A stretch of 64,000 bases of DNA from an uncultured Candidatus Rokubacteria bacterium (GCA_963747235.1 CAVVEU010000024.1:352001-416000), one strand, 5' to 3'. Positions 1 to 64,000 are shown, counted from the stretch's first letter. The notes: generated by a model from the sequence alone, not told the origin. Made by a program: numbers and translations.

Positions 1-46
1 ACCGGCTGCACGCTCCCGGCCTGATCGAGGGGACGCGGCACCCCGC

Positions 47-913
47 ATGCCGGCCGATCTGTTCGCGCAGGCGCTGAACGGGCTGGCCTACGGGGTGCTG
101 CTGTTTCTGCTGTCCGTCGGGCTCACGCTGATCTTCGGCATGCTCGACGTGGTCAATCTCGCCCACGGCTCGTTCTACATGCTGGGCGCCTACGCGGGGC
201 TCTCCCTCATCGCGGGCACCGGCAATTTCTGGCTGGCCCTGCTGCTGGCCCCGCTGGCGGTGGGCCTCATCGGGGCGCTGGTGGAGGTGAGCTGCCTCCG
301 CCCGCTCTACCGGCGGCCGCCGCTCGACCAGGTCCTGCTGACCTTCGGGTTCATCTATCTCTTCGAGGACCTGGCGAAGTGGATCTGGGGCGGCCGCATC
401 CGCTCGATCTCGCCGCCCGATCTCTTCTCGGGCTCGGTGTCGGTGTGGGGCGCGATCATCCCGTCCTACCGGCTCTTCGTCATCGTGTTCGGGCTCGTGA
501 TGGCGGTGCTGCTCTGGCTCCTGATCGAGCGCACGCGCCTGGGGGCGATCATCCGCGCGGGCGTGTTCGACGCCGAGATGACGGGCGGGCTCGGCATCAA
601 CATCAAACTTGTTTTCACGACCGTGTTCGCGTTCGGGGCCGCGCTCGGCGGGCTCTCCGGCGTCATCGCGGGGCCGATCCAGTCCGCCTACCCGTCCATG
701 GGCGTGGCCATCCTGATCCCCGCGCTGATCGTGGTGGTGGTGGGCGGGCTCGGCAGCCTCAAGGGCTCGCTGGTCGGCAGCCTCGTCATCGGCCAGGCCG
801 AGACCTTCGGGAAGGCGTGGCTGCCCGACTCCTCCATGCTGATCATCTACGTGGTGATGGCCACCGTGATGCTGCTCCGGCCCCAGGGGCTCTTCGGCCG
901 CCCGCTCAAGTGA
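47..913 (+). CDS. livH: Branched-chain amino acid-type ABC transporter permease (LivH family)
   Basis: GLTLIFGMLDVVNLAHGSFYMLGAY, VVVGGLGS and RPQGLFG motifs; multi-TM protein. Confidence 0.92.
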   Translation: MPADLFAQALNGLAYGVLLFLLSVGLTLIFGMLDVVNLAHGSFYMLGAYAGLSLIAGTGNFWLALLLAPLAVGLIGALVEVSCLRPLYRRPPLDQVLLTFGFIYLFEDLAKWIWGGRIRSISPPDLFSGSVSVWGAIIPSYRLFVIVFGLVMAVLLWLLIERTRLGAIIRAGVFDAEMTGGLGINIKLVFTTVFAFGAALGGLSGVIAGPIQSAYPSMGVAILIPALIVVVVGGLGSLKGSLVGSLVIGQAETFGKAWLPDSSMLIIYVVMATVMLLRPQGLFGRPLK

Positions 914-1833
914 CGCTGCGCCTCGTCGGTCTCGCGCTGGTCGTGGTGGCGCTGGCGCTCTTCCCGCTCAGCGCCGGCAACTACCCGGTGAAGCTCCTCC
1001 AGGAGATCCTGATCTGGGGCCTCTTCGCGATGAGCCTCGATCTGCTGATGGGCTACGCGGGCATGGTGTCCTTCGGCCACTCCGCCTTCTTCGGCATCGG
1101 CGGCTACGTGGCCGCGCTCGCGCTCGCCAAGAGCCCGGGGCTGATCTCGGCCCTCGTGCTGCCCGCGCTGGCCGCCGGCCTCGCCGCGCTGGTCATCGGC
1201 TTCTTCTCGATCCGGGTGAGCGGCGTGTACTTCATCATGCTCACGCTCGCCTTCTCGCAGATGTTCTACGCCTACGCCTTCCAGGTGTCCTGGCTCGGGG
1301 CCGAGGACGGGCTGGTCGGCATCCCGCGCCCGGTGGTGCCGGGCGTGAACGTCTCGAGCCTGCGCGGCTTCCACGGCTACCTGCTCGTCGTGGTGACGCT
1401 CAGCGCGCTCGCGCTCTGGCGCATCGTCCGCTCGCCCTTCGGCCACGTGCTGCGCGGCATCCACGAGAACGAGGCGCGCATGGAGGCGGTCGGCTACGCG
1501 GTGGACCGCTACAAGCTGCTGGCCTTCGTCATCGCGGGCGTCTTCGCGGGCCTCGCCGGCTCGCTCTACGCGCAGTTCAACGGCTCGATCGGGCCGGACG
1601 CGTTCTTCTGGAAGACCTCCGGCGAGGCGCTGCTGATGGTCATCATCGGCGGCACCGGCACCCTCGGCGGCCCGGTCCTGGGCGCGGCCGCCTTCATCCT
1701 GCTGCAGAGCCTGGTCAGCACCTACACCGAGCGCTGGATGCTGATCCTGGGCGCGACGTTCATCCTCTTCGTGCTCTTCGCCCCCGGCGGCATCGTGGGC
1801 GCGCTGCGCGGCCGGGTGGGCCTGCGCGCATGA
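910..1833 (+). CDS. livM: Branched-chain amino acid-type ABC transporter permease (LivM family)
   Basis: GTG at 910 overlaps the livH stop; LLMGYAGMVSFGHSAFFGIG, YFIMLTLAF, SPFGHVLRGIHENE motifs. Confidence 0.9.
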   Translation: MTLRLVGLALVVVALALFPLSAGNYPVKLLQEILIWGLFAMSLDLLMGYAGMVSFGHSAFFGIGGYVAALALAKSPGLISALVLPALAAGLAALVIGFFSIRVSGVYFIMLTLAFSQMFYAYAFQVSWLGAEDGLVGIPRPVVPGVNVSSLRGFHGYLLVVVTLSALALWRIVRSPFGHVLRGIHENEARMEAVGYAVDRYKLLAFVIAGVFAGLAGSLYAQFNGSIGPDAFFWKTSGEALLMVIIGGTGTLGGPVLGAAAFILLQSLVSTYTERWMLILGATFILFVLFAPGGIVGALRGRVGLRA

Positions 1834-2576
1834 CCGCGCCGCTCCTGGCCACCGACGCGCTGAGCCGCGCCTTCGGCGCGCTGAGCGCGCTGAACCGCGT
1901 GTCGCTCGAGGTCGCCCCGCGCGAGCGCCGGGCCATCATCGGCCCCAACGGCGCGGGCAAGACCACGCTCTTCAACGTCATCACCGGCCAGCTCGCCCCG
2001 ACGTCGGGCCGCATCCTCCTCGACGGCGCGCCGATCGGCGGGCTGGCCCCGCACGCGGTGGCCCGCCGCGGCATCTCGCGCTCGTTCCAGCGCAACAACC
2101 TCTTCCCGAAGCTCGCGGTGGAGGAGAACCTGCGGCTGGCCGCCGCGGTGGGCGCGCCCGGCACCTGGGATCTGCTGGGCAGCGTCACGCGCCGCCGCGG
2201 GCCGCTGGACCGGGCGCGCGAGGTGGCCCAGATCGTGGGCCTGTCCGACCGCCTGGGCGAGCCCGCCGGGCGCCTGTCCTACGGCGAGCAGCGCCAGCTC
2301 GAGATCGGCGTGGCGCTCGCCACCGGGCCGCGGCTCCTGCTCCTGGACGAGCCCACCGCCGGCATGTCGCCCGAGGAGACGCTGCGCATGACGCGCATGC
2401 TCGAGGCGCTGCCGCGCGAGGTGACGCTGCTGATCATCGAGCACGACATGGACGTGGTGGGCTCGCTCGCCGACCGCGTCACGGTGCTGCACTACGGTGA
2501 GGTGCTCACCGAGGGCACCTTCGCCGAGGTGAAGGCCGATCCGCGCGTCTACGAAGTCTACCTGGGGAGCGCCTGA
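1830..2576 (+). CDS. livG: ABC ATP-binding protein (LivG family)
   Basis: Walker A GPNGAGKTT, LSYGEQR, LLLDEPTAG, IEHDM. Confidence 0.92.
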   Translation: MTAPLLATDALSRAFGALSALNRVSLEVAPRERRAIIGPNGAGKTTLFNVITGQLAPTSGRILLDGAPIGGLAPHAVARRGISRSFQRNNLFPKLAVEENLRLAAAVGAPGTWDLLGSVTRRRGPLDRAREVAQIVGLSDRLGEPAGRLSYGEQRQLEIGVALATGPRLLLLDEPTAGMSPEETLRMTRMLEALPREVTLLIIEHDMDVVGSLADRVTVLHYGEVLTEGTFAEVKADPRVYEVYLGSA

Positions 2577-2579
2577 GCC

Positions 2580-3269
<690 letters not shown>

Positions 3270-3281
3270 GCGGGCGCCGCC

Positions 3282-4559
3282 TCAGAGCAGCTTGAAGAGG
3301 CGGGGCAGGATCAGGGTGATCGGCGGGACCAGGATGATGATGACGAGCCCGATCAGCAGCACCGCCACGAAGGGCAGCATCGCGCGCGAGGCCCGGTCCA
3401 CCGACACCTCCGCGATCCCGCAGGCGATGAAGAGGCCCACCCCGATCGGGGGCAGGAAGAGCCCGATGCCGACCGCGGCCACGATGACGATGGCGTAGTG
3501 GATCGGGTCGATGCCGAGCCCGGCCGCCACCGGCAGCAGGCTCGGCAGCAGGATCACCACCGCGGGGAGCCCCTCGATCACCGCGCCGAAGAAGATGAAG
3601 ATGGCCGCGGTGAGGAAGAGGAAGATCACGCTGCTGCCCGGCACCACCGTCATGATCCGGATCATCGCGGCGGGCATCTGCTGGACGGTGAGAAACCACG
3701 AGACCACCCCCGCGGTGCCCAGCAGCAGGCCCACCGCCCCGGTGATCATCGCCGAGTTCATGATGATGCCGGGCAGGGCCTTCCACTCGATCTCGCGGTA
3801 GACGAAGAGGCCCACCACCGCGGCGTAGAGCACGGCCAGCACCGAGGCCTCGGTCGGCGTCATGATGCCGCCCAGGATGCCGCCGAAGATGATCGCGGGC
3901 ATGCCGAGCGGGATCAGCGCGTCGCGGAAGGCCACCCACAGCTCGCCGAGCGTCGGCCTGGGCTCGGCCGCGATGCCCATGCGCCCCGCGGTGCGCCAGA
4001 TGTAGGCCATCAGCACCAGCGCCATGACCACCGCGGGCAGGAAGCCGGCGGTGAAGAGCGCGGCCACCGAGAGGCTCGCCACCGAGCCGATCACGATCAT
4101 GAGGATGCAGGGCGGCACCAGGATGCCCATCGCGGAGGCCGCCGACACCACCGCGACCGCGAGCTCCCGGCTGTAGCCGGCGCGCACCATGCCCGGGATG
4201 GTGGTGGACGCGACCGCGGAGACGTCGGCCACCGTCGAGCCCGAGATGCCGGAGAAGATGTACTCGGCGGCCACCACCGCCATGCCGAGCCCGCCCCGCA
4301 CCCAGCCGACCAGCGCCACCGCCAGGCGCACGAGCCGATGCGCGATGCCGCCCGTCTCCATGAGGGCGCCGGCCAGGATGAAGAGCGGCAGCGAGAGCAG
4401 GACGAAGGAATCCACCTGGTGCAGGATCGTCTGCACCGTCACCGCGAGCGGGATCGGCGCGGCGAGGATGGCGCCGATGTAGCCGGCCAGCCCCACCGTC
4501 ACCGCCACCGGCACGCCGATGGCGAGCAGCACCAGGAAGACGAGGCAGACGAGGATCAT
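3282..4559 (-). CDS. dctM: TRAP transporter large permease
   Basis: Starts MILVCLVFLVLL; LPLFILAGALM, FSGISGSTVAD, GIMTPTEA, GIDPIH motifs; operon with dctP/dctQ. Confidence 0.9.
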   Translation of the reverse strand: MILVCLVFLVLLAIGVPVAVTVGLAGYIGAILAAPIPLAVTVQTILHQVDSFVLLSLPLFILAGALMETGGIAHRLVRLAVALVGWVRGGLGMAVVAAEYIFSGISGSTVADVSAVASTTIPGMVRAGYSRELAVAVVSAASAMGILVPPCILMIVIGSVASLSVAALFTAGFLPAVVMALVLMAYIWRTAGRMGIAAEPRPTLGELWVAFRDALIPLGMPAIIFGGILGGIMTPTEASVLAVLYAAVVGLFVYREIEWKALPGIIMNSAMITGAVGLLLGTAGVVSWFLTVQQMPAAMIRIMTVVPGSSVIFLFLTAAIFIFFGAVIEGLPAVVILLPSLLPVAAGLGIDPIHYAIVIVAAVGIGLFLPPIGVGLFIACGIAEVSVDRASRAMLPFVAVLLIGLVIIILVPPITLILPRLFKLL

Positions 4560-4993
4560 CGGCCGCGGGCCAGGCGCCAGAGCTGCGGCAGCGAGAAGAA
4601 GATCATGAGCGCGCCCCCGACGGGCAGCGCGCCGTAGAACCACACCATGGACAGCTCGAGCGAGTCGGAGACCTGCCCGCGCGCCACCGGCCACATGGCC
4701 ACGCCGCCCGCCACCAGCACGCCGCCGAAGACCACGACGAGCAGGCCGACCACCAGGTCGTTCGCGCGCCGCAGGCGGGGGCCGAGGCGGTCGATCAGCA
4801 GGTGGAGGCGGAAGTGGGCGCCGCGCCGGACCGCGGACGCGGCGCCCAGGAACACCATCCAGACGAAGCAGAGCCGCGCGACCTCGTCGTACCACTGGAA
4901 GGTCGCGTGCATCACGTAGCGGCTCCACACGCCGAGGAAGACGTCCGCCACCAGGACCAGCATCAGTCCCAGGCAGACCCAGTCGACGAGCAC
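4556..4993 (-). CDS. dctQ: TRAP transporter small permease
   Basis: 4-TM protein with WYDEVARLCFVWMVFLGA and RRGAHF; lies between dctP and dctM. Confidence 0.88.
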   Translation of the reverse strand: MLVDWVCLGLMLVLVADVFLGVWSRYVMHATFQWYDEVARLCFVWMVFLGAASAVRRGAHFRLHLLIDRLGPRLRRANDLVVGLLVVVFGGVLVAGGVAMWPVARGQVSDSLELSMVWFYGALPVGGALMIFFSLPQLWRLARGR

Positions 4994-4994
4994 G

Positions 4995-5990
4995 CTACTT
5001 CGCGGTGGCCCGCGCCTCCGCGATCACCCGGTCCACCAGCTCCTTGCCCGCCTTCTGCTCGAGGAACTTCCAGACCGGCTGGGCGCGCTCCTGGAAGAGG
5101 CGGAGGTCCTTCACCTCGTTGACCTGCATGCCCTTGGCCTTCATGGCCGCGAGGCCTTCCACCTCCGCCTTCACCTCGTCCTGGCGGTGCTGGGCGCAGG
5201 AGGCGGTCATGGTCTCGTCGATCACCTTCTTGAGGTCCGCGGGTAGACCCTCGTACTTCGCCTTGGCCATGAGCCAGGCGGCGGCGGGATACGAGTGCTG
5301 CGTCTTCGAGTAGAACTTGGTGATCTCGTGGAACTTGTCGGAGACCGCGGTGGTCACCGGCAGCTCGAGTCCGTCCACCGTGCCCTGCCGCACCGCCATG
5401 TACACCTCGCCCCAGATCATCGGCACCGGGTTGGCCCCGAACTGCTTGAACACCTCGACCAGCGTCGGAATGGGCGGCACGCGGATGGTCTGGCCCTTGA
5501 GATCGTCGGGCACGAACACCGCCCGCTTGTTGGAGAGCACGCCGCGGAAGCCGAAGCCGCCGCCGTAGCAGAAGCCCTTGGCCCCGAGCGGCTCGAAGTG
5601 CTTGATCAGCTCCTTGCCGACCGGGCCGTCCATCACGCGCCACACGTGCTCGCGGCTCTGGTAGAGGAACGGCACGTCGGGGGCGAGCAGCTTGGGATCG
5701 AACTTGCCGCCCGCGGACGGCAGCGAGACCGCCGCGATGTCCACGGTGCCGAGCTGCATGCCCTCGATGGCCACGATCTCGTTCTTGGTGAGCTGCCCGG
5801 CCGGGTAGACCTCCACCTTGATGCGGCCGCCGCTCTTGGCCTCGGCGATCTCCTTGAACTTGTACGCGGCGGTGGTGAACGGGTTGTCGTTGCCGACGAT
5901 GGTGGCGAGCTTGAGGGTGACCACCTGGGCGGGCGCGGGCGTGACGAGCCCGAGGACGGTGAGCAGGACGAGCGCTGCGCGTAGGACCAT
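4995..5990 (-). CDS. dctP: TRAP transporter substrate-binding protein
   Basis: Signal peptide; DLKGQTIRVPP, GANPVPMIWGEVY, QGTVDGLE motifs. Confidence 0.9.
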   Translation of the reverse strand: MVLRAALVLLTVLGLVTPAPAQVVTLKLATIVGNDNPFTTAAYKFKEIAEAKSGGRIKVEVYPAGQLTKNEIVAIEGMQLGTVDIAAVSLPSAGGKFDPKLLAPDVPFLYQSREHVWRVMDGPVGKELIKHFEPLGAKGFCYGGGFGFRGVLSNKRAVFVPDDLKGQTIRVPPIPTLVEVFKQFGANPVPMIWGEVYMAVRQGTVDGLELPVTTAVSDKFHEITKFYSKTQHSYPAAAWLMAKAKYEGLPADLKKVIDETMTASCAQHRQDEVKAEVEGLAAMKAKGMQVNEVKDLRLFQERAQPVWKFLEQKAGKELVDRVIAEARATAK

Positions 5991-6075
5991 GACGAGCCTC
6001 CAGCGGCGTTGGGGGTGGGCGGCGTCTGCGCTTGCTTATATCCCAGGCTCCTCCGGGTCGCAAGCTTCGCGACTT

Positions 6076-6091
6076 TGCTACACTCGGCGCC
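6076..6091 (+). promoter_or_regulatory. Extended -10 (TG-C-TACACT), probable leaderless promoter
   Basis: TACACT at 6079-6084, 7 nt before ATG 6092; no Shine-Dalgarno. Confidence 0.6.
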
Positions 6092-6943
6092 ATGAGCTGG
6101 ATCGATCCGAACTTTCCCCATAGCGCGACGCCCACGGACCTGGTCGGCCGCGTGCTCGGGCTCAATCCCGGCATGATGACCGGGCCCGGCACCAACACCT
6201 ACCTGGTCGGCCGCACCTATCCGATCCTGATCGACACCGGGGCCGGCGAGTCCGACTACCCCGCGCTGTTCGAGCGCTACCTGCGCGAGCGCGGCTGGCG
6301 GCGGCCGGAGCGCATCATCCTGACCCACCGCCATCGCGACCACCTGGGCGGCGTCGGCCAGCTCCGCGAGCTGTTCCCCGGCGTGCCGGTGTCGAAGATG
6401 ATCTTCAAGGACTCCGGATTGCCCGAGGACGTGGACATGCTGCAGGACGGCGAGGTGGTGGAGGGCGACGGCGTCACCCTCGTGCCCGTCTACACCCCCG
6501 GCCACGCCTCCGACCACCTCTGCTTCTTCCTGAAAGAAGAGCAGGCGCTCTTCAGCGGCGACCTGATCCTGAACGGCTCCACCACCGTGATCCCCGACGA
6601 GGACGGCGACCTCGGTCTCTACCTCGACTCGCTCCGCCGCGTGCAGGCCCTCGGCGTGCGGCACATCTATCCGGCGCACGGCCCGGTGATCGAGGACGGC
6701 CCCGGCAAGATCCAGGAGTTCATCGATCACCGCATGCTGCGCGAGCGCCAGATCCTGGAAGTGCTGGGCGGCGGCCCGCGCACCGTGCCCGAGATCGTCA
6801 AGATGATCTACGCCGACGTGATGCCCGCGCTGCACCGCATGGCCGGCATGTCCGTGCACTCCCACCTGCGCAAGCTCAAGAGCGAGGCGCGGGTGAGCGA
6901 GGAGCCGGTGGCCGGCAGTCCTTCCCGCTGGACGCTGCTCTAG
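6092..6943 (+). CDS. MBL-fold metallo-hydrolase (LACTB2-like)
   Basis: NPGMMTGPGTNTYLVG, HxHxDH (THRHRDH), TPGHASDH, FSGD, YPAHG. Confidence 0.88.
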   Translation: MSWIDPNFPHSATPTDLVGRVLGLNPGMMTGPGTNTYLVGRTYPILIDTGAGESDYPALFERYLRERGWRRPERIILTHRHRDHLGGVGQLRELFPGVPVSKMIFKDSGLPEDVDMLQDGEVVEGDGVTLVPVYTPGHASDHLCFFLKEEQALFSGDLILNGSTTVIPDEDGDLGLYLDSLRRVQALGVRHIYPAHGPVIEDGPGKIQEFIDHRMLRERQILEVLGGGPRTVPEIVKMIYADVMPALHRMAGMSVHSHLRKLKSEARVSEEPVAGSPSRWTLL

Positions 6944-6966
6944 CTCCCGCGGCGCGCGCCGATCCC

Positions 6967-8543
6967 GTGCTGCTGACCAACGGCCGGATCCACACGATGG
7001 ACGCGGCCGGCTCCGTGGTGGATTCCCTCGTGATCCGCGAGGGCCGCGTGGCCTTCGCGGGCCGGCGCGGCGACATCAACCCGGCGCCGCGCGAGCCCAC
7101 GCTCGACCTGGGCGGGCGCGCGGTGCTGCCGGGGCTGGTGGACGGCCACGGGCACCTGATGCTGCTGGCCCGCGCGCGGCTCGAGCTGAGCCTGGCCACC
7201 GCGCGCTCGGAGGACGAGATCGCGCGGATGGTCGCGGCGGCCGCGGCGCGGCTGCCGGCCGGGTGAGTGGATCACCGGGCGCGGCTGGGATCAGACGCGC
7301 TGGCCGGGCCAGGCGCTATCCGTCGCGCGCCTCGCTCGATCGCGCGGCGCCGGGGCATCCGGTCGCGCTCATCCGCGTGGACGGCCACGCGACGTGGGCC
7401 AGCGGCGAGGCGCTCACGCGTGCCGGCGTCACGCGCCACTCCACGGACCCGCCGGGCGGCCTGATCGCGAAGGACGCGCGCGGCGAGCCCACCGGGATCC
7501 TGATCGACCTGGCCCAGGACATCATCCGCGGGCTGATCCCGGCGCCGTCGGAGGAGCGCTTCGACCAGGCGGTGCGCGACACGATCGCCGAGTGCCTGGC
7601 CAAGGGGCTCACCGGCGCGCACGAGCCGGGCCTCGACCTCTCCGCGATCGCGTCGTACACGCGGCTGATCGAGCGCGATCAGTTCCCGTTCCGCGTCTTC
7701 GCGGCGCTCTCCGGCAAGAAGGCCTGGGGCCGCTACCGCGACGGCGCGCCCGAGACCGTGGGCGACGGGCGGCTGGTGGTGGGCGCGGTGAAGCTCTGGC
7801 TCGACGGCGCGCTCGGCTCGCGCGGGGCCGCGCTGCACTCGCCCTACTGCGACGACCCCGCGAACACCGGGCTCGTGCTGGTGCCGCCCGAGGACGTGGA
7901 GCGGCTGACCCGCGAGGTGAGCGCGCGCGGCTTCCACGTGTGGGTGCACGCCATCGGCGATCGCGCCAATACCATGGTGCTCGACGTGTTCGAGCACGTG
8001 CGGGCCGACGGCGGCCCGCACGCACGATTGCGCGTCGAGCACGCCCAGATCCTCACGCCCGCCGACATCCCGCGCTTCGCGCGCCTGGGCGTGGTGCCGA
8101 GCATGCAGCCCACGCACTGCACCTCCGACATGCGCTGGGCCGGCGAGCGTCTCGGCCCCGAGCGCCTGGCCGGCGCCTACGCCTGGCGCTCGGTGCTGGA
8201 CAGCGGGGCCTACATCGCGGGCGGCTCCGACTTCCCGGTGGAGGACGCCAACCCCTTCCACGGCCTCCACGCCGCGGTGACGCGGCGGCCGCTCGAGGGC
8301 GCCGATCCGGGCTGGCAGCCCGGGCAGCGCATGACGCGGGACGAGGCGGTGCGCTCGTTCACGATCTGGAACGCGCGCTCCGTCGGCCTCGAGGCCGACC
8401 AGGGCTCGCTCGAGGTGGGCCGGCGCGCCGATCTCATCGCGCTCTCGGACGACGTCTTCACCTGCGACCCATCGGCGATCGCGCGCATCACGCCCACGCT
8501 GACGATGGTGGGGGGCGAGACGGTGGCGGGCGCGGCGGGCTAG
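6967..8543 (+). CDS. YtcJ-like amidohydrolase (Amidohydro_3), frameshifted near 7263 and 7318
   Basis: VLPGLVDGHGH, WITGRGWDQ, DGALGSRGAAL, HAIGD, RVEHAQ, GSDFP distributed across three frames. Confidence 0.87.
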
Positions 8544-9926
8544 AAGCGCAGCAGCAGCAGGAAGCTCGTCGGTGGCCATCAGGTTGCTGGCCGCGTGGGC
8601 CAGCATGCCGGGCAGCAGGCTGCGCGTGCGCTCGTAGCCCAGCGCCCAGATCATCCCGCTCCAGGTGACCGCCGCGAAGCCCTGCAGCCCGTAGCCGTGG
8701 GCCACGCCGAAGAGCGCCGCGCTCAGCAGGGCGGCGGGCCAGGGCGGCAGGCGGAGGCGCAGGGTGGGGTAGAGCAGGCCGCGGAAGGCCAGCTCCTCGA
8801 AGACGGGCGCCCAGATCACGCCGTCGACCGTGCCGGCCATCACGGTGGCCGGCGAGCCCCACAGGAAGTCCTCGAGGAAGCCGTCCGCCCAGTGCGACGT
8901 GACGCCGAGGGCGGTGAGCCCCATGGAGATCAGGCTCTCGCCCGCCATCGAGATGCCGAGCAGCACGATGCCCCAGCCGATGACGCGCAGGGCCTGCCCG
9001 TGCGGCACGCGCAGGCCGAAGGTCTCGCGGAGTGTCTCCCCGCGGGCGTGCAGGTAGCGGCGGACCCACCAGACCATCGGCACGCCGCCCAGCAGCCCCA
9101 TGGCCAGCGTGCTGCCCGGCGTGCGCGGCAGCAGGAGGACCAGCGCCGCGGGCATGAGCAGGTAGGCGAAGGCGGCGCGGAAGAAGAGGCCGAGCCCGTC
9201 GGCCCCGCGCCAGACGGGCGGCAGCGGCGCGTCCGCCACGGTCGCGCCGCGCGGGGCGCGGGGCAGGCGCCACACGAGCACCAGCGCGAGCAGGAACAGG
9301 CCCACGCCCGTGCCGGTGAGCCCCCGCACCCGCCGCAGCAGCGCGTGCCCGCGGGCCTCGATGCTCGCCTCCGCCTCGGCCTGGAGCGCCGGGTCGTCCA
9401 CCCGCGTGGCGATGCGGCGCGTGAGCGTGTCGGTGAACCAGTCGCGCGGCAGCTCGCGGCGGATCTCCTCGGCCATCAGGGTGGCGTCCTGCGGCGACGG
9501 CGCCTCGAGATAGGCGGCGTCGAGCCAGCGCCCGTACTGCGCGGCCGCGGTGTCCGTGCTGTCCAGGGCCTCGATGATGGAGGCGGCGCGCTCGAGCTGG
9601 CCGTTCTCGGCCAGCAGCACCACGAGATCCAGATCGGTGCGCGCGGTGCGCTGCTCCTCGTCCAGCTCGTCGAAGCGCGCGATGGCGTCCTCGAACGTCT
9701 CCGGCTCCGAGCCGGTGAGCTCGTAGAGCCGCTTCTCCCACCGGGGTAACTCGTCCATCACGTCGTGCAGATCCATCTCGCGGGAGACCAGGCGCTCGAG
9801 CGATTCCTCCGGCCGGTCCAGGTTGGCGAGCGGCGAGCCCCAGCTCCAGTAGAAGAAGCCGACCAGCAGGACGGTGAGCACGGCGTAGAGCGCCGTGGCC
9901 CAGGGAGAGAAGTAGCGGGTGGTCAG
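8540..9926 (-). CDS. CPBP (Abi/CAAX) intramembrane metalloprotease with large N-terminal soluble domain
   Basis: EELAFRG, FGVAH, HAASN motifs; start uncertain (CTG overlapping the upstream stop); indel near 8570. Confidence 0.8.
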
Positions 9927-10648
9927 GATTTGCGTGCCGCGGCCACGAGCGCGGAGAAGAGGCGCCGGGCCGGCTCCGAATGGCCCACCAGCTCCTCCGG
10001 ATGCCACTGCACGCCGAGCACGAAGCGCGCGGGATCACTGATCTCCGCGCCCTCCACGAGCTGATCGGGCGCCCACGCCACCGCGGTGAGGCCGCGGCCG
10101 AGGCGGTGGATCGCCTGGTGATGCATGCTGTTCACCTCGATCTCGTCGGTGCCCAGCGTCTCGGCCAGCCGGCTGCCCGGCGTGACCTTCACCTTGTGGG
10201 TGGGCTGATCCCGCGGCTCCTTCTGGCTGTGCGGGATCTGCGTGCCGGGCTCGGTGGCCACGTCCTGGTAGAGCGTGCCGCCGAGCGCCACGTTCAGCAC
10301 CTGGACGCCACGGCACACCGCGAGCACGGGCACGCCGCGCGCGAGCGACAGGTTCAGCACCGAGGTCTCGAGCGTGTCGCGCGACGGGGCGACGTCATAG
10401 AGCGTGGCATGCGGCGCCTGGCCGAAGAGGGCCGGATCCATGTCGCCGCCGCCGGTGAGCAGGAGCCCGTGGAGCTCGCCGGCGAGCTGCTGGAGCGACG
10501 CGGCGGAGAGCTGCGGCGGCAGCGGCACCGGCACGCCGCCGGCCTGCTGGACCGCGTGCAGGTAGGCGGAATTCACGTACGCGCGCTCGGGACTTGCGCC
10601 CACCGTGATGGAGGTGCTGACGCCGATGAGCGGCAAGCGGTGAGCCAT
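9923..10648 (-). CDS. Peptidase C26 / gamma-glutamyl-gamma-aminobutyrate hydrolase family (PuuD-like)
   Basis: LLLTGGGD, AVCRGVQ (catalytic Cys), VNSMHHQ, GVQWHPE. Confidence 0.9.
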   Translation of the reverse strand: MAHRLPLIGVSTSITVGASPERAYVNSAYLHAVQQAGGVPVPLPPQLSAASLQQLAGELHGLLLTGGGDMDPALFGQAPHATLYDVAPSRDTLETSVLNLSLARGVPVLAVCRGVQVLNVALGGTLYQDVATEPGTQIPHSQKEPRDQPTHKVKVTPGSRLAETLGTDEIEVNSMHHQAIHRLGRGLTAVAWAPDQLVEGAEISDPARFVLGVQWHPEELVGHSEPARRLFSALVAAARKS

Positions 10649-10671
10649 GGCGGTATGTTAGCATACGCGCC
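10649..10671. promoter_or_regulatory. Symmetric bidirectional leaderless promoter
   Basis: TG-T-TAGCAT (+) 7 nt before ATG 10672 and TG-C-TAACAT (-) 6 nt before ATG 10648; overlapping, near-palindromic GTATG-TTAG-CATAC. Confidence 0.7.
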
Positions 10672-12441
10672 ATGACACTCGACTCCGCGCAGTACCAGCG
10701 TAGCGCCGCGCCGGCGGGCTCGGGCCCGATGACGCAGGTGATGGGGCGGAAGTGGATGGTGGCGGCCGGGCATCCGCTCGCCGCGCAGGCGGCCGCGCGC
10801 GTGCTGGCCAACGGCGGCAACGCGATCGACGCGGGCGTAGCCGGCGGGTTCATGCTGGGAGTCGTCCATCCCGACATGGTGAGCTTCGCGGGCGTGGCGC
10901 CGATCCTGGTGCACCTGGCCTCGACCGGCGAGACCTTCGAGGTCTCGGGCGTCGGGCCCTATCCGCGGCGGCTGACCGCCGACCTCTTCCGCACCAAGCA
11001 CGCGGGCGAGATCCCCATCGGCCTGCTGCGCACCGTGGTGCCCGCCTCGCCCGACGCCTGGTGCGTCGCGCTCGAGCGCTGGGGCACGCTGTCCTTCACC
11101 GACGCGGTGTCGTCCGCGCTGGAGTGCGCGGAGCACGGCTTCCCCACCTCGGCCTTCTCGGCCTCCATCATGGCCAACAACGCCGAGCGGTACACGCGCT
11201 TCCCGACGTCCGCCAAGATCTTCCTGCCGGGCGGCAAGCCGCACGCCGCCGGGCAGCTCTTCGTGCAGTCGGAGCTGGCCGCGACGATCAAGGAGATGGT
11301 GTCCGCCGAGGTGCGCTCGCGCAGCCGCGGCCGCGCCGGCGCCATCCGCGCCGCGCGCGACGCCTTCTACAAGGGCGACATCGCCAAGCGCATCGTGGAC
11401 TATCACGCCCGCGAGGGCGGGCTGATGGCGCTCGAGGACCTGGCCGAGTTCCACGCCGAGGTCGCGCCCGCGCTCAAGACCACCTTCCACGACTATGAAG
11501 TGGCGGCCTGCGGCTTCTGGTGCCAGGGGCCGGTGTTCTTGCAGATGCTGAACCTGATCGAGCCCTACGACTGGCCCGCGCTCGGCCACAACACGCCGCG
11601 CGCGCTCCACATCCTGGTGGAGGCCATGAAGCTCGCCTTCGCGGACCGCGAGGCCTACTACGGCGATCCGCGCTTCGTGAAGGTGCCGGCGGACGCGCTG
11701 CTCTCGAAGGCCTACGCGGACCTGCGCCGCGGCCTGATCCGCGAGGATCGCGCGTGGCCCGAGATGCCGCCGCCGGGTGACCCGGAGGGCAAGGCCGCGG
11801 TGCGCAATGGACACGCCACGGGCTCCAAGGTGGGCGCGCCCTCGCACGCGGGCACGCTCGATACCTCGTACGTCTCCGTGATCGACGCGGAGGGCAATGC
11901 CTTCTCCGCCACGCCCAGCGACCCGGGTGGGGTGGACTCGCCGGTGATCCCGGGCGTGGGCTGCGTGGTCTCGCCGCGCGGCTCGCAGGGCTGGCTCGTG
12001 CCCGGCCATCCGAGCGAGGTCGTGGGCGGCAAGCGGCCGCGGCTCACGCCGGCGCCGTCCCTCGTGCTGCGCGACGGCCGCGCCTTCATGGCCTTCGGCA
12101 CGCCGGGCGGCGACGTGCAGCAGCAGGCCATGCTCCAGGTGCTGCTCAACATGGTGGCCTACGGCATGGCGCCCCAGCAGGCGGTCGAGGCCCCGCGGCT
12201 GGCCACGCGCAGCTTCCCCGATTCGTTCTGGCCCCACACGAACTCGCCCGGTCGTCTCGACGTCGAGGCCCGCATCGCCCCCGAGACGCGCGCGGAGCTG
12301 GCGAAGCTGGGCCACGTCATCACCGACTGGCCCGACTACGACTGGCGCGCGGGCGCGGTCTGCGCCTCGGTGGTGGGCAAGGACGGCGTGCGCCTGGGCG
12401 GAGCCGACCCACGCCGCGGCGCGCACGCCATCGGCTGGTAG
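10672..12441 (+). CDS. ggt: Gamma-glutamyltransferase family protein
   Basis: GGNAIDAGVA, EAMKLAFADR, Ntn nucleophile Thr in DTSYVSVIDAEGN, FGTPGGD, GGADPRR. Confidence 0.9.
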   Translation: MTLDSAQYQRSAAPAGSGPMTQVMGRKWMVAAGHPLAAQAAARVLANGGNAIDAGVAGGFMLGVVHPDMVSFAGVAPILVHLASTGETFEVSGVGPYPRRLTADLFRTKHAGEIPIGLLRTVVPASPDAWCVALERWGTLSFTDAVSSALECAEHGFPTSAFSASIMANNAERYTRFPTSAKIFLPGGKPHAAGQLFVQSELAATIKEMVSAEVRSRSRGRAGAIRAARDAFYKGDIAKRIVDYHAREGGLMALEDLAEFHAEVAPALKTTFHDYEVAACGFWCQGPVFLQMLNLIEPYDWPALGHNTPRALHILVEAMKLAFADREAYYGDPRFVKVPADALLSKAYADLRRGLIREDRAWPEMPPPGDPEGKAAVRNGHATGSKVGAPSHAGTLDTSYVSVIDAEGNAFSATPSDPGGVDSPVIPGVGCVVSPRGSQGWLVPGHPSEVVGGKRPRLTPAPSLVLRDGRAFMAFGTPGGDVQQQAMLQVLLNMVAYGMAPQQAVEAPRLATRSFPDSFWPHTNSPGRLDVEARIAPETRAELAKLGHVITDWPDYDWRAGAVCASVVGKDGVRLGGADPRRGAHAIGW

Positions 12442-12459
12442 CCGGCGCGCGACTGCGCG

Positions 12460-13186
12460 CCGCTGTCCCGTCGCCGCTTCGCGCTCGTCGCCCTGCTCGG
12501 CTCTCTGCGCGCTGCTGGGCGGCGCCGGGCCGGTCGCGGCGCAGCCGACCCTGCAGCTCCCGCCGCAGCTCCCCCCGAAGGACCGCCAGAGCTTCGAGCA
12601 GATCGTCAAGCAGGCCTTCGCCTCCACCCGGATGGAGTTCGAGCCCTACGTCGTCCGCCCCGAGATCTTCGAGTACCTGCTCGATCACCCGGAGTTCGCC
12701 AGCCACGTCACCCGCGCGCTCAAGGCCGCCCGCTACAAGATCTGGCGTGAGGCCGGCTCGCTCTGGCTCGACGACGGCTGGGGCGTGAAGGGCACGTTCT
12801 CCCTCGCCCACGCCGAGCCGGGCCTGCGGCTGATGCACGCCCAGGGCGCCTACCAGTCGGCCCTGCCCGACATCAAGGGCCGCGCGGTCGTGGCGCTGGC
12901 CTACAAGTTCCAGCCCGCCCCGCAGGCCGGCCGCCAGCAGGTGGCCACCGTGCTCACCTCGTTCGTGCAGATCGACAGCGCGGTCATCCGCGCCATCGGC
13001 CGCATGGGCGGCTCCCTCGTGCAGAAGAAGGCCGACCGCGAGGCGCGCCAGCTCCTGCGCGTGTTCTCCAAGGTGAGCCGCGCGATCGAGGAGAACCCCG
13101 CCGACGTCTACGCGCGGGTGCGCGAGCACGCGGACGTGCCGAAGCAGGAGCTGGAGGAGTTCCGGAAGCTGCTGCGCGTGCCGTAG
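12460..13186 (+). CDS. Exported hypothetical protein; start approximate, indel near 12500
   Basis: The frame of ORF 12632-13186 extends upstream through ALLGGAGPVAAQP; a signal-like SRRRFALVALL segment lies in an adjacent frame. Confidence 0.65.
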
Positions 13187-13238
13187 GGGCGCGACGCGGG
13201 CGTTGGAGCAGGCTATCCGCCGGCCGCGTCATTCGCGC

Positions 13239-14607
13239 TTACGGGTCTCGACGTTCTCGCGTGGCCCGCGGATGCAGCACGTCGATCGCCCAGCGCACGT
13301 CCAGCCGCTCCCCGAACCACTGGGCGAGCCCGGTGCGCGCATGGAGCTTGAGCCCCTGCGCGGCGTTCTGCGCCCGGATCGCTCCCGCCGGATCGGCAGG
13401 CACCACCGCCGGCGCCGGCACGTCGGGCAAGGCGCGGCCGTCCGGTCGCCGGAACTGGAGCGCCCCGTCGGGCCCGCGCTCGAGCTGGTAGCCCTCCTCG
13501 TGCACCGCGCGGTGATGCCGGCGGCAGAGTAACGCGAGGTTCGAGAGCTTCGTCGGGCCCGCCGTGCGCCCAGTGCCGCACGTGATGCCCCTCGGCGATC
13601 CGGACGTTGCAGCCCGGGAAGCGGCAGGTCTTGTCCCGATGCTGCAGCGCCCGCCGCAGCGCCGGCGGGATCGTCCGCGTTCTGGCGCCGACTTCCACCA
13701 CCCGCCCGTCCGCGTCGTGCCGCATCACCACCCGGCTCGCGTCGCACGCCAGCCGCTGCGACGTTCCCGCGGGAACGTGCGCGCCGTCGTCCAGCACCGA
13801 CTGCCCGGGCTGGGTCGCGTCCGCCAGGACCGCGGCGTCCACGTGGACCACCACCTGATACCGCTCCCCGGGCGCCCCCGGGTCGAGCTCGTGATGCAGG
13901 GCCGTCTCGGCCAGCAGGGCCAGCGCGTCCGCCTGCTGCTGCGGCCGGGTCGGGGTCTCCGACGGCCGGATCGGTGGCCGGCATGGCGGCCTCGCTGGCC
14001 CGGCGCCGCTGGTACAGCGTCTCGCGGGCCGCGTCGAGGGCCCGCAGGAGCAGCGCGCCGACCTCCGGCGTCAGGCGCCCGCGCAGCACCACGGTGCCAT
14101 CCTCATCCTGGTGGACGTGCAGGGCCCGGCCCGCGTGCTGGCGCGCGGCCTCTCGGGCGTCGGCCTGCCGGTCCAGCCGCCGCCAGCCCCGGACGATGCT
14201 CTCCACGTGGACCGCCGTGCCCGCGCGCCCCACCGCGAGCAGGCGCGCCTCGGTCTCCGGGGTCGCGATGCGCGTCAAGGCGCGGACCTTGGCGTAGGAC
14301 AGCTCGCCGCGCGCCAGCGCCTCGGCCAGGGCGGGCAGCGTCCCGAGGGCGCGGGCCACCCGGACTCGCTCGCGGGCGGCGCCCGGGGCGAGGCCGACGC
14401 GCCAGGCGAGCCACTCGGCGCAGGAGCGGAAGCCGTTGGCCCAGCCGCGCGCGGGCGTCGAACTCGCGGATGAGCGCGAGCAGGCGGGCCGTCGCGGCCT
14501 CGAGGTGGACGGAAAGCTCGGCGATCTCGTCACCCAGGCGCTCGAGCTCCGCGATACGGGCCGGCGTGGGCTGCCGGTGATGGGAACATCCGACGGACGT
14601 GTGACAT
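13239..14607 (-). CDS. DUF222 + HNH endonuclease (13E12-repeat-like), about four frameshifts
   Basis: GFRSCAEWLAWRVG, GELSYAKVRALTR, RLACDAS, RTRTIPPALRRAL, RDKTCRFPGC...HHVRHW, NLALLCRRHHRAVH. Confidence 0.85.
13761..13778. repeat. Perfect 18-bp palindrome ACGTTCCCGCGGGAACGT
   Basis: Read directly; a 12/13 match to its left half lies at 13249-13261. Confidence 0.85.
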
Positions 14608-14865
14608 GGCGAGTCTCCCTTCTGCTGGGACGACTCTACACCCCGATTTCGCGGCCCTCTGGATGCCTCCAGGCCGCGTGAATCTCGATCCGCCATGATT
14701 GTTCGTCTCCGGCGACGCGACTGCGCGACACGTCCTCACTGTGCGACGCTCAGCCGGCGGTTTCTCGACCGATCCAGGCGAGAATTGATGGCGCCCTCTA
14801 CAACTCGTCAAGTGAAAAGTGCAAGATGGTCGTCGCGAAGGCGGTGTTCCGGCAGTCGTTGTAGT

Positions 14866-14881
14866 GTATCCAGTCGGATAC
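14866..14881. promoter_or_regulatory. Palindromic operator candidate GTATCC-N4-GGATAC upstream of the SDR gene
   Basis: Inverted repeat overlapping a TAGTGT -10-like hexamer in a lower-GC intergenic region. Confidence 0.45.
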
Positions 14882-14928
14882 GCGGTGACGTGACTCGGCA
14901 GTGACTCGATGATCCGGGAGGAGCCACG

Positions 14929-15720
14929 ATGGCATCGCTCAACGGACGCACCGTACTGATCACCGGCGCCGCCCGCGGCATCGGCGCCGCCACCGCCCGC
15001 CGCCTCGCCACCGAAGGCGCCCGGCTGGTCCTCGCCGACCAGGACGGCGCCGGCGTGGAGAAGCTCGCCGCCGAGCTCAAGCAGGTGGCGGTGAAGGCCG
15101 ACGTGACCAAGCCCGACGACATCGCGCGCATGGTGGACGAGCCCTACAAGCGCTGGGGCCGGCTCGACGTGCTCTTCAACAACGCGGGCGTCATCCGCGT
15201 GGAGCCCATGTTCGACGTCACGGAGGCGGAGTGGGATCGCGTCATGGACGTGAACCTGCGCGCGGTGTTCTTCGTGATGCAGGCGGTGGCGAAGCGCATG
15301 GTGAAGCAGGACGTGATGGCGGGGTCGGAGCTGCGGGGCAAGCTGATCCAGACCGCGTCGATCGCGTCGTATCGGGGCGGCAATCACCTCATGACGCCCT
15401 ACTCGGCGTCCAAGGCCGGGGTGGTGAGCCTCACGCGGTCCGCGGCGCAGTTGCTGGCGCCGGAGCGGGTCACCTCCAACTGCGTGTGCCCGGGGGCGGT
15501 CGAGACGCCGATGTGGGAGCAGATCGACAAGGAGTGGGGCGCGCTCGAAGGCCTGGGGCAGGGGGAGGCGTGGAAGCGGCGGATCCGGCACATCCCGCTG
15601 GGGCGGCCGGAGCGGGCGGAGGACGTGGCCAACGTGGTGGCGTTCCTCGCGGGGCCGGATTCGGACTACATGACGGGGCAGGCGATCAACGTGGACGGCG
15701 GGATCGTGATGGGGAGCTGA
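14929..15720 (+). CDS. SDR-family oxidoreductase (sorbitol/acetoin dehydrogenase-like)
   Basis: TGAARGIG, NNAG, YSASK, NCVCPGAVETPMW; Shine-Dalgarno GGAGG. Confidence 0.9.
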   Translation: MASLNGRTVLITGAARGIGAATARRLATEGARLVLADQDGAGVEKLAAELKQVAVKADVTKPDDIARMVDEPYKRWGRLDVLFNNAGVIRVEPMFDVTEAEWDRVMDVNLRAVFFVMQAVAKRMVKQDVMAGSELRGKLIQTASIASYRGGNHLMTPYSASKAGVVSLTRSAAQLLAPERVTSNCVCPGAVETPMWEQIDKEWGALEGLGQGEAWKRRIRHIPLGRPERAEDVANVVAFLAGPDSDYMTGQAINVDGGIVMGS

Positions 15721-15734
15721 ACCCCGCGGGACGG

Positions 15735-15954
15735 CTACCGCATCGTCGTTTCGTTGACCGGCGTGAAGAACGCGGCGGCGCCGTAGAGGATCTGGCCGAC
15801 CACGCAGAACCAGGCCCAGCGGTCGGGGTCGGCGGTGGAGCAGCGTCGAGGAGATTGGGAGGCCTGGTCGCGTACGCGAGGCCGACGGCCGCGACGTGGT
15901 GGCGCACCCCGCCAGCAGGGCTGCGAGCAGGAGAACGGAGGCCAGGCGTCGCAT
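15735..15954 (-). CDS. Small (~72 aa) lipoprotein with one indel; not in the ORF track
   Basis: MRRLASVLLLAALLAG-C lipobox; C-terminal RRCSTADPDRWAWFCVVGQILYGAAAFFTPVNETTMR* in an adjacent frame; 14 bp downstream of the GAF gene. Confidence 0.65.
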
Positions 15955-15968
15955 GGCCCGGCCGGACG

Positions 15969-18392
15969 CTACGCGGCCGGCGAGCCTTCGGCGCGGGGCT
16001 GGGCGGCGGCGGTCACCGTGGCGGTGGACGGTACGTCCAGCTCGCGGTTGGCCAGGTCCACGCTCACGCGCATCGCGCGCAGGCCCTGGGCGCCCTGCAG
16101 CTCGTCCAGCTCCAGCTCCTCGACGTCGCTGGTCAGGTAGCCCAGGCGCTGGAGGTACTCGATGTACTCGCGCCACTCCGCGGCCTCGCTCGGGTGCGAG
16201 TAGACCAGCGCGATCTTGCCGGGCTGGGTCAGCCGCTCGGTGGTGCCGCGGATGATGGCCTTGTCGATCCGCTTCTTGATGATCTCGTAGCGGACATTGT
16301 AGGCGCCGTCCACGTCGAAGCGCTTCTCGTCGCCGCGGAAGCGGATCGAGAGCGGGGCGTGCTGGATCAGGATCAGGTTGGTGATGTCGAGACGCACCGG
16401 CAGCCGGTCCTTCAACCGCTCCACCCGCAGGGCGACCCCGCAGGCCACCATGAGCTGCCAGAGGCGCATGTTCTTGAGATAGAGCGGATCGAAGATGCCG
16501 TCCTCGCGGAGGGCGCCGCCCAGGTAGATCGTGTAGTCCACCCCGTCCGTCTTCTGCTTCTCGAAGAAGTGCGGGAACATGCCCTGGGCCGCCTGCTCCT
16601 CCAGATCGATGTAGGAGGCGACCGCGTCGTTGATCCGGGTCACGCTCTCGTCGAACTCCTTGCGGCGCGCGTAGACCAGCCCGATGCCCGGATCCACCGC
16701 GGCCCGGTAGGCGTCGATCTTCTCGTGCACCGCGGGGCCGAAGGTCTGCAGGTGGCCGAAGAGCGGCTCGAGGTCCGTCTTGAGGAAGCCGAGCACGCCC
16801 ATCTCGTCCCCCGAGCGCAGCGTCACCTCGATCTCGGCGGTGGAGCCGTCGATGCGATGGGTGAGCTGGTCGAGGATGGGCAGCGGCCGCACCTCGTACG
16901 CGGCGCGCAGCACCTCGCGGGCGAGGCCGAGCTGGGTGAGCAGGTCGGCCTGGATGGCCCACGCGCGGTGCGTGGACGAGCCGCGGATGTCCGACACCGC
17001 GTACAGCGGGTGGACGTCGCGGAACACGATCGGCTCCATCTCGCGGTTGGGCTCGCTCTCCCCGGTGTGCCGGTCCATCGTCTCCAGCACCGCCTTGCGG
17101 AAGCGCCACTCCACCACCGGGTGGATCGCGGTGAACTGCTCCTTGATGAAGCCCTCCACCCGCGAGTGCAGCTCGTCCACGCTGCGCCGGACCGCCACCG
17201 AGAAGAGCGGCAGGACCTCCTGCAGCCGCGGCGCGAGGAGCGTGTTGATGTCGCCCGGGTGCGGGGAGGAGAGGCTGAGCGTGCCGATGAGCTCGCCCTG
17301 GTAGTGCAGGGGCGCGACCACCAGGCTGCGCATGCCCTTCTGGAGGATCATCTCTTCCTTGGCCGACCGCGGGCTCACCGAGGCGAGATCCTCGATGAAG
17401 ATCGGCCGGCCGCTCACGACCGCCTTCTCGAAGACGGAGCCCGCGTAGTCCTTCGTCTTGCCGCGTACCGAGCTCGCGAAGATGCAGCCCTGCCCGTGGT
17501 CGAGCTGGTGCCCGGAGTTGAGCATCAGGATGCGCTCGCCCTCGATGGCGGCCAGGCTCAGGTGGAGGTTCGCGCGGCGGAACAGGGTGCGCAGCTTCTC
17601 CTGCAGCTTCACGAAGCGCGCGTTCGAGACGATGGACTCCTTGTCGATCAGGTCCCGCTTGATCGAGGAGAGCACCTCCTGGTCCGTCACGTCCAGCGCC
17701 TTCACCACCGTGAAGCCGGAGAAGCGCACGCTGCCGGGCGGGATCAGGGTCTTGAGGCCCTCCAGATCCACCGCCTGAGCGGTGAGGCGGCGGCGCATCT
17801 CGTCGGACAGGGGCGGCAGCGGGCGCAGGGCCTCCACGTCCACGAAGCGGCCCTCGAACTGGATCTTGAAGTGGCGATCGAGGCCGGTCTCGGGCTCCGG
17901 CATGGTCAGGATCAGCGGGTAGTCCACCGGGAACTTGATCCCGTGCAGGCGCTCGAGGATCAGGGCGTAGGCGTTGAGCAGGCGGAAGTCCTTGAGCGCG
18001 GCCATCTCGAGGTTGAGCCGGCCGTAGAGCACGCCGTCCGGACCCATGATGTTGTTGTCGAAGGCGCGCGTGCCGTAGACGCTGCGTAGCGTGAACGGGA
18101 TCAGCGCGCCCATGAAGGCCTGCTCCCAGAACACGGGCGGGAACACCGCGCCCATCAGCCCGTCCACCAGCTCCCCGTGCTCGTCCAGCACCGTGATGTC
18201 GTCGATGGGCTCGAGGAGCGCGGGCACCTGGTGCACGCGCGCCATGAGCGACCGCGCCATCTCCCCGCACACCGACGGGTCCTTGGCCTCCTCGTCCCAG
18301 AAGCGGATCAGCGAGGCCAGGCTGAGGCGGCTCTCGAAGGGGAAATCCCGCGCGAAGTCCGGGGGGAGCTTGGTGGTTCCGTCGTTCGTCAT
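15969..18392 (-). CDS. GAF-domain protein with a putative divergent class III nucleotidyl cyclase-like C-terminal domain
   Basis: GAF-like GMRSLVVAPLHYQGELIGTLSL; SDIRGSS, KTDG, RFDVDG, QPGKIALVYS and LQG motifs; TAGAAT 7 nt before ATG 18392. Confidence 0.8.
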   Translation of the reverse strand: MTNDGTTKLPPDFARDFPFESRLSLASLIRFWDEEAKDPSVCGEMARSLMARVHQVPALLEPIDDITVLDEHGELVDGLMGAVFPPVFWEQAFMGALIPFTLRSVYGTRAFDNNIMGPDGVLYGRLNLEMAALKDFRLLNAYALILERLHGIKFPVDYPLILTMPEPETGLDRHFKIQFEGRFVDVEALRPLPPLSDEMRRRLTAQAVDLEGLKTLIPPGSVRFSGFTVVKALDVTDQEVLSSIKRDLIDKESIVSNARFVKLQEKLRTLFRRANLHLSLAAIEGERILMLNSGHQLDHGQGCIFASSVRGKTKDYAGSVFEKAVVSGRPIFIEDLASVSPRSAKEEMILQKGMRSLVVAPLHYQGELIGTLSLSSPHPGDINTLLAPRLQEVLPLFSVAVRRSVDELHSRVEGFIKEQFTAIHPVVEWRFRKAVLETMDRHTGESEPNREMEPIVFRDVHPLYAVSDIRGSSTHRAWAIQADLLTQLGLAREVLRAAYEVRPLPILDQLTHRIDGSTAEIEVTLRSGDEMGVLGFLKTDLEPLFGHLQTFGPAVHEKIDAYRAAVDPGIGLVYARRKEFDESVTRINDAVASYIDLEEQAAQGMFPHFFEKQKTDGVDYTIYLGGALREDGIFDPLYLKNMRLWQLMVACGVALRVERLKDRLPVRLDITNLILIQHAPLSIRFRGDEKRFDVDGAYNVRYEIIKKRIDKAIIRGTTERLTQPGKIALVYSHPSEAAEWREYIEYLQRLGYLTSDVEELELDELQGAQGLRAMRVSVDLANRELDVPSTATVTAAAQPRAEGSPAA

Positions 18393-18415
18393 GGCCATCA
18401 TTCTACTCCAGCCGG

Positions 18416-19705
18416 CTAGCCTGCCGTGGCGGGCAGGCCGGCGGGCGCCATTGTTGTGCTGGGGGTCCGGTTCACGGGCACTTCCTTGATGGCGAGCGCC
18501 ATGGGCACCGCCAGGAACGCCATGAAGGCGGCCGAGGTGAAGGCCCAGGCGTAGGAGCCGGTGGCGGTGAAGATCCAGCCGCCGACCGCCGCGCCGAGCG
18601 CCGCGCCGGCCTGGTGCGCGAAGAAGATCCAGCCCGAGAGCGTGCCCACCGAGTAGCGGCCGAAGATGTTCGCGGTCAGCGTGGTGGTGGGTGGCACCGT
18701 CGAGATGTAGTTCAATCCGAAGATCGCCGCGAAGATGTGCAGCGACGGCACGTTCCAGACATATAGAAGGAAGAGAAGAGACAATCCGCGGACGCCGTAG
18801 TAGAAGGCGAGCGGCCCCTTGCGTCCGAAGCGGTCGCAGATCCAGCCCGAGAGCACGGTGCCCAGGATGTTCATGGCGCCCATCACGCCCAGGGCCTGCG
18901 CGGCGTGCATCTCGGAGAAGCCGTGCTCGGCCGCGTGCGGCACCAGGTGGGTCAGCACGAGCCCGTTCGACGTGTAGCCGCACACGAAGAAGCTGCCGGC
19001 CAGGAGCCAGAACGCGGGGACGTGGATCGCGTCCCCGATGCCCGTCCGGCCCTCCGGCGGCGCCTGCATGCCGCCCGGCGCGATGGCCTGGCCCGCGCCG
19101 AAGGCCTTGAGGCCCTTCTCGGCCGGGTCGTTCCGGATGAACAGCAAGGTCAGCGGCACCGCGATGATGAAGAGGAGGATGCCGAGCCAGATGAACGACT
19201 GGCGCCAGCCGAACGTGAGGGTGAAGATGACCGCGAGCGGAACGATGATGAGCTGGCCCGCCGACATGGCGCCGCCGATCACGCCCATCACGAGCCCGCG
19301 CCGGCCTTCGAACCACCGCGCGGCCACCGTGGCCGCGGTGGACATGCCGACGCCGCCCGAGCCCAGCGCCATCAGCACACCCGCCGTGATGTAGACCTGC
19401 CAGAGCGCGGTCACCTGCGAGGTGAGGATCGTGCCGATCCCGAGCAGGACCACCGAGAGCATGATGACCCGGCGCGGGCCCCAGTGGTCGGCGAGCCAGC
19501 CGACGAAGGGGCCGGCGGCGCCCAGCAGCAGCAGCGAGAGCGCGGCGGCGCCCGACAGCGCGGCCCGGTCCCAGCCGAAGGTGGCTTCCATCGGCTTGAT
19601 GAACACGCCGAAGACGGCCCGCAGGCCGGAGGCCAGCAGCATGACGACCACGAGGGCGCCCAGGACGACCCACGCGTAGTGCACTCCGCCCCGCGATGCC
19701 TTCAC
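18416..19705 (-). CDS. MFS transporter
   Basis: Hydrophobic MFS pattern; GWLADHWGPRR and GWICDRFGRK motif A; GTG at 19705 with GGAGG. Confidence 0.9.
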   Translation of the reverse strand: MKASRGGVHYAWVVLGALVVVMLLASGLRAVFGVFIKPMEATFGWDRAALSGAAALSLLLLGAAGPFVGWLADHWGPRRVIMLSVVLLGIGTILTSQVTALWQVYITAGVLMALGSGGVGMSTAATVAARWFEGRRGLVMGVIGGAMSAGQLIIVPLAVIFTLTFGWRQSFIWLGILLFIIAVPLTLLFIRNDPAEKGLKAFGAGQAIAPGGMQAPPEGRTGIGDAIHVPAFWLLAGSFFVCGYTSNGLVLTHLVPHAAEHGFSEMHAAQALGVMGAMNILGTVLSGWICDRFGRKGPLAFYYGVRGLSLLFLLYVWNVPSLHIFAAIFGLNYISTVPPTTTLTANIFGRYSVGTLSGWIFFAHQAGAALGAAVGGWIFTATGSYAWAFTSAAFMAFLAVPMALAIKEVPVNRTPSTTMAPAGLPATAG

Positions 19706-19829
19706 CCGATCCTCCCCCCGATTCGCCCCCAGGTCGAGAAACCCCACCAGCTTACGCTGACGCCCCTTTGGATGCCAAACCGACCGTCCCGGGATTCAAA
19801 TGGCCCGGGTGTACAGTGACATCAGGACA

Positions 19830-20246
19830 ATGGCGACGCGACGCGTACTTATCGTGGATGACGAGGCGGACGTCCGGAAGACGCTCACGGACATCCTCCG
19901 CGCGATGCGTTACGCGGAGCCCCTGGAGATCGAAGAGGTGCCCGATGGCCGGGAGGGCCTGGACGCGGTGGTGCGCCAGCGCCCGGACCTGGTCCTGCTC
20001 GATCTCCAGATGCCGCGCATGGACGGGCTCGCGCTGCTCAAGCAGATCCGCGAGGTCGAGCCGCGGCTGCCGGTCATCGTGATCAGCGCCACGCAAGACA
20101 ACAAGATGAGCTCCGAGGCGCTGCGCAACGGCGCCGTCGCGTACCTGCCGAAGCCGTTCGATTCGCGTCACGTCGAGATGCTCGTCACGACGTTTCTCGA
20201 CTCGACGAAGCCTCGCCCGCCGAAGCCTGTCCCCGGCGCGCGCTGA
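19830..20246 (+). CDS. Single-domain response regulator (REC)
   Basis: VLIVDDE, DLVLLDLQMP, ISA, YLPKPF. Confidence 0.9.
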   Translation: MATRRVLIVDDEADVRKTLTDILRAMRYAEPLEIEEVPDGREGLDAVVRQRPDLVLLDLQMPRMDGLALLKQIREVEPRLPVIVISATQDNKMSSEALRNGAVAYLPKPFDSRHVEMLVTTFLDSTKPRPPKPVPGAR

Positions 20247-20395
20247 TTCTCTCACCGCGCACCTTCTGCGCCCGGCGCGGACACCTTTCGTAGAGACGCC
20301 CGGCGGACGTCCATCCTGTTGTGGCGCGGACGGGCGCAACCGCTAGAAACTCCCATTTCCATGTAACTCCGCGGGATGAGTGGGTCGCGGCCCGC

Positions 20396-20411
20396 TGGCA
20401 GGGGGCTTGCT
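20396..20411 (+). promoter_or_regulatory. Sigma-54 (-24/-12) promoter
   Basis: TGGCAGGGGGCTTGCT, GG-N10-GC spacing, just upstream of ATG 20425. Confidence 0.65.
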
Positions 20412-20424
20412 CTACTCAGGATGT

Positions 20425-20814
20425 ATGCAGGCGCCCATGCAGACCAAGCGTGTCCTCGTGGTGGATGACCAGACCCCGGTGCGGGAGCTGGTGGCGGCGG
20501 TGCTCGCCTCGGACGGGCACTCGGTGGAAACCGCGCGCGACGGCGCCGACGCCCTCCGGCTGCTCGACTCCGCGAAGCCCTACGACCTGATCGTGAGCGA
20601 TCTCAAGATGCCCGGTCTCGACGGGCCCAGCCTCTACCTCGAGCTGACGCGGCGCTGGCCGGATACGCGCCCGCACCTGCTCTTCATCTCGGGGTTCGTG
20701 GACTCGCCCGAGTACTCGGGCTTCCTCCAGGGCACGCAGGTGCAGGTGCTGCTCAAGCCGTTCGCGGTGGACGAGCTCTCCCGCGCGGTCTACGGTCTCC
20801 TCGGCGAGTCCTAG
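20425..20814 (+). CDS. Single-domain response regulator (REC)
   Basis: VLVVDD, DLIVSDLKMP, ISG, LLKPF. Confidence 0.9.
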   Translation: MQAPMQTKRVLVVDDQTPVRELVAAVLASDGHSVETARDGADALRLLDSAKPYDLIVSDLKMPGLDGPSLYLELTRRWPDTRPHLLFISGFVDSPEYSGFLQGTQVQVLLKPFAVDELSRAVYGLLGES

Positions 20815-20841
20815 CCCCTTCTCTCGCGGTATCATGCCGCG

Positions 20842-22648
20842 ATGCCCACCTTCTCCGACGTGCTCCAGGCGCGGCTCTCGCGCCGGAGCCTGCTGACCGG
20901 CGGCCTCTCCGCGGCCGGCCTGGGCTGGCTGGGGCCCGCGGCCTGGGCCAGCCGCCCGCTCGGCTTCACCGGCGTGCCCGTGTCGACGGCCGACACGCTG
21001 GTGGTCCCGCCGGGCTACGTGGCGGAGATCCTCTACGCCTGGGGCGATCCGATCTCCGACGGCCCCGCCTTCAAGCCGGACGCGAGCAACAGCGTGGACG
21101 ATCAGCTCCGGCAAGCCGGCATGCACCACGACGGCATGCGCTTCTTCCCGCTGCCGGCCGGCCAGACCGGCTCGACCCATGGGCTGCTCGCCATCAACCA
21201 CGAGTACACGGACGACGGCCTGCTCCACCCGGACGGCATGCTGACCTGGACCGCCGAGAAGGTGCGGAAGTCGCAGGCGGCGCACGGGATCTCGGTGATC
21301 GAGGTGCGACTGGACGGCAACCGCTGGAGCGTGGTTCGGCCGTCGCGCTACGCGCGCCGGGTCACCGCGGCGACGCCGATGGGGATCACCGGGCCGGCCG
21401 CCGGACACGCGTGGATGCGGACCGCCGCCGATCCGGCCGGCCGCACCGCGCTCGGCACGATGAGCAACTGCGCGATGGGCTACACCCCGTGGGGCACCTA
21501 TCTGACCTGCGAGGAGAACGTCCAGTTCTACTTCGTCAACCGCTCCGACCGACGTGCCCGCGCTCCAGCAGCGCTACGGCATCACCGCGCGGGGCGGCGG
21601 CTACCGCTGGCATGAGTTCGACGAGCGCTTCGATGCCGCGCGCCATCCGAACGAGCCCAATCGCTTCGGCTGGGTCGTCGAGATCGATCCCTTCGACCCG
21701 TCGCGGCCGCCCCTGAAGCGCACCGCGATGGGGCGCTTCAAGCACGAGGGCGCCGCCCTTTCGATCGCGCCGGATCGCCGCGTGGCCTTCTACATGGGCG
21801 ACGACGAGCGCTTCGAGTACGTCTACAAGTTCGTGAGCCGCGACCCGGCCCACCGCGACGCGCTCGAGCACGGCACGCTCTACGCGGCCCGCTTCGACGC
21901 CGACGGCACCGGCGTCTGGCTCGAGCTCGCCCCGGGGCAGAACGGGCTCGACGCGGCCGCCGGGTTCCCGAGCCAGGCCGAGATCTGCATCGCGCCGCGT
22001 CTGGCCGGGGAGGTCGCGGGGGCGACGACGATGGACCGCCCGGAGTGGATCGCGGTGCACCCGCAGACCGGCGAAGCCTACTGCGCGCTCTCCTACAACG
22101 AGACGCGGGGCCAGCCCGGGCGCCCGGGACCGAACCCGGCCAATCCGCGGTCGGCGAACGTGTACGGCCACATCATCCGCTGGCGGGAGCGCGGCGGCGA
22201 TCCGACCGCGACGCGCTTCGAGTGGGACGTCTTCATCCTCTGCGGCGACCCCGCGAGCAAGGGCGACGCCTTCGGCTCGCCGGACGGGCTGTGGGTGGAC
22301 GGGCGCGGCGTGCTGTGGATCCAGACCGACGTGTCCACCCGGCTCCTGCACAAGGGCGACTACGCGGGCATGGGCAACAACCAGATGCTGGCCGCCGATC
22401 CGGTCACGCGGGAGGTGCGGCGCTTCCTCACCGGCCCCCGCGGCTGCGAGGTCACCGGCGCGACCGGCACCCCGGACGGGCGGACGATGTTCGTGAACAT
22501 CCAGCACCCGGGGGAGACGCCGAGCGAGCGGAGCAACCCGGCCACGCCGAAGGGCATCAGCGCCTGGCCGGACGGGCCGAGCGGAGGGCGACCCCGCTCG
22601 GCCACCGTGGTGATCCGCCGCGCCGACGGCGGGCTGATCGGAACCTAG
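20842..22648 (+). CDS. phoX: PhoX-family alkaline phosphatase, Tat-exported; indel near 21550
   Basis: SRRSLL Tat motif, [48 protein letters not shown]. Confidence 0.92.
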
Positions 22649-25244
22649 ACCGGCTTCGCCTCCACGCGCTTCCGGAACACGATCCGGCCCTGGTCGGCGT
22701 CCACGACCACGGTGTCGCCCTCGCCGTAGGTGCCGCTCAGCAGCTCGAGGGCCAGCGGATCCTGGATCATGCGCTGGATGGTCCGCTTGAGCGGCCGCGC
22801 CCCGTAGACCGGGTCGTAGCCCTCCTGGGCCAGCAGGGCCTTGGCCGCCGCGGTCAGCTCGAGCGTGATGCGCTTGTCGGCCAGCCGCTTGACCAGGTGC
22901 CGCGCCTGGATCTCCACGATCGAGCCGATCTCCTCGCGGCCGAGCGGCTGGAAGATCACCGTCTCGTCGATGCGGTTCAGGAACTCGGGCCGCAGGGCCT
23001 GCTTGAGCAGGTCGAGGATCAGCCCGCGCACCCGGGCGGGATCCTTCTCCTCGCGGAAGAACTGGCTCCCGAGGTTCGACGTCATGATGACCACCGTGTT
23101 GCGGAAGTCCACCGTGCGGCCCTGGCCGTCGGTGAGGCGGCCGTCGTCGAGGAGCTGCAGCAGCACGTTGAAGACGTCGCCGTGGGCCTTCTCGATCTCG
23201 TCGAAGAGCACCACGGAGTAGGGGCGCCGCCGCACCGCCTCGGTGAGCTGGCCGCCCTCGTCGTAGCCCACGTAGCCCGGGGGGGCGCCGATGAGCCGCG
23301 CCACCGTGTGCTTCTCCAGGTACTCGGACATGTCGATGCGGATCATGGCCCGCTCGTCGTCGAACATGAACTCGGCGAGCGCCCGCGCCAGCTCGGTCTT
23401 GCCCACGCCGGTGGGGCCCAGGAACAGGAACGAGCCGATCGGCCGGTTCGGGTCCGAGAGCCCGGAGCGCGCGCGCCGGACCGCGTTGGAGACGGCCACG
23501 ATGGCCTCGCGCTGGCCCACGACCCGCTCGGCCAGGCGCTCCTCCATCTTCACGAGCTTCTGCGACCTCGGCCTCGAGCAGCCGCGTGACCGGGATGCCG
23601 GTCCACTTGGCCACCACGCCGGCCACGTCCTCCTCGTCCACCTCTTCCTTCAGCATGCGGCCGCTCTTCTGCATCTCGGCCAGGCGGGCGTTCTCGGCGG
23701 TGAGCCGCTTGTCGAGCTCCATGAGCGTGCCGTAGCGCAGCTCCGCCGCCTTCTGCAGATCGCCCCGCCGCTCGGCGTCGGCCATGGCCGCGCGGGCGGC
23801 CTCCGCGTCCTCCTTGGTCTTGCCGATGGTCATGATCGCGGCCTTCTCGGCCTGCCACTGGTTCTTGAGCCGCGCCGACTTCTCGCGCAGCTCGGCCAGC
23901 TCCGCGTCCAGGCGCGCCAGCCGCTCGCGCGAGACCTCGTCGGACTCGCGGGCCACCGACACCCGCTCGATCTCGAGCTGCATGATGCGCCGCTGGGTCT
24001 CGTCGAGCTCGGCGGGCATCGAGTCGATCTCGATGCGGAGCTTCGAGGCGGCCTCGTCGATCAGGTCGATGGCCTTGTCGGGCAGGAACCGGTCCGCGAT
24101 GTAGCGGTGCGAGAGCACCGCGGCCGCGACCAGGGCCGCGTCCTTGATCTTGACCTTGTGGTGGACCTCGTACTTCTCCTTGAGGCCGCGCAGGATCGCG
24201 ATGGTGTCCTCCACCGAGGGCTCGCGCACCAGCACCGGCTGGAAGCGGCGCTCCAGCGCGGGGTCCTTCTCGATGTGCTTGCGGTACTCGTCGAGCGTGG
24301 TGGCGCCCACGCAGCGCAGCTCGCCGCGGGCCAGCGCCGGCTTCAGCATGTTGGCCGCGTCCACCGCGCCCTCGGCCGCGCCCGCGCCCACCAGGGTGTG
24401 CAGCTCGTCGATGAAGCAGATGATCTCGCCGTTGGACTCGGTGATCTCGCGCAGCACCGCCTTCAGGCGGTCCTCGAACTCGCCGCGGTACTTGGAGCCC
24501 GCGACCATGGCCCCGATGTCCACCGCCACCAGCCGCTTGTTCTTGAGCCCCTCGGGCACGTCGCCGGCGACGATGCGCTGGGCGAGCCCTTCCACGATGG
24601 CGGTCTTGCCCACGCCGGGCTCGCCGATCAGCACCGGGTTGTTCTTGGTCCGGCGCGAGAGCACCTGGATCACGCGGCGGATCTCCTCGTCGCGCCCGAT
24701 GACCGGGTCGAGCTTGCCCTTGCGGGCCAGCTCGGTCAGGTCCTTCGAGTAGCGCTGGAGCGCCTGGTACTTGTCCTCGGGATTGGGATCGGTCACGCGC
24801 TGCGTGCCGCGCACGTCCACCAGCGAGCGGTAGATGGCCTCCGCGCTCACCCCCGCGGCCGGCGAGCAGGCGCCCGGTGGCGCCGCCCTTCTCCTGGGCG
24901 ATGGCGATCAGCAGGTGCTCGGTCGAGACGTACTCGTCCTTGAGCCGCTCCGCCTCCTCCCACGCGCGATTGATCACGCCCTCGAAGCGCTGGGAGGCGT
25001 ACTGCTTCCCGGCCCCGCCGCGCACCGCGGGGAGCTTCTCGATCTCGGTCTGCACCTGCCGCGCGAGCGCCTCCGGGCGCGCGCCCAGCTTGGCGAGCAG
25101 CGGTCCCACCACGCCCTCCTGCTGCTGCAGCAGCGCCTGCAGCAGGTGCTCGGGCTCGACGGCCTGATGGCTGCCCTGGTCGGCCAGCGATTGCGCGGCC
25201 TGGATGGCTTCCTGGGCCTTGACGGTCAGCTTGTCCAGTCTCAT
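22645..25244 (-). CDS. clpB: ATP-dependent disaggregase ClpB; indels near 23560 and 24855
   Basis: [23 protein letters not shown], coiled-coil M domain (AAELRYG), [20 protein letters not shown]. Confidence 0.96.
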
Positions 25245-25245
25245 T

Positions 25246-26299
25246 TCAGTTGCTCTCCGGTCTGAGCTTCTTCAGCTCCTGGAATAGCTCTTTCTCTCTC
25301 GGGCTGAGCCCGGTCGGTATCGTGATCTGCACCCGCACGAACTGGTCGCCGGCGCCGCCCCCCTTGAGACGCGGCATGCCGTACCCGGGGAGCCGGAACG
25401 TCTTGCCGCTCGACGTCTCCGCCGGGATCTTCATGGACACCTGCCCCTTGAGCGTGGGCACCGAGACCTCGCCGCCCAGCGCGGCGACCGGCACGGGCAC
25501 CGGCAGGTCCGCGTGGAGATCGTCGCCCTTGCGCTCGAAGCGCGGGTGCGGCGCCACCGTCACGCGCAGGTAGAGATCACCGCGGGAGGCGCGCTCGCCC
25601 GAGCCGCCGCCGACGCCCTCGGACGCCATGCGGACGCGCGAGCCGGTGTCCACGCCCGCCGGGATCTTCACCTCCAGGTTCCGCGTGCTCTTGGTCCAGC
25701 CGCCGCCCCGGCATCGCGGGCAGGGGCGCCGGTTGACGTTGCCGGAGCCGCCGCACTCCGGGCACGGCTCGTCGAGCTCGAGCGAGATCGTCTTCTTCGC
25801 CCCCTGGAAGGCCTCCTCGAGCGTGAGCTCGATGGCCGCTTCCACGTCGCTGCCGCGGCTCACCGGGCCGAAGCCGCCGCCCAGGTCGCCCAGGTCCGAG
25901 AACTCGTACTCGGTCGCGCCGGCGCCGGCCTGGGCGCGGCGGAAGCCGCCCAGGTCCGAGAAGATCGTGCGGAAGAAATCCGAGAAGCCGCCCGCGTCGC
26001 CTTCCTGGGTGAAGCGGACGTTACTGGCCGCCGGGGCGGCCCTCGAAGGGCGAGCGCCCGGCCCCCGCGCCGGCCTGGGCATAGCGCTCCCAGTCGGGCC
26101 CGAGGGTGTCGTAGCGCTTCCGCTTCTCGGGGTCCCCGAGAACCGTGTAGGCCTCGCTGATCTCCTTGAAGCGGTCGGCCTTGCCCTTGTTGACGTCGGG
26201 ATGGTGCTTGCGGGCGAGCCGGCGGTAGGCGGTCTTGATCGCCTTGTCGTCGGCCGTCCGCTCGATGCCGAGCGTCTTGTAGTAGTCCTTGAATTCCAT
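25246..26299 (-). CDS. J-domain co-chaperone (CbpA/DnaJ-like) with a half-size Zn finger; indel near 26030
   Basis: [27 protein letters not shown] and [18 protein letters not shown]. Confidence 0.9.
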
Positions 26300-26304
26300 A
26301 GGGT

Positions 26305-26352
26305 TAGACGACGAGGAGGCGTCGCCTCGCGTCGCCTACGAGAAGTGTAGCA
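26305..26352 (-). promoter_or_regulatory. Extended -10 promoter plus a 5' UTR hairpin for the J-protein-clpB operon
   Basis: TG-C-TACACT (hexamer at 26344-26349); leader UAGGCGACG...CGUCGUCUA pairs, ending 5 nt before the ATG. Confidence 0.5.
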
Positions 26353-26397
26353 GACGGTCGGCCGGTTGGCTGGGAACGGGACTACAATAGGCGCGCC

Positions 26398-28481
26398 GTG
26401 ACGACCCGGACCTGCACGCTCGCCATCGACGTAGGCGGGACCTTCACCGACATCACGTTCACCGACGCCGCCACCGGCGCGCTCTGGGTCGCCAAGACGC
26501 CGTCCACGCCGGGCGATCTCTCGACCGGCTTCATCACCGCGGTGCGCAAGGTGCTGGCCCTGGCCGGCCGCGCCCCGGCCGACGTGCTGCGCGTCTTCCA
26601 CGGCACCACCACCGCGACCAACGCCATCCTCGAGGGCAAGACGCCGCCCACCGCGCTGGTGACCACGGCCGGCTTCAAGTACGTGCTCGAGATCGGCCGC
26701 CACGACATCCCGCGCCACGGCAATCTCTACGGCTGGTCCAAGCCCACGCGGCCGATCACCCCGGAGCGCGTGTTCGAGGTGGACGAGCGGCTCGACGTGG
26801 ACGGCTCGGTGCTGCGCCCGCTGGACGAGCCCGGCGCGCGCGCCCTGGCCCGCCAGCTCGCCCAGATGGGCGTGCCCGCGGTCGCGGTGGTCTTCCTGCA
26901 CGCCTACGCCAACCCCGCGCACGAGCAGCGCATGCAGGCGATCCTGGCCGAGGAGTACCCGGGCGTGCTCGTGTCGCTGTCCTCCGAGGTGCTGCCCCAG
27001 TTCCGCGAGTTCGAGCGGACCATGGCGACCGCGCTCAACGCGGCGGTGATGCCGCCGGTGAGCCGCTACGTGAGCGTGCTGCGCCAGGCGCTGGACGCGC
27101 GAGGGCCTGCAGGCGCCGCTGCTCATCATGAAGTCGGACGGCGGCGTCACCAGCGCGGCCACCTGCGTGCGCCAGCCGGTGCAGACCGTGCTGTCGGGCC
27201 CCGCCGCGGGCGTCGTCGGCGCGGTGTCGGTCGGGCGCTCGGCCGGCTTCGGCGACATCATCTCGATCGACGTCGGCGGCACCAGCGCCGACATCTGCCT
27301 GGTGCGCGACGGGCGGCCCGAGGTCACCAAGGACGGCATGATCGGGCCGTTCCCGCTCAAGCTGCCCATCGTGGACATCCACACGATCGGCGCGGGCGGC
27401 GGGAGCATCGCCGCGGTGACCAGCGCGGGCCGTCTCACGGTGGGGCCGCGCAGCGCGGGCGCCGAGCCCGGGCCCGTCTGCTATCGCCGCGGCGGGAGCG
27501 AGCCGACCGTGACCGACGCGCATCTGGTGCTGGGCCGCATCCCGGCCGCCCTGCTCGGCGGCGAGCTGCCGCTCGACGTGCCGGCGGCGCGCGAGGCCAT
27601 CACGGCGCGCATCGGCCGCCCGCTTGAGCCTGGGCGTCGAGGAAGCGGCGGCCGGCGTCGTCGAGATCGTGGACAACACCATGGCACGCGCCATCCGCAC
27701 CGTGTCGGTGGGACGCGGCCACGACCCGCGGCGCTTCGCGCTGGTGGCCTTCGGCGGCGCGGGGCCGCTCCACGCCTGCCGCCTGGCCGAGCTGCTCGAG
27801 ATCCCGACCGTGATCATCCCGGCGCGGCCGGGCGTGCTGTCCACCTGGGGTCTGCTCGACACCGACATCCGCTCGACCTTCGTGCGCACCGCGGGCACCG
27901 GGGCGCGCCGGCTGGCCGAGGCGGCTCGCGGAGTGGCGGAGCTCGAGGGCGCCTGGATGGAGCTCGAGCGCCAGGCCCAGGCCTGGCTCGCGGGCGAGCA
28001 GGTGCCGAGCGAGCGGCAACGCTTCGAGCGCGGCGCGGACCTGCGGTACGAGCACCAGAGCTTCGAGCTGACCTGCCCGCTCGGGGACGGCCCGCTGACC
28101 GCGGCCCGGCTCGCGCAGCTCGTCGCGACGTTCCACGCCGAGCACCGGCGGCTCTACAGCTACGACCTGCCCAACGCGCCGGTGGAGCTGGTGAACCTGC
28201 GGCTCACCGCGGTGGGCACGCTGCCGCACGGCGAGCGGACCCTCCCCGTGACCGGCGGGGGCACGCTGGCCGCCGCGATCACCGGTCACCGCCCGGTCTA
28301 CTTCCGCGGCGCGGGCTTCGTCTCCACGCCCTGCTACGCGCGGGGCGGCCTGGCGCCGGGCATGACCTTCGAGGGCCCGGCCATCATCGAGCAGGACGAC
28401 GCCACCCCGCTGGTGGCGCCGGGCTTCCGCGCCCGCGTCGACGACGCGCACAATATCCTCCTGGAGCGCTCCCATGCCTGA
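26398..28481 (+). CDS. Hydantoinase A / 5-oxoprolinase family subunit; indels near 27100 and 27625
   Basis: DVGGTFTD, HGTTTATNA, LSGPAAG, DVGGTSAD, GAGGGSIA, FGGAGPLH. Confidence 0.9.
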
Positions 28482-30303
28482 GTCCGTCCCGCCGCGCGTC
28501 GATCCGATCACGCTCGAGATCATCCGCGGCAGCCTCGCCTCCGCGATCCGCGACATGGAGCTCCTGATGGAGCGCTGCGCGATGTCGCCCTTCATCAAGG
28601 AGAAGAAGGACTACTTCGTCGGCATCTTCGACACGCGGGGCCGCATCGTGGCCTGCCACATCTCGGGCAGCGGGCCCGGCATGCTGCAGCCCATCTTGAA
28701 GCTCTACCCGCTCGAGACCATGCGGCCGGGCGACGTCTACTGGTTCAACGACCCGTACATCTCGGACGGCGCCGTCCAGCACCACCAGGACATGGTCTTC
28801 ACGGTGCCGGTCTTCCACGCGGGACGCCCGGTGGCCTTCGCCACCACGTTCGGCCACTACCAGGACATCGGTGGGCTGCGCGCCGGCTCGATCTCGCCCC
28901 ACGCCACCGAGATCTACCACGAGGGCGTCCTCGTGCCCCCCGTGCGAATCGTTCGCGAGGGCCAGCTCAACGAGGAGGCGTACCGGATCTTCCTCCGCAA
29001 CTCGCGCCTGCCCGACCTGGTGGAGGGCGACACGCGCGCCATGATGGCCTCCTGCCACCTGGCCGAGACCCGGCTGGGCGAGCTCTGCGCCCGCTACGGG
29101 GTGGAGACGCTGCTGGCCGCCTTCGACGAGTGCATCGCCCAGACCGCGGCGCGGGCGCGCGAGCTGTTCCTGGAGCTGGTGCCGCCGGGGGAGTGGCGCT
29201 TCCACGACTTCCTCGACAGCGACGGCGGGGCCGAGGCCCGGCCCTATCGCATCGACCTGACGCTGACGCGCGCGGGCGATCACGTGCGGCTCGACGGCTC
29301 GAACTCCGACGACCAGGCGCGCGGCCCGATCAACTTCACGACGAACCCGGGGCTGCTCCGCATCGCGTTCGGGCGCTATCTGCAGTCGCTCGACCCCGAT
29401 CTCGAGGTCAACGAGGGGCTGCTCCACAATCTCGACGAGTGGATCGCCCGCGAGGGCAGCATTCTCAAGCCGCGCTTCCCGGCGCCGCTCGGCATGCGCG
29501 CCAACACGCGCTTCCGGGTGATGTCGTGCATCTTCGGCACGCTCGCCCAGGCCAATGGCGGCCGCGTGCCCGCCGGCTCGCCGGTCTACGTCCTCTACTA
29601 CTTCCGGTCCTGGGACGCGGCCCGCCAGCGGCCGATCCTCTGCATCGAGGGGCTCGGGGTCGGGCTCGGGGCGCGGCCGTTCGCGGACGGGGTGGACGTC
29701 ATCTACTACATCGCCCAGGAGAACTACCCGGTGGAGTACGTGGAGCGCGACTTCCCGCTCCGGGTGGAGCGCTACGCGGTGCGCCCGGACTCGGGCGGGC
29801 CGGGCGTGCAGCGCGGCGGCACCGGCGTGGTGCGCGACGTGCGCGTGCTGGCCGAGCGCGCCGAGCTGGCCACGCGGATGGAGAACACGGTGGTCGCGCC
29901 CTACGGGGTGGCGGGCGGCGGCGCGGGCCGGACCGGGCGCATCACGCTCAACCCGGGCACGCCGGAGGCGCGGGTGCTGCCCGCGCTGGGCGACGCGATC
30001 GTCCTGAAGCGCGGCGACCTGCTGCGCTTCGAGACCTGCGGCGGCGGCGGCTGGGGCGATCCGCTCGCCCGCGAGCCGGAGCGCGTGCGCCAGGACGTGG
30101 CGCGGGGCTTCATCACGCCGCGTGGCGCGCTCGAGGACTATGGCGTGGTGGTGGACGCGGCCACGCTCGAGGTGGACAAGACGGCCACCCAGGAGGAGCG
30201 CGCGCGTCGCGCCCACGATCTGCCGTTGATCGATCGCGGGCCCGGCTTCGCGCAGGCCGAGGAGCGCTGGCGGGGATTCCGGAGCGCGGAGGCGTCATCA
30301 TGA
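28474..30303 (+). CDS. Hydantoinase B / oxoprolinase family subunit
   Basis: DPITLEII, NDPY, GHYQDIGG, EIYHEG, GGGGWGDP. Confidence 0.9.
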   Translation: MPESVPPRVDPITLEIIRGSLASAIRDMELLMERCAMSPFIKEKKDYFVGIFDTRGRIVACHISGSGPGMLQPILKLYPLETMRPGDVYWFNDPYISDGAVQHHQDMVFTVPVFHAGRPVAFATTFGHYQDIGGLRAGSISPHATEIYHEGVLVPPVRIVREGQLNEEAYRIFLRNSRLPDLVEGDTRAMMASCHLAETRLGELCARYGVETLLAAFDECIAQTAARARELFLELVPPGEWRFHDFLDSDGGAEARPYRIDLTLTRAGDHVRLDGSNSDDQARGPINFTTNPGLLRIAFGRYLQSLDPDLEVNEGLLHNLDEWIAREGSILKPRFPAPLGMRANTRFRVMSCIFGTLAQANGGRVPAGSPVYVLYYFRSWDAARQRPILCIEGLGVGLGARPFADGVDVIYYIAQENYPVEYVERDFPLRVERYAVRPDSGGPGVQRGGTGVVRDVRVLAERAELATRMENTVVAPYGVAGGGAGRTGRITLNPGTPEARVLPALGDAIVLKRGDLLRFETCGGGGWGDPLAREPERVRQDVARGFITPRGALEDYGVVVDAATLEVDKTATQEERARRAHDLPLIDRGPGFAQAEERWRGFRSAEASS

Positions 30304-31406
30304 AGAGCGTCGAGATCGATCGCGGCAAGCGGCTGATCGAGCAGCCCGGGACCGGGCACAACCGGTGGCACCCGGACGTCCCGCCCATCCTGGAAGTCGC
30401 CGAGGGCGAGGAGGTCGTGCTCGAGACCCGCGACGGCGTGGATGGCCAGCTCGGGCCCACCACCACCGCGGCGAGCATGGCCACGATGGACGCGGGCGCC
30501 ATCCACCCGATCACGGGGCCGGTGCTCGTGAAGGGCGCCCGGCCGGGCGATCTCCTCGAGATCGAGTTCGTGGACATCCTGCCGCAGCCCCACGCCTTCA
30601 CCGGCATCGTGCCGGGACTCGGCTTCCTGCGCGATCTCTACACGGTGCCGTATCTCGTGCACTGGAGCATCGCCGACGGCTGGGCCACCTCGAAGGAGCT
30701 GCCCGGGGTGCGCATTCCCGGCGCGTCCTTCATGGGCGTGATCGGCGTGGCGCCGTCGCACGCGCAGGTGGCCGCCTGGGCCCGGCGCGAGCAGGACCTG
30801 CTGAGCCGCGGCGGCCTCGTCATGACGCCCGACGCGGCGGGCGCGGTGCCCGGCACGGGCGCGGCGGCCACCCACGGCCTGCGCACGATCCCGCCGCGCG
30901 AGAACGGCGGCAACATGGACGTCAAGCAGATCACCAAGGGCGCGACGCTCCAGCTCCCGGTCGCGGTGGAGGGCGCGCTGTTCTCGGTGGGCGACGGCCA
31001 CTTCGCCCAGGGCGACGGCGAGGTGTGCGTGACCGCGGTCGAGATGGGCGCCACCGCGGTGGTCAAGTTCAAGGTGATCCGCGGCGCGGGCAAGACGCTG
31101 GCGCGCGGCCCGCGCTTCCGGCACCGCGACTACTTCGCCCCGCCGGAGTGGGCCGCGCCGAAGCGCTTCCTGGCCGCCACCGGCATGCCGATCCGCGACG
31201 ACGGCGTGAACGAGGGCGAGAACCTCACCCTGGCCTGCCGCAACGCGCTGCTCAACATGATCGACCTGCTGCAGGAGCGCGGCTTCACGCGCGAGCAGGC
31301 CTACGTCATCTCGAGCGTGGCGGTGGACCTGCGGGTGAGCAACGTGGTGGACGTGCCGAACTACGTGGTCACCGCGCTCATCCCCGAGGGGATCTTCGAC
31401 CGCTGA
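30300..31406 (+). CDS. Acetamidase/formamidase family protein
   Basis: HNRWHPD, HPITGP, PPRENGGNMD, GDGHFAQGDGEVC, VVDVPN; ATGA overlap with hydantoinase B. Confidence 0.9.
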   Translation: MKSVEIDRGKRLIEQPGTGHNRWHPDVPPILEVAEGEEVVLETRDGVDGQLGPTTTAASMATMDAGAIHPITGPVLVKGARPGDLLEIEFVDILPQPHAFTGIVPGLGFLRDLYTVPYLVHWSIADGWATSKELPGVRIPGASFMGVIGVAPSHAQVAAWARREQDLLSRGGLVMTPDAAGAVPGTGAAATHGLRTIPPRENGGNMDVKQITKGATLQLPVAVEGALFSVGDGHFAQGDGEVCVTAVEMGATAVVKFKVIRGAGKTLARGPRFRHRDYFAPPEWAAPKRFLAATGMPIRDDGVNEGENLTLACRNALLNMIDLLQERGFTREQAYVISSVAVDLRVSNVVDVPNYVVTALIPEGIFDR

Positions 31407-31775
31407 GGCCGGCGCGAGCAGGATGGTCGGGATCGCGAGCTGGATGTCGGTGACGTGCATCAGGACGTCGTCGGTGCGCCGGCCCACGTAGCCCGCGACG
31501 AGGCCGACGAGCACGCCGAGCGGGCACGACAGGCCCACCGCGATCACCCCGATCAGGAGCGAGATCCGCGCGCCGTGGATCAGGCGGCTCAGGATGTCGC
31601 GGCCGACCTCGTCGGTGCCGAGCACGTGCCCGGGAATGCCCGGCGGCTGCAGCCGCTTCAGGATGTCCTGCTCGTTCGGCCCGTACGGGGCGAGGCCGCT
31701 CCGCGAAGACGGCGGCGAGCCAGGATGAGCGCCGAGCGTGGCCGCGGAGAGCCAGAACACCGGATCGCGCCGCAT
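31407..31775 (-). pseudogene. Truncated DppC/OppC-type permease (N-terminal ~120 aa only)
   Basis: HVLGTDEVGRDILSRLIHGARISL present; similarity ends after QLAIPTILLA, at the formamidase stop; no EAA loop. Confidence 0.75.
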
Positions 31776-32699
31776 CAGGCGGCCTCGGAGCGGATGCGCG
31801 GGTCGAGCGCCGCGTAGGCCAGGTCCACCAGCAGGTTCACGGTGACGAAGATCAGCGAGACCACCAGCACCACGCCCTGCACCACCGGGAAGTCCCGGTT
31901 GAAGATCGCCTCCACGACGAGGCGCCCGATGCCGGGCCAGGCGAAGATGGTCTCGGTCACCACCGCGCCGCCCAGGAGCTGGGCGAACTGCAGGCCGAGC
32001 AGGGTCACGATGGGGATCGCCGCGTTCTTGAGCGCGTGCGCCGCGAGCACCCGCGGCTCGGCCACGCCCTTGGCCCGCGCGGTCCGCACGTAGTCCTGGC
32101 CCAGGACCTCCAGCATGCTCGAGCGCACCAGGCGGGCGAGGCGCCCGAGGATCACGGTGGAGAGGCTCACCGCGGGCAGCACCAGGTGGGCGAGGGAGCC
32201 GCGGCCGAAGACGGGCAGCCAGCGCAGGTAGACGCCGAACAGCGTGATCAGCAGCAGCGCGAGCCAGAAGATGGGCACCGCCTGGCCGGCCACCGCGCCC
32301 ACCATGGCCACGCGGTCCACCAGCGAGCCGCGGCGGACCGCGGAGACGATGCCGGCGGGCACCGCGACGGCTACCGCGATCAGCAGCGCGGCCAGCGTCA
32401 GCTCCACGGTCGCGGGCAGGCGCTCCCGGATCAGGGCGGCGACGGGACGGCTGCTGCGCAAGGACACGCCCAGGTCGCCCTGGGCGGCGCGGGTCACGTA
32501 GCGGCCGAACTGCTCGGTAGAGCGGGCGGTCGAAGCCCAGCGCGTGCCGCGTGGCGGTGACCACGTCGGGCGGCGCGTCGCTCGACACCATGAGCAGCAC
32601 CGGATCGCCCGAGAGGTGGACGAGGCCGAAGACGACGAGCGACACCCCGACGGCCACGATGACCGCGTGGCCGAGCCGGCGGAGGAGGAACGGAAGCGC
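31775..32699 (-). CDS. DppB/OppB-type ABC permease; indel near 32520, start approximate
   Basis: GDLGVSLR, RLPATVEL, DYVRTARAKG, HALKNA, ETIFAWPGIG, LDPRIR. Confidence 0.88.
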
Positions 32700-32700
32700 T

Positions 32701-34241
32701 TCAGGCCTCCACGTAGGTGTCGCGCACCCAGAGGAAATTGTCCGGGCGCATCTTGAAGCCCTTGACCTTCTTCGAGACGCCGAACAGCTCGTCGAGCTGC
32801 CAGAGGAAGAGCCACACCGCCTCGTCGTGCAGCCCCGTGAGCGCCTTGGCGCCGAGCTCCTTGCGTTTCTTCGGATCGAAGGTGCGCTCGTACTCCTCGA
32901 TGGTCTTGAGCAGGTCGCCGGAGGCGTCGAAGTAGCGGAAGGTCTGGAAGTCGGGCTTGAAGCGCTGCACGGTGTAGGAGGCGTCCCACGTGCCGTTGAT
33001 GAAGGCGTAGTAGAAGCAGTCCTTGTGGGTGGAGGCGGCCGAGCGCTTGTTGTACTCCGCCCACTCCAGCACCTGTACCTTGGTCTTGACCCCGACCTTG
33101 TCCCAGTAGCCCGCGATGACCTGCGCGGTCTCCTCGGCGAGCACCCAGCGGCCGATCGACTGCCACATCGTCAGCTCGAAGCCCTGGCCGAAGCCCGCCT
33201 CCGCGAGGAGCGCCTTGGCGCGCGCCGGATCGTAGGGATAGGCGCCCGGGTCGATGGTGTTGGCCACGTTCTTGCCGGTGACCGTGTTGAGGAACTGGCC
33301 GCGGCCGGAGTAGAGGCCCTTGAGAATGGCCGCGCGGTCCACCGCCATGTTCGAGCGCCTGGCGCACGCGCCGGTCTTTCAGCGGCGCGGACTCGCGGGC
33401 GTTGAGCAGGATGCCGTGGGTGAGCGAGCTCAGCTCGGAGTAGACGCGGAGGTTGGCTGTCGCCCTCGACGGTGGGCGCGAGCGGGAACGGGAGGTTCAG
33501 CATCACGTCGACGTCGCCGCGCTGGAGCGCGGCCAGCCGGGTGGCCGCGTCCGGGATCACCTGCCAGACGATCTTCTGGCTGGGCGGCTTCGGGCCCCAG
33601 TAGTCCGGATTCGCCTCCAGCACCACGCGGTCGCCCACCACGTTCTCCACGAAGCGGAAGGGGCCGGTGCCGATGAAGCGGTCGGTGACGAACTTGTCCC
33701 GGAACTCGGCCAGGCCCTTGGCGGGGGCGATGTTCATGGACTCGGCGGCGAGCCGGGCCGGCAGCATCGGATCCGGCACCTTGGTGACGATCCGGACGGT
33801 GTAGGGATCGACGATGACCACTTCCTGGCCGAACGACGGGGGCATGGTGAGCTTGGCGAGCGTGTTGAGCTTCGAGAGGACGGCGCGCTCGATGGTGAAC
33901 TTGACCGAGTCCGCGTTGAAGTCCTCGCCGTTGTGGAACTTGACACCGCGGCGCAGCTTGATCTCCCACGTGTTCGGGTTGAGGTTCTTCACCGACTCGG
34001 CCAGGAGCGGCTTGATCTCCATGGTCTGCGGATCGCGCGTGAAGAGCCCCTCGCCCATGAGGTTGATGATCGAGCCGCTCAGCACCGAGCGGAACTGGTG
34101 CGGGTCGATCGTCTCCGGCGTGGACGGGAAGCCGATGGTGAGCGTCGGCTTCCGGGCCTGAGCGGCCGCGGCGACGGGCGACAGCGCGGCGAGGGCGGCG
34201 GCGGCTCCGGCTTGCTTGAACAGGTCGCGGCGAGTCGGCAT
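32701..34241 (-). CDS. Family-5 (Dpp/Opp) substrate-binding protein with Tat signal; indels near 33350 and 33455
   Basis: PTRRDLFK, LRRGVKFHNG, IGTGPF, ANPDYWG, YDPARAKALLAEAG. Confidence 0.88.
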
Positions 34242-34343
34242 CGGGTCGAATCCTCCTGGGATCTGGGCGTGCGGAGGGATTTTACCGCAGTGGCCGGGCG
34301 AGGTGCAGCCGAAGGCGAGCCGAGCGAATATAATAGGCGCGCC

Positions 34344-35108
34344 ATGGGACGAGTGGACGGCAAGGTCGCGGTGGTGACGGGCGCTGCCCACGGCTTGGGC
34401 CGCGCGATCGCGGAGCGCCTGGCCGGCGAGGGCGCGCACGTGATCCTGGGCGACGTGGACGGGCCCGGACTCGAGCGCGCGGTCGCCGCGATCACCCAGG
34501 CGGGTGGCCGGGCCGCCGCCGTCGTGGGCGACGTGACCGAGGAGGAGCCGGCCGCGCGGCTGATCGCCACCGCGGTGGAGCGGGGCGGCCGGCTCGACAT
34601 CCTGGTCAACAACGTGGGCGGCAGCCGCAACGCGCGCATCTGGGAGATGACGGTGGACGACTGGGACTTCGTCCTCCGCCTGAACCTCCGCTCCACCTTC
34701 CTCTGCACCCGCGCGGCGGTGCCGCACATGATGCGCCGGCGCTACGGCCGCATCGTGTGCCTGTCCTCCGGCGCGCGCGAGGGCACCCCGTGGACCGCCT
34801 ACTATCAGGGCGGCGCGGCCTACTCGGCGGCCAAGGCGGGAGTGCACGGCTTCATCCGAGACGTCGCGCTGGAGCTGGCCGAGCACGGCATCAACGTCAA
34901 CGCGGTGGCGCCCGGCCCGATCGACACCGAGCGCGTCGGCGCGGGCCTCCGGCGCCTGAACGAGACGGTCGAGTACAGCCCCAACCGCATGACGCCGCTG
35001 CGCCGTCTCGGCCGCCCCGCCGAGGTGGCCGACGCGGTCCTGTTCCTGGCCTCCGACGAGGCCACCTACGTCACCGGGCACACCCTGGCCGTCACCGGCG
35101 GGCGCTGA
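34344..35108 (+). CDS. SDR-family oxidoreductase (FabG-like)
   Basis: TGAAHGLG, NNVG, YSAAK, NAVAPG; TATAAT 9 nt before the ATG. Confidence 0.9.
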   Translation: MGRVDGKVAVVTGAAHGLGRAIAERLAGEGAHVILGDVDGPGLERAVAAITQAGGRAAAVVGDVTEEEPAARLIATAVERGGRLDILVNNVGGSRNARIWEMTVDDWDFVLRLNLRSTFLCTRAAVPHMMRRRYGRIVCLSSGAREGTPWTAYYQGGAAYSAAKAGVHGFIRDVALELAEHGINVNAVAPGPIDTERVGAGLRRLNETVEYSPNRMTPLRRLGRPAEVADAVLFLASDEATYVTGHTLAVTGGR

Positions 35109-35124
35109 GCGAGGAGATCACGAC

Positions 35125-36465
35125 ATGACCAAGGCCGACCTGATGGCGCAGGTGCGTGCGGCGATCGACCGCCGCGGTGCTGCGATCATCGAGCTGGGAG
35201 AGACGATCCGCCGCCACCCCGAGCTCGGGTTCAAGGAATTCAAGACCGGGAAGCTGGTCGCGCAGACCTTCGAGCGCATGGGCCTGACGCCGCGCACCGG
35301 GCTGGCCCTGACCGGCGTGCGCGCCGACGCGGCCGGGCGCGCGGGCGACGGGCCCACGCTGGCCCTCTTCGGCGAGCTGGACGGCCTCGTGGTGGTGGGG
35401 CACCCGGTGGCCGACCCGGAGACCGGCGCCGCGCACGCCTGCGGCCACAACGCGCAGGTGGCGGGGATGCTGGGCGCGGCCATGGGCCTGCTGGAGGCGG
35501 GCGCCTTCGAGCACCTGGCCGGCCGCGTGGCCTTCATCGGCGTGCCCGCCGAGGAGTACGGCGACGTGGAGTGGCGGGTGGCCCAGCGCGACGCGGGCCG
35601 GCTCGAGTTCATGGGCGGCAAGCCGGAGATGCTGCGGCTCGGCCATCTCGACGACGTGGACATGGGGATGATGATCCACGCCACCCCGCGCCCCGAGGAG
35701 GGCAAGCTCGCGGTGCCGATGTCCAACAACGGCTGCGTGGTGAAGACCGTCCGCTACGTCGGGCGCGCCTCGCACGCGGGTGGCGCCCCGCACATGGGCA
35801 TCAACGCGCTCTACGCGGCCCAGATCGGCCTCATGGCCATCAACGCGATCCGAGAGACGTTTCGCGACGAGGACACCATCCGGGTGCACCCGATCATCAC
35901 CCACGGCGGCTCGCAGGTGAACGTCATCCCCGGCGAGGTGCGGCTCGAGACGTTCGTGCGCGGCAAATCGCTCGAGGCCATCGCGGACGCGGACCGCAAG
36001 GTGGATCGCGCGCTGCGCGCGGGGGCGCTCGCGCTCGGCTGTTCCGTGGAGATCGAGACCCTGCCCGGCTACATGCCGCTCCGCTGCGACCCCTTGATGG
36101 TGGAGCGCTTCCGGGCCATCGCGGCCGACCTGGTGGGCGAGGACAACGTGCGCACGATCCGGCACCGCACCGGCTCCACCGACATGGGCGATCTCGGGCA
36201 GGTCATGCCGATCATCCATCCCTACGTGGGCGGCGCGAAGGGCACGCCGCACGGCGCGGACTACGAGATCGTGGATCCCGAGCTGACCTACCTCACCAAC
36301 GCGAAGGCGCTCGCCTCCATGGTGGTGGACCTGCTGGCCGACGGCGCGACGGTGGGCCGCCAGGTCGTGGCCCAGGCCAAGCCGCCCCTCACCCGCCAGG
36401 CCTATCTGGATTTCCAGCGGCAGATGAGCCGGCGGGAAACCTACGACGGAGCGACGACCGGCTAG
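35125..36465 (+). CDS. M20-family amidohydrolase
   Basis: PELGFKE, ELDGL, HACGHN, PAEE, GRASHAG, GSTDMGD. Confidence 0.88.
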   Translation: MTKADLMAQVRAAIDRRGAAIIELGETIRRHPELGFKEFKTGKLVAQTFERMGLTPRTGLALTGVRADAAGRAGDGPTLALFGELDGLVVVGHPVADPETGAAHACGHNAQVAGMLGAAMGLLEAGAFEHLAGRVAFIGVPAEEYGDVEWRVAQRDAGRLEFMGGKPEMLRLGHLDDVDMGMMIHATPRPEEGKLAVPMSNNGCVVKTVRYVGRASHAGGAPHMGINALYAAQIGLMAINAIRETFRDEDTIRVHPIITHGGSQVNVIPGEVRLETFVRGKSLEAIADADRKVDRALRAGALALGCSVEIETLPGYMPLRCDPLMVERFRAIAADLVGEDNVRTIRHRTGSTDMGDLGQVMPIIHPYVGGAKGTPHGADYEIVDPELTYLTNAKALASMVVDLLADGATVGRQVVAQAKPPLTRQAYLDFQRQMSRRETYDGATTG

Positions 36466-37955
36466 CCCCTCGCCACCGTGAAGGCGACGTAGAGGGACTG
36501 CGGGCCGCGCTGGAGCAATACGGTGACGCGGTCGCCGTCCTTCATGTCCTTGGTGACCTTCTCGAAGTCCGGGACGCTCCGCACCTTCTGCCGGTTGACC
36601 TCGCGGATGACGTCGCCGCGCTGGAGCCCGGCCTCGGACGCCGCGCTCTCCTCGTCCACCGAGAAGACGATGACGCCGTCCGGCGTGCGCAGGTTGAGCT
36701 GGCGGGCCAGCTCCGGGGTGATCGGGCGCACGTCGAGGCCGAGCAGGCTCTTGCCCTTGTTGGTGGGCTTGAGCGCGACCGTCTCGTCGGGCGTCTCGCC
36801 GATCTTGATCTCGAGGGTCTTCTCGCCCTTGTCGCGCCACACCTTGAGCGGCACCGCGCGGCCCGGCGTGGTCGCGGCCACCGCCTTCTGCAGCTCCTGG
36901 GGCGAGTCCACCTTCTTCTTGTCGAACTCGATGATGACGTCACCGGAGGCGATGCCCGCGGAGGCGGCCGGGCTCTGCTGCATGACGTCCGAGATGAGGA
37001 CGCCGTTCGGCTCCTTGAGCCCGAAGCTCTTGGCCAGCTCGGGGGTCAGCGGCTGGATGGACACGCCGAGCCAGCCCCGCGTGACCTTGCCCTTGGCGGC
37101 GAGCTCGGTGTAGATCCGCTTCGCCATGTTGACCGGGATCGAGAAGCCGATGCCCACGTTGCCGCCGGTGCGCGAGAGGATCGCGCTGTTGATGCCGACC
37201 ACCTCGCCCGACATGTTCACGAGCGGGCCGCCGGAGTTGCCCGGATTGATGGCCGCGTCGGTCTGCAGGAAGTCGTCGAAGGGGCCCTGCCCGATGGACC
37301 GGCCCTTGGCGCTGATGATGCCGGCGGTCACCGTCTTCTGCAGCCCGAACGGCGAGCCGATGGCCAGCACCCAGTCGCCCACCCGCACCGTGTCGGAGTC
37401 GCCCAGGTTGGCGGCCGGGTAGGGCCCGCCGCCCTGCAGCTTGAGCACGGCCAGGTCGGTCTTCTTGTCCACGCCCGCGAGCTTGGCCTTGTGCTTCTTG
37501 CCGTCCGCGGTGGACACCTCGATCTCGGTGGCGCGCTCGACCACGTGAGCGTTGGTGAGCACGATGCCCGACGGGTCCACGATCACGCCGGAGCCCAGGC
37601 TGCGCTGCACCTGCTGGCGCTCGGGCGCGTCCCCGAAGAAGCGCTTGAAGAACTCGTCGCCGAAGAACTCCTCCACCGGGGTGCGGCCGCTCACCCGGGT
37701 GACCGTGTTGATGTTGACCACCGCCGGCCCCACGCTCTCCGCGACCTGGGCGAAGCTGCCCGAGGGAATCGGCAGGGCCGCGGGAATGATGCGCGGCTGC
37801 GTGCCGGCGGGCAGGGGGGTGAGGGGCAGCGCGCTGCCCGGCCCGGACGGCTTGACCTGGTCCACCGCCCCCGCGCCCCAGGTGCCGAGGCCCGCTCCCA
37901 CCACGAGGGTGACGAGCACAATGAACGCCAATGTGCTGCGCTTGACAGAGATCAT
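36462..37955 (-). CDS. degP: Do/HtrA serine protease with two PDZ domains
   Basis: [34 protein letters not shown]. Confidence 0.92.
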
Positions 37956-39851
37956 CGTTGCACTCCCGCGGGCTCCCCGGCCAGGAGCTGCCTGAGCCGG
38001 TCGCCCTCCAGCGTCTCTTTCTGTTTGAGCTCGGTCGCGGCCTCCACGAGCACCCGCTTGCGGGCGGTCAGGAGGTCGCGGACGCGATCGTAGATCCGAT
38101 CGATGATCGATCGCGTCTCGCCGTCGATCCGACGCGCGCTCTCTTCGCTGTATTCACGCTCCTGCGGCAGGCCCGACCCGCGGAGGAACATGGCCTGCTG
38201 GCCGCCCCCGAAGGTCATGGGGCCGAGCTCCTCGGACATGCCGTACTGCATGACCATCAGGCGGGCCAGCTCGGTGGCCCGCTCCAGGTCGTTGTGGGCC
38301 CCGGTGGAGACCTCGCCGTAGATGACTTCCTCGGCCACGCGCCCGCCCAGCAGCACCGCGATCCGGTCCTCCAGCTCGCTGCGGGTGAGCAGGTAGCGGT
38401 CCTCCAGCGGGAGCTGGTAGGTGGCGCCGAGCGCGGCCACCCCGCGCGGGATGATCGTCACCTTGTGCACCGGGTCGGCCTGGGGCAGGGAGGAGGCGAC
38501 TAATGCGTGCCCAATTTCGTGATGCGCGACGATGTCGCGCTCTTTCTCCGAGAGCACGCGGCTCTTCCGCTCGAGGCCGCCGACCACCCGGTCCACCGCT
38601 TCCTCGAGATCGGCCATGTCCACCGCGTCCTTGCCCTTGCGCGCGGCGAGCAGCGCGGCCTCGTTGATGAGGTTGGCGAGGTCCGCGCCCGCCATGCCGG
38701 GCGTGCGGGCCGCGAGCACGTGGAGATCCACGCTCGGCGCCAGCTTCACGTTGCGGGCGTGCACCAGGAGGATGGCTTCGCGGCCCTTGACGTCGGGCCG
38801 ATCCACCACCACCTGGCGGTCGAAGCGGCCGGCCCGCATCAGCGCCGCGTCCAGCACCTCGGGCCGGTTGGTGGCGGCCATGATGATCACGCCCTTGGAC
38901 GAGTCGAACCCGTCCATCTCGGCGAGGAGCTGGTTCAGCGTCTGCTCGCGCTCGTCGTGGCCCGACAGGAAGCCGGTATTGCCCGCGCGGGTCTTGCCGA
39001 TCGCGTCGAGCTCGTCGATGAAGACGATGCAGGGCGCCTTCTCCTTGGCCTGCTCGAAGAGATCGCGGACGCGGGAGGCGCCCACGCCCACGAACATCTC
39101 GACGAACTCGGAGCCGGAGAGGAAGAAGAACGGCACGTCCGCCTCGCCCGCCACCGCCCGGGCCAGCAGCGTCTTGCCGGTGCCCGGTGGGCCGACGAGC
39201 AGCACGCCCTTGGGAATGCGGCCGCCCAGGCGCTGGTACTTCTTCGGGATTCTTGAGGAAGTCCACCACCTCGATCAGCTCGGCCTTGGCTTCCTCCACG
39301 CCGGCCACGTCCGCGAAGGTGGTCTTGAGCTCCTTGCGGTCGTAGATCTTCGCCTTGGAGCGGCCGAAGGAGAGGGCCTGGGTCGGCCCGCCGCCCATCC
39401 GGCGCATCAGGAAGAGCCAGAGGGCGGCCATGATGATGAGCGGGACGACCCACGAGAAGAGATCGCGCCAGAAGGTGGACTCGATGCGGCCGGAGAACTC
39501 GACCTTGGCGCTCTCGAGCTCGCGGACGATCTGGTAGTCCTCGGTGGCCGGGATGCGGGCGGTGGTGAACGCGGTCGGCCCTTCCTGGGGGCCCAGCAGC
39601 GCGCGGAGCCGGTCCCCGGGTCCCGGCGGGGGCATCGGGAGCGAGCCGGGCTTGGCGATGCCCTGGATCTCCCGCTCGCCCAGCGTGACCTTCAGCACCT
39701 TGCCCTCGCGGACCAGGGCCAGGAACTGGCTCATCGGGATGTCCACGGTCTGGGGCGCCCGCAGCCAGCTCTGCACCGACAGGACGACCATCAGCGCAAT
39801 GAACAGATAGATAAGGGAAAACTGGGTCTTCTGGCGATTGGGCAGTTTCAT
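37952..39851 (-). CDS. ftsH: ATP-dependent zinc metalloprotease FtsH; indel near 39245
   Basis: Two TM segments, [33 protein letters not shown]. Confidence 0.95.
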
Positions 39852-39863
39852 CGTGTGATTTCG

Positions 39864-39892
39864 ATGCTATCGGAACCCCTGGGGGGTGTCAA
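39864..39892 (-). promoter_or_regulatory. Sigma-70 promoter of ftsH-degP
   Basis: TTGACA-N17-TAGCAT. Confidence 0.75.
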
Positions 39893-39937
39893 ACCACCGA
39901 GTGCGACTGCGGGGAGCGGACGGGGGGGCGGGTCAGC

Positions 39938-40642
39938 TCAGGGACAGGTGACCCCTTTCGGGGGCTCGTAGTTGGTCACCTTGTAGGTCGAGTTGAACGA
40001 GTCCTCCCAGACCTCGATCGGCACGCGCCCCACCGGGTCCAGGCCGTCGAAGAGGGTGAACTTGGCCCGGTTGGTGAACTCCTCGGCCGACACCCGCTTG
40101 GCCAGGAACTCCCGCAGCGTGCCCTTGTCGATGAAGAGGGCGAACGTCTCGTTCACCGCCTGGCGGCCGGGCCGGCTCGTGCCGGGCTTGAGCCAGGAGA
40201 GCACGACGGAGAGCCCGGCCACGTCGCCGTCGTCCACCACGTCGGCCAGCGCCGACATCCGCCGCAGCATGTCCACCCCGTAGCGCGAGAACATCGCGGA
40301 GACCCGGCGCTCCTGGGGCAGGGCCGCGAAGACCGCGTCCTCGCGCTGGTCCACGAAGATCCACGTGGAGAGATAGCGGTCGTCCTCCTGGCTGTCGCGG
40401 GCGCGCGGGAAGCCGAGCCCGCCCGGATGCACGGCCAGCCACGGGAGGCAGTTGTAGATCTGGGCGGAGAACTGGAGCAGCCGCGTCCGGTGGGCGGACG
40501 CCAGGCTCTTGCCCTTGAGCGTGGTGTATTTCTCGAGGGGCATCAGGGCGTCTTCGGGAGCGGCGTGACTCACGCCCCCGGAGACGACCAGGGCGGCCGT
40601 GAGCAGCAGGCCGCCCAGGAGTCTCGGGTGGTGCCGGAGCAT
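39938..40642 (-). CDS. Exported hypothetical protein
   Basis: Signal peptide (VSHA-A); protein-like composition; no family recognised. Confidence 0.7.
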
Positions 40643-40652
40643 GTGGCGTCGT

Positions 40653-40913
40653 CTAGTTCTGGAAGATCTGCTCCGGGCTCACCGTGATGGCCTTGCCCCA
40701 CCAGTTCTCCTGCCGCGCCGCATCCACGTCCGTGCGGCTCACGCGCGGATTCGAGCCATCTCGATTGTTCCGCAGCGAGAAGACCCCGTGGGTACCCGAG
40801 GCGAAGTGGGTGTTGTGGCCTCTCCAGTCCGACCACTCTTCCGACGTGGCGCACGCCGACGTCAGCATCACGAGACCACCGAAAAACAATGCCAGCGAAA
40901 GCCATGCACGCAT
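40653..40913 (-). CDS. Small lipoprotein (86 aa)
   Basis: AGGAGG Shine-Dalgarno; MRAWLSLALFFGGLVMLTSA-C lipobox. Confidence 0.72.
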   Translation of the reverse strand: MRAWLSLALFFGGLVMLTSACATSEEWSDWRGHNTHFASGTHGVFSLRNNRDGSNPRVSRTDVDAARQENWWGKAITVSPEQIFQN

Positions 40914-40966
40914 GGTGACTTGCCTCCTTGAGGGCGCTTCGATCTGCCCGTCCCGCTCGATTTGTA

Positions 40967-40996
40967 ATGATACGGAAGGCCTCACGGGGCCGTCAA
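40967..40996 (-). promoter_or_regulatory. Sigma-70 promoter of the lipoprotein gene
   Basis: TTGACG-N18-TATCAT. Confidence 0.6.
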
Positions 40997-41075
40997 CTTT
41001 CATTTCGAGACTTTTGCGGTTGCGGCCCCCGGGCGGCTCAGGCATGCTCGTGTTCAACAGGAGGGAGCGCCGCCG

Positions 41076-42004
41076 ATGAGCGAGTACCTGACGCTCCACG
41101 AGGAGCCGGGGGAGCTGCGCCGGCCCATCATCATCATGGCGTTCTCGGGCTGGAACGACGCGGCCGAGTCCGCCACCACCGCCGCCCGCTACCTGAGCCA
41201 GATCTGGACGTCGCGGCCGCTCGCCACCATCGACCCGGAAGATTTTTACCACTTCGGCCTTTCCCGCCCCTACGTGCGCTTCAAGACCGGCTCCCGGACC
41301 GAGCGCGAGATCGTCTGGCCGGCCACCGAGTTCTCCCTCGCCCAGCCCTCGGAGCTCGAGCGCGACATCGTCGTGGGCGTCGCCATCGAGCCGCATCTCA
41401 AGTGGCGGACGTACTGCGCGGCGGTGCTCGAGCTGGCGCGGCGCTCCCGGGCCTCGATGGTCCTCACCCTGGGCGCCCTGCTCGCCGAGGTGGCCCACAC
41501 CCAGCCCATCCGGCTGTCGGGCAGCTCCTACGACCCCGAGCTCTCCGAGCGCCTGGGTCTCAAGCCGACCCGCTACGAGGGCCCGACCGGGATCGTGGGC
41601 GTGCTCAATACCCTCTGCCGGGAGGCGCGCGTGCCGACCGCCAGCCTCTGGGCGAACGTGCCCGCACTACGTGTCCGGGATCGAGAATCCGCGCGCGGCC
41701 CTGGCCCTGGTGCGGCGCGTGCTGACCATGCTGGACACCGAGGCGGACCTGACCGATCTCCGCGAGGCCGCCGAGCAGTTCGACCAGAACCTGGCCTCGA
41801 TCGTCTCGCAGAACACGAAGATCGGCGACTACGTGCGCCGGCTCGAGCGCAAGAGCGGAGACGACGACGAGGAGCCGCCCGCGCCGGCCGAGGCCATCGA
41901 GCCGTCCGAGGTCGCGGAGATCAAGGACGAGCTGCCGCCCGCCGGCGATCTCGTCGCCGAGATCGAGCAGTTCCTGCGCCAGCAGCGCCCCGAAAGACCC
42001 GTAG
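41076..42004 (+). CDS. PAC2 (proteasome assembly chaperone) family protein; indels near 41670 and 41995
   Basis: AFSGWNDAAESAT, GVAIEPHLKW, YEGPTGIVGVL, SLWANVP, C-terminal DLVAEIEQFLR. Confidence 0.85.
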
Positions 42005-42006
42005 CA

Positions 42007-42040
42007 CCCTCTCCCCTCAGGGGAGAGGGCAGGGTGAGGG
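42007..42040. repeat. REP-like palindromic unit CCCTCTCCCC-TCA-GGGGAGAGGG-CAGGGTGAGGG
   Basis: Perfect 10-bp stem plus GGGTGAGGG tail; intergenic after the PAC2 gene. Confidence 0.7.
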
Positions 42041-42083
42041 CGGTTCCTAGGGCCCGCCCGGCCCCAGGCGTAGAATCGTCGCG

Positions 42084-42946
42084 ATGCCCCACGTTGCCGC
42101 AGTCCTCGCGGTCCTCGTCTCGCTCATCTCCGTCGTCCCCGCCGCCGCCCTGCAGGTGCGCGTGGTGCCGGCGCGCCGCGGCAGGGGGACACGGTGCTGG
42201 TGTTCGTGGCCGGGACCAAGGGCGCGCAGAACGTGGAGGGCAGCCTCGGCGCGCAGCACCTGGCCTTCTTCCCCTACGGCGCCGAGTTCGCCGCGCTGGC
42301 CGGCGTGGACCTCGAGACCAAGCCCGGGAAAGTGCCGTGGCGGATCGGGCTCGTGGACGGCGGCGGCGTGCCGCGCAAGGCGGCGGGCACCGTGACGGTC
42401 AAGGCGGGCGGCTTCCCGGTGGAGCGCCTCACGCTCCCCGGCGGCATGGTGAACCTCGACCCGGAGGCGGAGCGGCGCGCGGCCAACGAGGCGGTGCGGA
42501 TGCGCGCCCTCTACGACACGGTCACGCCCGAGCGCCTCTGGCGCGGTGCCTTCACCCAGCCGGTGGCGAGCCGCAAGCCGGGCGGCGGGTTCGGCTCCCG
42601 GCGCATCATCAACGGCCAGCCGCGCATGCCGCACTCCGGGATCGACTACTCGGCCGACCGCGGCACCCCGGTGGTCGCGTCGAACCGGGGCCGGGTGGCG
42701 CTGCTCGGCGAGTTCTTCTTCGCGGGCCGCTTCGTGGTCCTCGACCACGGCCTGGGGCTCTACACGCTCTACTTCCACCTGGACGGCGTGGCGGTGACCG
42801 AGGGCCAGATGGTGGAGCGCGGTCAGACCGTGGGCACCGTGGGCACCACCGGCCGCTCCACCGGGCCGCATCTGCACTTCGCGGCCCAGCTCGGGCGCGC
42901 GCGGATCAACCCGCCCGATCTCTACGCGCTGCCCCTCAGGGACTAG
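42084..42946 (+). CDS. M23-family metallopeptidase; indel near 42180
   Basis: Signal peptide; HSGID, DHGLGLYTLYFH, GRSTGPHLH. Confidence 0.9.
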
Positions 42947-44659
42947 GCCCGCCGCTCTCGCAGGGCGCGCGTCGCCGCCGCGTCCACCTTGAAGGTGCCC
43001 GGCTCGAGGACCACGCCGTGCTCCCGGCGCGCGTACGCGAGCGAGATCTTCTCGTTCCGCGCGTCGGCGGCGACCCGCTCGGGGTCGCGCGTGAAGGGAT
43101 CGCCGAAGCCGCCCCCGCCCGGTTGCTCGTGCAGGATCACGTCGCCGCGCTTCAGGATCACCGCGAACTTGGCCGGCATCACGCGCGCCTCTCCGTCCGG
43201 GTTGAGCACGTTCCGGGTGCCGCGCGCGGGCCCGCCGCCGTCGAGCCCGTAGGGGAGGAAGCGCATGCGGTCGGAGCGGAGCTGGAGCGTGGCCTCCTCG
43301 TTCAGCAGGGTGTAGACGCGGCGCAGGCCGAGGCCGCCGCGGAAGCGACCGGCCCCGCAGGAGTCGGGCACGAAGCCGTACTCCTCGATGCGGATCGGGT
43401 GCTGCGCCTCCAGCACCTCCACCGGGGTGTTGGACATGTTCTGCGAGGGGTTCGTCACCGCCTCCATGCCGTCCTTGTCCGGGCGGCCGCCCCACGCGCC
43501 GGTGATCATGTCCACGATCACGAACGGGCGCCGGTCCGCGGTCTGCCCGCCGATCGAGAGCACGGTGTTGCCGCCCTCGCCCGCCGCGGGCACGCGGTCG
43601 GGCAGGGCCTGGGCCAGCGCGCCCAGCATCACGTCGAGCATGCGGTAGCCGGTGAGCGCGCGCGCCGCGCAGGCGCCGGGCAGGTACGGGTTCAGGATGC
43701 TGCCCTCGGGCGCGATCACGTCGATGCAGCGGAAGACGCCCGCGTTGTTGGGCACGTCCTGGCGCAGCACCGAGCGGACCGAGAGATAGGTGCACGACTT
43801 GGTGAAGGAGAGCGTGGAGTTGAGCGCGGCCTTCACCTGGGGCGAGCTGCCCGTCCAGTCGCAGGTGAGGTGCCCGTCGGCGTGCACCGTGATGGCCACC
43901 GTGAGCGGCACCGGCTCGTCGCTGAAGCCGTCGCTGTCGAGGTGATCGGTGAAGCGATAGGTGCCCCGCGGCCAGCGGGCGATCTCGGCGCGGGTGAGGC
44001 GCTCCGCGTAGTCGAGCAGCTCCGCGGTGTAGCGGCGCAGCCTCTCGCGGCCGTAGCGGGTGTAGAGCCGCCCCAGCTCGCGCTCGCCCACCTTGCAGGC
44101 CGCGTACTGGGCGCCCAGGTCGCCGAGCACGCGATCGGGCACCCGCACGTTCTTCTCGATGATGCGCCGGACCGAGCGGCTCATGCGTGCCGCCCTCGTA
44201 GAGCTTGATGGGCGGCAGGCGCAGGCCCTCCTGGTAGATCTCGGTGGAGTCGCTCGCGTTGGAGCCGGGCACGCGCCCGCCCATGTCGGTCTGATGCCCG
44301 ATCACCACCGCGAAGGCCTCGACGTCCCCGTCCCAGAAGATCGGCATGAAGAGGAAGACGTCCGGGATGTGCATGCCGCCCTGGTAGGGATCGTTCATGG
44401 CCACCACGTCGCCGGGCCGGAGATCGCCGGTGAACTCGGCGAGCACGCTGGCCATCGCGTCGGGGATGGCGCCCAGGTGCTGGGCGATGGTCTTGGCCTG
44501 GGCGATCATGCGGCCCCGCGCGTCGCAGAGGGCGGCCGAGTAGTCCATCACGTCCTTGATGATCTCGGAGCGCGCGGTGCGGATGACGGTGTAGGCCATC
44601 TCGTCCACGATCGAGTCGAGCGCGCTCTTGATGACGGCCAGCGTGATGGGATCGATCAT
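42943..44659 (-). CDS. Hydantoinase B / oxoprolinase family subunit; indel near 44185
   Basis: IDPITLAVI, NDPYQGGMHIPD, GHQTDMGG, EIYQEG, GGGGFGDP. Confidence 0.9.
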
Positions 44660-46748
44660 GCGTCCTCTCCGAAGGTGATCAGCAGATTGTCCACCGCGTC
44701 GCGGCGGACGGCCCAGCCGGGCGGCACCACCACCGTCGAGTCGTAGCTCTCGATGATGAGCGGCCCGGCCCGGCCCGCCGCGGCCACCGCCGCGCGCCCC
44801 AGCACCGGGGTCTCCCGCGCGGGGGCGCGCCGGTCGAAGGACACGAGCCGGTGGGTCGCGGGCACGGGCGCCCCGGCCGCCACGCGGATCGTTCGAAAGT
44901 CCAGGCGGCTCGGTCGGACCCCGGTGGCCACCACGCGCACGTTGACCAGCTCGAGCGCCTCGCCGGTGGCGTAGCCGTACGTCGTCGCGTACTCGCGCGC
45001 GAACGCGTCGCGCAGCGCGCGGCAGGCGGTCCGCGGTGATCCGGTCGCCCCGGATCGGGATCACGAGCTCGGAGGACTGGCCGACGTAGCGGAGATCGGC
45101 CTGGGCGTCGAGCCGCACCTGCTCGCGCGGATAGCCCTCCTGGGCGAGGGTGGCGAGCGCTTCCGCGGTCATCTCGTCGAGCCGGGCGTTCGCCCGCTCG
45201 AGCACGCGCTCGTCGAGCGGGCCGCCCGCCGCGCGCACGAAGTGGTGCTCCACGTCGCTGGCCAGCATGCCGACCGCGGTGAACACGCCGGGGGAGACCG
45301 GCACGAGCACGCGGCGGATGTCGAGCGCGCGGGCCACGTCGCCCGCGTGCACCGGGCCGCTGCCGCCGAAGGCCACCAGGGTGAAGTCGCGCGGGTCGCG
45401 CCCGCGCTCGATGGTGACCGACCGGATCGCGCGCGCCATGTTGGCGTTGGCGACCTCCCTGATCCCGTGGGCGGCTTCCTCCACCGAGAGGCCGAGCGGC
45501 GCCGCGACGTGGGCCTGGATCGCCGCGCGCGCCCGCTGCGCGTCGAGCCGGAGCTCGCCGCCCGCCAGGTAGCCGGGGTTGAGAAAGCCCAGGGCCACGT
45601 TGGCGTCGGTGACGGTGGGCCGCGTGCCGCCCAGCGCGTAGCAGGCGGGGCCGGGCATGCGCGCCGGCCGACTCCGGCCCCACCCGCAGCAGGCCGCCGT
45701 CGTCGATGTGCGCGATGGAGCCGGCGCCCGCGCCCACCTCGGCGATGTCGATGGCGGGGACCTTCAGCATGTAGCCGCCCGCCTTGATGAAGCGGCTCGA
45801 CGTGCTGATGCCCTCGCGGAACTCGTACTCGGTGGTCAGCGAGACGCGCCCGTTCTCCACCAGCGAGGCCTTGGCGGTGGTGCCGCCCATGTCGAAGGCG
45901 ATGAGGTTCGGCGTGTCGGCGACCTGCCCGAGCCGCGCCGCGCCCGCCACCCCGGCCGCCGGCCCCGACCCCACCGCGAAGACCGGCCGCTCGCCCGCGC
46001 CCTGCGCGCCCACCACGCCGCCGTTGGAGGCCACCACCAGCAGCGGCGCCTCCACGCCGATCCCCCGCAGGCCCGCCGCGAGGGTCGCCAGGTAGCGGCG
46101 CATCACGGGCAGGAGATAGGCGTTCACCACCGTGGTGCTGGTGCGCTCGTACTCCTTGATCTCGGGCAGCACGCGGTAGGACGCGGTCACGTCGAGGGTG
46201 GGGAAGCGCGCGGCGAGCAGGCTCTCGGCCAGGCGCTCGTGGGCCGGATTCACGTAGCTGTTGATGAAGCTCACCGCCACCACGTCGACGCCGTCGGCGA
46301 CCAGGCGCTCCGCGGCGGCCAGCAGCCCCTCGCGATCGAGCGGGCGCACGACCGCGCCGTCGGCGGCGATCCGCTCGTCGACTTCGAGGCGGTGGCGGCG
46401 CTCGACCAGGGGCTCGGGCTTCTCCCACGTGAGGTCGAAGAGATCGGGCGTGCGCACGCGCCCGATCTCGAGCACGTCCCGGAACCCCCGCGTGGTCAGG
46501 AGCCCGACGCGCGCGCCCTTCTTCTGGAGGATGGTGTTGGACGCCACCGTGGTGCCGTGCACGACCTCGACGACGGACGCGGGGGCGACGCCGGCCGCGT
46601 GGAGGAGCGCGTCGAGCCCGCGCACCACCGCGAGCCCGGGATCCTCGGGCGTGGAGGAGACCTTGCTGACCCGTAGCGCGCCGTCGTGCAGGCGCAGCAC
46701 GATGTCGGTGAAGGTGCCGCCGATGTCCACCCCGACGCGCGCGCTCAT
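44656..46748 (-). CDS. Hydantoinase A / oxoprolinase family subunit; indels near 45025 and 45660
   Basis: DIGGTFTD, HGTTVASN, SGPAAG, DMGGTT, FGGSGPVH. Confidence 0.9.
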
Positions 46749-47644
46749 GCGTGAGACCGCAGGCGGCCGGTGAGCACGGTGATCGCGCGGCCTCCGACGC
46801 GCACGCGCTCGGCGTGCCCGGCCTTCGCGGTGAGCTCCACCTGCAGGCGCCCGGGGCGGCCGAGCCCGTCGCCCTGCTCGGCGGTGAAGACGATGCGCCC
46901 GTCGGTGGCGGGGAGCGCGCCCGCCTCGAGCAGCCAGACGCCGAGGGAAGAGTGGACGGAGCCGGTGACGATGTCCTCCGGGATGCCGTAGTGCGGGGCG
47001 AAGAAGCGGCAGTGGCTGCGCGAGCCCGGGTCCACCGTCTCGCGCGAGACCACGCAGACGCCGCGCGCGTGCTGCGGGGCGCGCACCGCGGCCAGGCGGC
47101 GCATGTCGGGCTCGAGCGCCCGCAGCGCGGCCAGATCGCGCGCGGGCAACAGAAGATCCTGGTCGGGCGTCACCACCGGGCGCGCCCAGCCACCCACCGC
47201 GGCGCGGGACAGGCCGAGCGCGTCCAGGATCTCCCCCAGGTCGCCATCGAAAGGCCGGCACGCGGGAAGCGGGGGCTCGAGCCACATCAGCGCGCGGCCG
47301 GCGTCGCGCTCCACGTCGACGCGCAGGAGCCCCGACGGCGTCTCGTAGGTGACGCGATCGCCCGCGAGGCGGCCGCTCTCGACCAGGGCGTGCGTGCCGC
47401 AGAGCGCGGTGTGGCCGGAGTAGCCGACCTCGCGCTTCGGGGTGAACATGCGGAGCCGCCAGTCCACGCCCGCCTGTGTCGAGGCGGAGACGAACGCGGT
47501 GCCCGGCACCAGCATCTCGGCCGCGATCCGCTGCATGGCGGCCGCGTCGAGGTGGTCGGCGTCCAGCACCGCGGCGGCCGGATTGCCGGCGAAGGGCCGC
47601 TCGGTGAAGATGTCGGCCTGGATGATCGCGACGGTCTGGCTCAT
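46745..47644 (-). CDS. PhzF-family isomerase/epimerase
   Basis: DIFTERPFAGNPAA, RMFTPKREVGYSGH, RFFAPHYGIPEDIVTGS, EQGDGLGRPG. Confidence 0.88.
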   Translation of the reverse strand: MSQTVAIIQADIFTERPFAGNPAAAVLDADHLDAAAMQRIAAEMLVPGTAFVSASTQAGVDWRLRMFTPKREVGYSGHTALCGTHALVESGRLAGDRVTYETPSGLLRVDVERDAGRALMWLEPPLPACRPFDGDLGEILDALGLSRAAVGGWARPVVTPDQDLLLPARDLAALRALEPDMRRLAAVRAPQHARGVCVVSRETVDPGSRSHCRFFAPHYGIPEDIVTGSVHSSLGVWLLEAGALPATDGRIVFTAEQGDGLGRPGRLQVELTAKAGHAERVRVGGRAITVLTGRLRSHA

Positions 47645-48666
47645 GGCCGGATGCGCTCGCGCAGGCGCCGGGCCTGGCGGCCGAGCGCGCGGGTGGACCA
47701 CACGGTGCCGAGCGAATGGGCCATCAGCCCGTAGACGCGCACGCGCGGGACCTTGAGCGTGATGGCCGGATCGAGCCAGTTGGGCGAGGCGGCGAGCAGG
47801 TCGAGGGTCCGGAGCCCGATCAGCAGCGGCCACGCGCAGGCCAGCCGCATGCGCGCCTCGCGCCGCGGGATCGCGAACGTGTACTGCCAGCCCGCTTCGT
47901 AGTGATCGAGCGCGGTGTTGAGCCACTCGCCGAGGAGCGGCCGCGCGGCGGGCGCCCGCGCCGGGTCCAGCAGGTCGCGCGGCTCGAGGCCAAACCGGGC
48001 CAGGTCCTGGCGGGGCAGGTAGCAGCGGCCCTGGCGCAGGTCGCGCGGCACGTCGCGCAGCACGTTGGTGAGCTGCAGGCCCTTGCCGAAGCGCGTGCCG
48101 AGCGCGCGCATGCGCGGCAGGTCCCAGCGGGCGAGGCGGGGGCGATGGGCCACGTGCACCTCGGTCCAGAACTCCCCCACGCAGCCCGCCACCAGGTACG
48201 TGTAGCGGTCGAGATCCTCGCGCGTCTCGAGCGCGGCCAGCTTGCCCTCGTCCTCACCCGGGAAGACGCGCAGGTCCTGGATCTGGCCCTCGATGATCGT
48301 GTTGAGCACCGCGTGCACCCGCCCGCGGTCCGCCGGCGGCAGGGCGCGGTAGGCGGCCAGGCAGTCGGGCAGCCGCTCGAGCAACCTGCGCTCCGCGGGC
48401 AGCGCCTGCGCGGCGGCGGTCGCGTCCACGACGGCGACGATCGGGGCCGCGTCGGGCGCGGCGAGCGCGGCGCGCAGGGCTTCCAGATGCGCGATGCGCG
48501 AGGCCCGGTCGATCAGCCGCGTGTCCGCGATGGTGTCGGAGGCGCGCGCGAACAGGTACGCGAGCCCGATGGTCGGCCGCACCGACCCGGGCAGGACGGC
48601 GAGCGAGAGATAGAAGGATCGACTGACCCGCCGGAGGAGCGCGGCGGTGAGATCGCTGCCGGGCAC
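47641..48666 (-). CDS. Squalene synthase (farnesyl-diphosphate farnesyltransferase type)
   Basis: VSRSF flap motif, DTIAD, YTYLVAGCVG, GLQLTNVLRD, GRCYLP. Confidence 0.85.
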   Translation of the reverse strand: MPGSDLTAALLRRVSRSFYLSLAVLPGSVRPTIGLAYLFARASDTIADTRLIDRASRIAHLEALRAALAAPDAAPIVAVVDATAAAQALPAERRLLERLPDCLAAYRALPPADRGRVHAVLNTIIEGQIQDLRVFPGEDEGKLAALETREDLDRYTYLVAGCVGEFWTEVHVAHRPRLARWDLPRMRALGTRFGKGLQLTNVLRDVPRDLRQGRCYLPRQDLARFGLEPRDLLDPARAPAARPLLGEWLNTALDHYEAGWQYTFAIPRREARMRLACAWPLLIGLRTLDLLAASPNWLDPAITLKVPRVRVYGLMAHSLGTVWSTRALGRQARRLRERIRP

Positions 48667-48671
48667 GGCGG

Positions 48672-48964
48672 CTAGTCGAGGTCGAGCGGATTGAGGGGAC
48701 GGCCGGGCATGTCCTTGGCCTTCTTGATCCCCTCCTTGAACATCTTGTCGAGGACCTGCGGCTTCTTCTCCTGGGCCTTCGGAGCTCTTCCTTGAAGCGC
48801 TCGGCGCGGCGCGCCTCGGCGCCCTTCAGCGAGGCGAGCGCGTCGTCGAGCCCGAGCCCGGACTTCGCCCGGGGCGCCGGCTCGTGCGCGATGACCGCCT
48901 CGAGCGCCGGATCGATGGTGAGGCGTCCGTCGCAGCAGGGGCAGGTGACCTTGAACTCCGCCAT
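48672..48964 (-). CDS. Small hypothetical protein with a CPCC motif and coiled coil; indel near 48780
   Basis: MAEFKVTCPCCDGRLTIDP...KAKDMPGRPLNPLDLD*; TG-A-TAGTCT 7 nt before the ATG. Confidence 0.7.
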
Positions 48965-48987
48965 GGCCACGAGACTATCACAGCGGC

Positions 48988-50562
48988 TCAGCGGCGGCGC
49001 AGGCGGGCCTCGAAGCCGGGCAGGATGGCCTTGAAGAACGCGTTCTGGACCAGGCCGACGACGGTCTCGATGATGCCGGCGTTCGGCTTGTCGAGCGGGC
49101 CGGAGATCTCGATGCGGGTCGCCACCTCGTCCCGCGGCCGGTTCTGCAGCACCCGCGAGATGCCGCCCACCACGCCCTCGTAGACCTTTCTCAGCACGTT
49201 CTTGTCGCGATCCTGGCGCGCGTCGTAGACGGTCATGTCCTGGAAGAGCGGCTTGACGTAGCCGGACATCCGCCGGTCCCGGACCGCGATCTCGGTGTAC
49301 ATGGAGAAGCGGCCCGCCGTCACGTCGAAGTTGCCGTGGGCCCGCAGCAGGTCGTTCATGGTCCTGAGATCGGTCTCCTCGATCTCCACCGCCAGGTCGA
49401 AGTCGGGGCCCGGCCGGGTCGGGCGCAGCTTGAAGTCGGCGCTGGCCGGTCCGCTGCCCATGAACTTGCCGGTCAGCTTGGCCTGCGACGTCTCTCCGCT
49501 CGGCAGGCTGCTCAGGTTCGTGAGGGTCATGGCGGTATCGTTCAGGAAGACCCGATAGCTCGGGCTCACCGTCTTGTTCACGAAGCCGAAGTTGCTCCTG
49601 ACGATCTCCAGGCGGTCTATCCGGAACATGAGGCCGGGGTCCTGCGACTTGTCGGCGGCCTTGGTCGCCTCGCGCGCCACCTCCTTGCCCACCCCCGCCA
49701 TCTGCGGGGTGTGCACGTAGTCCACGTGCACGCCGTCCACGGTGGCGTTCCACAGCTTCACCGACTTGAACTGCGGCGCGATCTCGACCTCGCCGTACGC
49801 GGAGAGCGTGCCCTTGGCCACCGCCAGGTTGTAGCGGTTGGTGATCGGCTTGAAGTAGTCGAGCTCGATGCCGTCGAGCTTGATGTCGGTCATGAACGCG
49901 GCGTGGGGCGCGGCGAGGAAGTCGGCCCAGCCGGTGGCGCTGACCGAGCCGCCCTCGAACACGCGCGCGGTCAGGCGCATCGGCGAGGGATAGACCCCCA
50001 CCTCGGAGTGCACGTTGCGGATGTTGGAGGCCTCGAGCTCGAGGTCCTGGACCCGCAGGGGCTTGAAGGGGCCGTTGTCCTTGTAGGTGATGTCGCCCCG
50101 GGAGATCCGGAGCTGGTTGATCTTGAGGGGATAGATGGCCTGGAGCGCGTCCTGCCACCCCTTGTCCTTCACCGGGGTGGCGTCGTCGATCTCTTCCTTC
50201 GCCTGGGGCAGATCGAGGACCACCACCGGACGGTCGATGAGGATGTCGCCGACCACGCGCCCGGCCAGGAGCGCCCGCCAGTGCACGCTCGCGTAGAGCC
50301 GCCCGATGTTGGCCACCGGCGGATCGGGATGCTCGTGCTGGACGATGACGGTGTCCCGAAGCTCGAGCGAGAAGTTGAGCGGGCTGAAGTGGAGCGCGCC
50401 GATCGTGGCGGTGTAGCCCTGCAGGCGCGCGTTCATCTTCGCCTCGGTGTAGCGGCGTAGCGGCTCGTCGATGAAGAAGAGCGCGATGGCGGAGGCGAGG
50501 CCGGCCAGGACGACGAGGGCGACGGCCGCGACGATCCATCGGCGCCGGGTCATGGTGATCAT
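48988..50562 (-). CDS. DUF748 / AsmA-like membrane-anchored beta-rich protein
   Basis: N-terminal TM; PLKINQLRI, GYVKPLF, VATRIEISG, QNAFFKAILPG pattern. Confidence 0.75.
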   Translation of the reverse strand: MITMTRRRWIVAAVALVVLAGLASAIALFFIDEPLRRYTEAKMNARLQGYTATIGALHFSPLNFSLELRDTVIVQHEHPDPPVANIGRLYASVHWRALLAGRVVGDILIDRPVVVLDLPQAKEEIDDATPVKDKGWQDALQAIYPLKINQLRISRGDITYKDNGPFKPLRVQDLELEASNIRNVHSEVGVYPSPMRLTARVFEGGSVSATGWADFLAAPHAAFMTDIKLDGIELDYFKPITNRYNLAVAKGTLSAYGEVEIAPQFKSVKLWNATVDGVHVDYVHTPQMAGVGKEVAREATKAADKSQDPGLMFRIDRLEIVRSNFGFVNKTVSPSYRVFLNDTAMTLTNLSSLPSGETSQAKLTGKFMGSGPASADFKLRPTRPGPDFDLAVEIEETDLRTMNDLLRAHGNFDVTAGRFSMYTEIAVRDRRMSGYVKPLFQDMTVYDARQDRDKNVLRKVYEGVVGGISRVLQNRPRDEVATRIEISGPLDKPNAGIIETVVGLVQNAFFKAILPGFEARLRRR

Positions 50563-50575
50563 GCGAACGAGTCAA

Positions 50576-50591
50576 AGCAAGCGGCGTGCCC
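50576..50591 (-). promoter_or_regulatory. Sigma-54 promoter of the DUF748 gene
   Basis: GGGCACGCCGCTTGCT, GG-N10-GC spacing. Confidence 0.72.
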
Positions 50592-50637
50592 ACCCGGGTC
50601 GTGACCGCGCGAGCTCGCGCGCCATCGATCGGTCCGA

Positions 50638-50672
50638 CGGGAAGTTCCTTCCGGTTGCCACCGGGAAGTTCC
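50638..50672. promoter_or_regulatory. Tandem CGGGAAGTTCC repeats (GGAA-N-TTCC cores), candidate enhancer sites
   Basis: Exact 11-bp copies at 50638-50648 and 50662-50672, between two divergent sigma-54 motifs. Confidence 0.6.
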
Positions 50673-50727
50673 GACCGACCGGCCTGATCCTTCCTTCGTA
50701 AAACCCTCACATCGCGTCCGTTCTCGC

Positions 50728-50743
50728 TGGCACAGGAGTTGTA
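50728..50743 (+). promoter_or_regulatory. Sigma-54-like promoter of the pyruvyltransferase operon
   Basis: TGGCACAGGAGTTGTA (C>T at -12). Confidence 0.55.
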
Positions 50744-50779
50744 GTTGTCCCCGCCCATGACCAACCAGCGGCGGACCAC

Positions 50780-51919
50780 GTGTACCGGATCGGCATCTCG
50801 GGATCGTATGGCGGGCTCAATCTGGGTGACGAGGCGATCCTCCAGTCCATCGTGGCGCAGCTCCGCGCCGCGGTGCCCTGCGAGATCACCGTGTTCTCGC
50901 GCGACGCCAAGGACACCGCGGCGCGGCACAAGGTGGAGAAGAGCATCCCGGTGCGCGATCTCTCGCGCGACGAAGTGCGGCCGGAGGTCGCCGAGCTCGA
51001 TCTGTTGATCCTGGGCGGCGGCGGCATCCTCTACGACGACGCGGCCGCGGTGTATCTCAGAGAGGTCGAGCTCGCGCAGGAGCACAGCGTGCCGGTGCTG
51101 GTCTACGCGGTGAGCGCGGGCCCACTCCACGATGCGGCGGCGCGGACCCTGGTGCGCGACACCCTGAGCCGGGTGGACGCGGTGACGGTCCGGGAGCGGC
51201 GCGCCCGCCAGCTCCTCGAGGAAGTTGGGGTGCGCGACATCGAGGTGACCGCCGACCCCGCGTTCCTGCTCGAGCCCGAGCCGATCCCCGAGGATGCGCT
51301 GCAGCGAGAGGGGCTGAACCAGAACCGCCGGCTGATCGGCCTCTCGGTGCGGGAGCCGGGCTCGGCCGCGCCCGACATCGACGAGACGCACTACCATGCG
51401 CTGCTCGCCAACGCGGCCGACTACATGGTCGACCGGCTCGACGCGGATCTGGTGTTCGTGCCCATGGAGCCGCGCCAGAAGGACACCCAGCACTGCCACG
51501 CGGTGGTGTCGAAGATGGCCCACGCCCACCAGGCCACCGTGCTGAAGGGCGAGTACACGTCGGGCCAGCTCCTCTCGCTCATGAGCCACTTCGACTTCGC
51601 GGTGGGCATGCGGCTGCACTTCCTGATCTTCGCGGCGCTCAACCGGGTGCCGTTCGTGGCGCTGCCCTACTCGAGCAAGGTCGCGGGCTTCCTCGAGGAT
51701 CTGGAGATCGCGATGCCGCCGCTCAAGCAGGTCAACGCGGGCCAGCTCATCGCCTACATCGACCGGTGGTGGGACCTGCGGCGCAATCTGCAGGCGCGGC
51801 TCGAGAAGGCGGTGCCGGAGATCCAGAACCGGGCGCGGCGCACCACCGAGATCGCCCTGCGGCTCCTGACCGACCGGCGGGACCTCCGGGCCGCCGAAGC
51901 GGGACGCGGATCGGCCTGA
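50780..51919 (+). CDS. Polysaccharide pyruvyltransferase family (CsaB/WcaK-like)
   Basis: GSYGGLNLGDEAIL, GGGGILYD, TVRE, TADPA, GMRLH; true start may be ATG 50757 plus an indel. Confidence 0.88.
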   Translation: MYRIGISGSYGGLNLGDEAILQSIVAQLRAAVPCEITVFSRDAKDTAARHKVEKSIPVRDLSRDEVRPEVAELDLLILGGGGILYDDAAAVYLREVELAQEHSVPVLVYAVSAGPLHDAAARTLVRDTLSRVDAVTVRERRARQLLEEVGVRDIEVTADPAFLLEPEPIPEDALQREGLNQNRRLIGLSVREPGSAAPDIDETHYHALLANAADYMVDRLDADLVFVPMEPRQKDTQHCHAVVSKMAHAHQATVLKGEYTSGQLLSLMSHFDFAVGMRLHFLIFAALNRVPFVALPYSSKVAGFLEDLEIAMPPLKQVNAGQLIAYIDRWWDLRRNLQARLEKAVPEIQNRARRTTEIALRLLTDRRDLRAAEAGRGSA

Positions 51920-51922
51920 CCC

Positions 51923-53329
51923 GTGCCCCCGCTGCTCCGGCCCCGCGCGCCGGCGACCATCACCCTGGCGCCCCGCACCGCGATGGTCGCCGCGGAGTGC
52001 GACGTCCTGGTGGTGGGCGGGGGTCCCGCCGGCCTCGGGGCCGCCCTCGGCGCGGCCGACGCCGGGGCGGACGTGATCCTGGTGGAGCGCCACGCCTTCC
52101 TGGGCGGCAACGCCACCGCGGCGCTCGTGATGCCGCTCATGTCCTTTCACACCCAGCGCGGTTCGGCGGCGCCGGGGACCGCGTCCGAGCTGATGCCGCA
52201 CGATCACGGCCCGGGCGACCCGGTGGTCCAGGGCGCGCTCAAGCGGCTGCTGGATCGGCTGGAGTCGGCGGGGGGCTCGCTCCGGCCGTCGCCGCAGACC
52301 GGCTACGTGGTGCCGTTCGACCCGGAGATCTTCAAGCTCGTGGCCCTCGATCTGCTGGACGAGGCGGGCGTCCGCGCCCTGCTGTACGCCTTCGCCAGCG
52401 GCGTCGTCGGCGCGCCCCGGCCCGACGGCGTGGTCTTCGAGACCAAGTCGGGGCCCATCGTCGTGATGGCCCGGGCCATCGTGGACGCCACCGGCGACGG
52501 CGACGTGGCCGCGCTGGCGGGGGCGCCCTTCGAGGTCGGCCGCGCGGGCGACGCCCTCGTGCAGCCGATGACGCTGATGTTCCGCATGGTGGAGTTCGAG
52601 CGGAACGGCTTCGCGGCGTACCGGCAGGCGCACCCCGACCAGTGGCGCGGCGTGCACGGACTCTGGGACCTGGTGCGGGAGGCGAGCGCGGCCGGTGAGC
52701 TGGAGCTCGCGCGCGAGGACATCCTCTTCTTCGGGACCCCGCACGAGCGGGAGCTGTCGGTCAACAGCACGCGGGTGACCGGCGCGCTCGGCACCAGCGT
52801 GTGGGATCTCACGGTGGCCGAGTGGCAGGCGCGCAGCCAGATGAAGCAGATCGCCGCCTTCCTGCGCAAGTACGTGCCGGGCTTCGAGCGGTCCTACGTG
52901 GCCCAGAGCGGCGTGACGATCGGGGTGCGCGAAACGCGCCGCATCACCGGGGAATACCAGCTCACCGCGGAGGACATCCTGGGCGCGCGGAAGGCGGACG
53001 ACGTGATCGCGCGGGGAACGTACCCGCTCGACATCCACAATCCAAAGGGGAAGGGCACCGTGCTGATGCGGCTGCCGGACGGCGAGTCCTACGACATCCC
53101 GCTCCGCTGTCTGATGCCGCAGCGGGTGGACCGGCTCATGGTGGCGGGCCGGTGCATCTCGGGCACCCACGAGGCGCACTCGTCCTATCGCGTCATGCCG
53201 ATCGCGATGGCCACCGGCCAGGCCGCGGGCGTGTGCGCGGCGATGGCCGCGCGCGGGGGCAAGGCGGTGCGCGACGTGCCGCCGCGCGACGTGCAGACCG
53301 AGCTGCGCCGCCAGGGCGCCCTGATCTGA
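51923..53329 (+). CDS. FAD-dependent oxidoreductase
   Basis: DVLVVGGGPAG, DATGDGD, GVRETRRI, YDIPLRCL, AGRCIS, ATGQAAG. Confidence 0.88.
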   Translation: MPPLLRPRAPATITLAPRTAMVAAECDVLVVGGGPAGLGAALGAADAGADVILVERHAFLGGNATAALVMPLMSFHTQRGSAAPGTASELMPHDHGPGDPVVQGALKRLLDRLESAGGSLRPSPQTGYVVPFDPEIFKLVALDLLDEAGVRALLYAFASGVVGAPRPDGVVFETKSGPIVVMARAIVDATGDGDVAALAGAPFEVGRAGDALVQPMTLMFRMVEFERNGFAAYRQAHPDQWRGVHGLWDLVREASAAGELELAREDILFFGTPHERELSVNSTRVTGALGTSVWDLTVAEWQARSQMKQIAAFLRKYVPGFERSYVAQSGVTIGVRETRRITGEYQLTAEDILGARKADDVIARGTYPLDIHNPKGKGTVLMRLPDGESYDIPLRCLMPQRVDRLMVAGRCISGTHEAHSSYRVMPIAMATGQAAGVCAAMAARGGKAVRDVPPRDVQTELRRQGALI

Positions 53330-53441
53330 GCGCGTCGCGGCAACGCCTTCCTACCGCGTAAGAGATACGCGGGGGAACCTTCGGGGCCCCGCCGATCTAC
53401 GCGAAAGGCGTGTCGAACGCGCGGAAGCGTCGGGCGGGCCG

Positions 53442-53457
53442 CGGCACGTCCCTTGCG
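53442..53457 (+). promoter_or_regulatory. Sigma-54 promoter of csbD
   Basis: CGGCACGTCCCTTGCG, GG-N10-GC spacing. Confidence 0.68.
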
Positions 53458-53508
53458 TTGTTCTCGAGCAGCAACCCGATCACCCCGTTCACATGAAAGG
53501 GAGCCGCG

Positions 53509-53724
53509 ATGAACAAGGACATCCTTGCCGGCAAGTGGAAGGAGATGAAGGGGCGCGTGAAGGAGCAGTGGGGAAAGTTCACCGACGATGAGCTGGATCG
53601 CGCCGAGGGGAAGGCCGAGCAGATGATCGGCCTGCTCCAGCAGCGGTACGGTTATTCCAAGGAGCGGGCGCAGGAGGAATACGACCGCTTCATGCGGGAC
53701 CAGGAGACGGAGGTCCGCCGCTAG
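53509..53724 (+). CDS. csbD: CsbD/YjbJ general stress protein
   Basis: MNKDILAGKWKEMKGRVKEQWGKFTDDELD...GLLQQRYGYSKE. Confidence 0.92.
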   Translation: MNKDILAGKWKEMKGRVKEQWGKFTDDELDRAEGKAEQMIGLLQQRYGYSKERAQEEYDRFMRDQETEVRR

Positions 53725-53745
53725 AAGCGGATTCTCCTGTCGACG

Positions 53746-53773
53746 AGCGGCGGCGCCACCGGGCGCCGCCGCT
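53746..53773. terminator. Hairpin between convergent csbD and livF
   Basis: Perfect 12-bp stem AGCGGCGGCGCC/GGCGCCGCCGCT, 4-nt loop; weak U tract. Confidence 0.6.
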
Positions 53774-53780
53774 TCTCGCG

Positions 53781-54497
53781 TCAGAGCGCCAGGTACTGCT
53801 GGCGGATCGCGTCGTTGTCGCGGAACTCCCGCGCGGTGCCCTCGAAGCGGACGTGGCCCTTCTCGAGCACGTAGACTCGATCGGCCAGATCGAGCGAGAA
53901 GCCCACGTTCTGCTCGGCGAGCAGGATGGTGAGGCCTTCGCGCTTGAGGCGCCCGATCTGCTCCTTGAGGTGCTCGACCACGAGCGGGGCGAGGCCCTCC
54001 GACGGCTCGTCCAGGAGCAGGAGCTCCGGGTTGCCCATCAGGGTGCGGGCGATGGTGAGCATCTGCTGCTCGCCGCCCGAGAGGAAGCCGCCCTGCCGGT
54101 CCACCAGCTCGCGCAGCTTCGGGAAGAGATCGAAGACGCGCTCCACCGTCCACCCGCCCGCCGCCGAGCCGCGGCTGGCCACGTCCAGGTTCTCCCAGAC
54201 CGTGAGATCCGCGAAGATGCGCCGATCCTCCGGGATGAAGCCGATGCCCGCGCGGGCGATCTGGTAGGGCGCCCGGCCGGTGACGTCGCGGCCCTTCCAC
54301 ACCACGCGGCCGCGGCGCGGCGGGGTGAGGCCGATGATGCTGCGCATGGTGGTGGTCTTGCCGACCCCGTTGCGCCCGAGCAGGCAGACGCACTCGCCGC
54401 GGGTCACCTGGAGCGTGACGCCGAAGAGCACCTGCGAGAGCCCGTAGGCGGTGTAGACGTCCTCCACGGCGAGCACCCGCTCCGGCGTCGCGGTCAC
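53781..54497 (-). CDS. livF: ABC ATP-binding protein (LivF family)
   Basis: GRNGVGKTT, LSGGEQQML, LDEPSEGLAP. Confidence 0.9.
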   Translation of the reverse strand: MTATPERVLAVEDVYTAYGLSQVLFGVTLQVTRGECVCLLGRNGVGKTTTMRSIIGLTPPRRGRVVWKGRDVTGRAPYQIARAGIGFIPEDRRIFADLTVWENLDVASRGSAAGGWTVERVFDLFPKLRELVDRQGGFLSGGEQQMLTIARTLMGNPELLLLDEPSEGLAPLVVEHLKEQIGRLKREGLTILLAEQNVGFSLDLADRVYVLEKGHVRFEGTAREFRDNDAIRQQYLAL

Positions 54498-55231
54498 CGG
54501 CTCTCTCCCAGGTAGACGCGCCGCACCTCGGGGTCGCTCCGCACCTCCGCGGGGGTGCCGTCCGCGATCACGTGGCCCTGGTGGAGCACCGTGATCCGAT
54601 GCGCGATGGAGAAGACCACCTCCATGTCGTGCTCGGTGAAGAGCAGGGTCAGCCCCCGGTCGGCCGCGATGCGCTCGATCAGGCGGATGGACTCGCGCGT
54701 CTCGGAGGCGGACATGCCGGCGGTGGGCTCGTCGAGCAGGAGGATCTCGGGCTCGAGCGCGAGCGTGATGCCGAGCTCGAGCTGCTTCTGGTTGCCGTGC
54801 GAGAGAAAGCCCGACGTCTCCTGGGCCTTGTCGAGAAGGCCGACCGCCTCCAGGAGCGCCTCCGTCTCCGGGCGGTAGAGGCGCTCCACCGGGGTGAAGA
54901 GGTTCCAGCCGCGCCCGCGGTGGCACACGAAGGCGGCCTGGACGTTCTCGTACACGGTGAGGCGCGGGAAGATGTTGGTGCGCTGGAACGACCGGCCCAT
55001 CCCGAGCCGGCAGAGGTCGTGGGGCGCGATCCCGGTCACGTCGCGGTCCTTGAAGACCACGCGCCCGCCGTCGGGCTGGAGGTGCCCGGTGATCAGGTTG
55101 AACAGGGTGGTCTTGCCCGCGCCGTTGGGGCCGATGATGGCGCTGATCGAGCCCTTGGGCACCGTGAAGGACACGCCGCCCACCGCCTGGAAGCCGTCGA
55201 AGCTCTTGCTGATCTCCTGGACGTCAAGCAC
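54494..55231 (-). CDS. livG: ABC ATP-binding protein (LivG family)
   Basis: GPNGAGKTT, LSHGNQK, LDEPTAG, EHDM. Confidence 0.9.
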   Translation of the reverse strand: MLDVQEISKSFDGFQAVGGVSFTVPKGSISAIIGPNGAGKTTLFNLITGHLQPDGGRVVFKDRDVTGIAPHDLCRLGMGRSFQRTNIFPRLTVYENVQAAFVCHRGRGWNLFTPVERLYRPETEALLEAVGLLDKAQETSGFLSHGNQKQLELGITLALEPEILLLDEPTAGMSASETRESIRLIERIAADRGLTLLFTEHDMEVVFSIAHRITVLHQGHVIADGTPAEVRSDPEVRRVYLGESR

Positions 55232-56207
55232 CGGCGGGTCTCCGCGCGAGCCGCCGCCAGAGATCGATCACCGCGCCCGCGATCCCGCCCGGGAACACGA
55301 AGAGCAGGAGGACCAGGATGCTGCCGAGGATCAGCGGCCAGTACTCGGTGTACGACACGATCTGCTGGTTGAGCCCGATGAGCGCCACCGCCCCCACCGC
55401 GGGCCCGTAGAAGGTGCCCATGCCGCCCAGCAGCGTCATGATCAGCACCTCGGAGGACTTGGTCCAGTAGGCGAAGTCGGGGAAGACGCCGCGGTTGAAG
55501 ATGCCGAAGAGGCCCCCGGCCAGGCCCGCGAAGGCCCCCGCGATCACGAAGGCGGCCAGCTCGTAGCGCCGCACGTTCACCCCGATGAACTCGGCGCGCT
55601 CCGCGTTCTCCCGGATCGTGGTGAGCATCCGCCCGAAGGGCGAGGCCACGATGCGGCGGAGCATCCAGAAGCACGCCGCGACCAGGACGAGGCAGGTGAA
55701 GTAGAAGTAGTCGGAGGTGCGGTAGCCGCCCACGAAGGGGAGCACCGCGGCCACCCGCTCCACCCAGTCGAAGCTCGGGTAGGGGATCTCGGGCATGCCC
55801 TGCTCGCCGCCGGTCACCTCGTTCCACTTGAAGCAGATGGCCCACACGATCTGGGCGAAGGCGAGCGTGAGCATCGCGAAGTAGATGCGGGTGAGGCGCA
55901 CGCAGAAGAAGCCGAAGACCAGCGCGCAGAGCCCGGCGATGACCCCCGCGGCGGGGAACGCGATGAGGAACGAGACGCCCAGCTTCTTCATGAGGAGCCC
56001 GGTGGCGTAGGCCCCGATCCCGAAGTAGGCCGCGTGGCCGAAGGAGACGAGCCCGGTGTAGCCGACCAGCATGTTCAAGCTGGTCGCGAAGAGCGCCCAG
56101 ATGACCATGTCGTTGGCGAGGAACGTGTAGAAGCGCGAGCCCATCGACGGCACGCAGAAGGCGACCGCCAGCACGAGCAGCACCCAGGGGATCTTGGCCA
56201 GGCGCAT
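55224..56207 (-). CDS. livM: ABC permease (LivM family)
   Basis: GYTGLVSFGHAAYFGIG, YFAMLTLAF, SPFGRML. Confidence 0.9.
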   Translation of the reverse strand: MRLAKIPWVLLVLAVAFCVPSMGSRFYTFLANDMVIWALFATSLNMLVGYTGLVSFGHAAYFGIGAYATGLLMKKLGVSFLIAFPAAGVIAGLCALVFGFFCVRLTRIYFAMLTLAFAQIVWAICFKWNEVTGGEQGMPEIPYPSFDWVERVAAVLPFVGGYRTSDYFYFTCLVLVAACFWMLRRIVASPFGRMLTTIRENAERAEFIGVNVRRYELAAFVIAGAFAGLAGGLFGIFNRGVFPDFAYWTKSSEVLIMTLLGGMGTFYGPAVGAVALIGLNQQIVSYTEYWPLILGSILVLLLFVFPGGIAGAVIDLWRRLARRPAGA

Positions 56208-56210
56208 GGG

Positions 56211-57095
56211 TTACTTGAGCGGGCGGCCCAGGAGGCCCCAGGGGCGGATGATGAGCACCGCGGCCATGAGGGCGAAGACCGCGAAGATCGAGAAGCGCGG
56301 GAAGAAGAGGATGCCGAAGGAGAGCACCTGGCCGTAGATGACCGCCCCCAGGAACGTGCCCCAGAAGGAGCCGAGGCCGCCGATGACCACGACCACGAAG
56401 GCCTCCACGATGACCTCGGTGTCCATGCCCGGCACGGTGGCCCGCATGGGCGCGATGAGGGCGCCGCCGAGGCCGCCCAGGAACGAGGCGAGCACGAACA
56501 CGCCGGTGTAGAGCCCGTCCACGTTCACCCCGAGCGCGCCCAGGGTCTCGCGATCGAGCGCGGCGGCCCGGATGAAGCGCCCGGTGCGCGTGCGCTGCAG
56601 CACGAACCAGAAGGTCAGCGCGATCGCGGGGCCCAGCAGCAGGATGAAGAGGTTGTAGTGCGGCACGGTGGCCCCGAAGACGTGGAAGGCCCCGGTCAGC
56701 TCCGGCGGCCGGCTCACCGACTTCTGCTGCGTGCCCCAGATGATCTTGGCCACGTCGCTCAGGATCAGCACCAGGGCGTAGGTGAACAGGAGCTGGTAGA
56801 GCTCCTCCTTGCCGTAGAGGTGGCGGAAGAGGAAGCGCTCGATCACGCCGCCCATGATGGCGACCGCGGTGGCCGCGCCGAGGGCGGCCAGCCAGAAGCG
56901 CCCGGGGCCGACCCCGATCCACTGCACGAGCTGGAAGGCGCTGTAGGCGCCCAGCATGTAGAAGGTCCCGTGCGCGAAGTTCAGCACGCGGAGGACGCCG
57001 AAGATCAGGGAGAGCCCGGAAGCGATGAGGAAGAGGAACATCGCGGCGGTGAGGCCGCTCAGGCTCTGGGCGAAGACGAACGACGGATCGGGCAT
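56211..57095 (-). CDS. livH: ABC permease (LivH family)
   Basis: GLSLIFGVLRVLNFAHG, VIGGLGS, RPWGLLG. Confidence 0.9.
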   Translation of the reverse strand: MPDPSFVFAQSLSGLTAAMFLFLIASGLSLIFGVLRVLNFAHGTFYMLGAYSAFQLVQWIGVGPGRFWLAALGAATAVAIMGGVIERFLFRHLYGKEELYQLLFTYALVLILSDVAKIIWGTQQKSVSRPPELTGAFHVFGATVPHYNLFILLLGPAIALTFWFVLQRTRTGRFIRAAALDRETLGALGVNVDGLYTGVFVLASFLGGLGGALIAPMRATVPGMDTEVIVEAFVVVVIGGLGSFWGTFLGAVIYGQVLSFGILFFPRFSIFAVFALMAAVLIIRPWGLLGRPLK

Positions 57096-57120
57096 TTAGG
57101 ATGAAGACGAGCGGTACGGT

Positions 57121-57206
57121 GGGTGCGGACGGCGGCAGGGCGGGGGCGCTCCCGGTGAGTGGTGCACCGAACAAGGGAGCGTTCCCGCCCTGCCGCCGTC
57201 CCACCC
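57121..57206. repeat. Long intergenic inverted repeat (~32-bp arms) between the binding-protein and permease genes
   Basis: Arms 57121-57153 and 57175-57206, with one bulge and two mismatches. Confidence 0.8.
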
Positions 57207-57215
57207 GGCCGGGCG

Positions 57216-58403
57216 CTAGTCCATGAATTTCGTCGGGTCGATGTATTCCACCGGCTTCATGATCGGGAACGGATACTTGGGATCCTTCACCGTCTTGCCG
57301 TAGAGCTGGCCGCGATTGGCCTGGTGATCCTTCTCTCGAATCGTCTGCTTGCCGATGGGCGTGTCGATCGTCAGGCCCAGCAGCGCCTTGGAGACCTTGT
57401 CGGAGTCGGTGCTGCCCGCCTTCTTGATGGCCTCGGCCAGGAACTGCATGCCGATGTAGCCCTGGATGGCCCAGGACGACGGGTACTCGTCCTTCAGGTA
57501 CTTGGAGAGCCGAACGATGTACTCGCGATGGGCGGGGGTCTCGGCTCCGTAGAAGGCATCGTAGGAGTTGCCCCAGATGCCCACCGGGTAGTCCGCGCCC
57601 ATCGACTTGGTCGTCTCCGGGGAGCCCGCTTCGCCGAGCCCGATGAAGTTGTACTTGACGGCGTCGAACATGCCGAGGGCGCTGGCCTGCTTGGAGTAGG
57701 TGACGAAGAAGCCGCCCCAGATGGACGACACGATGGCCTCGGGCTTCTTGGCCATCTGGGCGTTGATGAACGGGTTGTAGTCCTGCTCGCCGAGCTTGGG
57801 CCACTGCTGGTCCACGATCTGCACGCTCGGCTTGATCTTCTTCATGTGCTCGACGAACGCCTTGGTCACGTCCTGGCCGTAGGCGTAGTCGAAGGCGATG
57901 GTGGCGACCTTGGTCACCGGCCACTTGGCCACGATCTCGGCCGCGCTGCGCCCCTCCATGGTGGTGTTGGCCGCGACGCGGAAGACGTAGGGGTGGAGCT
58001 TGTCGGCGGCGGTGAGCTGGTCGGTCTTCGGGATCGGCGCGATGAAGACGACCTTGTTCTCCTTGGCCACCACCGAGACCGCCGGGCCTTCCGCGGAGGT
58101 CAGCGTGCCCATCAGGAAGTCCACGTTGTCCTTCAGGATCATCTCGCGGGCGACCCGCACCGCTTCGTTGGCGTCCGCCTTGGAGTCGCGGATGACCAGC
58201 TCGATCTTGCGGCCGAGCACGCCGCCCTTGGCGTTCAGCTCCTCGACGAACATCAGGGCGCCCTTGGAGGCGGGCTCTCCGAACAGCGCGGGCGGGCCCG
58301 AGAGGGGCAGGGGCACGCCGACCTTGATCGGCTTCTGGGCGCTGGCGGCCAGCGGCATCGCCAGCACCAGGGCCAGCAGCATCGTGAGTACGCGAAGCAT
58401 CAT
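57216..58403 (-). CDS. livK: Leu/Ile/Val-type ABC substrate-binding protein
   Basis: Signal peptide; PIKVGVPLPLSG, NAKGGVLGRKIEL, YVFRV, DYAYGQ. Confidence 0.88.
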   Translation of the reverse strand: MMLRVLTMLLALVLAMPLAASAQKPIKVGVPLPLSGPPALFGEPASKGALMFVEELNAKGGVLGRKIELVIRDSKADANEAVRVAREMILKDNVDFLMGTLTSAEGPAVSVVAKENKVVFIAPIPKTDQLTAADKLHPYVFRVAANTTMEGRSAAEIVAKWPVTKVATIAFDYAYGQDVTKAFVEHMKKIKPSVQIVDQQWPKLGEQDYNPFINAQMAKKPEAIVSSIWGGFFVTYSKQASALGMFDAVKYNFIGLGEAGSPETTKSMGADYPVGIWGNSYDAFYGAETPAHREYIVRLSKYLKDEYPSSWAIQGYIGMQFLAEAIKKAGSTDSDKVSKALLGLTIDTPIGKQTIREKDHQANRGQLYGKTVKDPKYPFPIMKPVEYIDPTKFMD

Positions 58404-58419
58404 GGGAAGCCTCCTTTGG

Positions 58420-59673
58420 CTACGAGAGATTGCGCGTCACGAACCGGCCGCCCTTCATCACCGAGAGGCGGCTCCGGTCCTGAAGAATCGCGATGTCCTT
58501 CAGGGGGTCGCCGTTCACCACCACGAGGTCGGCCAGCTTGCCGGGCTCGAGCGTGCCGATCCGGTCCTGCATCCGCATCAGCTCCGCGCCGTACCGCGTG
58601 GCGCACGTGATGGCCTCGAGCGGCGTGAAGCCGATGACGTCCACGAAGACCTGGATGTCCTTCGCGTACTCGCCGTGCGGGTTCCAGGCGAAGCCGAAGT
58701 CGCCGCCCGGGCACATGCGGATGCCCAGGTCCCGGGCGCGCCGATACGTATCCGAGGCCTGCTTGATCTCGTCGCGCAGCCCCGAGGGCCCCACGATCTC
58801 CTCGGTGATGCCGAAGCGCGGCCCGTTCTCGATGATCGAGTAGAGGTAGCGCAGCCCCGGGACCAGGACCAGGCCCTGGTCGGCGATCAGGCGCAGCGTC
58901 TCGTCGTCCGCGTAGGTCGCGTGCTCGATCGAGTCCACCCCGGCCTGGGCGGCCACGCGGCTCGAGCGGGCGCCGCGCACGTGGGCCGCCGCGATGCGGC
59001 CGCGCATGTGCGCCTCCTCCACCAGCACGCGAACCTCGTCGAGGGTATAGGTGCAGTCCGCGATCGGGGTGTGGGGCAGCAGCGCGTCGCCGCCCACGTA
59101 GCACTTGATCACGTCGGCGCCGTCCTTGATCGAGCGCCGCACCGCGATCCGGATCTGGTCCGCCCCGTCCGCGATGAGGGCGAGCCCGTCCATGCCGAGC
59201 TTGAGGTAGGACGGGTTCCAGTCCGACATGCCGCCGGTGGCCACGATGTCACGGCTCGCCGCGAGCAGCCGCGGGCCCGGGTAGAGGCCCTCGTTGATCG
59301 CGCGCTTGAGCGCCACGTCCACCCCGTGCACCGAGCCGGCGGAGCGCGCGGCGGTGTAGCCGTGGGAGAGCGCCAGCTCCGCGTTCCTGGCCGAGACCAG
59401 CGTGGAGTACTCGGGCGGGCAGTTGAGGTCGAGATCCGCGATCACCTTCACGTTGTTGTACGAGAGGTGGATGTGGGCCTCGACCAGCCCGGGGATCACG
59501 CTGCGGCCGGCCAGATCAACCACCTGCGTGTCCGCGCCGGAGGGCGCGTCCCCGGCCGCGAGCGGCCCCGCGTGCACGATCGTTTCGCCCTCGATCACGA
59601 GACTGCCGTCGCGCGCGGGCGCACCGGTGCCGTCGATCACGTGGGCGTTTTTCAGGAAGATGCGCGAGGGCAT
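58420..59673 (-). CDS. Metal-dependent amidohydrolase (Xaa-Pro dipeptidase-like, Amidohydro_1)
   Basis: PGLVEAHIH, GADVIK, AAH, SIEH, GGD, GKLADLVVV. Confidence 0.88.
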   Translation of the reverse strand: MPSRIFLKNAHVIDGTGAPARDGSLVIEGETIVHAGPLAAGDAPSGADTQVVDLAGRSVIPGLVEAHIHLSYNNVKVIADLDLNCPPEYSTLVSARNAELALSHGYTAARSAGSVHGVDVALKRAINEGLYPGPRLLAASRDIVATGGMSDWNPSYLKLGMDGLALIADGADQIRIAVRRSIKDGADVIKCYVGGDALLPHTPIADCTYTLDEVRVLVEEAHMRGRIAAAHVRGARSSRVAAQAGVDSIEHATYADDETLRLIADQGLVLVPGLRYLYSIIENGPRFGITEEIVGPSGLRDEIKQASDTYRRARDLGIRMCPGGDFGFAWNPHGEYAKDIQVFVDVIGFTPLEAITCATRYGAELMRMQDRIGTLEPGKLADLVVVNGDPLKDIAILQDRSRLSVMKGGRFVTRNLS

Positions 59674-59675
59674 GG

Positions 59676-60572
59676 CTAGAGCGCGGGGAGACCCGCGGTG
59701 GCGACGCGGATGCGGTAGACGGAGGTCGACGCGGTGATGTAGAGGCTCCGGTAGTCCGCGTCGCCCCAGGCGAAGTTGGCGACGTACTCCGGCACGTGGA
59801 TCACGCCCAGGCAGACCGCGTCGGGGCTGAACACGTGAATGCCGCCCGGGCCGCAGCAGTAGACGTGGCCCGCGGAGTCGATCTTCATCCCGTCGGGCGC
59901 GCCCTTGCCCTCGCCGGTCGTCTCCGCCCACACCTTGCCGCCGGAGAGCCCGCCGTCGCCCTTCACGTCGAAGACGCGGATGTGCAGGCGGGCGGTGTCG
60001 TTGACGAAGAGCCGGCGGCCGTCGAGCGAGAAGCAGAGCCCGTTCGGCCGGTCGAAGTCGTCCGCGAGCAGCACCGGGCTCTTCGGGTCCGGCCCCACGC
60101 GGAAGAGGCCCTGGAAGGCCAGCTCCTGCGGCCGCGGCACGCCGTAGAACTCGGCGCGGCCGTACGGCGGGTCGCTGAAGTAGATGCCGCCGTCCGCGGA
60201 GCAGACGACGTCGTTCGGGCTATTGAGCTGCTTGCCCTGGAAGTGCGTCGCGAGCGGGACGATCTGGCCGCCGGGCTCGGTGCGCGAGATCTGGCTCGAG
60301 GCGTGCTCGCAGGCCACGAGCCGGCCCTGGCGATCCCACGTGAGGCCGTTGGACTTGTTGCAGGGCTGGCGAAACGTGGTGACGCCGTCCGCGGCCGACC
60401 ACCGGCGCAGGTGATCGCCGGGCATGTCGCTCCACAGCAGATACCGGCCGGCCGGGTGCCAGAGCGGGCCCTCGGTGAAGAGGCACCCGGTGGCGATCCG
60501 CTCGAACTCGACCCGGTTGCCCACGACCTGCGTGAAGCGCGGCTCGCGGATCGAGACGGAGGACGCGGTCAC
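59676..60572 (-). CDS. SMP-30/gluconolactonase family protein
   Basis: FTEGPLW, SNGL, LNSPND, PNGLCFS, PDGMKID. Confidence 0.9.
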   Translation of the reverse strand: MTASSVSIREPRFTQVVGNRVEFERIATGCLFTEGPLWHPAGRYLLWSDMPGDHLRRWSAADGVTTFRQPCNKSNGLTWDRQGRLVACEHASSQISRTEPGGQIVPLATHFQGKQLNSPNDVVCSADGGIYFSDPPYGRAEFYGVPRPQELAFQGLFRVGPDPKSPVLLADDFDRPNGLCFSLDGRRLFVNDTARLHIRVFDVKGDGGLSGGKVWAETTGEGKGAPDGMKIDSAGHVYCCGPGGIHVFSPDAVCLGVIHVPEYVANFAWGDADYRSLYITASTSVYRIRVATAGLPAL

Positions 60573-60760
60573 TTGGACATGCGCTCGCCGGGCTTGCCGC
60601 CGACGTACCAATCGGGGGGATCGACCTCCTCGAAGACGACCCAGACCGCTTCCTTGGGAAGCTTGGTCACGTCGGTGATCGCGGCGGTGACCCGCTTCGC
60701 GATCTCGTTCAGGTTATCCTTGCCCCAGCCTTCGTAGATGCGGATGTTGACGAATGGCAT
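60569..60760 (-). CDS. 4-oxalocrotonate tautomerase family protein
   Basis: M-PFVNIRI with catalytic Pro1; WVVFEEV..DWYVGG; 63 aa; GGAG Shine-Dalgarno. Confidence 0.88.
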   Translation of the reverse strand: MPFVNIRIYEGWGKDNLNEIAKRVTAAITDVTKLPKEAVWVVFEEVDPPDWYVGGKPGERMSK

Positions 60761-60875
60761 CGGAGTCTCCCTTGGCTCCGGAGTGGGCGAGAGCACACGC
60801 CCTCCCGGGAAAGTGGCCGGAGACTAGCACGCCGGCCGGGGACCGGGCAAGGCACGCCGTGCGAGGAGAAGGGTG

Positions 60876-61255
60876 ATGGACAGGGGGCTGGGCTGCTGAA
60901 GCGCCTCGACACGGCGTGGGGCGCGTTCCAGGACTCGTACGCCGGTCTCTCGGCTGCGGAGCTGATGGAGCCGGGTGCCACGGGCGATTGGTCGGTGAGA
61001 GACATCCTCGCGCACGTGGCGACGTGGGAGGAGGAGGCCCTCACGTACCTGCCGCTCATCCTGGAGGGTGGCAGGCCACCGCGGTATCGCGTCACCTATG
61101 GCGGCATCGACGCCTTCAACGCCCTGATGATGGAGCGGAAGAGGAGTCTGCCGCTCTCCGAGGTGCTGCGACAGGTGGAGGCGATCCACCGCCGGATCAT
61201 CGATCTCGTCCGTAGTCCGCGAAGAAGCCGTGCCCCACGCCGCCTTCCCGCTTGA
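60876..61255 (+). pseudogene. DinB/ClbS-DfsB four-helix-bundle gene, C-terminally truncated, indel near the start
   Basis: WSVRDILAHVATWEE, IDAFNA; similarity ends near 61213; no C-terminal His helix. Confidence 0.65.
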
Positions 61256-61435
61256 ACAGCTCGGGCGCCACCGTGTAATAGCCGTCCTTGGCGAAGCGCC
61301 GGGTCACGTCCTTCACCCACTCGTGCAGGCCCCAGATCTCCGAGATCCCGATCGGGGCATTGGTGGCGTTCGCGGGGCGCACCTCGTAGACCGGCATCTT
61401 GTAGCCGCCGATCGCGACCTCCGCATCGCCGGATC
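61197..61435 (-). pseudogene. Dienelactone hydrolase remnant with an internal deletion
   Basis: ISEIWGLHEWVKDVTRRFAKDGY..VAPELF joined directly to GHGFFADY; the GFCxGG nucleophile region is missing. Confidence 0.7.
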
Positions 61436-61494
61436 GGTGATGATCCGCGAGGCGGGCAGAGGCTAGCCTGCCGCCCACCCCGGTCGACAAGGAC

Positions 61495-61519
61495 CCCCGC
61501 GCACGAAGACTGCGCGGGG
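61495..61519. terminator. Hairpin downstream of the TPR-like gene
   Basis: CCCCGCGCA-N7-TGCGCGGGG. Confidence 0.5.
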
Positions 61520-61554
61520 ACCCCCGGGGTTCCCTTGACGGAGCGCGTCGAAGG

Positions 61555-63186
61555 CTACTTCGTCGCGCTGAAGCTCTTCGCCTTCTTGAGCTCGGGCCGG
61601 TCGCCCTCGGCTCCCTTGCCGAGGCTCACGAGCCGCCCGTAGTAGGTGCGGGCCTTGTCGCCGTCGCCGGCCAGCTCCGCGGCGCGCGCGGCGCCGTAGA
61701 GGCCCTGGAAGCGGTTCGGCTCCACCCGATGCGAGGCCTCGAACTCCTTGAGCGCCGCCGCCGGCTGCCCCAGGTCGATCAGCATCTCCCCGAGCAGCTC
61801 CCGGGCGGGCTTGATCGACCCCGGCGTCACCGGGTGCTTCTCGGTGGCGTCCTCGGCATCCGCGGAGGCCCGCATGAGCGAGAGGGCCTCCTCGTTCCGG
61901 CCGTCGGCGCGCGCGATCCAGGCCGCGACCGCGAGCCGCTGCACCTCGCTCTGATGCGCCCAGTAGAGATTCTTGGCCGCGGTCAGCGCGTCGCGCAGGG
62001 CCTCGATCCGGGCCAGGTCCTCCCGGGCGCGCGCCGGATTGCCGCTGCGCGCGGCGCCGAGCCCGCGCGCGAACCACACGATGGACTCGGCCTGCGGGAA
62101 GCGATTCCAGGCCAGGTCCGAGGGGGTCGGGGTCAGCGTCGCCGCGTCCGCCCACTGGCCGCGCTCGAGCGCGTAGCGCGCGGGGATGGCGGCGAGGGCG
62201 AACGCGCCCGCGAAGTGGTCCACGTTCAGCTTCCGGGTCGCGCTGACCTCTTCCACCAGCGCCCGCGCCTCGCGGTCGCGGCCGAGCTGCAGGTAGCCGT
62301 ACATCATGTAGTCGGAGGCGTGCAGGCCCTCGTACGAGCGGAGGCCGGACTGCGCCCCGCTCGCGGCCAGGGTGTCCGCGGCGGCCTTGGCGGACGCGCG
62401 ATTGGTATCGATGGACTCCTGCCAGCTCCCCACGCGCGTGAAGATGTGCGACGGCATGTGCAGCGCGTGCGGCGCGGCCGGGGCGATGCCGGCATAGCGC
62501 TTCGCGGCGGGCAGGCCCTTGGCCGCGATGGGCGGGAAGTCGTAGCTGTGGATCAGGTAGTGGGCCACGCCGGGATGATCGGGCTGCTCGGCGAAGACCT
62601 TTTCGAGGATGCCGGCGGCCTTGAGCTGGTTGGCGTAGGTCTTGTCGTTGGGATCGAGCGTGATGTTGAGCGCGAGCGCGTAGAAGACCGCGGCCTCGCG
62701 ATCGGTGGGATTGCGCGCGGCGATCTGCTCCATGGCGCGCTCGTAGGCGAGCGTACGCGTGCGATGGTCCACCCGGTCCGCGTCCTTGTAGATCATCTCG
62801 ATCGCGGCGATGTACTCACGCTCGCGATCGGTCCTGGCGCCCGCCGCCTTCGCCCGGTCGACCGCGGCCGAGCCCTCTTTCAGGCCGCGCGCGCTCGGGG
62901 GGGCGGCCAGCGGGTTGCCCAGCCACGCCATGGCGACGCCCCAATGGGCCATCCCGCAGGCGGGGTCGGCGGCCGCCACCTCCGTGAAGGCGCCCACCGC
63001 GGCGTCCAGGTGAAATGAGTGCAGCAGCGCCACCGCGCGATCGAACTGGGGCTGGACGGCCGGCGCGCAGGATGTCACGAAGCGGACCGTCCCGAGGCGC
63101 TCGGTGGCCTTGCCCTGGGCCGCGGTGGGGCCGGCGGTAAGGGTGGTGAGCCCGATGACGAGAAGTGCTCCGATGGCGGTTCTCAT
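61555..63186 (-). CDS. Exported TPR-like helical repeat protein
   Basis: Signal peptide; FDRAVALLHSF, DPACGMAHWG, PDHPGVAHYLIH, PHALHMPSHIF; AGGAGG Shine-Dalgarno. Confidence 0.82.
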   Translation of the reverse strand: MRTAIGALLVIGLTTLTAGPTAAQGKATERLGTVRFVTSCAPAVQPQFDRAVALLHSFHLDAAVGAFTEVAAADPACGMAHWGVAMAWLGNPLAAPPSARGLKEGSAAVDRAKAAGARTDREREYIAAIEMIYKDADRVDHRTRTLAYERAMEQIAARNPTDREAAVFYALALNITLDPNDKTYANQLKAAGILEKVFAEQPDHPGVAHYLIHSYDFPPIAAKGLPAAKRYAGIAPAAPHALHMPSHIFTRVGSWQESIDTNRASAKAAADTLAASGAQSGLRSYEGLHASDYMMYGYLQLGRDREARALVEEVSATRKLNVDHFAGAFALAAIPARYALERGQWADAATLTPTPSDLAWNRFPQAESIVWFARGLGAARSGNPARAREDLARIEALRDALTAAKNLYWAHQSEVQRLAVAAWIARADGRNEEALSLMRASADAEDATEKHPVTPGSIKPARELLGEMLIDLGQPAAALKEFEASHRVEPNRFQGLYGAARAAELAGDGDKARTYYGRLVSLGKGAEGDRPELKKAKSFSATK

Positions 63187-63222
63187 GGTGATCCTCCTTG
63201 AGGAAGCTCTCGCGCACTCCAG

Positions 63223-63237
63223 GCACCAAGTGTGCCA
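63223..63237 (-). promoter_or_regulatory. Sigma-54-like promoter or palindromic site upstream of the TPR-like gene
   Basis: TGGCACACTTGGTGC; also a GGCAC-N5-GTGCC palindrome. Confidence 0.45.
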
Positions 63238-63352
63238 TGACGGCCGTCGTGCAAGCTCGCGATCCAGATGAGAGGGCGGCCGGGCACCGCGCCGGACGCG
63301 CGGGCAAAGCGCCCGGGCCAGGGTATCGCGCCCGCAATGCTATGCTCTACCC

Positions 63353-64000
63353 GTGGCCGACCTCGTGAACGAATTCTCCTGGTCGCGCACCAGGGACAAT
63401 GTCTTCCAGGACTGCCGCCGACGCTACTACTACCAGTACTACGGCGCCTGGGGCGGCTGGGACGCCGAATCCGACCCACTCGTGCGCCGCCTGTACATCC
63501 TCAAGCAGCTCGCGACCCGCCAGATGTGGGCGGGCCGGCTCGTCCACGAGGCGATCGAGCGCTCCCTGCTGGCCCTGCGCGACGGCCACGGCCTGAGCGA
63601 GGCCTCCCTCATCGAGGACACGGTGCGCCAGATGCGCGAGGAGTGGAAGGGCTCCCGCGCGGGGGTGTACCGGCAGGCGCCGAAGCGGCCCTCGCTGTTC
63701 GAGCACGAGTACGGCGTGGCCATCCGCGACAGCGAGTGGCAGGCCCTGCGCGATCACGTGGTCCGCTGCCTGCGGAACTTCCACCGGCTGCCCGTGCTGA
63801 CCGACATCAAGCAAACCCCGACCGAGCGCTGGGTCTTCATCGAGGACATCGGCTCCTTCCCGTTCGAGGGCACACGCGTGTTCAGCGCGCCCGACTTCGG
63901 CTACTGGAGCCACGCCGACCGGTTGCAGCTCCTGGACTGGAAGACCGGGGGCGGCGGCGAGGGCGCCGGCCTCCAGCTCGGCGGCTACGCCCTCTACGCC
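63353..64000 (+). CDS. PD-(D/E)XK nuclease (RecB/Cas4-like), 3' partial; not in the ORF track
   Basis: Open frame from GTG 63353: FSWSR..FQDCRRRYYY, GRLVHEAIE, APD, LLDWKTG, QLGGY. Confidence 0.85.
   Translation, partial: MADLVNEFSWSRTRDNVFQDCRRRYYYQYYGAWGGWDAESDPLVRRLYILKQLATRQMWAGRLVHEAIERSLLALRDGHGLSEASLIEDTVRQMREEWKGSRAGVYRQAPKRPSLFEHEYGVAIRDSEWQALRDHVVRCLRNFHRLPVLTDIKQTPTERWVFIEDIGSFPFEGTRVFSAPDFGYWSHADRLQLLDWKTGGGGEGAGLQLGGYALYA

Follow-up and report, generated by a model that had tools for sequence, protein, structure and literature searches.

The gene considered here raises the question of what the C-terminal half of a protein recognised only as a GAF protein might do. It lies in a 64,000-nucleotide stretch of DNA (the window) from an uncultured soil bacterium of Candidatus Rokubacteria, and its 810-residue product comprises an N-terminal PAS-like region, a GAF domain, a conserved linker and a cyclase-like domain. 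An earlier note had read six motifs downstream of a GAF region as those of a divergent class III nucleotidyl cyclase. All six were found in the 810-residue translation, in the order and at the places that it gave, and a GAF domain does precede them (Pfam GAF, E 1.4e-8, residues 320–382; GAF_2, E 8.3e-7), placing the protein among the GAF domain proteins. The features of the locus are collected in Table 1.

The true start of the gene is the ATG at 18401, which has a GGAG 6 nt upstream and stands 12–14 nt past the stop of an MFS transporter gene at 18416; a longer open reading frame (15969..19673, minus strand) overlaps that upstream gene in a different frame. There is one copy of the 810-residue gene in its own genome. 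At the present locus it is probably co-transcribed with the MFS gene; an MFS-like neighbour was seen in just 5 of 81 loci, and so is not a conserved partner. Nothing promoter-like was seen in scans of positions 15600–20000, and the single terminator-like site there did not rise above shuffled controls. Six metatranscriptome runs from three studies contain 21–27% of the gene's sampled words, a figure that permits no inference on transcription.

Table 1. Features of the 810-residue gene and its upstream neighbour, with positions counted from the first nucleotide of the window.
Feature	Residues	Position	Strand	Basis
Upstream MFS transporter gene		18416..19747	-	Pfam MFS_1, E 7.8e-50
Whole gene, 810 residues plus stop	1-810	15969..18401	-	Open reading frame and start; homologues of 801-811 residues at 70-96% identity
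N-terminal domain, two alpha/beta modules, weakly PAS/LOV/Cache-like	1-250	17652..18401	-	AF2 model and weak Foldseek matches
GAF domain	~262-415	17157..17618	-	Pfam GAF and GAF_2; profile match to solved GAF domains
Conserved linker helix, consensus TAIHPxVEWRF	424-446	17064..17132	-	Alignment; model helix 431-446
Class III cyclase-like palm with helical insert	455-785	16047..17039	-	AF2, Foldseek and element order
Motif 1, YAVSDIRGSS, end of strand 1 and start of helix 1	467-476	16974..17003	-	D471 codon 16989-16991, candidate metal Asp 1
Helical insert, helix 1 to strand 2	~505-607	16581..16889	-	Four model helices; constant length across the family
EKQKTDGVDYTIYLG	614-628	16518-16562	-	Motif found in translation
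Motif 2, strand 2-3 hairpin, FFEKQKTDGVDYTIYL		16521..16568	-	D619 codon 16545-16547, candidate metal Asp 2
LDITNLILIQHAPL	671-684	16350-16391	-	Motif found in translation
RFDVDGAYNVRYEIIKKR	694-711	16269-16322	-	Motif found in translation
Helix 4 equivalent, basic helix, AYNVRYEIIKKRIDK	700-714	16260..16304	-	Model helix and residue counts
TQPGKIALVYS	725-735	16197-16229	-	Motif found in translation
ELQGAQG	767-773	16083-16103	-	Motif found in translation
C-terminal tail, poorly conserved	786-810	15972..16046	-	Mean pLDDT 50-60 in the last three model blocks; no conservation

Homologues at E ≤ 0.001 numbered 7043 among the 8000 scored, and the family comprises 1129 clusters at 50% identity. 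Among species genomes, 588 of 599 candidate stretches were confirmed, which places members in at least 588 genomes from many phyla, including Methylomirabilota, Bacteroidota, Desulfobacterota, Ignavibacteriota, Gemmatimonadota and Fusobacteriota; cultured, harmless bacteria that carry one include Hymenobacter (among them H. roseosalivarius DSM 11622), Pontibacter (among them P. chitinilyticus), Adhaeribacter, Fulvivirga and Desulfosarcina widdelii PP31. The six motifs are the most conserved parts of this very large family, and for that reason are not chance strings. Homologues in such numbers and from so many genomes indicate a real gene maintained by selection. One fixed architecture is shared by essentially all of the 150 best representatives: in it, a weakly PAS-like N-terminus is followed by GAF and cyclase-like domains. 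Shorter, C-terminal-only forms occur mostly on contigs of 1–3 kb, with a few of 346–454 residues on contigs of 66–768 kb; these forms look, for the most part, like fragments.

Family members are named 'GAF domain-containing protein' or 'hypothetical protein' alone in RefSeq and metagenome records, much as the earlier note had anticipated. A further label is PF27174 ('YeeD' in the Atlas), which is precomputed on some members and C-terminal fragments, so a recent Pfam release seems to have a model that touches the cyclase-like domain. The nearest Protein Atlas clusters are the family's own fragments, with PF27174 in 23–33% of their members, and once these are set aside the Atlas holds no usable match. 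Titles and the opening lines of abstracts yielded no paper for PF27174 and none on such a domain under YeeD; nor did the opening lines of abstracts contain a relevant description of the present family.

Gene context was compared across 81 loci, and no conserved neighbour emerged: the commonest neighbour cluster was present at 9 of the 81, antisense reading frames inside the gene having been set aside. Neighbours are lineage-specific (PAP2, methyltransferase, M61 peptidase, ABC ATPase, LytTR regulator, HAMP-cyclase) and mutually unrelated, and an operon partner was rejected on this basis. Neither a cyclic-nucleotide receptor nor a phosphodiesterase appears as a conserved neighbour at these loci. 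A role as a defence system was also rejected, there being no PADLOC match, no phage record and only 2 large non-mobilizable plasmids among the occurrences.

The proposal of a divergent cyclase fold is supported at the level of predicted structure. An AF2 model of residues 430–810 was obtained with high confidence (pLDDT 94.1, pTM 0.89), and a Foldseek search of the PDB gave 16 matches at E ≤ 0.001, of which all 14 listed are class III adenylyl or guanylyl cyclases (E 3.1e-4 to 1e-3). The top match is Synechocystis Cya2 (2w01_B, E 3.1e-4, TM by target 0.56), and others include Spirulina CyaC (1wc4), 3et6, 3uvj, Pseudomonas aeruginosa CyaB (3r5g) and 1cjk. Cyclases, a uridylate cyclase (8jsz) among them, continue down to E 1e-2, and the structures ranking after them are other palm-domain enzymes. 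The superpositions are moderate, with TM by target of 0.44–0.56, TM by query of 0.26–0.33 and rmsd of 5–8 Å. The order of elements in the model is that of a cyclase catalytic domain: strand, helix, the insert, hairpin, helix, strand, arm strands, helix, strand, helix, strand, strand. A beta-alpha-beta-beta-alpha-beta palm is thus present in a predicted structure, as opposed to a solved one. A homodimer prediction with two copies of residues 430–810 gave ipSAE 0.00 in both runs; performed without controls, it says nothing either way on dimerisation.

By contrast, homology to cyclases is confirmed by no sequence-based method. A Pfam scan of the whole protein at E ≤ 10 returned GAF alone and no cyclase model, neither PF00211 nor GGDEF was found in any of 61 members at E ≤ 0.01, and the gene is absent from the 29 PF00211 matches of its own genome, so that the class III sequence model does not recognise it. 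Against PDB sequences, phmmer with the protein retrieved GAF domains alone, and the family profile retrieved GAF domains and two unrelated chains at E > 0.2, with no cyclase. Profile–profile comparison with hhalign failed to link the family to canonical cyclases in global mode. In local mode it aligned a sole stretch of 8 columns, SDIRGSS to aDlrGFT, at a non-significant E of 0.069. When the insert columns were removed, a collinear alignment of 178 columns to canonical cyclase domains of the same genome was obtained, in which the first metal Asp of the cyclases falls on D471, their specificity Lys on K615, the GD Asp on D619 and pg.I on PGKI; at an E of just 0.057, this alignment is not significant. 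Against a 22-sequence cyclase profile, P was 0.051–0.069, compared to 0.28–0.29 for control regions of the same protein (N-terminus and GAF). A search of six-frame reading frames of the genome with the family HMM touched 11 of 37 cyclase frames at ≤ 0.5 bits and was treated as noise; its weak matches are out of register, with the insert helices laid against cyclase helix 1, and include several paralogues.

The lack of significance in the sequence-profile comparisons is what would be expected if the motif resemblance were a matter of chance and the fold unrelated to cyclases. We give that explanation almost no weight, given a confident model in which all 14 listed PDB matches at E ≤ 0.001 are class III cyclases, with other palm enzymes next, and in which the motifs land on topologically matching elements.

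Conservation of individual residues is of the kind seen in catalytic domains. In an alignment of 136 sequences, D471, S475, D486, Q606, D619, G620, Y626, W648, V697, G699, R711, R723 and R778 are identical throughout, and many further polar residues are conserved in more than 90%. Both candidate metal-binding Asp residues are therefore kept, as the earlier note claimed, and they occupy the expected elements of the model: D471 stands at the end of strand 1, and D619 at the turn between strands 612–618 and 620–627. The two outcomes that the note had named as telling against its proposal, the lack of a palm match and non-conservation of the Asp pair, did not occur. From their topological positions, we infer that D471 and D619 may be adjacent in three dimensions. 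Around them, S476 is found in 125/136 sequences and R473 in 123/136, while position 622 is always acidic (Glu in 72, Asp in 64).

Class III cyclases (PF00211) such as Cya2, CyaC and CyaB share with the family the predicted palm core and element order, the strand-1 Asp with its phosphate-binding turn (D-I-R-G-S-S here, D-[ILV]-x-G-[FS]-T in the canonical form), the hairpin Asp with a Lys or Arg four residues before it (113 of 136 members), a PG-x-I strand after helix 4, and a GAF/PAS-type input with a conserved linker helix on the N-terminal side. Regulated cyclases carry such inputs upstream. Helix 4, which in cyclases bears the transition-state Asn and Arg, differs in the family in that it reads N-x-R...K-K-R..K instead of N-x-x-x-R: N702 (120/136) and R704 (132) stand two residues apart, so that the canonical spacing is not kept, and they are followed by K709 (135), K710 (125), R711 (136) and K714 (135). 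The terminal motif is Q-G instead of K-G, so that the canonical Lys is not kept. In class III cyclases the base-specifying pair is Lys with Asp or Thr for ATP, and Glu with Cys or Ser for GTP. The expectation of altered specificity residues held only in part: K615 is Lys in 96 and Arg in 17 of the 136 sequences, and pairs with the canonical base-specifying Lys solely in the non-significant hhalign alignment.

Departure from the N-x-x-x-R pair and from the KG Lys, in a domain that escapes every cyclase sequence model, could signify a pseudo-enzyme, that is, a non-catalytic regulatory or scaffolding module that binds a nucleotide or other ligand. Pseudo-enzymes normally lose exactly the metal Asp, the phosphate-turn residues and the conserved basic residues. 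Here, however, both metal Asp are present in 136/136 sequences, likewise the phosphate-turn Ser and several Arg and Lys, and no other part of the protein is as constrained as the C-terminal domain, with 41–57% identity to the query compared to 17–41% for the N-terminus. Conservation thus favours an enzyme, and we regard a pseudo-enzyme as quite improbable. Catalytically dead cyclase-like domains are known in other proteins; AdvA of Acinetobacter, the subject of a bioRxiv preprint from 2026, is reportedly an example.

An unusual element is the helical insert of about 100 residues after the first motif, which the earlier note described and which the model resolves into four helices (residues 508–526, 532–554, 556–568 and 579–606). 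Residues E533, Y565, Y577, R580, S586 and Q606 within it are near-invariant. In 124 of 136 members, D471 and D619 are separated by 147 residues (144–152 across the family), compared to a spacing of 44 in canonical cyclases of the same genome (the pattern having been found in 10 of 11 domains); the compact spacing of cyclases is absent from the family, and it is the four-helix insert, of approximately 104 residues, that accounts for the difference. Family A polymerases (Pol I motifs A, B and C) have their fingers between the strand that bears the first Asp and the hairpin that bears the second. We infer that the insert occupies the topological place of this fingers subdomain.

This raises the alternative of a polymerase-like nucleotidyltransferase, in which the acceptor would be something other than the nucleotide's own 3'-OH and the product a linear or cyclic oligonucleotide, or a nucleotidylated small molecule or protein. 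The insert at the fingers position is constant in length and has its own near-invariant Y565, Y577, R580 and Q606; an acidic residue always follows three positions after D619, as in polymerase motif C; and acidic positions on a strand end and a hairpin with a helical subdomain between them are shared with T7 polymerase and Klenow. Both enzymes were retrieved from the PDB by Foldseek (1skw_A at E 1.6e-2 and 1kfs_A at E 2.8e-2, over 252–275 columns, in a range extending to 4e-2). The best named matches in BFVD are DNA polymerases of phages, from E 2.7e-3 downwards in strength, behind two unnamed best matches at E 4.4e-4 and 9.1e-4 over 367–380 columns. A fixed architecture with high conservation is also easier to reconcile with a dedicated enzyme than with a modular output for signalling. 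Yet cyclases are ahead by about 50-fold in PDB E-value, and superpose with an rmsd of 5–8 Å against 13–15 Å and a TM by query of 0.26–0.33 against 0.20; the BFVD polymerase matches reach a TM of only 0.21–0.26 at an rmsd of 14–20 Å. The family also lacks an exonuclease domain, polymerase sequence motifs, a template-binding region and nucleic-acid-related neighbours, and no thumb-sized region follows the palm, so that the full palm, fingers and thumb arrangement with motifs A–C and good superposition is not seen. Taken together, we consider a polymerase-like enzyme unlikely.

Two further groups of nucleotide cyclases deserve comparison. The Pycsar pyrimidine cyclases and the Anabaena uridylate cyclase (8jsz_A, matched at E 6.8e-3) are likewise divergent class III-type enzymes, with non-purine products, although the family differs from Pycsar in having no PADLOC match, adjoining effector gene, phage occurrence or defence-island context. 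GGDEF diguanylate cyclases belong to the same palm superfamily and are often GAF/PAS-regulated. The hairpin here reads K-T-D-G-V-[DE]-Y and has no GG[DE]EF, the domain does not qualify as PF00990, and no GGDEF structure is among the 50 PDB matches listed by Foldseek.

The input half of the protein is less conserved. An AF2 model of residues 1–262 (pLDDT 93.7) matched nothing in the PDB at E ≤ 0.001; the best weak Foldseek matches were the NifL PAS domain (9qq6, E 0.045), an aureochrome LOV domain (6t73), DosP, the TlpA dCache domain and the BvgS PAS domain. The N-terminal modules are presumed to be a sensor. The GAF domain was recognised more firmly: solved GAF domains matched the family profile (best 3p01_A, E 8.5e-6), and among 61 members GAF_2 was found in 47 and GAF in 39. 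In the linker helix, W432 and F434 are each present in 136/136 aligned sequences.

Overall, our preferred reading, to which we assign a probability of roughly 55%, is that the GAF protein is a single-chain sensor enzyme with a highly divergent class III cyclase catalytic domain. In such a cytosolic protein, the PAS-like region and GAF domain would serve as input, and the strictly conserved linker helix would couple them to the C-terminal catalytic domain, which the N-terminal modules would regulate. D471 and D619 would bind two Mg or Mn ions, and catalyse the attack of a ribose hydroxyl on the alpha-phosphate of an NTP in the site, with pyrophosphate as the leaving group. With the predicted fold and both metal-binding aspartates of cyclases, the protein probably makes a nucleotide signal. 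The length-invariant insert, the Lys/Arg-rich helix 4 and the Gln in place of the KG Lys would set this enzyme apart from canonical cyclases. On account of these departures, its most likely product would be a second messenger of the nucleotide type, which might be cAMP or cGMP, a pyrimidine cNMP or something non-canonical. Counting against the cyclase reading are the absence of a sequence link, the moderate TM scores, the departure from the Asn/Arg spacing and KG Lys, and the absence of a receptor or phosphodiesterase neighbour. Moreover, whereas canonical cyclase domains recombine with sensors in many architectures, the family has one fixed architecture and a much higher cross-phylum identity, of 42–57%. 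Signalling cyclases do not usually behave in this way, and the substrate may be of another kind.

A more speculative idea, which we consider rather unlikely, is that the domain belongs with neither the classical cyclases nor the polymerases. It would be a nucleotidyltransferase reduced to 'palm plus fingers', a living link from class III cyclases to family A polymerases. The insert would replace the second cyclase subunit and complete the active site in one chain, and the enzyme, under ligand control by its PAS-like and GAF regions, would make a novel nucleotide signal (for example a cNMP of non-canonical type, or a short oligonucleotide, whether linear or cyclic) in soil and marine bacteria of at least 10 phyla.

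Nucleotide second messengers keep growing in number, with cGAMP, cUMP and cCMP, and the cyclic oligonucleotides as examples, and to our knowledge each new family of nucleotide-messenger synthases has led to a further pathway of signalling or defence. Here, a very large conserved family appears, on the evidence of predicted structure, to carry an intact two-metal cyclase-type site that is unrecognised by any sequence model. As members are found in cultured bacteria, the idea is directly testable. If the protein turned out to be no more than an adenylyl cyclase of the ordinary kind, thousands of genes would gain a corrected annotation; the family, if active, would add a branch to the cyclase superfamily, marked by its unusual fingers-like insert and perhaps by a new product.

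The cyclase-like domain is encoded in the 3′ half of a minus-strand gene whose start we place at the ATG at 18401, which has GGAG ahead of it. On the same strand, 12–14 nt upstream, is an MFS transporter gene with its stop at 18416, and an SDR gene converges from downstream; the mechanical ORF 15969..19673 (-) extends, in another frame, across the transporter gene. From this start the protein has 810 aa, the length of its homologues (801–811 aa), the nearest of which are named Candidatus Rokuibacteriota or Methylomirabilota, making a soil bacterium of this phylum the most likely host. All six motifs that the earlier note had read from the DNA (66–75% G+C across the window) are found in this translation, in the order and at the coordinates it gave. 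A Pfam scan of the protein recovers GAF alone (aa 320–382, E 1.4e-8), and NCBIfam and PADLOC scans gave no match.

An AlphaFold2 model of aa 430–810, computed from the family alignment described below, has a pLDDT of 94.1 and a pTM of 0.89. Its elements (see table) follow what we take to be the class III cyclase order, plus an insert. Searched against the PDB with Foldseek, the model gave 16 matches at E<=0.001, and the 14 listed are all class III adenylyl or guanylyl cyclases: Cya2 2w01 (E 3.1e-4, TM by target 0.56), CyaC 1wc0-1wc5, AC9 7pdf and 6r4p, the phytochrome-cyclase chimera 6fht, Chlamydomonas GC 3et6, human sGC 3uvj and 2bw7. CyaB 3r5g, trypanosome 1fx4, mammalian 1cjk and the uridylate cyclase 8jsz come next. 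These matches bear out the divergent cyclase fold proposed from raw sequence, a proposal that was correct in essentials. Assignment to the class III fold is very probable, and a chance resemblance extremely improbable.

Predicted structural elements of the cyclase-like region (residues of the full-length protein) and genes near the GAF-cyclase-like gene (window positions)
Feature	Position	Basis or detail
Strand	aa 459-473	AlphaFold2 model
Helix	aa 475-504	AlphaFold2 model
Four inserted helices	aa 508-526, 532-554, 556-568, 579-606	AlphaFold2 model
Hairpin	aa 612-618 / 620-627	AlphaFold2 model
Long helix	aa 639-666	AlphaFold2 model
Strand	aa 672-678	AlphaFold2 model
Two arm strands	aa 684-689, 694-697	AlphaFold2 model
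Helix	aa 700-714	AlphaFold2 model
Strand	aa 729-734	AlphaFold2 model
Helix	aa 737-752	AlphaFold2 model
Strands	aa 756-765, 775-781	AlphaFold2 model
Gamma-glutamyltranspeptidase gene	10672-12441 (+)	Pfam G_glu_transpept E 3e-104
DUF222-type gene	13229-14696 (-)	Pfam PF02720 E 2.8e-11 in 434-aa ORF 13229-14533; N-terminal part seemingly continues in another frame, ORF 14103-14696
Receiver protein (stand-alone response regulator), 148 aa	19800-20246 (+)	Divergent from the MFS/GAF-cyclase-like pair
PhoX-type alkaline phosphatase fragment or ORF	20842-21615 (+)	Pfam PhoX E 4.5e-60, profile positions 2-193 of 515

In the model, D471 ends the first strand, directly ahead of the helix that bears the invariant Ser475 at its N-terminus, and D619 is the sole non-strand residue at the hairpin turn. 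In the predicted fold, these are the places at which class III cyclases carry their metal-binding aspartates, and the topology suggests that the two would lie close together in space. Of the 150 listed representatives, the 135 kept as full-length were aligned with the query's C-terminus; rows that were short or fragmentary were dropped. Both candidate aspartates, already singled out in the earlier note, are kept in 136/136 sequences, as are W432, F434, S475, D486, Q606, G620, Y626, W648, V697, G699, R711, R723 and R778. Polar residues conserved in more than 90% are R479, E533, Y565, Y577, R580, H611, T618, N644, R646, Q649, E692, Y701, R704, E706, K709, K710, D713, K714, E722, T725 and Q726. 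Identity to the query is 41–57% in the C-terminal domain versus 17–41% in aa 1–262; the unannotated part of the protein is its most constrained part. Because exactly the residues lost by pseudo-enzymes are invariant, activity on an NTP is predicted, and the idea that the domain is itself a pseudo-enzyme seems improbable. A cyclising reaction is inference, as is any particular product.

Between the two aspartates lie 147 residues in 124/136 sequences (range 144–152), whereas the spacing is 44 in those canonical domains of the same genome in which a pattern found both motifs (10 of 11). This implies an insert of about 104 aa and constant length, modelled as four helices, in line with the ~100-aa helical insert anticipated after the first motif; it carries near-invariant residues of its own. 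Presumably its topological site is that of the fingers of right-hand polymerases, which are flanked by the motif A strand and the motif C hairpin. From rank 38 onward the PDB matches are DNA polymerases of families A and B (E 1.6e-2 and weaker, rmsd 13–23 Å), spanning 252–275 columns versus about 200 for most cyclase matches. In the viral BFVD set, the top matches that have a name are family A DNA polymerases of phages and one CHASE2-type sensor protein; E-values in that search range from 4.4e-4 to 6e-3, with TM only 0.21–0.26. Position 622, three residues past D619, is acidic throughout (E 72/136, D 64/136). The match span, the viral matches and this acidic position are consistent with a fingers-like insert site.

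The family also departs from canonical class III cyclases in its fixed architecture, its very high conservation across phyla, the conserved insert itself, and two further positions. Helix 4, N-x-x-x-R in canonical enzymes, is basic here (N702-x-R704, K709, K710, R711, K714), and the KG lysine is replaced at position 769 by Q in 110/136, including the query, or by P in 21/136. With these departures, another acceptor or product is a real possibility; a polymerase-like chemistry we consider rather unlikely.

Sequence comparison gives no significant link to cyclases; it is compatible with the structural match, and we do not count it as independent proof. Of the 136 aligned sequences 61 were scanned, and none matches PF00211 or GGDEF. 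A family profile searched against all PDB sequences found no cyclase, returning GAF domains and, at E>0.2, a phage tail fibre and antichymotrypsin, neither of them related. With hhalign against a profile of the 11 own-genome cyclase domains, SDIRGSS alone aligned to aDlrGFT (8 columns, non-significant E 0.069). With insert columns removed, a collinear but non-significant alignment of 178 columns (E 0.057) pairs D471 with Asp 1, K615 with the specificity Lys, D619 with Asp 2, G628 with the conserved Gly and P727-G728 with pg of the canonical pg.I motif. A 22-sequence cyclase profile gave P 0.051–0.069, versus 0.28–0.29 for two other parts of the protein used as controls. Family HMM matches on the genome's cyclase ORFs (six-frame) were out of register and rejected as noise. 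Besides the cryptic domain, this 5.57-Mb genome has an unusually large PF00211 complement, with 28 matches over the family cut-off (29 at E<=0.001), many in open frames of 700–1300 aa.

Among 8000 candidates scored, 7043 proteins match the C-terminal 381 aa at E<=0.001. For clusters at 50% identity, 1129 representatives are matched, 627 of them at E<=1e-30. The best 150 representatives are nearly all 750–880 aa long and match at about residues 420–790, which indicates that the three-part architecture is fixed. In species genomes, at least 588 of 599 candidate stretches were confirmed. The 80 loci kept from these include Methylomirabilota/Rokubacteria, Gammaproteobacteria MAGs, Desulfobacterota (Desulfosarcina widdelii), Bacteroidota (Hymenobacter, Pontibacter, Adhaeribacter, Rufibacter, Nibribacter, Fulvivirga, Reichenbachiella), Ignavibacteria/Melioribacteraceae, Gemmatimonadota, Rhodothermia, Entotheonella, Poribacteria, Eremiobacterota and others. 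The gene is also present on two plasmids, both large and non-mobilizable (Haliovirga abyssi, Fusobacteriota; Chondrinema litorale), where RefSeq labels it 'GAF domain-containing protein' and 'hypothetical protein'; none of the phage records searched has it. Within the window's own phylum the family occurs in 100/201 sampled genomes (49/104 high-quality ones), tallies that take in G029 and G101, both marked unpublished. Its occurrences are concentrated in two taxonomic families (88/125 and 10/16 genomes), and it was not found in the remaining ones searched. The query gene is single-copy in its own genome. Several genomes of the same genus and family (e.g. G127, G186, G195, G196, G133 and G150) hold two full-length copies, the second about 60–64% identical to the query, so the family has duplicated within this lineage. 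A few C-terminal-only forms of 346–454 aa on long contigs of 66–768 kb (P0091, P0109, P0273, P0296, P0311, P0378) may represent genuine stand-alone catalytic domains, genes that are split, or starts called wrongly.

The model of aa 1–262 is confident (pLDDT 93.7) but has no PDB match at E<=0.001. Weak matches are led by sensor domains of the PAS, LOV and Cache types (NifL E 0.045, aureochrome LOV, DosP, TlpA dCache, BvgS, PERIOD), making a tandem PAS-like sensor plausible. Between GAF and catalytic domain, the linker TAIHPxVEWRF, which contains W432 and F434, is strictly conserved. No conserved neighbour was found across 81 loci, where the commonest real neighbour cluster occurs in 9/81; neighbours are lineage-specific and functionally unrelated, and similar MFS and SDR genes recur in just 5 and 7 loci, respectively. 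In 6/81 loci (L040:4916-6478 and five others) the family gene has, no more than 8 kb away, a canonical gene that combines HAMP with a class III cyclase; this probably just reflects the high cyclase density of these genomes, a functional link being the less likely reading. In the window, the DUF222 gene is perhaps a DUF222/HNH-like element that carries a frameshift or was mis-assembled.

Taken together, we favour, at a probability of roughly 0.55, a ligand-regulated cytosolic nucleotide-converting enzyme in which catalysis would fall to a class III cyclase palm that has diverged deeply and keeps its two-Asp metal site intact. A literature search at the level of titles and abstract openings turned up no description of the family. 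PF27174, a recent Pfam model that the Atlas output labels 'YeeD', matches some members and C-terminal fragments, and its possible tie to cyclases is the main uncertainty on novelty. We rate the family as a branch of the cyclase/palm superfamily that is cryptic and bears an insert.
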